Shown one piece after another: positions 1 through 64,000 of a stretch of 64,000 nucleotides of DNA; position 1 is the stretch's first letter, and every line of letters begins with the position of its first letter. The position numbers were made by a program, and so were the translations under genes. The DNA is from Octopus vulgaris. Its lineage: Eukaryota. The DNA lies in NCBI GenBank assembly GCA_951406725.2, contig OX597836.1:18352001-18416000 (forward strand), given 5' to 3'. Below the pieces are notes generated by a model. The model had not been told where the DNA came from. It saw only the letters and a program-made list of their open reading frames with translations, and made no database searches.

Positions 1-714
1 TACTGCGGTCGATACATTCGACAAAAGAACTGGGTTCGATTAGTTCAACAAAGGCTTCAGTTTAATAACTGAAAGAAGCAACTGCCTGTACTCCTAAAGT
101 ACTTTGTCATTCCTCCATTAATTCACTTTTTTCTTTTACTTTTAAAAGTTATTCTACGAAAAAGACCATGGTAACCTCGGTCAACATTGTTATATGTTAC
201 CACATTTGTTTGCAAGTGGGCTGCACACAGATAGAACAAATTACAAGGTAGAGCTTTTCTTTTGAAGGTTTAAAAAAAAAAAAAAAAAAAAAGGAAGGGG
301 AATTTCGATCAAAAGGGATCGTAAAAGGAGAGAAAGAGGACAAAAAAAGGGGGGTTAAAAAAAAGGGGGAGAGGAAAAAAAAAAAATTGATCAATAGGGA
401 TCGTTTTCAATTTCTGGGTTCATAGGACTATACTCAAGGTGGCTTCGTCATTAATACGAAATTCGAACCAAATACCAAAAGCACTTCATTGGACATTCCA
501 AATGTCACGTGCTCTATTCCTCTTCCGTCTCTTCCTCGTCCTATCCCCTCCTCCGGATAATTAATTCATGTTTTATTTTCTTTGTTTGTTCTTTTCATTA
601 TTTGGGTTTTTGCATATTTGTCTTTTTTTAGGTTTGTACATGTATTCCAATATGTATGTGTTTGTATGCGTACATATATGTATGTGCATGTATACATGTA
701 TATATGTATGCATG

Positions 715-838
715 TTTATGCGTGTGTGTGTCTATATATGCAAGTGTATATACGTGCATGTGACCGTGCATGTATATGTGTGTTTGTATGCATATGTGTG
801 TATACATATATGTGGGTATCTGTGCATGTGAGTGCTTG

Positions 839-922
<84 letters not shown>

Positions 923-1072
923 TGTATGTATGTATGTTTGTGTGTATGTGTTTATGTGTGTGTGTCTATATATGCAAGTGTATATACGTGCATGTGACCG
1001 TGCATGTATATGTGTGTTTGTATGCATATGTGTGTATACATATATGTGGGTATCTGTGCATGTTAGTGCTTG

Positions 1073-1130
<58 letters not shown>
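715..1130. repeat. Direct duplication (~238-bp period) within a compound TA/TG/TATG microsatellite
   Basis: GTCTATATATGCAAGTG…GTGGGTATCTGTGCATG…GTGCTTGTA occurs at ~730-840 and ~964-1074. Confidence 0.9.
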
Positions 1131-1132
<2 letters not shown>

Positions 1133-1282
1133 CACATGCATATACACGCAGATATGTATGTATGTATGTATGAATACGAGTGTGTATAAATTGTGCTTGT
1201 GTTTAAGAATGTTTATTTTTGTGTGCATGTTAGTCTACGTGTGTTACTACTCATACTACCACTACTACTGCTGCTGCTGCTG

Positions 1283-1317
<35 letters not shown>

Positions 1318-1740
1318 GCTACTACTATTCCAGTTAATGACTATTTTAACTTCCTCCTGGAGTTTCGCTATTAATATTTTAACAAGATTTTCTCTTCGTT
1401 TCGGATTCAATTATTTACATTTTCCTGTCGAAAGTTTTTTCTGATGAATGTTTCTAATGAATCTGAAGAACCCGATTCCATCCTTCATATTAGATACACC
1501 ACCGACATGCCATTCGACACACCGTTCATATCTCCCCCATCGTTCTTTGATTTTCGTGGTAGCATTCTTGTCGAGGTTTCCTTCTCCGCCACCTCGATAC
1601 GTTACTTCTCTATAACGACAACTAGAACAACGTGGTTGTCTTGTACTGACTGGAATATTTTATGCGTTTGGACATTTATGCGTGAATTCTTCATTGGGAT
1701 CACTTGTTATTGTAAAGATCATTATTATTACTATTTACTA

Positions 1741-1959
1741 TTTTACTATTTTACTTGTTTCAGTCATTTGACTGCGGCCATGCTGGAGCACCGCCTTTAA
1801 TCGAGCAACTCGACCCCGGGACTTATTATTTTGTAAGCCCAGTACTTATTCTATCGGTCTCTTTTGCCGAACCGCTAAGTAATGGGGACATAAACACATC
1901 AGCATCGGTTGTCAAGCAATGCAAGGGGGACAAACACAGACACACAAATACACACACAT

Positions 1960-1992
<33 letters not shown>

Positions 1993-2164
1993 CATATATA
2001 CGACGGGCTTCTTTCAGTTTCCGTCTACCAAATCCACTCACAGGGCATTGGTCGGCCCGGGGCTATAGCAGAAGACACTTGCCCAAGATGCCACGCAGTG
2101 GGACTGAACCCGGAACCATGTAGTTGGTTAGCAAGCTACTTACCACATAGCCACTCCTGCGCCT
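1741..2164 (-). mobile_element. SINE family A (tRNA head, CORE-like TTGGGCAAGTGTCTT, internal TA/CA microsatellite, TAAAAGAG-type tail)
   Basis: Minus strand: A box TGGCTATGTGG, B box GGTTCAGTCCC. Near-identical copies elsewhere in the window. Confidence 0.92.
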
Positions 2165-2404
2165 TATTATTGTCGTTGTTGCAACCGCAACCCCGATCTT
2201 TTATCTTTTACTTGTTTAACTCATTAACCTGCGGTCATGCTGGAGCACAGAATTAAAGAATTTTTAGTCGAAGGCATCGACCCCAGTCCTGATTTTTATT
2301 CCAAGCACGGCACTTATTCCACCGGTCTCTTTTTGGCAAACTGCAAGATTACGGGGGACATAAACACACCAATACTAGTTGTAAAGCGGTAGTAGGGGAC
2401 AAAC

Positions 2405-2634
2405 GGCGGCGAGCTGGCAGAAACGTTAGCACGCCGGGCGAAATGCTTAGCGGTATTTAGTCTGCGTTACGTTGTGAGTTCAAATTCTGCCGAGGTCGAC
2501 TTTGCCTTTCATCCTTTCGGGGTCGATAAATTAAGTACAATTTACGCACTGGGGTCGATGTAATCGATTTAATACCTATGTCTGTCCTTGTTTGTCCCCT
2601 CTGTGTTTAGCCCCTTGTGGGTAGTAAAGAAATA
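2405..2634 (+). mobile_element. SINE family B (tRNA-like head, Meta/MESC-like core GTCGACTTTGCCTTTCATCCTTTCGGGGTCGATAAA) nested in an old family A copy
   Basis: 17-bp TSD GGTAGTA(G/T)GGGACAAAC at 2388-2404 and 2635-2651. The domain name is from recalled consensus. Confidence 0.9.
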
Positions 2635-3066
2635 GGTAGTATGGGACAAACACGTTTTTGTTCATATTTAAATTTTTTTTTTTGTGTGTGTGTGTATTGT
2701 GTAGGCATTATTTAAGTTACTTATAAATATTAAAAGGTGAATAAGTATGCATGGACAGTTGCATATAGGGGTACATATTACATTTACGTGCTTACTGTGC
2801 AATTGGTGTGTTACTTCCGTTGTCCCTGGTACTGGTTTCGACTTTTGTCGTATGTCCTATTAAGATACCGCACATTTGAAAAAGTAGCTACACTTCATAT
2901 AGCAAAAATCTTTCCGAATTTTAGCTGCTTTGCTTTAACAGAACTTTGTACATAGTTGTATTGCGACGTTTTCCTTCCACCGCGCTCATGTTATTCGATT
3001 AAACTTCTTTTGTGGGGAGTGTATCTTAGCGTATGTACACGTTGTTCTTTAACACGGAACTGTTCC

Positions 3067-3446
<380 letters not shown>

Positions 3447-3849
3447 TGGCAGAATAATTTTTTCTGCCCCAAAAAATAAAACTTGCGGTATTTGTTCCGC
3501 TTCTTTGCATTCCGATTTCAAATCAAACCCATATGAACATCGATTACATTTTTTCGGGCGTCGATAAAATGTGTTGCCACTGGAATAACAGAGATCGATA
3601 GTGGAGACATCACTTCCTCTAAAAACTGCCATCTTCTACCTGAATTACTAACAAATCTTACTGGGATGAGGGGATGCAGAATCGGCGGAGAGCAAGAAAA
3701 TGATTACTGAGGAAAATAGTGATGAATGAACCTGAATTTGTAACAGCTGATAATGTAAAATAGATAAAGTCGACCAAGTTTTATATGTGGGCATGCGTGT
3801 GTGTGTATATATGTGTATGCATGTATGTATGTATATATATATATATATA

Positions 3850-4221
3850 TATAATAAATATTAGGGAATAAATCCAAATTTACAGGGAAAAAATCAGATT
3901 TAGGATTAAATCCAATTTTATAGTAAAATATTATATAATATTAATTAGAGACAAAACCACTATTTTGCAAAACAAACAATGAAAGACTTAATCAATACAT
4001 AAAATTTTAATAAAAAGTAAAAAAACCGCCACTACAATTGTTTCATGTCTTCTAATGACAATCTTCATAAATTGAAATTGATTTATCGGAAATCCACCTG
4101 AAAATTGTCATTAGAAGACATGAAACAATTGTAGTGGCGGTTTTTTTACTTTTTATTAAAATTTTATGTATTGATTAAGTCTTTCATTGTTTGTTTTGCA
4201 AAATAGTGGTTTTATCTCTAA

Positions 4222-4234
<13 letters not shown>
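3850..4234. mobile_element. Fold-back PLE-type terminus: ~135-bp inverted repeat (3932-4067 / 4099-4234) with hammerhead-like motif
   Basis: Near-perfect arms with a 31-bp spacer. 4094-4137(+) reads ccac-CUGAAAA(UGAAGA in left arm)-UUGUC…GACAU-GAAAC-AAUU-GUA-gugg. Flanked by (TA)n. Confidence 0.75.
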
Positions 4235-4290
<56 letters not shown>

Positions 4291-4435
4291 TGTGTGCGTT
4301 TGTGTGCGTAGATGTATGAAAGTACATATGTATATAATATGCATATATAAATATATAAGCACTTGCATACGTATATATATAAATAATAATAATAGAATAA
4401 TATATATATATACATATATAAATGTAAATGTAAAA

Positions 4436-4641
4436 AAAATACAAACTGGGACAAGAACGTAAAACATTTAGAAGACGATACAAAAAACACGGACGGGACA
4501 TTCGAAGCCTTCAATCTTCAATCAAGAACCGGATCATCTTCGCAATTTCGGCTGATTAATCTTGAGATTGCTCCGATCTGGCCAGCCCCAAAGGAAAATC
4601 TAAGCCAGGCGTATTAGATTCCTTCAAAGAAAGCCTCGAAT
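4436..4641 (-). mobile_element. Solo repeat of family E
   Basis: Reverse complement of 47120-47325 at high identity. Confidence 0.85.
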
Positions 4642-4705
<64 letters not shown>

Positions 4706-4899
4706 TTTATATATATATTGTATATACATACATACATATATATATATTATATATATATTATATGTATACATATATATATTTAATATATATATTTATATAT
4801 TATAATGTATAATATTATATTATATTATATTATATATATATTTTTTTATTTTTATTTTATCTAGTTTCAGCTCACCAGCTGTGGCCATGCTGGGGCACC

Positions 4900-4939
<40 letters not shown>

Positions 4940-4942
<3 letters not shown>

Positions 4943-5319
4943 GGGTATTCAAAAAGAATGAACCAATTTCATTACGCGGTATTTTAATAAGGAAAAGCAA
5001 TAGAAAACTCCACCTAAGACACAAGTATTTACTCACAATCAACTTTTATTTCCTGTCTTACAAGTGTTCAATGTGACCACCACCTGCAGCACGGGCAACA
5101 TCAACGCGATAAGAGAATTCTTCCCAGACGCGTATCTGTTTAACCTGCCAGATCCCCAGACCTCACTGTGTTTGATTTTCTGGTTGTGGGCATGTGTAAG
5201 AGATCGCGTTTATATTCCACCGCTACCCACTAACCTCGATGACCTTAAACATCGAATAACAACAGCGATCAACTCAGATCGTGATATGCTGATACGCGTC
5301 TGGGAGGAATTCTCATACA

Positions 5320-5320
<1 letters not shown>
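4940..5320. mobile_element. Rearranged Tc1/mariner-superfamily remnant (SPDLxxxDF type, DD37D/DD41D-like)
   Basis: TIR TA|CAGGGGTATTCAAAAAGAATG. Minus strand 5134-5059 encodes RVWEEFSYRVDVARAAGGGHIEHL*. Plus strand 5144-5318 encodes PARSPDLT.FDF…VRDRVYIPPLPTNLDDLKHRITTAINS…RVWEEFSY. Confidence 0.85.
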
Positions 5321-5391
<71 letters not shown>

Positions 5392-5394
<3 letters not shown>

Positions 5395-5581
5395 GGAGTA
5401 AACACACAAATGTGAAACAAGGTTGAAAAAAGAGTACTCAAATACCAATGGTAGAGTAAAATGCTTTATTTAAAAGCAGCAGAAAATTCAACAAACCCGG
5501 TTACTCTGAGTTTCACGTTCCCGACGTGAAACTCAGAGTAACACATTTTGTTGAATTTTCTACTGCTTTTAAATAAAGTAT
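5392..5581. mobile_element. Fold-back PLE-type terminus with ~58-bp arms (hairpin centred near 5522)
   Basis: GCTTTATTTAAAAGCAGCAGAAAATTCAACAAA…GTTACTCTGAGTTTCACGT-tcccg-ACGTGAAACTCAGAGTAAC…TTTGTTGAATTTTCTACTGCTTTTAAATAAAGT. Contains a GAAAC-UCAGA-GUA half-hammerhead. Confidence 0.65.
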
Positions 5582-5582
5582 A

Positions 5583-5695
<113 letters not shown>

Positions 5696-6408
5696 TAATA
5701 ATAATAATAATGATAATAATAATAACGATGATGATAATAGTAATAATCTATATTATATATATATATATATATATATTATACATATATGTGTGTGTGTGTG
5801 TGTGTGCGTACATAAATAGATACATACATGCATACAAATACACGTACAAACACGTACATACGTAAATACACACATAGATAAATACCCAGACATACTTCTG
5901 TAAGCGTTTAATGTGTGTAATATCTTTTAAGTTTTTAATTAATTCTGACTACTTTGATTAAACATTGCAATTGCATCGAAGTAGTAAATTCAAACATATA
6001 CCGAAAAATTCATTTTTACTAAATACGTCGAATCCAAACACTTGATAAATTATTGAATGGAAACCACGGAATACTGATGTTTAAATATCTTGATTTTACT
6101 TCTTTTTATTTTTTTTTTTTTTATTTTTATTCTTGGTATTTCTAATTATTTAGAAATATTGCCGCGGCTGAATTTAATATTTGATGATTCCTGTGTAAAA
6201 TTTAACCGCTTCATTTGTCTTTATGGAGTTAAAAATAGTTTTGGGAAAATATTATGCAATTTCTACACACCTTTTATATAAGCATCAATCAACTTGTTTC
6301 TCGGTAAATGTATACCATGCGAAAGCATAAGTATCATTATCTACCTTTTTGAAGTTAAAAGTAAAATTTCAAATGGAATTACTACGAGCCGCGGGTGTGT
6401 GTATGTGC

Positions 6409-6473
<65 letters not shown>

Positions 6474-6699
6474 TGTGTGTGTGTGCCTTTGTGTCTTTGT
6501 TTGATCCCCTACTACCGCTCGACAACCGCTGTTGGTTTATTTACCCCATAACTTAGTAATTCGGCAAAAGAGACCGATAAAATAATTACATCGCTTTAAA
6601 AAATTTGCACTCGGATCACCTTGTACGATTAAAATTCTTCAAAGCAGTGACCCAGCATGGCCGCAATCCAATAACTGAAACAAATAAATGATAAACAGA

Positions 6700-7115
6700 C
6701 TATACATACCAACATACATATACATACATATACATACATACATACATACGTACGTACGTACATACATACGCACATACATACATACATACATACATACATA
6801 CATACATACATACATACATACATACGTACGTACGTACGTACGTACATACATACATACATACATACATACAAACATACATACATACATACATACATACATA
6901 CGTACGTACGTACGTACATGCATACATACATACAAACATACATACATACATACAAACATACATACATGCAAGCACATACAAACATACATACATACATACA
7001 TACAAACATATATACAAACATACATACATTCATACATACAAACATACATACATACATACATACAAACATACATGCATTCATACATACAAACATACATACA
7101 TACATACGTACGTAC

Positions 7116-7146
<31 letters not shown>

Positions 7147-7179
7147 CATACATACATACATACATACATACGTACGTAC

Positions 7180-7210
<31 letters not shown>

Positions 7211-7245
7211 CATACATACATACATACATACATACATACATGTAT
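6700..7245. repeat. (TACA)n array
   Basis: Direct reading. Confidence 0.97.
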
Positions 7246-7892
7246 ACGGCGGGATTCCTCACAATTTCCGTCTTACCAAATTCCCTCACAATACATTGGT
7301 GGGCACCGGACTATAGCACATGACATTTGTTTATTATTGTCACACAGTGGGAGTGAACCTGAAAACCTATGGTTGCAAAACGAGCCTCTTAACCATACAG
7401 CCATGCTTGCGTCGGTTGATACAAGTCGTTTGCATTTAATTCCGAACCACTTGTTCTTTTATTATGGGCGTGAATCTAGCAACATCCTTTCACGCTTGAG
7501 GATATAAAGTATCTGTTACAAATGGAAGCTATACAACTGAATCCAGAGTCGCCCGATGAAGCCGGAGAGCAAAACACTAACAAGATCTCATCACCAAACC
7601 CGAGATTTAAATAAAGGTTTAACCTACTATGCACCGATATTGTACATTGTCTCTGTTTATTATTGATGTGCAAACATAGGCATGGATATATAGTTGTGTA
7701 AGGGGCTAAAACATTTTGCTTATGCTATGGGTGGGCGGAGGGGTGTATGTATGTATCTATACACATATATGAGAATACCATATGTGTGTCTTAACGTAAA
7801 TGCATAAGTGACAGGTAATATACAATATATATGTAAATATATACAAATATATACATAAACATATGCATGCATGTGTGTGTACATATATATAC

Positions 7893-7923
<31 letters not shown>

Positions 7924-7924
7924 C

Positions 7925-7991
<67 letters not shown>

Positions 7992-8163
7992 TATACACAT
8001 ACATATATATACACACATATACATATATATACATATGCACATATACATAAATACACACACATCCATATATATGAATATATATATACCTACATAAACATGT
8101 ACATATATGCCATCATTATATCGTACTTAATATATACACGCTACTGACAGGCTAAATACCAAT

Positions 8164-8282
<119 letters not shown>

Positions 8283-8850
8283 ATTACATGTGCATATTTA
8301 GGAATATGTATGTGTGTATACGCACATACATAAGTATAAATATACATGCATATATGTATACATATGTATATATGTATACATATGTGTGTGCGTTCTTGTG
8401 TTTGTATGTATACGCAAGTATATATGCTTAGACATATATATTCATTAGATATATATTACGGTATATAAATATATATATTACGGTATATAAATGTCTAAGC
8501 ATATATACTTGCGTATACATACAAACACAAAAGCATACTCACACATATGTAGACATATATACATATGTATTCATATATGCATGTATACATATATTATACA
8601 TGTGTATATATATATGTATGTATATAAACATGTATATATATTATATACTTTGAAATACTTGTGTATATACAGGATTGTCAGTGTTAGGGATGATATCCAC
8701 TCAGCCAACACATGTTTGGCAGTCAATGCGTGTACGTTTATTTGCGTGTCTATATATATATTTGTGTCTGTATGCATATGTATGTACGTGTATATATATA
8801 TATGTGTGTGAGTGTGTGTGCGTGTGTGCGTGTGTATGTATGTATGTACG

Positions 8851-8884
<34 letters not shown>

Positions 8885-8898
8885 TGTATGTATGTATG

Positions 8899-8930
<32 letters not shown>

Positions 8931-9003
8931 TGTACGTATATATGTATGCATATGTATGTATATATGTATATATGTATATGTATGTATTATGTATGTATGT
9001 ACG

Positions 9004-9037
<34 letters not shown>

Positions 9038-9412
9038 TGTATGTATGTATGTATGTATGTATGTATTTACGTATGTATGTTTGTATGGGTGCCTGTGTGA
9101 ATGCGTACGTATATGTGTGCGCATGTGTGATTCACTGTGTCAAATTCCTTAAATAATAGACCATTGTAGAAGAGATTCAAGAAATAAAATTTTTGAAATT
9201 TTCCTCTAATGGAAATCTAGACTTTCCAGAAGATTCTCCTCGATGGAAGCCAACCAAAAAAACTGACAATAATGATTCATTTCCAAATTTCCTCCAAACC
9301 TAATTATCGAGGTGACACATGAATATACCATATTGTGATAAATTTACACAGGTGAAAAACGGCTTTCTTGTTGTTGGTGTTGTTGTCGTTGCTGTTATGA
9401 TAACAGCAACAA

Positions 9413-10031
9413 GTGGAGGCGCAATGGCCCAGTGGTTAGGGCAGCGGACTCGCGGTCAGAGGATCGCGGTTTCGATTCCCAGACCATAAGGCGGCGAGTT
9501 GGCAGAAACATTAGCACGCCGGGCGAAATGCTTAGCGGTATTTTGTCTGCCGCTACGTTCTAAGTTCAAATTCTGCCGAGGTCGACTTTGCCTTTCATCC
9601 TTCCGGGGTCGATAAATTAAGTACCATTTACGCACTGGGGTCGATGTAATCGACTTAATACCTATGTCTGTCCTTATTTGTCCCCTCTATGTTTAGCCCC
9701 TTGTGGGTAATACAGAAAGACCAGGCGTTGTGTGTGTTTATTGAGCGAAAACACCTAAAGCACCTCGAGGCTCCGGCCGGGGGTTGGCGGGGTGGCGACC
9801 CCTGTTGTACTCTTTCGCTCCAACTTTCTCTCCCTCTTCTTCCTGTTTCTTCTCCCCGACTTCCTACGCAACCGCTGAGCCTGGATGCGCATTCATCCAT
9901 CCGTTGATGCCCTCGGGGTCGGGGGTTGACCTGCTTTCTCTTCTGTGGGTCTTACGAATAGCAAAGGACCACGTTTCGGACTTCTCCCACTAGCTCTGGG
10001 ACGAAGACCGCTTCGCTCAACAAACAAAACA
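9413..10031 (+). mobile_element. SINE family C (tRNA-Arg-like head), tail type 1
   Basis: GGAGGCGCAATGGCCCAGTGGTTAGGGCAGCGGACTCGCGGTC…GTTTCGATTCCC. TSD AACAGCAACAA at 9402-9412 and 10032-10042. Confidence 0.9.
9487..9717 (+). mobile_element. SINE family B nested in SINE family C
   Basis: TSD AGACCA at 9481-9486 and 9718-9723. Confidence 0.9.
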
Positions 10032-10068
10032 AACAGCAACAACAATAATATTAATAATAATAGTAGCA

Positions 10069-10139
<71 letters not shown>

Positions 10140-10140
<1 letters not shown>

Positions 10141-10438
10141 GAGTCAGAGAGCAATGCAAGCCACCAAAGTGACACTGGGGTAAAATATACGAAGCCCAAT
10201 ATACCCATCATGACTAACCCATCTGATAAGGGTACACCAGGCACATGCATCACAACACTATGTGCGCGACATAGTGATCTTATATCAAGATAAACAGCAC
10301 ATGACTTTGGAGGTGGCTCCCAGTTAGAAATTTCTTCTGGTCGAGTAACCCATCCCGCTCAAAAGGTCCCTAAATAAGGGTTATTTAAGGATGTTGAACG
10401 AAACACCCATGTTTCCAGAGGTGGATTATTCAAACCCA

Positions 10439-10482
<44 letters not shown>

Positions 10483-11010
10483 CATTATTATTATTATTAT
10501 TAATATTATCATCATCAACATCATCATCATTATTATGATTATTGAGTTAGCGAGCAATGCATGTCAAGAATGTGACATTGGGGTAAAATATACGAAGCCC
10601 GGTACACCGATCATGACAACCCGTCTGATAAGGGTACACCAGGCACATGCATCACGACCATAAGTGCGCGACATAGTGATCTCATATCAAGAGCGCATGA
10701 CCTTGCAGGTGGGGCTCAGTTAGAATTTTCTTCAGGCCGACGAGCCTATCCCGCTCAAAAGTTGTTTAAAGACGTTGAACCAAACTCGCTTCCGGAGGTG
10801 AATTATCCAAGCCTTAAAGAATTCCTCACGACACATGGCTATGATGCTCTCCCAGTACTTCTACTCGTGATCAGAAGTACCGATCGTCAGCCACTAAGGG
10901 ACCTGCTCAAATGGTTAATATCAAACAACTGACAAACCATTCTGTGGTATTGAGTAGAATATTTGTTGTACCCATCTTTTACACCAAGACAAAACAATAT
11001 ACACAGGGGT
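10140..11010 (-). mobile_element. Two tandem copies (10140-10440; 10541-11010) of a non-coding element ending in (AAT)n, possibly Dong-related 3' UTR or non-autonomous partner
   Basis: About 300 bp of clear homology between the copies (GTGACACTGGGGTAAAATATACGAAGCCC…). Each is bounded by TAT/TAA arrays. Confidence 0.7.
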
Positions 11011-11055
11011 CTGCGTATCTGTTTCTCACTCCTCCCAGTAAACACACACACACAA

Positions 11056-11104
<49 letters not shown>

Positions 11105-11124
11105 CATATATGTATATATATATT

Positions 11125-11166
<42 letters not shown>

Positions 11167-11248
11167 AATGTATATATATATATATATATATAAATACATA
11201 TATGTATATATATGTATGTATGTATGTACTATGTATGTATGTATATAT

Positions 11249-11283
<35 letters not shown>

Positions 11284-11300
11284 TACATACATACATATAT

Positions 11301-11339
<39 letters not shown>

Positions 11340-11594
11340 TATAACTCGAGCTTTTCGCAATTTCGGTCTACCAAATTCACTCGCAAGACTATGATCGGCC
11401 TGATGGTATAGTAGGAGATGAAAACTTGCCAAGGGTACCACTCAGTGGGATTGAACCCGTAAACATGTGTTTACAATCCTCTTATTATACATCCACACTT
11501 GTGCTTATGTATTTATTCAACTATTATAATGCCTTGCCGTAGTTGAAATATGAAAGAAAGCGCAGTGTTTTTGTACTGTTGATGCAGGAATAAT

Positions 11595-11980
11595 TGGAAG
11601 CACTCCGTCGGTTACGACGATGAGGGCTCCGGTTGATCCGAATCAACGGAACAGCCTGCTCGTGGAATTAACATGTAAGTGGCTGAGCACTCCACAGACA
11701 CGTGTACCCTTAACGTAGTTCTCAGGGATATTCAGCGTGACACAGAGAGTGACAAGACCGGCCCCTTGAAATACAGGTACAACAGAAACAGGAAGTAAGA
11801 GTGACAGAAAGTTGTGGTGAAAGAGTACAGCAGGGATCACCACCATCCCCTGCCGGAGCCTCGTGGAGCTTTTAGGTGTTTTCGCTCAATAAACACTCAC
11901 AACGCCCTGTCTGGGAGTCGAAACCGCGATCCTACGACCGCGAGTCCGCTGCCCGAACCACTGGGCCATTGCGCCCCCAC
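11595..11980 (-). mobile_element. SINE family C, tail type 2
   Basis: Same head. TSD TGCAGGAATAAT at 11583-11594 and 11981-11992. Confidence 0.9.
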
Positions 11981-12007
11981 TGCAGGAATAATAGTACAGA
12001 AAGAATA

Positions 12008-12407
12008 TACTCTTTACTTGTTTCAGTCATTTGACTGTGGCCATGCTGGAGCACCGCCTTTAGTCGAGCAATTCCGCCCCAGGACTTATTCTTTGTAAGC
12101 CAAGTACTTATTCTATCGGTATCTTTTGCCGAACCGCTCTGTTACGGTGACTTAAACACACCAGCATCGGTTGTCAAGCGATGTTGGGTGGGGACAAACA
12201 CAGACATACAAACATATACACACACATATATATATACATATATACGACGGGCTTCTATCAGTTTCCGTCTACCAAATCCACTCACACGGCCTTGGTCGGT
12301 CAGAGGCTATAGTAGAAGACACTTGCCCAAGGTTCCACGCAGTGGGACTGAACCCGGAACCATGTGGTTGGTAAAACAAGCTACTTACCACACAGCCACT
12401 CCTACGC
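12008..12407 (-). mobile_element. SINE family A
   Basis: Full-length homology to 1741-2164. Confidence 0.92.
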
Positions 12408-12793
12408 AAAGAAAATATGCCTAAATTCTCATGTAACCCTAGGAGGGCTTTATATTTATTTCAGGTATTTTTTTATATTTTATCTTTCGTTGTGTATAAA
12501 ATACATATAGAGATCTCTGTTGAAGAAACTATTAGATGTCCTTATACACCGCTGATCACAATGCTCCTACTTACGTTGTTGTGCATTCAAATGCTGCTAC
12601 CCCACTGGTCAGGTGGACAAGTCAACACTCTCCACTGAATTGGAACGCCAATCCAACCCAGAGTCACAGATTTACTGTTGAATGATCTGGAGCAACGCGA
12701 ACAAAGCTCTGCTACTTGTGAATCGAAATCATGTTCTTGCGCTCGTCATTCGTACATACTTACACATATTGTACACATACGCACACACAGACG

Positions 12794-12832
<39 letters not shown>

Positions 12833-12911
12833 ACATATATATATATATATATATATATGCATGTATGTGTGTAAGTACGTGTGTATGGACACAAGAAACA
12901 TACGGATATAT

Positions 12912-12953
<42 letters not shown>

Positions 12954-13128
12954 GTTTAAATATTTGTTGTGCAAGATTTTTTATGTGAAGTCGTGTGTTG
13001 AAACAGATATTGTTATATTTCGGAATGGTCATATTGCCAGTTTAGCCAATAAAAACACACGCACTATATATTTGGTGTTATTTTGCTTCAGTGATATTTA
13101 TTTTTTACATTAATCTTAATCTTATTTT

Positions 13129-13173
13129 GGCCAAAGTTCTTTCGTCACACTCCTGTGACCGCATCAGTGGTCC
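13129..13173 (-). ncRNA. Mirror copy of variant hammerhead motif in left PLE arm
   Basis: Exact reverse complement of 16340-16384. Confidence 0.6.
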
Positions 13174-13690
13174 TTTGTTTTCTTCTCACTTACTTGTGTC
13201 TCTCCTTACTAACCGTCAGCCATTTTGTATTTCTATTGTATGTCTTCATTTGCGCATGCTTATATCTCTATGTGCGTCTATGTTTATTTAGTGTGTGGGG
13301 GGGATGTCTGTAATATTTGTATCTTCTGGTTATATACATTCTTGTAATTTGTATTTTGTTTTTGTTGTTGTTGCTTTTGTTCTAATTTTGTTCATGTGTT
13401 TACATCCACCCATTATTATCATTACATATGCTTGTATGTATGTATAACAACAATATTAGTAATAATAATAATAAATCTAATCGAGAAAAAAAAAAAAAAA
13501 AAAAAAAGAATATACATATACACATATATATATATACATACATATACATATACATATATATATATACATATATACACACACATATACACATATACATATA
13601 CATATATATACACATATACATACATATAGATATTCATTTCTATTTCTTTAATTACCTGTGTATTTATTATGTTTGCAGGATCCACTATTG

Positions 13691-14788
13691 TCATATGTTG
13701 TGGTGTGCGCTATTGCTCCATTCTAGTTTTCTATTCAGGCTAGGTTTATTTTCTATTATATGTGTAGCTTCTGTAATTTGTCTAATTGTTGCATCTGTTC
13801 TATGTGTGGACAATATCTTAATCTCTATGTTATTGATTGATCCCCGTGTTCTTGTTCGGCGTGTTGGTACAGAATCGATGAGCTTTTACCTTCCTTGAGT
13901 TGTCTCCAATGTTCATTCACCCGCTCACCAATGCTTCTTGCAGTTTCCCCTACGTATGTTACTGTCTTGTTACTGCATCTTCCCTCTATACATCTTATAC
14001 TATAGACCACATTTCTGGCTTTACAGTTCGTTTGTGGGCTAAATCTACATACAGTGCAATAGTTATCCGTACAGAGAGTTCTACTAAAAGGATAGGTTCT
14101 ACCAATTATAGATCTGATAGGGTTGCCTGGCTTTTCAACAACCTTAATTCTTAGTTTAAGTTTATCTAGGGTCCTTCTAAAGCGGTACGCTAGTTCACCT
14201 CCAGGGGTGGTGTCAACGAACATGACACTCTGGTATTTATGGCTATCATACCAAGAGTTGGCCTTCCTTATTTTCTTTTTTGTCCTTTCTATAGTGTTCC
14301 ATGACTTGTTCCTATAGAGTGGGCAAATCCCATTCCTATCATTACATAATATATTATCAAATTTCTTCATGGCTCCTTTGTATACTCTGATCCTTTCTTT
14401 ATGGCTGTAACCTGAGAACTGCATGCGGTGAATGAAATACTGTATGTGTCTCTTTAATTCTGTAGGCTCGCACATGCGTGACACATTTCTCATTATTCTG
14501 ACGAGGTCTGCCATCAAAATATTGAATTTGGCATTGCCCGCAATGGCTGAGTTCCGGTGGATCAGGTATTTTGAGGCCATAGGTTTTGCATAGTATGAAT
14601 GAAGGATTTGGGTTTTATTTTTCACAATTTCTAGCCAGAGTTCAGTGTCTAGTACTGGTAGTCTATGGTTGGGGTGTTTAGTGGGGTAGTCTATTGTGAC
14701 CTTAATACTCTGGTGGATGGAGTTAGCTATTTGCTGGATGCTCTCCATAGTATTAGTTTCTATTACTATATCAACCGTACTCTCTTGT
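13691..14788 (-). pseudogene. Second, inverted copy of the same Penelope-like ORF fragment
   Basis: ORF 13825..14820(-) reads …SIKVTIDYPTKHPNHRLPVLDTELW…YVGETARS…. A 1-bp loss at C4 13842-13845 (G5 at 15669-15673 in the other arm) frameshifts the C-terminus. Confidence 0.9.
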
Positions 14789-14933
14789 GTATTAAGGTCA
14801 CAATAGAGTATTAAGGTCACAATAGACTACCCCACTAAACACCCCAACCATAGACTACCAGTACTAGACACTGAACTCTGGCTAGAAATTGTGAAAAAAA
14901 ACCCAAATCCTTCATTCATACTATGCAAAACCT

Positions 14934-15824
14934 ATGGCCTCAAAATACCTGATCCACTGGAACTCAGCCATTGCGGGCAATGCCAAATTCAATATTTTGA
15001 TGGCAGACCTCGTCAGAATAATGAGAAATGTGTCACGCATGTGCGAGCCTACAGAATTAAAGAGACACATACAGTATTTCATTCACCGCATGCAGTTCTC
15101 AGGTTACAGCCATAAAGAAAGGATCAGAGTATACAAAGGAGCCATGAAGAAATTTGATAATATATTATGTAATGATAGGAATGGGATTTGCCCACTCTAT
15201 AGGAACAAGTCATGGAACACTATAGAAAGGACAAAAAAGAAAATAAGGAAGGCCAACTCTTGGTATGATAGCCATAAATACCAGAGTGTCATGTTCGTTG
15301 ACACCACCCCTGGAGGTGAACTAGCGTACCGCTTTAGAAGGACCCTAGATAAACTTAAACTAAGAATTAAGGTTGTTGAAAAGCCAGGCAACCCTATCAG
15401 ATCTATAATTGGTAGAACCTATCCTTTTAGTAGAACTCTCTGTACGGATAACTATTGCACTGTATGTAGATTTAGCCCACAAACGAACTGTAAAGCCAGA
15501 AATGTGGTCTATAGTATAAGATGTATAGAGGGAAGATGCAGTAACAAGACAGTAACATACGTAGGGGAAACTGCAAGAAGCATTGGTGAGCGGGTGAATG
15601 AACATTGGAGACAACTCAAGGAAGGTAAAAGCTCATCGATTCTGTACCAACACGCCGAACAAGAACACGGGGGATCAATCAATAACATAGAGATTAAGAT
15701 ATTGTCCACACATAGAACAGATGCAACAATTAGACAAATTACAGAAGCTACACATATAATAGAAAATAAACCTAGCCTGAATAGAAAACTAGAATGGAGC
15801 AATAGCGCACACCACAACATATGA
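14934..15824 (+). CDS. Penelope-like element ORF fragment: RT thumb/linker, Cys-rich knuckle and GIY-YIG endonuclease (5'-truncated)
   Basis: Motifs KPMAS…SA…K…L…[29 protein letters not shown]-x4-C-x2-C…C, VVYSIRC…C…YVGETARS…RVNEH…H…H…RQITEA..I….P.LN.K.EW. Homology continues upstream (LPVLD) across a frameshift at the A8 run 14894-14901. Confidence 0.92.
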
Positions 15825-16339
15825 CAATAGTGGATCCTGCAAACATAATAAATACACAGGTAATTAAAGAAATAGAAATGAATATCTATATGTATGTATA
15901 TGTGTATATATATGTATATGTATATGTGTATATGTGTGTGTATATATGTATATATATATATGTATATGTATATGTATGTATATATATATATGTGTATATG
16001 TATATTCTTTTTTTTCTTTTTTTTTTTTTCGATTAGATTTATTATTATTATTACTAATATTGTTGTTATACATACATACAAGCATATGTAATGATAATAA
16101 TGGGTGGATGTAAACACATGAACAAAATTAGAACAAAAGCAACAACAACAAAAACAAAATACAAATTACAAGAATGTATATAACCAGAAGATACAAATAT
16201 TACAGACATCCCCCCCACACACTAAATAAACATAGACGCACATAGAGATATAAGCATGCGCAAATGAAGACATACAATAGAAATACAAAATGGCTGACGG
16301 TTAGTAAGGAGAGACACAAGTAAGTGAGAAGAAAACAAA

Positions 16340-16384
16340 GGACCACTGATGCGGTCACAGGAGTGTGACGAAAGAACTTTGGCC
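16340..16384 (+). ncRNA. Variant minimal type-I hammerhead motif in PLE 3' end
   Basis: cca-CUGAUG-CG-GUCACA(GGAG)UGUGAC-GAAAG-AA-CUU-ugg. Stem II is 6 bp, stem I is cca/ugg, A9 is non-canonical. Confidence 0.6.
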
Positions 16385-16528
16385 AAAATAAGATTAAGAT
16401 TAATGTAAAAAATAAATATCACTGAAGCAAAATAACACCAAATATATAGTGCGTGTGTTTTTATTGGCTAAACTGGCAATATGACCATTCCGAAATATAA
16501 CAATATATATATGTATATATATATATAT

Positions 16529-16700
<172 letters not shown>

Positions 16701-17153
16701 GTATATGCACACACATATTCATAGACGGGCGCGAAAGCGTGGAAGAAACGAAGGTAATCAACAACTAAACACACAGACAAAAAGCAAAGAAAATTAAGAT
16801 GGTGAACAGTTTCAGGTTATACCATCAGCGACATCTAGCGTTGGAGTCTTTCAACTAAGAGGATGTAACAAATATAATTAAAATACACATTTTTAACGAA
16901 AATTCGAATTTAATTTCCGTTCAGACGTAATTCAAAATGTGAAAAGACCGGAAGTTCTTTCGTTTCAATTAATTATGAAGCTAACCATTGTAACTAACAC
17001 AGCCAGGGCATGTAGTTAATGTCACCTGATATTACAGCCATATTATAAGGTCTGTGCTTATAGTAACTGTGTAAACATATGTTGACACACCAGCAGGCGT
17101 ATGTACACATAGGTACATGCATGAATACATACATACATACATACATACATACA

Positions 17154-17186
<33 letters not shown>

Positions 17187-17550
17187 CGGTCCACCAACGC
17201 ACATATCTCTATGAGATATTTAGAAATTTAATATTTCTGATTTTGGTGATTGATCAATGAATAGACTTCACTGAAAAAATATATATATAATTACGAAGTC
17301 TAGACAGAAATCTTCAGCTAGCAGGCCTTGCTACTCTAGACTGATTATGGGCAAGACACAGAAACATGCATGTCTCTAGATGCAAGCCTTGATGTTGGGG
17401 GTGTTTGTCTCCCCTTCGTAAATATATAAGGTCTCAGGAAATGTGTCAAGGCCGACAGGAAGCGTCGATGCTTCCTAGGGCTAAACAGCGGTGTTGTAAT
17501 TCCCTTTATGGGACTGTCACGTTAAGTTGACAGTATACAACCACTATATA

Positions 17551-17749
17551 TACTCTTTACTCTTTTACTTGTTTCAGTCATTTGACTGCGGCCATGCTGG
17601 AGCACCGCCTTTAGTCGAGCAAATCGACCCCGGGACTTATTCTTTGTAAGCCCAGTATATATTCTATCGGTCTCTTTTGCCGAACGGGGACGTAAACACA
17701 CAAGCATCGGTTGTCAAGCAATGCTAGGCGGACAAACACAGACACACAA

Positions 17750-17780
<31 letters not shown>

Positions 17781-17931
17781 CGACAGGCTTCTTTCTACGA
17801 AATCCACTCACAAGGCATTGGTCGGCCCGGGGCTATAGCAGAAGACACTTGCCCAAGAGGCCACTCAGTGGGACTGAACGCGGAACCATGTGGCTGGTTA
17901 GCAAGCTACTTACCACACAGCCACTCCTGCG

Positions 17932-17934
<3 letters not shown>
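17551..17934 (-). mobile_element. SINE family A
   Basis: Full-length homology, inserted in (TA)n. Confidence 0.92.
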
Positions 17935-17992
<58 letters not shown>

Positions 17993-18189
17993 GGAGATGT
18001 GGAACACGAGTTGTGATATATAAAAGAGGGAATGAAGAAAATGCTGAAAAAATAATTTAAGTAATTTAAGTAATTTAATTAGGTGAAAGTTCTTTTTACC
18101 GGTTGAGATCCCGGCCTACATCACTATAATATTCACTGCTCTACATCTTAGAGTGTTCTTCTCCGTATTTATGTGTTTCTACAAGCGAT

Positions 18190-18225
<36 letters not shown>

Positions 18226-18235
18226 CGGGAAGCTT

Positions 18236-18371
<136 letters not shown>

Positions 18372-18703
18372 CACACTAATGTCGATGTAATCGACTTAAT
18401 CCCTTTGTCTCTCCTTGCTTGTCCCCTCTATGTTTAGCCCCTTAACCCGGCTTAAAAGAAAAAATAATCATCTCAAGAGTGTGGTGTAAAAGATAAAACA
18501 TATATGAGAGTGTATATGTAATATACACAAACACACACACCTATGCCCATGCAGACATGTATATTTGTATGCATATATATATATTTGTATGTGTATATAC
18601 ATATATATATATATATAAATCCGTATACGTATATGTATATACGTGCTTGTACGTATGCGTGTGTGTTTGTGTAAATATATATAAGCTGTAATCCGATTCT
18701 CAA

Positions 18704-18758
<55 letters not shown>

Positions 18759-18871
18759 TACATACACACACACTATTCACATATATATATGTATATATAT
18801 ATGTATATATGTATATATATATACTTATATACATATACATTCGTAAATACATACATGTAAATATATATACG

Positions 18872-18917
<46 letters not shown>

Positions 18918-19344
18918 TGTATATCTATGTATGTTTGAATGTATGTATGTATGTATGTATGTATGTATGTATGTGTGTGTGTATGTATGTATGTATGTAT
19001 TCAAGTACCCGAAGTCTTCGTTGGTTTTTGTGTCCGCGATTTATGCACAAGAACGATTGATTGCGAATATTGATGAGCTCCGAAAAGCACACTGCATTAC
19101 GTATGTATGTAGGTCACCAATGTATTATTTATATATGATCGAGTTTATTGCCACTCACGCTGTTGAGTGTGCGTCTTGTTCAAGGACCAGGCGACATGTT
19201 GACAAATGCGCGTGTTTGTGCTGCTGGTCTTCAAGACAGTAATACACGCCACCTGATGCTTCTGCTGTTGCTGTAGTGCGTGTGCATATATATATATATA
19301 CGCACATGCATATATACATCTATATATATACATATATATATATG

Positions 19345-19395
<51 letters not shown>

Positions 19396-19396
19396 G

Positions 19397-19468
<72 letters not shown>

Positions 19469-19591
19469 CCTAGACTGATAAATAGAAAGATAGATTGGTA
19501 GTTGTGTATATATACGTATGTTTGTATACATATCTCTATGTATGTATATAGACAGATTGATAGATACATACATATAGATATATAGATATAG

Positions 19592-19629
<38 letters not shown>

Positions 19630-19714
19630 CTATATGTATGTATGTATCTATTTATATATACATACATATAGATATACAGATATATATATACATGTGTATA
19701 TATATGTATATATA

Positions 19715-19778
<64 letters not shown>

Positions 19779-19899
19779 TGTATGTATGTATGTATGTATG
19801 TATGCATGTAAAGAATAAAAAGTTTCGAATGGTACACCAACGCACTAGAATACAGACAATGGACTATATACCTGTTGTAATTTAGTCATCCATAGTCTG

Positions 19900-19936
19900 A
19901 TATGACGTTTCGGAATATTATTCCTTCTTCAGATAT
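19900..19936 (-). ncRNA. Minimal type-I hammerhead ribozyme motif
   Basis: auau-CUGAAGA-A-GGAAU(AAU)AUUCC-GAAAC-GUC-auau. Canonical core, palindromic loop-less stem III (ACGU), GUC triplet. Confidence 0.8.
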
Positions 19937-20080
19937 TCGTAGATGGAGACGCTGCTATAATCGGTTTTGTAACGGCTTTTCTTTTTTTATTTTTTGGAAG
20001 CATCTCAGCAGTGGTCTCACGATGCTCCTTCCGGAATTCCTCATGAGAAGTGTGTGAGGTCACAATCTCGTGTGAGCTGG

Positions 20081-20490
20081 TACTATGTTACATATTATAT
20101 GTTACATATTATATGTTACATATTATATGTTACATATTATATGTTACATACTATGTTACATATTATATGCTACATATTATATGTTACATACTATGTTACA
20201 TATTATATGTTACATATTATATGTTACATACAATATGTAACATATTATATGTTACATATTATATGTTACATACTATGTTACATATTATATGTTACATATT
20301 ATATGTTACATACTATGTTACATATTATATGTTACATATTATATGTTACATACTATGTTACATATTATATGTTACATATTATATGTTACATATTATATGT
20401 TACATATTATATGTTACATATTATATGTTACATACTATGTTACATATTATATGCTACATATTATATGTTACATACTATGTTACATATTAT
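20081..20490. repeat. Minisatellite of 14-bp (TATGTTACATATTA) and 12-bp (TATGTTACATAC) units
   Basis: About 30 contiguous units with no unique spacers. Confidence 0.95.
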
Positions 20491-20880
20491 ACGTGCGGCA
20501 TCCTTTTTTCCTTCATTTTTTCCCTTCTTTTCTTTTTTTTTTTTGTTATAAACTGCAGATGAGCATATTATCAATAATATATATACACGCATCCAGATGT
20601 ATCTAAATAATGTATTGATTACTAATCTTCAGCCTGTTGTTAATTTGGGGACCTAGGTCTGTGTATGAGTATAGCTTCCTTTATTCTTAAAATACCCAAA
20701 TTTCTTTCATTGGCCTCAATTGTGACTGTTATGCTTTTGTCTATGTTCCCACATCTGTATAGATGTTTTCTGCAGGAGGAAGCTCTCCTGTTCAGATGTT
20801 CTATGGTGCCGACGTGTAACAGTCTTGTTGTGCTACTCACGTAGAACTTGTTGCATTTGTTACACTGTATTCTGTACACA

Positions 20881-21075
20881 ACCGTTGGCGATCTTTTTCC
20901 TCCGTGTACTTTTTCAATTGGACTTTCCTCTGTCTCCTGTTTCCGAAGAAGAGCTTTGCTCGAAACATAAAACGACCTCTCTTTCCTTCCCTGACCGTCT
21001 GCTAAAACTTTATATGTACCACGTCCTCGAGTTGTTTTTTTGTTTGTTTGTTCTTCGTTTTCTCGGATTTACTAT
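20881..21075 (+). mobile_element. Short PLE-type terminus family D with variant hammerhead (20939-20973)
   Basis: guuu-CCGAAGA-A-GAGC(UUU)GCUC-GAAAC-AUA-aaac. Homologous to 29720-29930. Ends in (TA)n. Confidence 0.65.
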
Positions 21076-21089
21076 ATATAAACATATAC

Positions 21090-21129
<40 letters not shown>

Positions 21130-22034
21130 CTGTCTGTACACATACATAAGTATATACTTACAAACAGTAGTGATTTTTTTCTTATATTGTTGAAGTATAT
21201 ATATATCACTGTGTGTCTCCTCTCTACGTGCGCTTGTATATTTTTAACAGTTCATTAAAATAGTAAACTACTAGTATATACATATACATGCACGTGCCTG
21301 TGTATATGTATATACATACAAATATATAATGAATATACATTTATATATATATATATTATATACAAGTATATTACATTTGAATGTTTGTATATGTATGCGT
21401 ATACCTAAAGATGTCCACACACACATATCTAAAAAAAAATATATATATATATAGATACACACACATATTTATAAATACGTATATTTTCCTATCTAGCAAT
21501 TTATATGTATGTATGTATGTATGTATGTATGCATGTATGTGTGTGTGCGTGCGTGTGTGTGTAGTTTCATGGTTCCCCGTTCTCTGCAGAGACAGTTGAG
21601 ACCGAGTTAATGTTGCACTTGATATAGGGAAAGGAGAAAACTAAATGCAATTTTCAAAAAACTCCAAGACAATAATTGTGAAATGAAACATGAGAAATAA
21701 CTAAAAACATTGAATCGTATTAAATATCTGAAGAACTGCTTTGATGTGGAATGGTTTATGAGTGACTGGTTCTTGATCAAAGATGAAGAATGATTGAGTG
21801 CGAGGCTAGTGTGAAAAGTGCGGCGAGAAAGAAAGTAAGTGGTGTGAGAGTTAAGGAGAAAGTGCGCCGTGGCCAGACGTAAATGGCAACAATGTTTATG
21901 CGAGTTGTATATGTACGGATACTCGCGTGAACACACTTTTTTAAAGATAGTTCAATGCTTTCCGTACATGGTGATACGAACGTATATAATACGTATACAT
22001 ATTTTGTATAGCTATTTAGTATATCTATATACGT

Positions 22035-22601
22035 GGAGGCGCAATGGCCTAGTCGTTAGGGCAGCGGACTCGCGGTCGTAGGATCGCGGTTTCGATTCCC
22101 AGACCGGGTGTTGTGAGTGTTTATTGAGCGAAAACACCTAAAAGCTCCACGAAGCTCCGGCAGGGGGTTGTGGTGATCCCTGCTGTTAAGAGAAATAAGG
22201 CGGCGAGCTGGCAGAAACGTTAGGACGCCGGGAGAAATGCGTAGCCGTATTTCGTCTGGCGTTACGTTCTGGGTTCAAATTTCGCCGAGGTCGACTTTGC
22301 CTTTCATCCTTTCGGGGTCGATAAATTAAGTACCAGTGGCGCACTGGAGTCGATATAATCGACTTAATCCGTTTATCTGCCCTTGTTTGTCCCCTCTGTG
22401 TTTAGCCCCTTGTGGGTAGTAAAGAAATAGGTATTTCGTCTGTCGTTATGTTCTGAGTTCAAATTCCGCCGAGGTCGACTTTGCCTTTCACCCTTTCGGG
22501 GTCGATAAATAAAGTACCAGTTTTGCAACTGGGGTCATTGTGATTCCTTTGTCCTTGTTTGTCCCCTCTATGTTTATCCCCTTGTGGGCAGTAAAGAAAT
22601 A
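22035..22601 (+). mobile_element. Chimeric SINE: family C head + family B dimer
   Basis: C head 22035-22186, B units 22197-22430 and 22431-22600, flanked by a ~52-bp direct repeat. Confidence 0.85.
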
Positions 22602-22771
22602 TATATAATACGTATACATTTTTTGTATAGCTATTTAGTATATCTATTCTATATACGTATGGACATAGAATACATACGATATATCACTATCAATATCGTT
22701 CCTCCTCCGCTCTGTAGCCTACTGGGTAGCAAGTCAATGTTAGCTTCAGTTTTGTCTACATCCAGCCGTGT

Positions 22772-23074
22772 AGAAGCATATGGCCTAGAGGTTAGAGCAG
22801 CGGACTCGCGGTCGAGGGATCGCAGGTTCGAATCTCAGACCGGGCGATGTATGTGTTTATGAGCGAAACACCTAAGCTCCACGCGGCCCCGGCAGAAGGT
22901 AATGGCCAACTTCTGCTGACTCTTTCGCCACAACTTTCTCTCACTTTTTACTCCTACATCTTGGAGCTCACCTGCGACGGACCGGCGTCCCGTCCAGGTG
23001 GGGAACCTATACGCCAAAGAAACCTGGAAACCGGTTCTAATAAGCCAGGCATGGCTTGAGAAGGAACAAACAAA
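22772..23074 (+). mobile_element. SINE family C, tail type 3 (V-domain-like)
   Basis: Same head, then CCTGCGACGGACCGGCGTCCCGTCCAGG. TSD ATCCAGCCGTGT at 22760-22771 and 23075-23086. Confidence 0.9.
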
Positions 23075-23086
23075 ATCCAGCCGTGT

Positions 23087-23770
23087 GATGTTGGGCTCTC
23101 TCGGTTCCATTATGGGTGCCTTCTCTTCTTTATTTATGGTTTTTAGTATCTGAGGCCGAGATTTATCTTTTCAAACAGCCTTGCCACATTTGAGCGCTAC
23201 AATCACCTCCATGATTTGTCACCCAATGAGGTTACACGTAGCCCCTAGATACACCTCGTGTCCACCAGATTGTTTTATTACAACTGGATTTAGGAGATCA
23301 AGAAAGTAAACCCTCCTCCGCTCAAGGATTCTACTCTCTGTAGAGAAAACGACGCTAGCCGAGATTTTAATAACCGGCATTGAAGAAGACTCCTTGTTAA
23401 AAAGACGACAGATGATCTACCAGAAATACTTGGCAAGCCAATCAAAAGTCAGAGCCTAGCTTAATCCAGAGTCCTCCCAATTTTTAACCTTGGTCGTTCT
23501 TTATGTCTACTGCAATTTTTTACACCTCAATGTACTGCATGAGCAAAAGAGAGAATCGTTTCCAAGCCACGCTTTGTACGCCTCCTTCATTATACAGATG
23601 GCATCTGTAACTTCCTGGCCAATTTAGCAGGTGAGAGGGGTTCTTTTACCAGCTGGCGTCACACTGATCCGCTTTCATCTGCAGCATTATACAATCGACG
23701 AACTAGTTGCCAAGCAAAATCATTTCCATTTCCCTTCGACTTCCTCAATTATTGCAAGAATGTCTCTAAA
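23087..23770 (-). mobile_element. Degenerate RTE-clade LINE (EN-RT linker and RT start)
   Basis: Minus pieces QEVTDAICIMKEAYKAWL, KYFW*II.RL, RILERRRVYFLDLLNP, EVIVALKCGKAV*KD…PQILK. Confidence 0.65.
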
Positions 23771-24473
23771 TCTGAATACAGTATTTACCTATATTTATTA
23801 TGCAACGATCAATCCACTATCATTTATTCACTTGTAATTACTTTTTCATGCAACTCCATTTGACTGAAATTGTCTACAAAATAGTAGATTCAATTTTATA
23901 GTCTGCTGATACAATAAAATTCAATCTTATAGCTTTTCAACAAACCAATAAAAACAATAAAATTTCATAATAAAAAGGATTTATTAAATTAAAATAACAT
24001 TCATTAAAACAAATTCTATATTTGTTATTAATAACATATATATATGCAATAAATATATGTTATCAATAACAGTGATAATGTTTAACAATCAATTACAATA
24101 ATGTGGTAGATCTCTATTACAAAAAATTACAGAATTTTCACTTGAGATTTTTATGGCAATTGCTTTATTTCTTTTGCAAGTGAGTGGTCTAGTTGTTAGG
24201 GCATTTCACTGATGGTCGCAAGATTATAGTTTCGGCTCTTGGACCGGGCAATGTGTTGCGTTCGTGGGTAAAACACTTCATTTCACCTTACTCTAATCCA
24301 CTCGTCTGTAAATGAGCAACCGCGCGATGGACTGGCATCGACGAGAATGTTGTGGTGACCCCATGGATACACGTTAGCGGGCCCTATCAGTCCCAAGACT
24401 TGAGACGCTTAAAGCTAGGGACTTATTATATCTTTTTATCCCAACTGCCTATATTCATATTTTCGTTAAATTT

Positions 24474-24532
<59 letters not shown>

Positions 24533-24703
24533 CTCTGCGATGCTTACAGGTGTTAACGATCATTGACTTCCATTTCAATATTTGGAGTGTTAGATGTAAT
24601 ACACAGGACATATTTTCCTGGAGACCATGTATCATATACAAATTTCAGTTTTCTTCACCCATCAGAATAACTTAGAACTTATGAAAGGGAAACTTTATAT
24701 TAC

Positions 24704-24870
24704 ACAAAGTCAGACTTTTAAGCAGTTCTACCCATTATACTCGTGGTTACTATTTCAAATGTCCTCGTTTTGGTGCGCTAAATTACCGAAAAAACTGATG
24801 CTGCAGATAATACTTTTGAAATTGTAACCACGAGTATAATGGGTAGAACTGCTTACAGATCTGACTTTGT
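24704..24870. repeat. Inverted repeat, ~56-bp arms with ~55-bp spacer
   Basis: ACAAAGTCAGA…TAAGCAGTTCTACCCATTATACTCGTGGTTAC.ATTTCAAA pairs with TTTGAAATTGTAACCACGAGTATAATGGGTAGAACTGCTTA…TCTGACTTTGT. Confidence 0.9.
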
Positions 24871-25155
24871 TCGGACGTTCAAGTATGCAGTCCTGCAAAT
24901 TATATTCATCTGGATGGTCGCACCGATGATCTACGGACATTTATGTGAGTAAAATTACGTAATGTGTTAATAGTAAAACATGTATGTGAATAATCCATAT
25001 TTTTATTGCTTTTTCTTTTGTCTTGCTCGATTACGTTTTGGTTGTTTTGCTAAATTTTGCTTGAGAACATTCCTTAGTGGTAAGACCATAACGGATCTAT
25101 TTCTAGCATAAGGGTGTCCACTTGGTGGTTTCCCTCTAATATCTATATATATATA

Positions 25156-25640
25156 CACAGGAGAAAGTGTTGAAAAGTTCCTGGCTTTGGGTAAAAGAAT
25201 ATACAGGATGATCAGTTAATTATGATTTTATTCAACACTAGCAGTATCGCCCGGCGTTGCTCGGGTTTCTAAGGGAAATAACTATATAAGCATTTTTAGA
25301 GAGTTACTTCCCTTATATAATAGCAAAAAAATGGGAAAAAATTATGGTAATTTTTTTCTTAAATCGTAGACTCATCGTAGACTCGCGCTAATACCCAGAA
25401 GGGCTCGATATGAATCACGACTATAAGATACCCGGTTTTGGTTAAACTGCACCGCAAAATGTGGGAGTAGTTAGGAATCTAAATCGTAGGAGACAGACAC
25501 TCACACAACTTCACTTTTATATATAAAGATATTTTCCTCTCATGTTTACACACTTATTGCAGCAATCTTTCAGTTTTCTAAGCCCTGTAAAAGACCTCAG
25601 AAGTTTACGCCACACAAACTGGCCTTTCGCGATACTCTTA
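25156..25640 (-). mobile_element. Mariner 3' end remnant interrupted by a Helitron
   Basis: Removing 25238-25529 rejoins minus-strand TGCAATAAGTGTGTAAACATGAGAGGAAAATATGTTGAATAA (CNKCVNMRGKYVE*), followed by a TIR-like …AGCCAGGAACTTTTCAACAC. Confidence 0.7.
25238..25529 (-). mobile_element. Non-autonomous Helitron (292 bp)
   Basis: Minus strand starts TCTTTATATATAAAAGTG and ends CCCGAGCAACGCCGGG hairpin + CGATACTG-CTAG. Inserted between A and T with no TSD. Confidence 0.88.
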
Positions 25641-25649
25641 CTTTATTTA

Positions 25650-26261
25650 GTCTATTGCCGAAATTATGTTTCTGGCATTCAACTTTGAAGCCAATATTTT
25701 TCTCACTCACCGCTGGTATTCTTTCTTTGTTTTTTCTTTCATATCGTTGTGTTTAATTCCATCTGACTCAAGTACTCCCAGATGCTTATAGCCGGAGTGA
25801 AGTTGAATTGCCTTCATCATTTCACCACTTGTCTTCTGTACTGGCAAGCTTTCCTCGTATCATCTTCATCGTAGCATATTTTGAGAGTTCAAACTCCATC
25901 TTGGTATCATTCGAAAAAACTCCGCACAGACTGCATTAGGCTGTCCAGTTCTGCCTCACGTTTTCTGAACAACTTCATGCCATCCATGAATAGCCTGTAG
26001 TTCAGCTTTTCCATTACTGCTTACCAAATCATACCCCAGCTTTCTCTTCTGCAATATTTCACTCAACGGGGTCATTCCCAGCACAGAGTTCAGTGGGGAT
26101 ACGCTGTCTCCACAGGAAGTTTCCTCTTCCTGATTTCACCTCTCCTAATACCTGATTCCCTGCTGTCAATTCCCTTCTCCAAAATTTCATACAGTTCCAT
26201 ATAAGGCATCCCATGTTTTTTGCTACACCATACATTTCCATAGTTTCTGTTATGCAAGAGA

Positions 26262-26262
<1 letters not shown>
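25650..26262 (-). mobile_element. R4/Dong-clade LINE reverse transcriptase remnant
   Basis: Frameshifted translation: MEMYGVAKN…MKFWRRELTAGNQVLGEVK…GDSVSPL…MTPLSEIL…LFMDD.KLF…FSNDTKMEF…GYKHLGVLESDGIKHNDMKEK.KKEY…VRKILASKLNARNIISAI. Abuts a (TAT)n array. Confidence 0.85.
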
Positions 26263-26264
<2 letters not shown>

Positions 26265-26356
<92 letters not shown>

Positions 26357-26569
26357 GATATTATTATTATTATTATTATTGCTATTATTATTATTATTAT
26401 TATCATCATTATAATTATTATTATCATTATTATTATTATTATTATCGTTATTATCATTATTATTATTATTATTATTAGTATTAGTATTATTATTATCATT
26501 ATTATTATTATTATTATTATTATATTATTATTATCATTATTATTATTATTATCATCATTATTATTAATA

Positions 26570-26607
<38 letters not shown>

Positions 26608-26734
26608 ATTATTATTACTATTACTATTATTATTATTATTATTATTATTATCACCAATATTATTATTATCATTATTATTATTATTATTATTATTATTGCT
26701 ATTATTATTATTATTATTATTATTACTATTATTA

Positions 26735-26765
<31 letters not shown>

Positions 26766-26767
26766 CA

Positions 26768-26798
<31 letters not shown>

Positions 26799-27060
26799 TA
26801 TTATAATTACTATTATTATTGTCATTATTATTATTATTATTATTATAATTATTATTATTATTATCATTATTATTATTATTATTATTATTATTGTTGTTGT
26901 TGTTGTTGTTGTTATTATTATTATTATTATTGTTGTTGTTGTTGTTGTTGTTGTTGTTATCATCATCTTCATCATCATCATCATCACCACCACCAATATT
27001 ATTATCGTTATTATTATTATTACTATTATCATTATTATTATTATTATTATTATTATTACT
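26265..27060. repeat. ~800-bp (TAT)n array with CAT/TGT variants
   Basis: Direct reading. Confidence 0.97.
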
Positions 27061-27516
27061 TAATATATTATTAGCATTATTGTTGTTACTGCTATTCTTA
27101 TTTGCCCTGAAAACCATTATCATAATGATCATGATAATGATGAAGGCAGTGGTGATGAAGAAGATCAGGATAGCGATGATAAGCAGGAGGAGGAGGCGAA
27201 AAATAGCAACATTATAATGGCAAACTTGTCTCTAATCTATTTTTAAAATGCATTTCCTATAGACCACAATATTCAAAAATCGAAAAGAAAAGCGATATAT
27301 TTATGTGTGCGTAGATTCATGTATGTGTGTGTATATATATATATACATATATATGTATATATGTATTCATATACATATGTGTGTATATGCATCTATGTAG
27401 CTATTTGTAAACACACATACACACGCACCCATATATATATACGTGTATGTATGTGCGTATATGCGTGTGTGGGTGGGTGTGCGCGCGCCTGTGTGTGTGT
27501 ACACACACACACACAC

Positions 27517-27575
<59 letters not shown>

Positions 27576-27759
27576 TATGTGGGCACATACATATGTATGT
27601 GTATGTGGCAAATTTTTCTGGAGGAAAACCCAGAAAAAATCAGTATGAGAGATAAGATTTATAATTATATGATAAATTATTAAAAACATACTATACACAT
27701 GCGCACACATATATGAATGTGTGAATATATATGTATATATACATACATACGTACATGCC

Positions 27760-27818
<59 letters not shown>

Positions 27819-28243
27819 GTATGTGTGTAAATTTAGGGAGTGCATGTATCTACATATAATTGATATTTACAACATGTTATATACATATAATGAAAATATA
27901 CATTCAAATATATACGCATATATATAAAATATGTGTGTGGCATATTTACACACATTTATAACTTAATATATATCAAATATACTATATGCACTTTATAATT
28001 TGAATAGATATAATGCATATACATTAGTTCATAGATACCATATACATATATATATATATATATAAATGCATATACATATGTCTGTAGGAGAGAGAGAGAG
28101 AGTGTGTGTGTGTGTGTGTGTATATATATTCATTAATATATGCATGTATGTGTCTAATTGTATTGTGCATATGAATATAGAAATAAATATCATACATCTA
28201 TGATACACACACACACATATATATATATATATGTATGCATATA

Positions 28244-28424
<181 letters not shown>

Positions 28425-28869
28425 CAAATTCAGAAACAAACACTTGCAAACATGCAAATATATTTTTAAAAAAGGCACCATATCCATTTTATGCAATATT
28501 TTTAATTAATTCTCCAAAAACTCCATGGAAATCCTCTCACCACACCATTTCTTCTAATTCAGCAGATTCTTATAGGAATTCTCTGTAGATTCCAAAATGC
28601 GATTTCTACCTCCTCTGTCTTGTAATCTGTCTTGATATCCTGGAAGTAGTGCCAACATGGAAAATGTCGTGTGCCGCAGAGTTTGCGCTATGATATTCTT
28701 AACACCTCCGGGGAAATGCAGCATCGTCACTCTTTCTTGGTTAATCTCCATCGTTGTGTTCTCACATCTCACCAAAAAATATGAAAACTGTTTAAAATCT
28801 CCGATGAAAGATGCGTCGATTTATAATCTTAAAACTCTTGTATGATTATCTGTATAACTGTCTATTTAT

Positions 28870-29402
<533 letters not shown>

Positions 29403-29452
29403 ATCCTTCAATTTATCTTGCTACAAAGATGTGCATATGCATACATATACTG

Positions 29453-29700
29453 AAGGCGTGTGATTTAGTGGTTAGGGTGTTGGACTCCTGATCGTAAGAT
29501 TGTGGGTTCGATTCCTGGACAGGGCGAGGCGATGTGTTCTTCAGCAAAGTATTTCATTTCAAGTTGCTCCAGTCCACCCAACTGGTAAAAATAAGTAAAT
29601 CTGCAACGGACCAGCGTCCCGTCCAGGTGGGCAATATATACACCGGAAAACCGCCCCTTATGAGTCGGCCTGATTCGAAAAGGTAACTTTACCTTTACCT
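29453..29700 (+). mobile_element. tRNA-headed SINE with CORE-like and V-like segments, (TTTACC)n tail
   Basis: A/B boxes (TGATTTAGTGG; GGTTCGATTCC) and CTGCAACGGACCAGCGTCCCGTCCAGG. An older relative lies at ~24178-24420. Confidence 0.8.
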
Positions 29701-29719
29701 TTTATACATATACTCTATA

Positions 29720-29930
29720 CATACAGTTAATCCAAATAAACTAGCACAAAAAAAACACAACAACGCGAGGACGTGGAACAAATATAGTATTATTGGACGT
29801 TCAGAAAAGAAGGAGGGTTTAACGTTTCGAGCGGAGCTCTTCCTCGGAAACAAAGGAGAAGGAAAGATCCAGAGAAGGGAAGACAGAGGAAAAAAAATCG
29901 CCAACGGTACACACGCGGTCACATTTTTAC
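29720..29930 (-). mobile_element. Short PLE-type terminus family D with variant hammerhead (29817-29851)
   Basis: guuu-CCGAGGA-A-GAGC(UCC)GCUC-GAAAC-GUU-aaac. Confidence 0.65.
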
Positions 29931-30428
29931 ACACATATATGTATGTATATATGTATATTAAATTTAATGAAGTCCGAGTACAAGTTGTAGATATTTTGAT
30001 ACACACTATGTGAGTACAAAATTATTAAATTTATATAAACTGGGTGCGGTATTCATATGTGTGCGTATCTTCGTGTATATATCTATATATACATGCATAA
30101 AGTTATGTCTGTGTATATATGATTCGACCCACGTATGTATACATACATATCTTTATGTGTTTTGAAAAGTCTGTTTGCATACCTTATTTATTTATCAGTC
30201 TATCTGGCCATCCGTCTTGCTGTCCAGTTATCTGCCTGTCTGTTCCACTAGGCTTCGAAATGACCTTTAAATTCATTTCATGTAGCAAGTCCCCAAATCC
30301 CTCATACATTAATTCATTGTGCTCTACCTTAAGTCACGATTCTCTTTCATCAATCTCTCGTTCCGTGACGTTTTTATTAACTAACTCTGCCATGCTCATG
30401 CGTTAATCTGTGAAGCATTAATATATAC

Positions 30429-30482
<54 letters not shown>

Positions 30483-30484
30483 TA

Positions 30485-30585
30485 TTTATATAAAATATGA
30501 ATTAGAAATAAAACCACTATTATGCAACTCAAACAGTGGTAGACATAAACCAATACAAAAATAAATAATATATATAATTAATATA

Positions 30586-30634
<49 letters not shown>

Positions 30635-30810
30635 TATATTTATTTTTTTTCTAAAACGTTTAAAATGAATGATAAATATAATATAATAAGTAAAATAATA
30701 GTCGTTTTATCTCTAATTCATATTTTATATATTTATACTGTGAAATTTGATTTGATACTAAATTGAATTTTTCTCTTTAAGTTTGGAGTTATACTCTCTA
30801 ATATTATTAT
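30485..30810. mobile_element. Degenerate fold-back element related to 3850-4234
   Basis: TATAAAATATGAATTAGAAATAAAACCACTATTAT (~30488-30522) is inverted at ~30696-30731 and resembles the outer arms at 3932/4234. Confidence 0.55.
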
Positions 30811-30851
<41 letters not shown>

Positions 30852-30854
<3 letters not shown>

Positions 30855-31575
30855 GTGGTCTGATCAATAAGTATCTGGACTGTTGTCATAGTAACGAAGT
30901 TATAACACGCAGCATGCAGAGAGAAGCCGGTTGGTACAGATTGACATTGAACTCTGCTGTGAAGGTGCATTAAGTTTCAACGTTCTAGCTCAAATCCGCT
31001 ATCGACAGCAGTGCTTGGAAGGAAGGTATGTAGCGTGTGATCGTCACAATGACCATGGCAGAAAGTTGAGCAGAGAATCTGCATCAACATTTTGTCAAAA
31101 GCTTGGCGATACCTGCTCAGACTTTTCATCGTTTTCGACACAATCAAGGAGAATTTGTACAACTGAAATCCGAGTGTCTTTTGGTCAGCTGAAAGCAGTT
31201 TTGGCACAAACTTAGCAGACACGTGTCTCATACGCAAACCTTCAGTGATAATAAACTGAACTGAACCGTATCTAATCTGCACATTCTCTGATAACTCACT
31301 GATGGTGATTTGTGATTTGATGATGTCCCCTCACAGCTATACGCATATCTGCAATCTTTTTCTCAGTTCTGCTGGTTGTAGGTCTCCAAGAACTTTCGTC
31401 AATATCGACATTTTTCGGCTATCTTGGAAACGTCTGAACCACTCGTACACTTGTGTGCGATTCATACACTTCTCTCCATAAACTTTCTGCAAATTTGCGC
31501 AGGCCCCTGAACAGATATCACCACGACAACTTACACTATCATGGTCAATGTGACAATCACACGCTACACACTTCT
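30852..31575. mobile_element. Two convergent mariner (DD34D) 5' fragments
   Basis: Plus: TA|CGTGGTCTGATCAATAAGTATC TIR and EQRICI.FCQKLG. Minus: LQKVYGEKCMNRTQVYEWFRRFQ…RP.TSRT…TISELSE…MRHVSAKFVPKLLSADQK (WVPxxL linker). Confidence 0.85.
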
Positions 31576-31679
31576 CTGCGTTGGTGATGGTTTTGCTGGT
31601 GTGTTGATAGCGAAAAGTTTTGTTTTTTTATTAAACTACATGTATAATATTATTATTCCATCTATCTAAATAGGTGTCT

Positions 31680-31910
31680 TGTAAATGATGTCCTATCTGA
31701 ATCTCAATGTGGCTTCCGATCTGGTAGAGGGACAATGGATATGATTTTCAAAGCAAGACAGATGCAGGAGTGCTATGAGCAGAATATGGGTCTTGTCCAG
31801 GTATTCATTGATTTAACAAAGGTCTTTGACACTTTGAATAGGGCCTTGCTATGGAAAATACTTGGAAAACTTAGATATCCTGATCACTTTGTATCTATAA
31901 TTAAATCATA
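31680..31910 (+). mobile_element. RTE (BovB-like) LINE RT fragment
   Basis: VLSESQCGFRSGRGTMDMIFKARQMQE.YEQNMGLVQVFIDLTKVFDTLNRALLWKILGKLRYP. Confidence 0.9.
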
Positions 31911-32036
31911 TATGTATGTATATATATATATATACACAAAGTAAGAGGGTTTAGTTCACAGGTAGTCTAAACTACTAGGTACGCTAGGTAAGTGCTTATG
32001 TATGTATGTATGTATGTATGTATGTATGTATGTATG

Positions 32037-32189
<153 letters not shown>

Positions 32190-32199
32190 TGTTGTGTGC

Positions 32200-33525
32200 A
32201 CATCCTTTGTTCTTCCTCTACTTGGCAAGTGGTTTTGGTTTCTTTACTTTTCCCATACCTGATCATAAACAAGATTGAATAAGTACCTAACATAGAAAAA
32301 TAGTACTGTTTATGTGCCATATGCCACGCTGAACAACAAGTTTCTGATGTTACTTGCGTAGTTTATGACAGTGATGACAAATGTGTTTATTCTTATTGTT
32401 TAGTTATTAATATTTCTCTGACTCTTCTGTAATTTTTATAATTCCTTCCGTTATGTCTCCGTGTTCTGTCTTATCAGTTTCCTTTATTCCTGTATTTGAT
32501 TCTAGTCTACCTTTATGATTTCAATATCAAAATCTAATTTATCGTTCGCAGTTTTAATTCATACGACTCTTGTCTGAGTAGCTTTATTATGTTTGCTTAA
32601 TACTGTCTTTATTTTTTGTGTCTCACTTGAATTTCTGTAAATATTTTGAATAGATTCTCCCGTCTAAGAATGGTTCTGTTTATATACATGTACACCAGTC
32701 CTCTAAAGATGATTTATGATATGACCATAGCAGTGCCAATAATAGTTTCATTCAGCGGATTTGTTGAATTCCTTTTCTTACGTGAATAAGCACGAGTTTA
32801 ATAATCTTCTTCTTGCCATTGCAATTATTGTTTCTTGTCTTTTCTAATTCCATTTCGACATAGCATGCTTCATATACGGTCTTACTAATAGGGCTACTTT
32901 ATTGATAAACGTTGTATCGAATATTGAACAGCGTAGTCTGCTATCGAATGCTTTACAGTAATCAATCCATGTCATGCCAAACATATTATTTTCGTTCTTG
33001 TTTTTGCTGTCGTTAATAATTGCTCGCTTGAATTGTAGCTGCTCTTTACAACCATAATTCCTCGCTCAACATCGATGCTTTGGTTCTGCTAAAATGGTAT
33101 TTCTTTCCAGATGAGCAATCAGCCAGTTATAGAACACACACTAAACCAATTTGTATGTTATTTGCATACAATTTATAGGTTTGTCGTTTTGGGTGCTTCT
33201 TGTGTTCTTCATTTGGCAATCAATATTGTTTCCCCTCCAGTAACCACCTTTTCTGTTAATTATGGCCTGTTTATTAATTCATTGAATGCTGTTCCAACAA
33301 ATTAATGAAATCTGGTTAGGTATTTCAATCAGAAATTGGGGTCCTTTGTCAACTCTAAAATCTCTCCCAGCTGTTTCCCTGCTTTGCAGTATTGTTAAAT
33401 TCCTCGCTGTTTATGTCGAGTGATGCTTGCAATGTTATTACATTTTCTTATACTTTTGTCTTTTAATCCATTCTACCTGGATTTTCTTCAACTTCTGTTG
33501 ATGTTTGTGTTAAGTCAGTTTTAAG
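32200..33525 (-). mobile_element. Highly degenerate R4/Dong-clade LINE remnant
   Basis: Minus-strand pieces KYLTRFH, GETILIAK, KPINCMQITYKL, CKEQLQFKRAIINDSK, MTWIDYCKAFDS. Confidence 0.75.
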
Positions 33526-33659
33526 ATTTTTGTTGTTGTTGATGTTGTTGTTGTTGTTTTCCCTACTGTGTGTCAAGAAAAGTGATGAAACGAATCTTAG
33601 GTGCATACATAGAGCCCAACCCTGCATACGGTTATGTGACCCGGAATCTCTAGAGCGAA

Positions 33660-33900
33660 GTGCAAAAAATTATCAATGCTGCAGAGATGTGGTTCCTTAG
33701 AAGATCGGTGAAGGTGTTCTTTGCAGATAGAGTGACAAAGAGGGACTTAGCTGACCAAAGATCACAAGAAAAATTCTTAACAAAATGAGCCAATAATTGG
33801 ATGCCATTGGACATCATATGAGAAAACAAAGTCTTGAGAGTTATGTGACACCTGAGAAAACTGAAGGAGGGGAAATGCGATAGACACAGCGAGACAGAAT
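33660..33900 (+). mobile_element. RTE-like LINE C-terminal fragment
   Basis: INAAEMWFLRRSVKVFFADRVT resembles AAEMWFLRRML.ISW.DRVTN. Confidence 0.6.
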
Positions 33901-33947
33901 ACTCCATTTACACTTCAAAATCTTCTAAGTAATCTTCATAGACCTTC

Positions 33948-34025
<78 letters not shown>

Positions 34026-34209
34026 AAGTAAATAAATGGCACAACGAAGCACCGATATTTACTGGAAAATAGCGAACGTAATAAATACGAATTTGTGCCA
34101 TTTATTTACTTTTATATGTATAATTTTACCCTTACGGGCTATCCTTTACTGGAAAGCAATACTCTCGTATTGCATTACTATTTTCATATATATATATATA
34201 TATATATAT

Positions 34210-34846
34210 ATTCTTTTATTCTTTTACTCTTTTATGTTTTTCAATCATTTGACAGCGCCCACGCTGGAACACCGCCTTTAGTCGAACAAATCGACTGCAT
34301 TCTTTGTGAGCCAATTACTTATTCTATCAGTCAATTTTGTCAAACCGCTAAGTTACGGGGACGTAGACACGCCAACATCGGTTAAGCGATGATAGGGGAA
34401 AACACACACACATACACACTCACACATATATATACGACGGGCTTCTTTCAGTTTCCGTCTACCAAATCCACTCATAAGGCTTTGGTCGGCCCGAGGCTAT
34501 GGTAGAAGAGACTTGCCCAAGGTACCACGCGTGTATGTATGTATGTATGTATGTATGTATGTATGTATGTATGTATGTATGTATGTATGCCTGCATGTAT
34601 GTTTGTGCGTTTGTATACTCTCTCTTTACTCTCTACTCTTTTACTTGTTTCAGTCATTTGACTGTGGCCATGCTGGAGCACCACCTTTAGTCGAGCAAAT
34701 CGACTCCGGGACTTATTCTTTTGTAAGCCCAGTACTTATTCTATCGGTCTCTTTTGCCGAACCGCTAAGTGACGGGGAGGTAAACATACCAGCATCGGTT
34801 GTCAAGCAATCCTAGGGGGACAAACACAGACACACAAACACACACA

Positions 34847-34889
<43 letters not shown>

Positions 34890-35052
34890 GACAGGCTTCT
34901 TTCAGTTTCCATCTACCAAATCCACTCACAAGGCATTGGTCGGCCCGGGGATATAGCAGAAGACACTTGCCCAAGATTCCACGCAGTGGGACTGAACCCA
35001 GAACCATGTGGTTGGTTAGTAAGCTACTTACCACACAGCCACTCCTGCGCCC
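34210..35052 (-). mobile_element. Two tandem SINE family A copies (34210-34530; 34617-35052)
   Basis: Homology to 1741-2164. Confidence 0.9.
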
Positions 35053-35623
35053 ATGTAAGTATGTATGTATGTATATATGTATGTACATACATATATACCA
35101 ACAGCTTCTATAGTTTCTCACGACCAAATCCACTCACAAGGCGTAGGTCGGGTTAGGGCCGTTATTTCTATCCGTTCTTTGTCTTAGATTTGGTCACTGA
35201 AAAGGTAGCCGTATCTCTATCAGGATCTACTTCTATTCGCCTCTGCACTAACTAGCTTAATAGATTAGCTCTCACAGCCACTTACCATTCAGCTTCGTTC
35301 CCATAGAGACCATATACTGTACAACGATCGTATCGTTTCTCTTGCCAACATGTTTGTTTGTAGCTTGACCACAGAATTTCCTTAATCCTTGTTTATTGAT
35401 TTCATAATAGTCAATTCTTCTGTCATTTTCTATATTGTCTATCGTAAATTTTCATTAAAGGCGACGGAGTGGGTGTCTGATTAAGAGGCTTGCACCCAAA
35501 ACATGTGGTCTTGGATTCAGTCTCACTGCGTGGTATCTTGGACAAATTTCTTACGTTATAGCCTCGAGCTGACCAAAGCCTTGTGAGTGAATTTTGTACG
35601 CTAAAGCTGAAAAAAGCCCGTTG

Positions 35624-35655
<32 letters not shown>

Positions 35656-36354
35656 TGTATGTATGTATGTATGTATGTATGTATATATATTTTATTTGTT
35701 TCAGTCATTTGACTGGGGCCATACTGGAGCACCGCCTTTAGTTGAGTTAGATGGTAAATGTTTTTATTTTTCACTCCCTTCGAAATTTTATCCCTAATAG
35801 TGGTTTGGAATTTAACTGTCCTCTCTAGCGTGCAAGGAGTCCTATGATGGATGCTTCTTAATGTGTTTAAATGTACACTGTATTTATATGAATAATATAT
35901 AGTCTATTGATTAAATGTTTACACGTTAGGCCACTGGTAATGGAAATTTCTAATATTTCTGATTACCCTTGATATTATATGTGTGTGTACGTGTGTGTGT
36001 GAGTGTGTGTATGTGTGTGTGTGTTTGTGTGGGTATGGGTGTGCTTATGTATGTTTATGAATTTACTGATGTAAATTGGCGTAGATATGAGACGTTATAT
36101 AAGTATGTGATTTAAGTTATAAAAACCAAGTTCAATAATTGCTATGATATTTTTAGTAAATGGAGATACTTAGATGTTAATATGGAATACGATATATTTT
36201 ATTCACTTCGCTATACGATCGTTTCGTACCGACGAGTTTTGTATACGACGAGTTTCATTCAGTTTCTCTCTACCAAAGCCAATCACAAGTCTTCTGTGTG
36301 CCCGGAGCTGTTGTAGAAGACACCTGCCCAAGGTTCCCCGCAGTGAGAGTAAAC

Positions 36355-36495
36355 CTATTTCTTTATTACCCACTAGGGGCTAAACACAGAGGGGACAAAC
36401 AAGGACAGACATAGGTATTAAGTCGATTACATCGACTCCAGTGCGTAACTGGTACTTAATTTATCGACCCCGAAAGGATGAAAGGCAAAGTCGAC
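36355..36495 (-). mobile_element. 5'-truncated SINE family B nested at the B box of a family A copy (36245-36545)
   Basis: Family A sequence stops at …GAGAGTAAACC and resumes at ACCGAGGACTATGTGG. Confidence 0.85.
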
Positions 36496-36990
36496 CACCG
36501 AGGACTATGTGGTTGCGAAGCAAACTTCTTACCACCCAGTTATGTCCATGATATTTTCCTTTTTACAAATTATACTTCATATTATATAAGCTTCAATGGT
36601 TTCTTTTTTATAAACATTATTTTATGGAGCGCGTCGCTCCAGTGACAATTATAACAGCCCTTTCCAGCTTCTGATTTCCAAACTCGTCCCTCATCTTCCA
36701 TGAAATCCAAGTCTTCGTAAATATTTATTCAAATTGAAAACCGTGCGAGAACTTCAAAGAAACGTGTTCTGTACATTTCCTAAAATTGGAATGGTGCACT
36801 TTGAACCATAGCAATGTGAGGTTCCATGAAAAGAAATATCACCATCGAGATCATCGTATTTTAAATAGACATGAGTCGTGTTTTAAATGGACATCACTCT
36901 ATACATTACAGAAATTAGTAAGAACACCATACCCATGTAATTCTATAGTCTCCCTTTTTTATTTAGTTATTATCACTTTTTCCTTATTGT

Positions 36991-37068
36991 GCTACTGATG
37001 AGTACTTTTTGACAGCTCAGATTCTCAAAATGAATCCATTGGTTTTCGGTACGAAACGATCGTACAGC
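36991..37068 (+). ncRNA. Type-I hammerhead motif with long stem-II loop
   Basis: gcua-CUGAUGA-GUAC…GUAC-GAAAC-GAUC-GUA-cagc with palindromic stem III ACGAUCGU. The inverted partial copy at ~36208-36232 has 'uagc', which restores stem I. Confidence 0.75.
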
Positions 37069-37711
37069 GAAATGAATAAAATATATTTTATTTCATATTA
37101 ACATCTCAGCTCCTCCATTTACGAAAAAGCCGTTAGATTCTCTTCGATATTTAAATTTAATTTGTTATTGGAGTCATGTCTACTTAAAACACGACTCGTA
37201 TTTTAAATATACATCCCATCTCACCTCCACCCCGTCCCTTTGATATACAGCCTCAATTGTAACATCTATGGAAAATCGTGCGAGAACTTCAAAGAAACGT
37301 GTTCTGTACATTTCCTAAAATTGGAAATGGTGTACTTTGAACCGTGGCAATGTGAGGTTCCATGAAAGGAAATATCACCATCGGGATCATTAGTGCCTCC
37401 CACCGCTGATTCCCCTATGGTAGCTATGGTGTTAAAAGAACGTCTACAAAATTATCCTGTGGCATTATTCCATCGTCTTCCTTTACCAATATCGAATTGA
37501 GGACTCTTAAGCCAGACATCAAACAAGCGGTTCGCACAAAAATCCAAGAAGCAGAAAATTCCTGTCCTACTTTCACGTATACGAAAGGAAGCCGATGTGT
37601 TCTTTGATATTTCCTCCACCATCCCCACTCTGCTTCCGTACTTCCATAGATGTCACACAATTGAGGCTGTATATCAAAGATGAATAGTCCAATACGTATT
37701 AGCAGATAACG

Positions 37712-37825
37712 ACTTACCTGTATTCGTCTTCTTTTTCATCGGATTTTATTCGTATTTTTTTCTATTTGATAAAGTATATTTCGGCCGTCCGGTGACCAAT
37801 CAAATATCACAAATGCATTATGGGA
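37712..37825 (-). promoter_or_regulatory. Candidate promoter and first-exon donor
   Basis: Staf/ZNF143-like TCCCATAATGCA (37814-37825, minus), GACCAATCA box (CCAAT 37796-37800) and CAG|GTAAGT donor at 37718/37717. Confidence 0.3.
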
Positions 37826-38151
37826 TATTGATTTATTGTGTATGAAACGTTCCGATTGCAATCTCCTTCTCAATCTGGACTATACATTCTATATATTATT
37901 TCTTGTTTGTTCTGGATATAATCACAATACTATTTATTACAGGGAGAGAGCTGTTTATCCGCAGGTACAGAGAGGATTTTTCATTGTCCACAAGTATTGA
38001 ATATCCGTGAATAAATGAATGAATGAATGAATCCGCTAACTCACATCATCGCATGTAAATATACAGATGTATGCATTATACAGTGTGTACCTATATTCAC
38101 TAGGTATATATCTACATACATATTCATTAAATACAGACACAATCACATATA

Positions 38152-38210
<59 letters not shown>

Positions 38211-38303
38211 AGAGAGAGAGAGAGAGCGAGAAAGGGAGAGAGAGTCAGACTGATATATATATATATATATATATATAGATAGATAGATAGATTGATAGAT
38301 AGT

Positions 38304-38339
<36 letters not shown>

Positions 38340-38344
38340 CAGAC

Positions 38345-38413
<69 letters not shown>

Positions 38414-38431
38414 TAGATAGATAGATAGATT

Positions 38432-38499
<68 letters not shown>

Positions 38500-38632
38500 C
38501 ACATGCATGCGTATATATATATTCATTGATACATGGATAGACATACGTTGATAAACACGGAGTAACAGAGATATTAGTAGCTATAAATATACCTGCCAAT
38601 GCGCATACATTTACATATGCATAGATACAAAC

Positions 38633-38666
<34 letters not shown>

Positions 38667-38785
38667 AGACATACATATAGATAAGCATATGTACGTGTAT
38701 GTTAAAGAGAGTGATTATGTGTATATCAGAGAAATGTAAAAGATATTAAGACATTAGGTGCCTGTTATATAATATATATTTATAT

Positions 38786-38834
<49 letters not shown>

Positions 38835-39225
38835 TGTATATAGAGGTATATGTATGTTTTTTCATGTATATGTATGTGTATAAATATATATATATATATA
38901 TACATGTAAATATGTCTGAATATATATACGTGTGTGTGTGTGTGTGTGTGTGTATAAATACGTACATATGTGTATTTCTGCACAATAGCTTTCTAATATA
39001 TTTTAGTCACGAAGATATAACGAATGAGACAATAAGTGTGTTCAATTGTATATCCATGTGTGTATGTGTGTATGCGTGTGTGTGCGCGTGTGTGTGTGCG
39101 CGTGTGTGTGTGCGGGTGTGCATACAATTTCATATAAATACGCACATAATAATGTATATATTTATTTATTGTGTGAGTAAGCATGTATACATAAAATATA
39201 CATACATATAGATAGATAAATAGAT

Positions 39226-39346
<121 letters not shown>

Positions 39347-39375
39347 AAGAGAGAGACAGACAGACAGACAGATAG

Positions 39376-39447
<72 letters not shown>

Positions 39448-39448
39448 T

Positions 39449-39479
<31 letters not shown>

Positions 39480-39718
39480 TAGATTGATAGACGAAACTTA
39501 ATCGTTAGACTAAAAGAGAAACATTTCAAAGGAACCCTGTGCTATTTACTTGCACAATAAATAGGTTTTATCCCCAGATTTCTCACGAAATGCAACTTGT
39601 TTCGGCTATTAAAATCTCTCTTCTGAGAGATGTAATAGACATTAAGACATTAAGAAACTGTTACATATGTATATATATATATATATATAATGTACACATA
39701 CATATTAATATACATATG

Positions 39719-39767
<49 letters not shown>

Positions 39768-39894
39768 ATGCATGTATATCTACATGTATGTATGTCTATA
39801 TATAGATTTATACACACATATATACATGTGTATATATGAGTGTATATATTTACATATATTTACATATATATACATACATACATACATACATACT

Positions 39895-39952
<58 letters not shown>

Positions 39953-40390
39953 CAGGCATACCAGTGGTTCTAACAGAAACACAAAATCAGAAATATGAAA
40001 AAAGAAAAAAAAATACAGCGGAAAAAAAATCTACGAACGATATCGGAAAATTTCTATATATGGCAATATGGCGTTACGTGTAATGTTTTACTTTTCTTGG
40101 ATCTATTGGGAGATAATACGTGGATTTAAATAAATAAATGCTAAAATAACGCCGGTAGAAATAGAGGTCTTTGAAAATAACCAGCTCAATTACTGTAAAA
40201 TTTAAATTGGACCAGGCGTGTGTGAAAGATAAGGTTATAATTGCAATGATACATCTTTGAGCTTTAAGACGATAAGAAATTACTTGTTTGTAAAAAAAAG
40301 AAGTAAGTATTAACGAAGGATCAAAAAGCTATTTACAATACGTTCGTGTAGATGTGTGTGTATGTGTATGTATATATATATATATATATA

Positions 40391-40607
40391 TACTCTTTTA
40401 CTCTTTGACTCTTTTACTTGTTTCAGTCATTTGACTGCGGCCATGCTGGAGCACCGCCTTTAGTCGACCAAATCGACATCAGGACTTAGTCTTTTGTAAG
40501 CCCAGTACTTATTCTATCGGTCTCTTTTGCCGAACCGCTAAGTAACGGGGACGTAAACACACCAGCATCGGTTGTCAAGCAATGCTAGGGGGACAGACAC
40601 ACAAACA

Positions 40608-40669
<62 letters not shown>

Positions 40670-40833
40670 CGACAGGCTTCTTTCAGTTTCCGTCTACCAA
40701 ATCCACTCACAAGGCATTGGACGGCCCGGGGCTATAGCAGAAGACACTTGCCCAAGATGCCACGCAGTGGGACTGAACCCGGAACCATGTGGTTGGTTAG
40801 CAAGCTACTTACCACACAGCCACTCCTGCGCCT
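40391..40833 (-). mobile_element. SINE family A
   Basis: Full-length homology with (TA)n flanks. Confidence 0.92.
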
Positions 40834-41012
40834 ATATATGTATAATTATAAAATTAATCGAAGAACATACGAAGTACGTCTGCCTGCTGGAAATAACAGT
40901 CAAATATCTTGTTTAGATCGCCGAAATACACTGATAATAACTACAGAAATCAACCATCCGAAGGCAAACGGACTAAGACAATCTCTCAGCTTACATTCAA
41001 GTAGCTGGACTC

Positions 41013-41063
41013 ACGCGGACCGGTTTCTGGACTGGCATAATAACCTCACCTTCATCAGCACGT
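41013..41063 (-). ncRNA. Type-I hammerhead motif, weak stem II
   Basis: acgug-CUGAUGA-AGG…CCA-GAAAC-CG-GUC-cgcgu. Canonical core, palindromic stem III ACCGGU. Confidence 0.6.
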
Positions 41064-41191
41064 TTGTACCACGATAGAGAGCTCCAACACGTCACGTTGA
41101 AGACTGCACTGCAGCTGATTCGTTTTGCGCCGAATCATACCAGCCACAAGTGTGAAAGTAATTTCAATAAGGAGCAAATAATTCACGACAA

Positions 41192-41822
<631 letters not shown>

Positions 41823-42043
41823 CATGAGAAAAAATACTTTGCGAAGATATCATTGACTCTATTATTATCTAGTGTAATAATTTAAAAATGATAGTAACAG
41901 AATCAATAAATATAGGCGATTGCAGGCCCAAAAACTATTAAATAACTGAATGATTAAAATTAATGAAAGGACATACTGGCGATTTAAATAACAGTTTTCA
42001 CTGTTATTTCCACCAGGAAGACATACATACATACATACATACA

Positions 42044-42112
<69 letters not shown>

Positions 42113-42113
<1 letters not shown>

Positions 42114-42316
42114 GAAAAATACAAACTGGGACAAGAACGTAAAACATTTAGAAGACGATACAAAAAACACGGACGGGACATTCGAAGCCTTCAATCTTCA
42201 GTCAAGAACCGGATCATCCTAGCAATTTCGGCTGATTAATCTTGAGATCGCTCCGATCCGGCCAGCCCCAAGGAAAAACTAAGCTACGAGCATTAGATTT
42301 CTTGGAAGAAGGATCG

Positions 42317-42320
<4 letters not shown>
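42113..42320 (-). mobile_element. Solo repeat of family E
   Basis: Reverse complement of 47120-47325, embedded in (TA)n. Confidence 0.85.
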
Positions 42321-42356
<36 letters not shown>

Positions 42357-42525
42357 ACGGACTTCCACACCGGTTCTCTCTGCGAAACTCGTCACGATGC
42401 ATTAGTCGCAAGTGGTCGTAGATCAGCACTGAACCCGAAATCAAGTAGTTGTGGAACGAACTTCTTAACCACACACCCAAGCCAGTACATATGGTTGCAT
42501 GCATATATGGATCTGTGTGTGTGTA

Positions 42526-42592
<67 letters not shown>

Positions 42593-43033
42593 GTATGTAT
42601 GTATCTGAAAATGGCGAACTAACGGGCCCTCTTTCACACGCACATACGTACTCTCTTACACACGCGCACCTTCGTTTTGGAATCACTTATACTTTGTAGA
42701 ATATCTTAGGATGTGTTCGTCTGGCTGAAAATAGCAACTAAATCTCTTTCATAGAGTACGCCGCAACCGTTTTAAATAAAGCAGTACATGAGAAAGGATT
42801 GTTATTAAGGTATGAGATAATACGAGATAGTTAAAAGCACGATGGTGTACGACTAAGCTATATATGTGATCAGAAGGTCTATTTTATCTGGTCTAACGCC
42901 AGGCTAAACAACTACTTCAATGATAACACCCACAACAACAACATTGGATATAAGATATGATAATATCTTATATTTTCCTAAAAGATTGCATGGATTATTA
43001 TCTGTGTCTAATTTAGTCCATTTACGTGACAAA

Positions 43034-43069
<36 letters not shown>

Positions 43070-43589
43070 GGTTTCTTCCATGTCCATTTTCGATTCATCA
43101 CTTCAGAGGCGTTGGGATTGGTAACAATGAATTTAATGAAGAATATATTCCTGCCGAATACATTTCTGTACTTGTGCCAATATCAAATACCAATGTATTA
43201 GCCATCAGCAAAAATGATGGCTGACTGGTTGACATCCATATTATCGGCTATTTGTCACAACATCGGAAAACAGTGAAGACGGGCTCTTCTGTTCTTTAAA
43301 CGTTAACTAAAATAAGTATCACACAACTGTGTCTGTCTATGTCGATTATTCGGTTATGTACTCTCTCCTATACAATTAATCACTGTGGTGCCAATGTCTA
43401 TAAATGGTACCACCATTATATGCCAAGATAAATATCAGTCCAATTCTGGGGTAGATTAAACAGACTTCACTCTTGCCAAGAATCGTAGCCATGTGTATAG
43501 CTAACAAAATTCTACACCAGAAAAGGCAGTAAGCTGGCAGAATCACAAGCGCGCCTTCTGAGTTCAAATCCCGCCCAGGTCGACTTTAC

Positions 43590-44040
<451 letters not shown>

Positions 44041-44855
44041 GACTCATCATTTCTTCCCTTACAGAAGCCAACAACAAAATTGTGTCAACCATGTTATAAT
44101 ATTGATCTTTATTGATTGCCATTGTTATTGGAGATCAATATGACAGGAATATTAAAGTACTTGACACGTCTCTTTTACATAAAATTCTTCTGCCAACAAC
44201 AATAAAATACAGTACCAGTTATATACTTGGGTCTATACTCCCTACTATAGTTCTCTCTTAAAATTCACTATATAACACTTGATTGATATTTTTTTTGTTT
44301 TACTTATTGGATCGATTATATCCAAAACTATTTCTCTGAATATGTGTTCTCCAATACGATTTGATCAATCTCAAAGATAATCATTATGCTATATATTGGC
44401 AGCATGTATTTATGAATTGAAAAATATCCAATACTTTTGTTTGTATCGATGTTTCGATGTTTCGATTACGCATTCCATTGGAGAATATGATGCCATTAAT
44501 TTATTTTTAATTGCGGCAAGTGGTTTCTGTCAGTGTCATGACTGACCTAGATTATCACTTCTGTGGAAGAATTATTATCAACTAATGGCATTGAGGCTCA
44601 CGTTGTTCTTGGTGTTCTTTTTGTTGTTTTTTTTTTCCATTTTATCAGCTCCATGTTTACATTCAGCTAAATTTGGTTTTACCAAGGCTGGACACACTTA
44701 TCTGTCTCTTTGTTGCACACATTGCAAAATCAACAAACGTAAATGCATGGTGCTTGCATTAAATGGCACATATTGGCACATAATCAATAAGCACAGGCAG
44801 GATCGTGTAATTAAGAAGCTTGCTTCCTAACCATGGAGTCCTCGGTTCAATCCCA

Positions 44856-45087
44856 AGGCGGCGAGCTGGCAGAACCGTTAGCACGACGGGCGAAATGGCT
44901 AGCGGTATTTCGTCCGCCGTTACGTTCTGAGTTCAAATTCCACCGAGGTCGACTTTGCCTTTCATCCTTTCGGGGTCGATTAAATAAGTACCAGTTATGC
45001 ACTGGGGTTGATATAATCGACTTAATCTGTTTGTCTGTTCTTGTTTGTCCCTTCTGTGTTTAGCCCCTTGTGGGTAGTAAAGAAATA
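44856..45087 (+). mobile_element. SINE family B nested in the B box of a family A copy (44790-45130)
   Basis: TSD GGTTCAATCCCA at 44844-44855 and 45088-45099. Confidence 0.9.
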
Positions 45088-45282
45088 GGTTCAATCCCAC
45101 TACGCGGCAACTTGGTCAAGTATTTTCTACACCACCCGTCCACACTTTACTGTGATCAAGCCCCGCTTTCTAGATCAACTCTTACTAGATTTCTCTCGAA
45201 ATTCTTCTAGCCATTTCTCATTGTCTCTTTTAAAAGGAAATCTGGTGGCTGGCCTTCTTCACTGTAGCTTTTATATCTCTCA

Positions 45283-45492
45283 TACTCTTTTACTTGTTTC
45301 AGTCATTTGACTGCGGCCATGCTGGAGCACCGCCTTTTAGTCGAGCAAATCGACCCCGGGACTTATTCTTTGTAAGCCCAGTACTTATTGTATCGGTCTC
45401 TTTTGCCGAACCGCTAAGTGACGGGGACATAAACACACCAGCATCGGTTGTCAAGCAATGCTAGGGAGACAAACACAGACACACAAACACAT

Positions 45493-45527
<35 letters not shown>

Positions 45528-45692
45528 CATATATACGACAGGCTTCTCTCAGTTTCCGTCTACCAAATCCCCTCACAAGGCATTGGTCGGCCCGGGGCTA
45601 TAGCAGAAGACACTTGCCCAAGATGCCACGCAGTGGGACTGAACCCGGAACCATGTGGTTGGTTAGCAAGCTACTTACCACACAGCCACTCC
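45283..45692 (-). mobile_element. SINE family A
   Basis: Full-length homology. Confidence 0.92.
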
Positions 45693-45694
45693 AT

Positions 45695-45920
45695 GATAGT
45701 ATTTGTTTTGCGTTGAGTTAGGCCTCGCCTAGCAACAACAACCATTGCCTCATACTGCTTCCAAGGAATCATATACGTCCAACTTCGGACTGGATAATAT
45801 TCTGGTTTCCAGCCTGTGTCTTCACATTCTTCGATGAGACGTTCATATCGATCGATATTTTGCGTCCGAGCGGCGTCCATGTTATCTTCATGGGAAACCG
45901 TCAGCGCAACCAGGTTGTTG
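45695..45920 (-). mobile_element. HERO/R2-like LINE RLE-domain remnant
   Basis: LVALTVSHEDNMDAARTQNIDRYERLIEECEDTGWKPEYYPV matches the ELTVPWE…KY..L…C…GW…PVEVG pattern. Confidence 0.75.
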
Positions 45921-45950
45921 CTGTTTTTGTTGTTGTTGTTCTTCTTCTTT

Positions 45951-46021
<71 letters not shown>

Positions 46022-46322
46022 TATTATTATTATTATTTGGCCTCGATAAATGTGCACAAGCTATATTCTTTTGATGCGACAGACTTTACTGTAACTGGTA
46101 TTTTCCCTATCTTCCTGTAAACATTTTAAGTTCCTTTACTGATCGTTTCAAGTGCTCCCACAGTCAATGGTTTTGTAACAGTTTTTAGAGTATGGGAAAG
46201 GGAACCAATTTGGTGGAACAGACCAAATTCTACAAGTTTGTAAATACATTCAATAGAAGGTAAGGAGATCAGTAATGGGCATTCCTGTGCGATTAGGGAA
46301 CAAAAGAGGCCTCACACCCTTG

Positions 46323-46383
46323 AGGTCAGCAGAGGTCAAATGTGTTTACTACTACTAGTGATCAATGACAGTGCTGACCTTGG
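46323..46383. promoter_or_regulatory. Candidate nuclear-receptor/forkhead enhancer cluster
   Basis: Perfect DR4 AGGTCAgcagAGGTCA (46323-46338), TGTTTAC (46343-46349) and TGACCTTGG (46375-46383) in non-repetitive DNA. Confidence 0.35.
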
Positions 46384-46423
46384 TCTTTAATTACTGATAG
46401 AAAAAAATTTATATACATACATA

Positions 46424-47339
46424 TACATTCGAGGCTTTCTTCCAAGGAATCTAATGCGCTTGGCTTAGATTTTCCTTTGGGGCTGGCCAGATCAGAGAAA
46501 TCTCAAGATTAAACTGCCGAAATTGCGAAGATGATCCGGTTCTTGACTGAAGATTGAAGGCTTCGAATGTCCCGTCCGTGTTTTTTGTATCGTCTTCTAA
46601 ATGTTTCACGTTCTTGTCCCAGTTTCCATTTACATATATATATAGCGGCGACGTACCCTTTTTGATCCTATACATAAGTATATATTCTTTAACACATGGT
46701 ACGACTCTGCAACACTGTCTCTCTCCTCCCTCTCCTACATTTCTCTGCCTTTTACACTTTGCACTCCACTTGATCTGTCTCTTTCTCTCTCTCTCTCTCT
46801 CTCTTCTCCTCCTCCTTTGTTCCTTGTTCCCCTTCTTTCTCTCTTCATCTGTCCCTCTTTTCCTCTCTGTTTCCCTCACGTGACTAGCCACCGATTGCTG
46901 GCCTTTCGTGTCCAGCAGCCGTTGCGTCAAGACACACTTTTTTGTCTCTCTGTAGCCCTAAGGCTTCTAACGCCAGCTCAAAAATTGACTCGTCCTGTCG
47001 AAAAGACGCTTGTCTGTGACGTCCTGTTTTTGTTGTTATCATTATTATCATTATTGTTTTTACGTATTTTTGTATTCTTATTCGTGTAACATCGTCCGTT
47101 TTTCCGTCCTTGTTTTGTATACATTCGAGGCTTTCTTCCAAGGAATCTAATGCGCTTGGCTTAGATTTTCCTTTGGGGCTGGCCAGATCGGAGCAATCTC
47201 AAGATTAATCAGCCGAAATTGCGAAGATGATCCGGTTCTTGACTGAAGATTGAAGGCTTCGAATGTACCGTCCGTGTTTTTTGTATCGTCTTCTAAATGT
47301 TTCACGTTCTTGTCCCAGTTTGTATTTTTTTTTTCGATT

Positions 47340-47340
<1 letters not shown>
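46424..47340 (+). mobile_element. Non-coding partial-tandem element family E (~200-bp direct repeats, 696-bp period)
   Basis: 46424-46625 is repeated at 47120-47321 around a CT-rich interior. Solo copies of the repeat lie at 4440-4641(-) and 42118-42320(-), all abutting (TA)n. Confidence 0.8.
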
Positions 47341-47392
<52 letters not shown>

Positions 47393-47619
47393 AAAAATAA
47401 GTCAAGATAGAAAATGCTAAAAATTTTATAAAAAAACATTTCAGTACCGGTTTGAGTCATTGTGACTTTTTCAACTGTAACAATTAAACAACTAAATTTA
47501 GAAAAATTAAAAGAAAAGTTTTTTTTAAAGTATATTTGTATAGTGTTCAAATACAAGTGGCATTTTCCTTGTTTCTGCCTGTCTCTGTCTCTCTTGTTTA
47601 TTCTTGTTTACAAGTCAGG

Positions 47620-47860
47620 ACGCCATGATAGATCGTTAGCTCCTACACGCATTTTTTCTCTCCTTTTTTTCCTCTCCTTTTTCTCTCTCCTTTTTTCTCT
47701 CTTTGTTTCTCTCCTTGTTTTTTTTTTCTGTGTATCTTTCTGTCGAAGAGCGTAGGCTCGAAACGTAAAAGACGTTTTCTATTCCTGAGCGCTATACTAA
47801 TACATTTGTTTGTTTGTACTCCACCTGCCTTCGTCTTTTGTTTATTTTCGTAAACTTTCC

Positions 47861-47865
<5 letters not shown>
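47620..47865 (+). mobile_element. Short PLE-type terminus family F with variant hammerhead (47735-47772)
   Basis: ucuuu-CUGUCGA-A-GAGC(GUAG)GCUC-GAAAC-GUA-aaaga. Homologues at 49826-50030(-) and 53590-53810(-). Confidence 0.65.
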
Positions 47866-47926
<61 letters not shown>

Positions 47927-47988
47927 AATAGATGAGTGTATTTTACCTTGTTAACAATTAACACGGATAAATGAATAGTTACCAGGGC

Positions 47989-48076
<88 letters not shown>

Positions 48077-48459
48077 GCTCACATCGCTGAATTTTTGAAT
48101 TTCTGGCTTTTATCATTATTATTGTTGTTGTTGTTGCTGTTGCTGTTGTCGTCGTCATCATTGAGCTGGCAGAATCCTTACCACGCCACCAAAATGTTTA
48201 GCAACATTTCTTTTGACTCTGTGCGATCTAATTCCAAATTTCGCCGGAGTCGACTTCGATTTTCCTCACTTCAGATGATGGCTGCTGTTTTTGTTGTTAT
48301 TACTTATGTTACTGTATATCCATAATTACATTTACTCGATATATCGTTGCTCTCATAATGCATTTAAAGTGTCGATTGAGGCTATTTCTCGCATGCGGTG
48401 GAAGCGAGCGCGAACAAACCACGCACGCACACACAAACACATATATGTATGTATATGTT

Positions 48460-48511
<52 letters not shown>

Positions 48512-48737
48512 GGACAAATAAGTGTAATTGGATTAGTGTGTTTAAATGTTGAGTGTGGCACCGGCTCAGTTTAGGTTACCTGTTGTCATCTACAGTCGTG
48601 GTACACTTCTGTTGGTTATAGTTCAGGAAGTCTGCAGTGGCAGTGAGAGTGATAATATCAATGAACAGGAAATGGATTTGGTATTTCGGAGATGCACCTG
48701 TCTGGCTAGTCATTTGATGTAACATCGTGTGTTGAAA

Positions 48738-49172
48738 AAGGCGGCGAGCTGGCAGAAACGTTAGCACGCCGGGCGAAATGCGTAGCCGTATTTCGTCTGC
48801 CGCTACGTTCTGAGTTCAAATTCCGCCGGGTTCGACTTTGCCTTTCAGGGTCAATAAATTAAGTACCAGTTACACACTGGAGTCGATGAAATCGACTTAA
48901 TTCCTTAATCTGTCCTTGTTTGTCCTCTCTGTGTTTATCCCCCTGTGGGTAGTAAAGAAATAGACATAAGTGTTTCGTCTGCCGCTGCGTTCTGAGTTCA
49001 AATTCCGCCGAGTTCGACTTTGCCTTTCATCCTTCCGCGGTCGATTAAATAAGTAACAGTTACGCACTGGGGTCGATATAATCGACTTAATCCGTTTGTC
49101 TGTCCTTGTTTGTCCCTTCTGTGTTTAGCCCCTTGTGGGCAGTAAAGAAATAGGTATTTCGTTTGCCGCTAC
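48738..49172 (+). mobile_element. SINE family B head-to-tail multimer (2 units plus start of a third)
   Basis: The tail …GTAAAGAAATAG runs directly into the internal TTTCGTCTGCCGCT at ~48972 and again at ~49153. Confidence 0.88.
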
Positions 49173-49291
49173 CTTTTATTGGATAAAACCTATTTTTCGA
49201 CCCATCAATCTGAGATCCAGAATGATGGATCTAAACATATGCTGTACACAATAAAGATTTAATACCGAATCCATCTCCTGTTAATTAATAT

Positions 49292-49327
<36 letters not shown>

Positions 49328-49379
49328 AGTGTGTGTGTGTAGAGGTGTGCAAGTATGTATTTGTATATATACATTCATT

Positions 49380-49770
49380 TATTCTTTTATTTGTTTCAGT
49401 CATTTGTTGGGGCACCACCTTCAAGGGTTCTATTCGAACAAATCGACCACAGGACTTATTTCTTTAGCCTAGTACTTATTCTATCGGTCTCTTTACCGAA
49501 CTGCTAAGATTCAGGGACGTAAACACACCAACACCGTTTGTCAAGCGGTGTGATGACAAACAGACACAAAGACACACACGCAAACATAGATAATTACAAA
49601 CACATACACAAGCACGGCGGGCTTCTTTCAGTTCCTGTCTACCAAATCCACTCACTAGTCTTTGTTCGGCACGAGGCTATAATAGAAGTTATCTGTCCAA
49701 GGTGCCATGCAGTGGGTGTGAACCTGGACTCATGTGGTTGGGAAGCAAGTTTCTTCCCACACAGCTGCAC
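49380..49770 (-). mobile_element. SINE family A (older)
   Basis: Diverged homology across head, body and tail. Confidence 0.85.
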
Positions 49771-49783
49771 AAGTGTTTGTTTA

Positions 49784-49825
<42 letters not shown>

Positions 49826-49830
<5 letters not shown>

Positions 49831-50030
49831 GAGAGTTTACGAAAAAGACGGAAGACGAAGACAGGTGGTGTACAAAACAAACAGATGTATTAGTATAACG
49901 CTCAGGAATAAAAACTGTCTTTTACGTTTCGAGCCTACGCTCTTCTACAGAGAGGGACACAGAAAAAAACAAGGAGAGAAACAAGGAGAAAGAAATGTGT
50001 GTAGTGGCTAACGATCTATCATATATAGCG
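49826..50030 (-). mobile_element. Family F copy with variant hammerhead (49918-49954)
   Basis: cucu-CUGUAGA-A-GAGC(GUAG)GCUC-GAAAC-GUA-aaag. Flanked by (TA)n on both sides. Confidence 0.65.
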
Positions 50031-50032
50031 TC

Positions 50033-50208
<176 letters not shown>

Positions 50209-50354
50209 GAGGTTACTTTCTGGAGTCCCTGTTGATATTTTGTCTAACTCACGAAAATTTGCAACACGAGAATAAAAGACTTAAGTTTGTTCGGTAAACG
50301 AAACTGAGACCTCAAGACAGGTAACAATCTCAATAGTAGTAGTAGTAGTAGTAA

Positions 50355-50417
<63 letters not shown>

Positions 50418-50602
50418 CAGCAGTAGAAACTTTCTCATGTTTTTTTTATTAAAGATGGTCAACACGTTCTTTGATTTAATTAGTTTACAAACTAAAGATT
50501 TTGAATAGAAAGACTCTGCAGGTAATGTTTGGAAATACATAAGACTTTTATTCTAATTTTTATATATGTGTATATATGTATGTATGCATGTATGTATGTA
50601 TG

Positions 50603-50651
<49 letters not shown>

Positions 50652-51341
50652 ATATATATAAATGTATGTATGTGTATATATGTATGTGTGTGTGTGTGTG
50701 TACACATATATGTAAGCGAATATGAATTACTACACAGGTGTGCTACATACCTGTAGGGTGTGTGTATGTGTGTATGTGTGTACGCTTGAGTGTCTCTTGT
50801 GTGCAGGAAATGCTTTCTGCGTGTGACGTGTGTAGGAAATGTTTATGTGTGCGAAGGTGTAGGGATTGTGAGTGAGAAAATGGGGCGGTAGTTTTTTCTA
50901 TGGTCGTTCATTATGGGTGTTTTAATATCGTATTCATCTTCTTTGCTTATAATTTCATACTGTCATTTGTGTTGTTGTTGTCGCTGCTCTGCTTGTTGTT
51001 GCTTTTCTATACACTCCCAAACACACACATACACACGTGTGTGTATGTGGATGTACGTATGTATGTATATATTTATATATATGTTTATATTTATATTTAT
51101 GTTTATCAAACTTGTATTCATTTACTGAAACGTGTATATATACATATATATATACATATAGATATACATATATATACACAATTATTTTCTTGCGTAACTG
51201 TGTCAATTCGTTCATGTTGCTACTGATATTAATGCTTGTGCATCTGTATACGTACGCATGTATGTATGGTTTATATATAAACACACACTTAAGAATATAT
51301 TTGTACATACATATACATGCATATGTACATACATATATACG

Positions 51342-51388
<47 letters not shown>

Positions 51389-51482
51389 ATCTTTGTGTGT
51401 GTATGCATATAATATATATATACAGGTATGTAGCACACCTGTGTAGTAATTCATATTTACTTACATATATGTGTACACACAC

Positions 51483-51555
<73 letters not shown>

Positions 51556-51621
51556 CATATATACATACATCTTCATCACGGCTGGTGGTTTTGAAGTTTT
51601 ATTAAAATTTATATATAAATA

Positions 51622-51693
<72 letters not shown>

Positions 51694-52329
51694 CGTCTCT
51701 GTGCGTGCGTGTAGCATATTTTTTGCTAATATTGTTGTTAGTTAACTTAAATTATTTTTCCATCATTATACTTGTATCAATGTCCCTATTGTTTTTTTTA
51801 TGGTTATTTGTAATTTTATTACTTTCTAAGATTTTTCTCGTACCTGACTTTACGACTGTTGTTCTTCTTCTTCTTCTTCTTCTTCTTCTTCTTCTTCTTC
51901 TTCTTCTTCTTCTTGGCGTCGTCGTCGCCGCAGTTGTCGTTCTTGGTGCTGGATTGTTGATGTCTTCACATATATTCTCCAGTTATCTACCTATGTTCTT
52001 CTTCTAATTGTTGTTGTTGCTGTTCTTGCTGCCTTAACCATCGCGTTGGCTGTTGATGATTCATACACATACCTAGTATCATTCATGTTCGTGTTGTTGA
52101 CATTGTTCTTGTTGTCTCACTCCGGGAGATTTTTTTATTTATGTTTCATTTGTTTTTGTTTTCCTGTTGTTTTTCCTGGACTTTTTTTAGCGTTCCTTCT
52201 CCTTACTCTTTTATTTAACAATTCTTAATTTCACTTATTGTCTAACAACTGTCATAGCGACTGAGGGTGTCGAGGCGTTACAGGATAAATGTATTCTGTA
52301 TATATTTATATGTATATACATATATGTGC

Positions 52330-52374
<45 letters not shown>

Positions 52375-52547
52375 CACACTCACGCATATGTATATAAATA
52401 TGTTGGAGAGAGGGAGAGAGAGAGATTGATAAATAGATAGATATATACATACATATAGATAGGTGTAAGAAAGTATAGATATAGACGTGGGTGTTTGTGC
52501 GTAAGGCATATGTCTATGTAATAATATGATATAATATATATATATAA

Positions 52548-52628
<81 letters not shown>

Positions 52629-52637
52629 AACAAATAC

Positions 52638-52675
<38 letters not shown>

Positions 52676-52996
52676 TATGTGCATATATATTAATTTACAC
52701 ATGTGTGTATGCACATACATACATATAAGTAAGTATATATGCTCATATATGGATATATGTATCTTGCATATGTATGTATATCTGTGGGTGCGTAAGAAAT
52801 ACGTGTATACTGTTACCTAGGTAACTAGATAATTAAATATTCTGAACTGTGTACCTCCAGACAGGTATCTTGGAATGTGTGGGAAGTCCGAAGGCATTAC
52901 TCGGAAACGAACATGAAATGGCTAATTATCTAAACCCAATAAACATACATGCGCAGTAGACATACATATATGCATATGCATCCTTGAAAACGCACA

Positions 52997-53044
<48 letters not shown>

Positions 53045-53111
53045 GAGAGAGAGGGGGGAGAAGGAGAGAGAGATGGAGAGAGAGAAAGAGAGAGATAGTG
53101 AGAGTAATGAT

Positions 53112-53260
53112 TTTGTGGTAAGAAGCTTGGTTCCCAAACATATAGTTCCAGTTTCAGTCCCATTGCGTGTCACCTTGGGAAAATGTCTTCTACTATAGCC
53201 TCTGACCAGCCAAAGCCTTGTGAGTTGATTTGGTAAACAGAACCGAAATAAATCCGTCGC

Positions 53261-53306
<46 letters not shown>

Positions 53307-53560
53307 GTATGTATATATATATGTATGTATGTATGTATGTATGGATGGATGGATGGATGGATGGAATTTATGTCTGTGTTTGTCCCCAACCATCACTTGA
53401 CAACCGATGTTGGTGTATCCAAGTACCCGTAAATTTGCGGTTCAGCAGAACAAACATCCCGATAGTATAAGTACTGGGCTCACAAAGAGTAAGTTCTGGA
53501 GTTGATATTTTTGAGTAAAGGTAACTCTCCAGTATGGCCGTAGTCAAATGAATGAAAAGA
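53112..53560 (+). mobile_element. SINE family A (older)
   Basis: TGTGGTAAGAAGCTTG…TTCAGTCCCATTGCGTGTCACCTTGGGAAAATGTCTTC… through to the tail. Confidence 0.85.
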
Positions 53561-53589
53561 ATACGATAAAAAAAGAATATATATATATA

Positions 53590-53810
53590 TATTGTTCAAA
53601 TTTACAAAAAAAAAAAACGAAAGATGAAGACAGATATAGGAACAACAAGCAGGTGTATTAGCCTAACGTTCGGGCAAAATGGAACAATCTTTTACACTTC
53701 GAGCATACGCTCTTCGACAGAAAGGAATGAGGGGAAAAATGGAGAGAGACCGAAAAAAAATACGGTGAGAGAAAAACTGTGTGGAATTCAATGGTCCAAC
53801 ATTGCGGTAT
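53590..53810 (-). mobile_element. Degenerate family F copy
   Basis: Reverse strand reads CTTTCTGTCGAAGAGCGTATGCTCGAAGTGTAAAAGA. Confidence 0.55.
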
Positions 53811-54143
53811 TACTAGAAGAAAGGAGATAATAATACAGAGTGATCCCAACGAACCAAGGTGCGCGAGTATATGTGTCTATGTCAGAATGCTATGTGTGAA
53901 TGGAGCGATTGAGTCTGATGTGCGTGTGTAAGGTGAGCGTGTGTGTGTTGTGAGTACTAGTTGATGTGTGCTTTTTCAAGTGGTGTGTGCACAAGTTTAT
54001 GTGTGTGTGTGACCAAATAGTGTGCATCTGTATAGTGTATGTTTGTGGGCAGCAGTTATCTTTGTCTATGCGTGTTGCGTGTGTGTGTATATATTTTCTG
54101 TGTCCAGGTATTATGTGCTTATACACACCCACACCCACACACA

Positions 54144-54175
<32 letters not shown>

Positions 54176-54180
<5 letters not shown>

Positions 54181-54814
54181 CTAATATAGGATAAAATTTT
54201 TCTCGAAAATCAATATCTTATCAATGGCCAGCATATCAAGAAATACCTTAAAAGGTTAAATTTATCAATAATTTACAAAATAAGAGCAAAAGAAAAATTC
54301 TAATGCCAAATATGCCGAGAAAAAGACAAACATTGTCAATAACCATTATAATTTATGCGTCTCGAAACAAACCGATAGAAATTTTTTTTTAATCCGTTAT
54401 TACCGTATTGGTCCCAATTTCGGGGTGAATTCATAAGAATTTTCCCCTCTTCAGCGATAAATACGTGAGATATAAGTGAAATACTTACTCATACCCATGG
54501 AAAAAGGCAAGTACTAAGTCCTGAGCAGACCTAAGTACCCCAAATATATCCAAAATAGAAAATCTTCGGCACGTCTCGAGACACGTGTGATTCGAACTAG
54601 AAACTTTCACAGAGTGAGAGAATCCGGAAGTGAACACTATAACTAATGTAGGATAAAAAATTTTCGGGACAAAAATGTTATCAATGGCCAGCATATCAAG
54701 AAATAGCTTTAAAGGTTAAATTTATCAATAATTTACAAAATAAGGGCAAAAGGAAAATTCTAATGCCAAATATGCCGTAAAAAAGACAAAAATTGTCAAT
54801 TAACCATTATGATT

Positions 54815-54817
<3 letters not shown>
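54176..54817 (-). mobile_element. Non-coding partial-tandem element (462-bp period, ~1.4 copies) with hammerhead; retrozyme-like or non-autonomous PLE
   Basis: 54176-54355 is repeated directly at 54638-54817, flanked by (TA)n on both sides, with an HHR in the unique part. Confidence 0.75.
54401..54459 (-). ncRNA. Canonical type-I hammerhead ribozyme motif
   Basis: uaucg-CUGAAGA-GGGG(aaaauucuuaugaauuca)CCCC-GAA-AUUGG(GA)CCAAU-A-cggua. All three stems pair and the triplet is AUA. Confidence 0.85.
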
Positions 54818-54884
<67 letters not shown>

Positions 54885-54910
54885 CATACATACATACATA
54901 CATACATACA

Positions 54911-54944
<34 letters not shown>

Positions 54945-55610
54945 CATACATACATATAATGTTTGTGTTACTAATTTAGGCATTGAAACAACCTGAAATA
55001 TATACCATAAACGAGTTAAATACATAAACAACGAAAGAAAAAATAGAAACCAGGACAAGTAAACACAGAGAAATGACCCTTCATCAGTTGTAAATAATTA
55101 AAATATAAATATTATAAATGAAACCGTCCTGTGAGAATGGTACCCATTGAAAGGTTTTCACGTTTAGCATACTAATTTTATAAAATCTGAAGTCCTAGCT
55201 ATAGCGTACTAAGCAAAGTGTATATGAAAGCACAAAAAAATCTATATAATAATATGCTTGTTCGTCCATCCGTTATACTTTAGTTAGTTAGAGAGGTGGA
55301 GTAAAAGTTAGAGAGAGAGAGGGAGGGATGAATATGTGTAGCGGATAAAGAAGTGAGGAAGAATTAGAGAAAGGTGTATAAGGTCAAATGCGTCACGTGG
55401 TTGGTTGACGGGAAAGGCGAGGAGCGAGAGAAAAAGACGGTGAGAGAAAAGAAGCAGAGAGAAGTTTTAATTACGTGTTGTAGGGTGTGGATGGAAAGGT
55501 AAAAAAGAAAGAGAGATGTTTAGGATACAATATTCAGCAGAATGTGATGTTCTGGTGGTGAAGTTAAACAAACGCAGATAGAGAGAGAGATGGACAACGG
55601 AGGCAGTTAC

Positions 55611-55661
<51 letters not shown>

Positions 55662-55797
55662 AACAGATAGACAGAGGCGTTTGTAGTATCAGAGTAGAGA
55701 CACATCTATTGAAAGCAAAAATTATAAACAGCTGAACTCCAATGAAAACTATAGTTTAGTTACTGAAAACTATTGAGATGATGATGACGATGATGAC

Positions 55798-55873
<76 letters not shown>

Positions 55874-57074
55874 GTGGTCGTGGTCGTGGTGGTGGTGGTG
55901 GTGATGGTTGTCGTCGTCGTCGTGTGTTGAAAGTGAAGAGTATTTTTTATTGAACTAATTCTAGATCATTTTTCTACCTGTTCGTTTACATTTTACGCTT
56001 TAGTTTGTTAGAGAAGTGGAAATGGAGTGTGAGAGAGAGAGGAAGAGACAATGTGAGAGTGAGAAAGAGAGCAGATAGCCAGCCGATGCATCATTCAGTC
56101 GCTCATGTGCTTAGTGGAAATGAGAAGTAAAGAGAAAGACAGAAACGTTAAAGACATGAAGAAGGGAATTACACGGATTGTTGAAGAGGAGAGAAAGAAC
56201 GAAATATAAAGTGGTTAGCAGAAGCAAATTTTTAAATCAGATAACATATTATTGTGACTGGAAGTGAAATAACTTAGCAAAATATGAATAAAAATGCAAA
56301 TCAACCATTCTTTCTTAAATAGCTTCTCTTAATCATTTTCGTTCTGTTGGAATTTCCACGGGTCCCACTAGTAAATATAAAATGGAAAAGAACGAATAGA
56401 ACTTGTAAGACTTTCAAAAATACACAATGATAGCAAAATAATATTACAAAAATTCTTTCTGGACATAAGCTTAAAGTAATAACAAAATACTATATAAAAC
56501 ATATGCATATATTCATACATATATGTACATACCTACATCTATATGTATATATACATGCATATATGGGTACAGGATACCAAAAAAACGTTGAACACAATGA
56601 GAAACGAAAACATAAAAACAAAAACATGGAAACGGACTTTTTTTTTCAAACAATGAAAAAACAGAGTACAAGACATACAACACAAGGAATATTCCCCTTC
56701 TTCAGTTGCCCCTGTTTCGGCTACTCCGCGTTTCGAAGGTAGGGGCAAGACGCAACTCCGTTGAAACGGTTCTTCCCGCAAAGCAAATTAAATAAAATTT
56801 GGGATTTTTAGTCGCTGGAAAAACACAGACGAAATGCTGTATAGAGCGGCAAAAAAAAGGGTTGTTTAAAACAATCAATGAGGGAGATATTTTATGATAA
56901 AATTCTTCCGGAATGTATTAGGAATAGATAAACAAGACATCGTTTCGAATCTCGCTGGTCATTGTTTATATGACGATTTATTATCAACACAATGACGAGT
57001 GGGGCGGCGATCACCCGACATAATTCGAAACACTAATTGGTACAAAACGAATTTGTGAGACTGAAGACAGTATA

Positions 57075-57289
57075 TTCTTTTACTCTTTTACTTGTTTGAG
57101 CCATTTGACTGCGGCCATGCTGGAGTGCCACCTTTAGTCGAACCAATCCATCCCAAGACTTATTCTTTGTAAGCTTAATACTTATTCTATCGGTCTCTTT
57201 TGCCGAACCACTAAGTTACGGTGACGTAAACACACCAACATCGGTTGTCATGCGATGGTGGAGGGACGAACACAGACACACAAATACAT

Positions 57290-57363
<74 letters not shown>

Positions 57364-57490
57364 GATTGGCTTCTTTTAAGTTTCCGTCTACGAAATCCAC
57401 TCACAAGGATTATACTAGAAGAAACTTATACTAGAAGAAACTTGCCCAAGGTGCCACGCAGTAGGATTGAATCCGGAACCATGTGGTTGA
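57075..57490 (-). mobile_element. SINE family A
   Basis: Homology to 1741-2164. Confidence 0.88.
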
Positions 57491-58656
57491 GAACACACAT
57501 ACATATATCATATACGTATATTTGTCAATAGGATCTTTAAAGACATTAAGCTACCACTTTCAAATATAATAAAGTTTTAAAAGAAATAAGTTTATTGCAA
57601 ATTGGAAAAAAAATTATAAATCTCCGTTCTTTGAATTCCTCTTCATAAAAGAAAGAAAATTTTTCAACACAACGCAAACAAGACTCCTCGAAAATTTTCA
57701 AATTCACTGTGACGCCCAGGCTTCAATGAAATACGGAGCGATAATTTAGTGATACACTTCACGTACCCATTCGTTCGGGCATGCACGCATATGTTTGGCA
57801 ACACATCGCAGCAGAATTTAAAAGATACAATATTTTAATTTTTCTTTTGTTTTGTTTGATAAAACCAAATGCCGCAAGGTTTCTACCAACATACAGCTAC
57901 ATTTGCTTCTATATTTAACGTCATTGCAATTTCACGAACAACATAGTAAGCCTCTTTTAAGTCTCGCGAGACATATTCCAAAATCATAACATTTTTTATT
58001 CTTTGAGCTGATGCATGAAGCAGTGAGTGAAAGCAAACTTAAAACCGTTCAAATATGTTTGAGTGATAATCGAAACTGGAGTGAAAGTCTTGCTTAAGAC
58101 AAAAAGATAACAAAACATCATAGTCAGCTCAGAGTGCCCTTTATTGGACTGGAGGGTGCATATCAATTTCTTTCGTTCACGTCAACACAACTCTAACCTG
58201 ACTGGGAAGTGAAGTTTCTGTTATAGGACATCAATCAATATTATCGACTGATAGCAAATATTGATTTCAAATTTTGGCCCAAGACCAACAAGTTCGTGGT
58301 GGCGGGGGTTAGTCAGTTACATCGACACCAGTGCTTAACTGGTGCTTATTTTATCAACCTCGATAAGATGAACGGCAAAGTCGACCTCAGCTCGCCGCCA
58401 TACTGATAGCAAATACTGGCCGCCACAATGGGTCAGATTTGTGAATAGATCCGTGGAGCAGTGACTGAGAGTAAACAAACTTATAACAAGTTCAAATATG
58501 TCCGATGGATATTCGTAAAATGCTTTTCACTGGAATTTATGGAGAAAAAATACTCGCTTAAGGCAAAAATGTGTCAAAGCATCATAACAAGGTCATAGCA
58601 ACGCAAGGGAAAAGCCTTTTACACGTTCCAATGTCTCTTGGAAATATTTTAACTGA

Positions 58657-58690
<34 letters not shown>

Positions 58691-58739
58691 TCTTTCTTTC
58701 TTTCTCTCTCTCTCTCTCCAAAATTTCAGGACTTGAATT

Positions 58740-59110
58740 GGGTCGACATCATATTTTTTTTTCGTTTATTTTCATCCTTATTTTTCACAAAAAATTTTTG
58801 CAAATCAATTGATAGAATATTCTCCATTGTTCACGACCTCTTGCCAACGTTCCACTAGCTTGTCATTGCCTTCGTGGTACAAACCACTGAGTCTTAATCC
58901 GTATATTCACCGAGCCACATTTTCAGCTCTACGTCGTTCTTAAACAAAACGCCTCGCAAACTGCTGGCGAGCGACTGAAAAGAGTAATAATCTGAAGGCG
59001 TTATACCAAGAGAATACAATGGGTGCGGTAGAACTTCCCAACCGAGCTCTTGAATAGTAAAGTGAAGGCAAGCGTTTTTATGTTGAAGAAGCACGCTGTA
59101 TCCCTGGTCT
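58740..59110 (-). mobile_element. Mariner transposase C-terminal remnant
   Basis: LLQHKNA(HDNA)…IQELGWEVLPHPLYSLGITPSDYYSFQSL…F.N..EL..WL, followed by KLVERWQEVVNNGEY. Confidence 0.88.
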
Positions 59111-59984
59111 GATTGTTTCAGCTGCATTACCCTTCGACAGAAGGTAACGGGCGACGGTATCATGAGAGAATCCTTTCTACTGGTTCAGTTCCCCAGTGGA
59201 TGAGATCAGTCAATCGATCCTCACTAAACTGATCAGGCCAATTGGAAAGCAAGAAGTTTGTGTGCCTAAATTTCCCTTTCTTGAATCATGGAAACCATTT
59301 CTGTGTTGAAGCTCTGTCTCCGCGTGCAGAACAAATGTCTCAAGCAGTTTCGGCAGCTTTTGAACCATAAATGGAAACGAAGAGAAGGAAGAGAAGCAGT
59401 TATCGAAAATACACATTTTTATTTACTTGGCATCGTCCCATCTTAAAAAGGATAAAATTCGTCGCAATTTAAAAAATGACATAGACAAAAGCTGTTGAGG
59501 ATGAACAAAACTATAATACAATAAAACATAAAACACTACGATAAAGATATTTTTCGAGTTAATTCGTGGAAAAAAGCGACCGAATTTAACTGACAACCCA
59601 ATACTTATATAAGTAACCATTATTAAATAATTTGATACTGTTTTAACACCAAATACTGTGGTTCTTTCCACTTTTCGCTCTTTGTATGTCAGTAGTGCAT
59701 AATATCGTCTTTCTAGATTCCATTAAAAATCTTTTGTGTAGCATCTGTTAGTATTCAGAAATCTTTTATCGGAAATCTATTTGGATTAGCAAGTGTAAAT
59801 GTTGAAGGGGAAAATGAATCAAAAATTAAGTTATAATGGAAATTGTTGGGTATGAGTTAAGGCAACAATTTGCTTTTCTCAGTTCTTGTCTGTTGTCGAT
59901 GGCTGGCATGCGTCGTGTAAGGGAAATAACTTCTTTGCTCCGTGGGGCCCTGATATTTCTGCCAGCAATTCAGATATTAAAAAG

Positions 59985-60101
59985 TGACGTCATTGTTCCG
60001 CGCATATATCTGGTTGCTTTTTGACCAATCAAGTGCATCTGTGGGAGGAGCGATTTTTTTTTCCATTCAGATACGCAAAATTCGAATCGTGTAGCCAATC
60101 A
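59985..60101. promoter_or_regulatory. Candidate promoter cluster (CRE + two CCAAT boxes)
   Basis: TGACGTCA at 59985-59992, GACCAATCA (CCAAT 60025-60029) and AGCCAATCA (CCAAT 60095-60099). Confidence 0.3.
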
Positions 60102-60249
60102 AACATTCACACTCGTCACCGCACAATAACGCCAACGAGACATTTGATAATATAGACACAAATGTACTATGCATGAAAATACAGACTGGATGGTCACGGA
60201 TTGGGCAGGGTTGATGAGAGTCTGTTCAGGCATAACTAGAGCATAAACA

Positions 60250-60595
60250 ACAATGACAACAACAACAACTACTAGTACTACTACCACCACCACCACCACT
60301 ACCACCACTAATACTACTACTACCACTACTACTACTGCTACTACTGCCACTACTACTACCACTACCATTGCTGTTGCTACTGCTACAACTACTACTACCA
60401 CCACTACCACCACCACTACTACTACTACTATTACAACTACTACTACAACAACTACTACTACTACTACCACCACTACTGCTACTGCTACTACTGCCACTAC
60501 TACTACTACTACTACCACTACTACTACCATTGCTGTTGCTACTGCTACAACTTCTATTACTGCTGCTACTACTGCTACAACTACTATTACTACTG
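60250..60595. repeat. Degenerate (ACT/ACC/GCT)n array
   Basis: Direct reading. TACCATTGCTGTTGCTACTGCTACAAC is internally duplicated. Confidence 0.95.
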
Positions 60596-60797
60596 CAGAC
60601 AAGCAAACAGGGGAGCCTTTACGTAGTTGCTTGATCCGCATGAAATAACAACCAACTAGCCATAAAATCACCACCAACAGTCTGAAGAAGAGAGACAACA
60701 TATATATAGAAGCTGACGTGTTGGCCACGATTGGATCACCCTTGATCATGGGTCCCCCTCATCAATATTAACTTGTGGTTCGCTAAAAAGTGCAAAA

Positions 60798-60972
60798 GCG
60801 CAGGCGGGGCTGCGTGGCTAGGAAGCTTGTTTCCCAACCATGAAGTCCTGGGTTCAGTCCCACTGGCTGACACTTTGGGCAAGTGTCTTCCACTATAGCC
60901 CCAGGCCAACCAAAGCCTTGAGAGTGGATTTGGTCGACAGAAACCGAAAGAAGCTCATCGTACGTGTGTGTG

Positions 60973-61003
<31 letters not shown>

Positions 61004-61272
61004 ACGTGTTTATGTGTGTGTGTGTGTATGTTTTTGTGTTTGCCTCCACCGCCGCTTGATAACAGATGTTCGTATGATTCCGTTCACGTAACTTTGCGCT
61101 TCGGCAAAGAAAGACCGATAGAAAAAGTACTAAGCTTGCTTACAAAAAAAATAATCAAATAAAAATAAAAATAAGTACTGTCGATAAGGGGTCTATTTGT
61201 TTGACCGTACCCTTCAAGGTGGTGCCCCAGTATGACCGCAGTCCAATGATTATTGACACAAGTAAAAAGATT
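60798..61272 (+). mobile_element. SINE family A (older)
   Basis: GCGCAGGCGGGGCTGCGTGG…GGTTCAGTCCC…TTGGGCAAGTGTCTT…. Confidence 0.85.
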
Positions 61273-61774
61273 AAAGAAAAAGATGGCTTCATTATTGTAT
61301 GATCTTACAGCACTGTACACTACACTTTGCCACAACTGTACATCACTACACCACAGCACTGGCTCCCACACTGTAATCCACAATTTGATGTGTGTGCAAC
61401 TAACTGTATACAATAACAGCAGCAGCAACAGTTCCACCACCACCACGACAAGCACAACCACTACCACCACCATCACCAGTACTACCAGCAACAACAACAA
61501 CTACAACAGCAACAACAACAGCGCCGATAATGTTTATAGATGTAGCAGCACCACCTACGCTGTCCGTAACGAAGTCTCATTGATTCGGCACGGACTGGAA
61601 AAGATGATTAAATAAACAACAATTTTCCGTGACTCGATGGAGGTGGATGAAAGGGTGGAGTGGCGGGGACAGAGAGAGGGGGAGAGAGAGACAGAAGAGA
61701 GAGAGAGAGAGAAGGGGAGTATGGGAAAAGATACGGAAATATAGTGACTGTGCGTGTGCGTGACAATTTATGTC

Positions 61775-62530
<756 letters not shown>

Positions 62531-62814
62531 TGACAGATAGAATAGGTAGAAAAGGGAGAGAGAGAGAGAACAAAAGATTGTTTGCATGTGATACGTATGT
62601 GATGTATGTGGTGGGGTGGGGAAGACTAAAGATTTAATTCCACGTTCTAATCTATCTGTGGTCGGTTCATCATGCTCATTGAGAGATGGTGAAGGCGGTG
62701 GGGTAACTGATCTAAGGAAAAAGAGAGAGATGCAGAGAAGACAGGATAAAAAGAGAGAGGGCGGAAGATGAAGAGATAGGGAAGAAGAGACGGACAGATA
62801 GGAGTAAGAACATG

Positions 62815-62870
62815 GAGGGAGAGAGAGAGAGAGAGAGAGAGAAGAAAGAAAGAAAGAATGAAAGAAAGAC

Positions 62871-62913
<43 letters not shown>

Positions 62914-63090
62914 AGAAAAGAAAGAAAGAAACAGAGAAAGAAAGGTAGAAAGAAAGAAAGAAAGAAAGAAAGGAAGAAAGAAAGAAAGAAAGAAAGAAGA
63001 AAAGAAAGAAAAAAGAAAGAAAGAAAAAGAAAGAAAGAAGGAAAGAAATAAAAAAGAAAGAAAGAAAGAAAGAAAGAATGAAAGAGCATC
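62815..63090. repeat. (GAAA)n purine tract
   Basis: Direct reading. Confidence 0.95.
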
Positions 63091-63774
63091 AAAGTAAGAA
63101 AAATGGATTTAGAGAATGAAAGAAGCGTGAGAGAGATGGACAGAATAAATAGAGAAAGAGAAAGAGATTAAGAAATTAAGAGGGAAGAAGAAAGAAAAAA
63201 GAATGAATTAATGGATGAATGAATGAATGAATGAATGAATGAAGCGTGGGAGAGAAGGAGAGAATAAAGACAGAAAGAGAAACAGAGAAAGAAAGAAATT
63301 GGGAAAAACTGGAAAAGAAAGAAAGAAAGAATATAAACAAAAGATTGAGAGAAAGAGATTAAGAAATGAGGAAGAAGAACGAAAGAGTTTGTGTGTGCGT
63401 GTGCATGAGTGAGTGTGTGTGTGTGTGTGTGTGTGTGGCAGAGAGGTGGGAGAGGGAAGGAAGGAGAGAATGAAGATAATCTGGTGAGAAAGAAAGAAAG
63501 AAAGAAAGGAGGAAAGGAAAGACGGGAAGAAGGCGCAGTTAGGGATCATTCAGTAGGAAAACAGGGAGCTTAGGGGCTGTCTTACTAAATCTGTTTTGGC
63601 AGAGACTTACGCAATGGATTAAAGTGTATCTGTGTGTATGTGTAGGTATATATATATATATGTATATATACAATTAGGAATAGGTGCGTGCATGTATGTA
63701 AAGAGAATTATATTATGATGTGCATAGATGTAGGCCTATGAAATTTTAGAGGTGCGTACATGTACGTGTATATA

Positions 63775-63818
<44 letters not shown>

Positions 63819-63844
63819 CATATATATATATATGTATATATATG

Positions 63845-63894
<50 letters not shown>

Positions 63895-64000
63895 TGTATA
63901 TATATATGTATGTATATATATATCTATGTATATGTATATATAAAGGTAATGTTATTAGGTGTGCGTGAGTGCATGTACATAATTATTAAATGGTGTGTGT

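Follow-up and report, generated by a model that had tools for sequence, protein, structure and literature searches.

We found that positions 54176 to 54817 of the 64,000-nt stretch of Octopus vulgaris DNA analysed here (the window) probably hold a decayed insertion, 1.4 units long, of a multi-copy, non-coding octopus repeat that carries a hammerhead motif; a Penelope-like element (PLE) likely inserted it into a TA microsatellite. The repeat, the motif, many diverged relatives, a recurring junction between units and a right end specific to this locus are directly supported by the data.

Segment A (54176–54356) and segment A′ (54638–54817) are 89.1% identical over 183 columns (blastn E-value 5e-63), with 14 mismatches in 178 aligned columns and a period of 462 at the left end and 460–461 further right. 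This agrees with an earlier sequence-only reading, which had described a ~180-bp segment repeated at a 462-bp period and lying between TA tracts. We located these tracts at 54148–54179 and 54829–54884. The element's left end blends into (TA)n, and a target duplication is unreadable there; position 54176 would be the priming end of the insertion. Segments A and B together form a unit of 462 nt with 33% GC. The locus is arranged as follows.

54148..54179, no strand: left (TA)n tract, probable target of the insertion, read from the sequence
54176..54356, minus strand: segment A, the 3′ part of the unit in the hammerhead sense, 24% GC, oriented by the strand of the hammerhead
54357..54637, minus strand: segment B, the 5′ part of the unit, 40% GC, in single copy here, containing the hammerhead and covered in sequencing runs X1, X5, X9 and X17
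54637..54638, no strand: head-to-tail junction of units, which recurs at other loci, mostly 9 letters longer
54638..54817, minus strand: segment A′, a 5′-truncated second unit resembling a pseudo-LTR, from blastn and run contigs
54815..54957, no strand: right tract, interrupted (TA)n from about 54815, then (TACA)n to about 54957

The absence of a credible reading frame, also claimed earlier, was upheld. The longest ATG frame in the element encodes 69 aa, spans the junction and has no Pfam match (E ≤ 10); a 32-aa frame likewise has no Pfam match. We rejected the 69-aa frame as a gene on the missing Pfam match and on the 9 extra letters of other copies, which by reading introduce a stop. No open reading frame for a reverse transcriptase and GIY-YIG nuclease was found in the element, so it does not qualify as an autonomous PLE. 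No tRNA gene was found near it. A B-box-like nonamer on the minus strand (54597–54589), which we take to match the polymerase III B-box consensus, sits 40 nt in from the unit's 5′ end. Accompanied by neither an A-box nor a tRNA fold and followed by T4 runs, it was rejected as a Pol III promoter and is probably a chance match.

The minus strand of segment B contains the sole strict type I hammerhead match in the 64-kb window, with the following parts.

54400..54460, minus strand: type I hammerhead motif, from a strict three-stem pattern match
54460–54455 with 54405–54400, minus strand: stem I, 6 bp with one G-U
54454–54448, minus strand: core CUGAAGA, with C3 at 54454
54447–54444 with 54425–54422, minus strand: stem II, GGGG/CCCC, with an inner hairpin at 54441–54428
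54421–54418, minus strand: GAAA
54418–54407, minus strand: stem III, near-palindromic
54405..54406, minus strand: predicted self-cleavage site after AUA (A17 at 54406), by motif position

The type, the core, stem II and the AUA triplet are as the sequence-only reading gave them, and its predicted cut between 54406 and 54405 coincides with the motif's placement of A17 at 54406. Its two other stems required correction: stem I has 6 bp rather than 5, and stem III is limited in a single molecule to 4 bp and a 4-nt loop, since a fifth pair would need a 2-nt loop. Stem I is extendable by 3 bp beyond a 2x2 loop. The DNA retains the predicted cut site intact, at a distance of 230 nt from the insertion's left end. 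When 300 dinucleotide-resampled 64-kb windows were searched as a control, they yielded one looser match and none equally good. The Rfam hammerhead models gave no match, either at the gathering score across the window or at E ≤ 10 on stretches of 6 kb and 181 nt; the Rfam output at those settings consisted of microsatellite-driven or chance matches. To call the hammerhead fully canonical was an overstatement, considering its long stem III, long loop 2, AUA triplet, lack of an Rfam match and a cut site that is predicted to be paired in the monomer.

A looser two-box hammerhead pattern occurred at 14 metagenome loci, none of which forms all three stems or matches the element by blastn, and these were rejected as chance. 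A 22-letter motif from segment A had no match in metagenome and viral contigs.

We predicted how the unit folds, in calculations that contain neither tertiary contacts nor proteins. In the monomer, the fold of lowest energy occludes the cut site by pairing; the active fold is less stable by 2.7 kcal/mol and takes an ensemble share of 0.7% or less. The same block of the cut site is predicted in the circular unit. Two molecules are predicted to form a double hammerhead through the palindromic stem III (−48.9 kcal/mol). The unit folds better than its shuffles, with z-scores of −3.8 (linear) and −3.65 (circular), compared to −2.6 for the plus strand. The predictions thus describe a monomer that is mostly blocked and a dimer that forms a double hammerhead.

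Part of the element's words was found in 20 of the 24 public runs listed (ten studies, four organism labels), with a maximum of 42% in any run; none of the runs containing it is recorded as RNA. Four runs under two organism labels, of which X1 and X5 are DNA-like and X9 and X17 are guessed to be RNA, were compared with a rotated unit (54352–54812) that places the junction 54637/54638 internally. At 80% likeness, 3369, 2748, 223 and 57 contigs matched in X1, X5, X9 and X17, respectively, most of them less than 99% alike to the window unit. They covered 29 of 29 unit bins in X1, X5 and X9, and 28 of 29 in X17. As rough bounds, there are about 100 to 3500 copies; the summed depth is not itself a copy number. 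The contigs are short, and none covers a full unit (the longest DNA piece among those listed has 175 nt); among these short contigs we saw no locus carrying two hammerheads. Results on variants, loose ends and pieces refer to the 40 of 85, 24 of 418 and 32 of about 6490 that are listed, and a minority coding-PLE continuation or core variants could lie among the others.

The head-to-tail junction is crossed with at least 31 letters on each side by 3 of the 31 records listed (X1 r7, X1 r8 and X9 r28), and with 18–21 letters by two further records from X5. Four of these five bridging records are 7–11 letters longer there than the window, while X1 r8 differs in being 13 nt shorter. An identical 9-letter addition after 54637 was present in 1, 3, 1 and 0 contigs of X1, X5, X9 and X17, respectively. 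The 462-bp unit proposed earlier is accordingly correct for the window locus and not for the family, for which most bridging contigs give a unit of about 471 nt.

Beyond 54800/54810, contigs enter the hammerhead region (21 in X1, 5 in X5 and 2 in X9; 24 of 418 loose ends listed). Because they read past this point, 54817 is the stop of the window copy and not the end of the family. Every adjacency around the unit was found elsewhere, and therefore the family closes on itself. The share of matches continuing into unlike sequence was 0 in X1, 0 in X5, 0.01 in X9 and 0.41 in X17, the 41% of X17 being as expected of copies embedded in other transcripts or DNA. The sequence-only reading had named one pattern that would tell against it, copies that are always the fixed 3′ end of a long coding PLE; we found no common long continuation in these short contigs, and an unlike share of zero in both DNA runs. 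The family is a defined, multi-copy, circularly closed unit, with no obvious sign of being the end of a longer coding element. The proposed multi-copy non-coding family is thus borne out by thousands of diverged contigs, the recurring head-to-tail junction and the type I hammerhead.

Runs X9 and X17 were rejected as evidence for expression or circles. Their depth profiles follow those of the DNA runs (rank correlations of 0.78–0.90 for X9 and 0.42 for X17), and the contigs show neither ends, strand nor circles. Since the junction is also present in DNA, its presence in X9 is not evidence of RNA circles. We also rejected the depth trough at 54640–54671 as a terminus, since the 9-letter gap and several letters set the window copy apart from the family in that stretch.

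Among the 40 of 85 family variants listed, three lie inside the 61-nt motif and none in its core. At 54458, an A-U pair becomes G-U in 19–75% of the depth, and at 54424 a G-C pair becomes G-U or A-U in 19–61% of the depth; pairing is kept in both cases. Among the 24 of 418 loose ends listed, those before 54428 (X5 and X9) and before 54468 (X9) carry altered hammerhead letters. They lie on separate contigs, and we infer their linkage; if they belong together, they represent a subfamily in which N7 is altered and both partners of two stem II pairs are replaced. At the decay level of the window copy, an intact core is expected in 57% of cases, and its intact core is therefore no sign of selection.

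Two further observations concern segment B. At 54506–54513, many contigs of both DNA runs diverge consistently among the loose ends listed, pointing to at least two subfamilies in this segment. A low-depth 292-nt contig of X17 (record 11) contains the hammerhead region (54395–54499) twice in opposite orientation, an arrangement that an inverted PLE-type insertion would give.

We examined whether the two copies at the locus share an origin. Both have G at 54240/54700 and C at 54266/54726, where 99.1–100% of the family depth has A. The chance of two such shared letters under independent decay is 0.01–0.11 in this test of two sites, a result in favour of a single template or a source array of uniform sequence; later gene conversion could also have produced them. 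The divergence is about 4% per copy, corresponding to a rough age of 11–12 million years at the rate used in PMC13282606. Because it has one hammerhead and about 4% decay per copy, the window copy is most likely a dead offspring. With one hammerhead, the window locus is unable to release a circle or excise a unit.

We searched for an autonomous partner. Eleven PLE proteins compared with the element by tblastn gave no match better than an E-value of 0.39, and five motifs were absent from the portion of the PLE supplement available to us (PMC8557442). The window contains a 5′-truncated coding PLE, with the C-terminus of the reverse transcriptase and a GIY-YIG domain, as an inverted pair (12906–14711 on the minus strand and 14805–16608 on the plus strand, 97.8% identical over 1810 nt). 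Its protein shares 97% identity with an O. vulgaris record, which bears out, at least to the genus, the cephalopod origin suggested by the sequence-only reading. The same hammerhead-like motif, near 16340–16390 and with a non-canonical core position 9, is present in both arms. We rejected this PLE (12906–16608) as the partner, as it has no DNA likeness to the element and a different hammerhead-like motif.

Other hammerhead-like motifs occur in the window. Minimal PLE-type hammerheads with a bulged A before stem II lie at 19932 (minus), 20943 (plus), 29847 (minus), 47740 (plus) and 53720 (minus); the core at 19932 is intact, and the other four have one or two changes. The motifs at 20943/29847 and at 47740/53720 belong to two repeat families, whose members are 74% identical along 220 and 149 nt, respectively; neither family is related to 54176–54817. 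Further cores, CUGAUGA / CUGAAGA, lie at 36995 (plus) and 56705 (minus); each is followed by GAAA and has a stem II of 5 or 3 pairs that encloses a 51-nt insert, and they failed the strict three-stem test.

The proposed mechanism would begin with transcription, on the hammerhead strand, of a source locus that contains at least two units. Paired through the palindromic stem III, two hammerheads would then cut, while a lone motif would be mostly blocked. An autonomous PLE would supply the reverse transcriptase and the GIY-YIG nuclease. The PLE protein would nick (TA)n DNA, and copying would start inside the RNA, at the position of 54176, rather than at the ribozyme cut. Reverse transcription would then pass the intact cut site and the junction, and end after 1.4 units.

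Copying across the cut site would require either a ligated circle or an uncleaved multimer as template, and we regard the two as about equally probable. A ligated circle has been proposed as the template (PMC4209133, PMC7229834). In the one PLE studied in vitro, Poseidon PAc, reverse transcription starts internally and uncleaved RNA is the dominant substrate (PMC11167929). The sequence-only reading had taken the 1.4-unit structure as the mark of reverse transcription around a circle, a view that we do not share: it is not diagnostic, because 5′-truncated partial tandems that form pseudo-LTRs are an ordinary PLE footprint (PMC8557442) and PAc used uncleaved RNA, so that an uncleaved multimer is equally able to leave it. 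Any RNA circle is putative, and the 1.4-unit layout does not imply one.

We hold only tentatively, and consider rather unlikely, the more ambitious proposal of an active octopus retrozyme family of ~470 nt, mobilised by a TA-targeting PLE of the Hydra or Neptune type, with a circular RNA and a hammerhead that is off in the monomer and on in the dimer. Were the family still active, an alternative helix over the cut site would silence the monomer's hammerhead and dimerization would switch it on.

Debris of a long coding PLE could produce a similar locus, with two adjoining 5′-truncated terminal copies forming a pseudo-LTR and no independent short family behind them. Other hammerhead-bearing PLE remains are present in the window, PLEs fill 6.8% of the O. 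vulgaris assembly (PMC13282606), and a truncated copy before a longer one, a hammerhead near the 3′ end and TA flanks are together the standard PLE insertion. In addition, several contigs stop at 54637–54640, and two X17 contigs continue from 54640 into other sequence. However, random truncation would not repeat one junction across loci in two organism labels, and neither DNA run shows any share continuing into unlike sequence. The element has no coding trace, and its motif has neither the bulged base nor the missing stem III of minimal PLE hammerheads (PMC4209133). We therefore judge such debris to be an improbable source of the locus.

It is very improbable, in our assessment, that the repeat is satellite-like and spreads as DNA, the locus having arisen by duplication or deletion in a local array and its hammerhead being inherited with no role. 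Simple duplication of segment A would not give A-B-A′ with a family-type junction, even if the shared rare letters are compatible with local duplication. The copy is dispersed, with TA tracts at both borders, and its stem variants retain pairing. Support for a satellite comes from Xenopus, where 8 of the 9 predicted retrozymes assayed failed to cleave and cleavage was detected in one; the same preprint (Li, Clavereau and Pollet 2026, bioRxiv 10.64898/2026.07.22.740005) lists unequal crossover among the ways in which arrays grow. That the hammerhead is a chance fold within an ordinary repeat can be given hardly any credence: the absence of an Rfam match and an active fold that is not the monomer's minimum-energy fold would fit such an origin, whereas an equal motif in 0 of 300 resampled windows, three complete stems at 0 of 14 two-box metagenome loci and variants that preserve pairing speak against it. 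The data instead favour the preferred explanation, a decayed insertion of a non-coding hammerhead repeat.

If this explanation is right, a cephalopod family, missed by Rfam models, is added to the continuum of animal retrozymes and non-autonomous PLEs. This kind of retrozyme is already known from corals, mussels, amphibians and many other animals, and a specialist would not be surprised by it. The many TA-targeted partial tandems with a defined junction permit a computational test of circular against linear-multimer templates, and the predicted fold, off in the monomer and on in the dimer, is easily assayed. Should the family prove active, the letters shared in the overlaps of hundreds to thousands of insertions would record whether the PLE reverse transcriptase copies circles.

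The suggestion that the family is undescribed held in the literature searched, where we found no cephalopod retrozyme family; one may sit in the O. vulgaris library, Repbase or Dfam under a neutral name. In the giant squid genome, 235 hammerhead loci were counted, with no further analysis in the sections available (PMC6962438). The available parts of the text and supplement on O. vulgaris repeat annotation make no mention of ribozymes (PMC13282606), and PMC5680766 contains no cephalopod term.

Compared to metazoan non-LTR retrozymes, the element is similar in its short non-coding head-to-tail unit, type I hammerhead with an intact core, GC of 33% (below the 45–50% limit), many copies, self-paired fold and co-occurrence with PLEs. 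Monomer and partial offspring, such as the window copy, are common in retrozyme families. Its unit of 462–471 nt exceeds the 150–450 bp reported for animal non-LTR retrozymes (Cervera and de la Pena 2020, PMC7229834) and falls inside the 51–972 bp reported more recently (bioRxiv 10.64898/2026.07.22.740005); no cephalopod is treated in the sections of either paper that we consulted. It also differs in a stem III of 4–5 bp, compared to 1–2 bp in theirs, and in its AUA triplet and TA-tract target. To count as active, a retrozyme should have two or more units in a row that all contain a complete hammerhead (bioRxiv 10.64898/2026.07.22.740005); the window locus has one hammerhead and falls outside this definition. 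Nor does the element match plant LTR retrozymes, which have type III hammerheads in paired LTRs and a 4-bp target duplication; its one hammerhead is of type I, and it ends in TA tracts.

The element also has two features of non-autonomous PLEs, a partial tandem with a 5′-truncated copy and, at this one locus, insertion into (TA)n, which is typical of the Hydra, Naiad and Neptune clades (PMC8557442). Hydra-clade PLEs, including Hydra-1_Obim of O. bimaculoides (Craig et al. 2021, PMC8557442), share the (TA)n target and have a type I hammerhead close to the 3′ end, whose core reads CUGAAGA in several families. Their stem III, of 3–4 bp and near-palindromic with a 1–3 nt loop, resembles that of the element, although it opens with A-U, C-G and the element's with A-U, U-A. 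Unlike these PLEs, the element has no reading frame; its hammerhead lies 230 nt from the end, compared to about 30 nt in Hydra-1_Obim, and by eye the two 3′ ends, so far as that of Hydra-1_Obim was available, have no sequence likeness. Poseidon PAc of Anolis (Frangieh et al. 2024, PMC11167929) is similar in that its insertions end within the RNA, at a point downstream of the hammerhead rather than at its cut, and in its AT-rich target and partial tandems. It differs in being autonomous, with a hammerhead that overlaps the start of the reading frame and required protein for cleavage. Non-autonomous Chlamys PLEs such as MRC1 (PMC8557442) are likewise non-coding and form pseudo-LTRs and head-to-tail insertions, yet they belong to a green alga, generally have no canonical hammerhead, and have partners known through shared 3′ ends.

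Retrozymes have been argued to be non-autonomous derivatives of PLEs (bioRxiv 10.64898/2026.07.22.740005), and the two categories form one continuum, within which assigning this family to the animal non-LTR retrozymes, as the sequence-only reading did, is reasonable.
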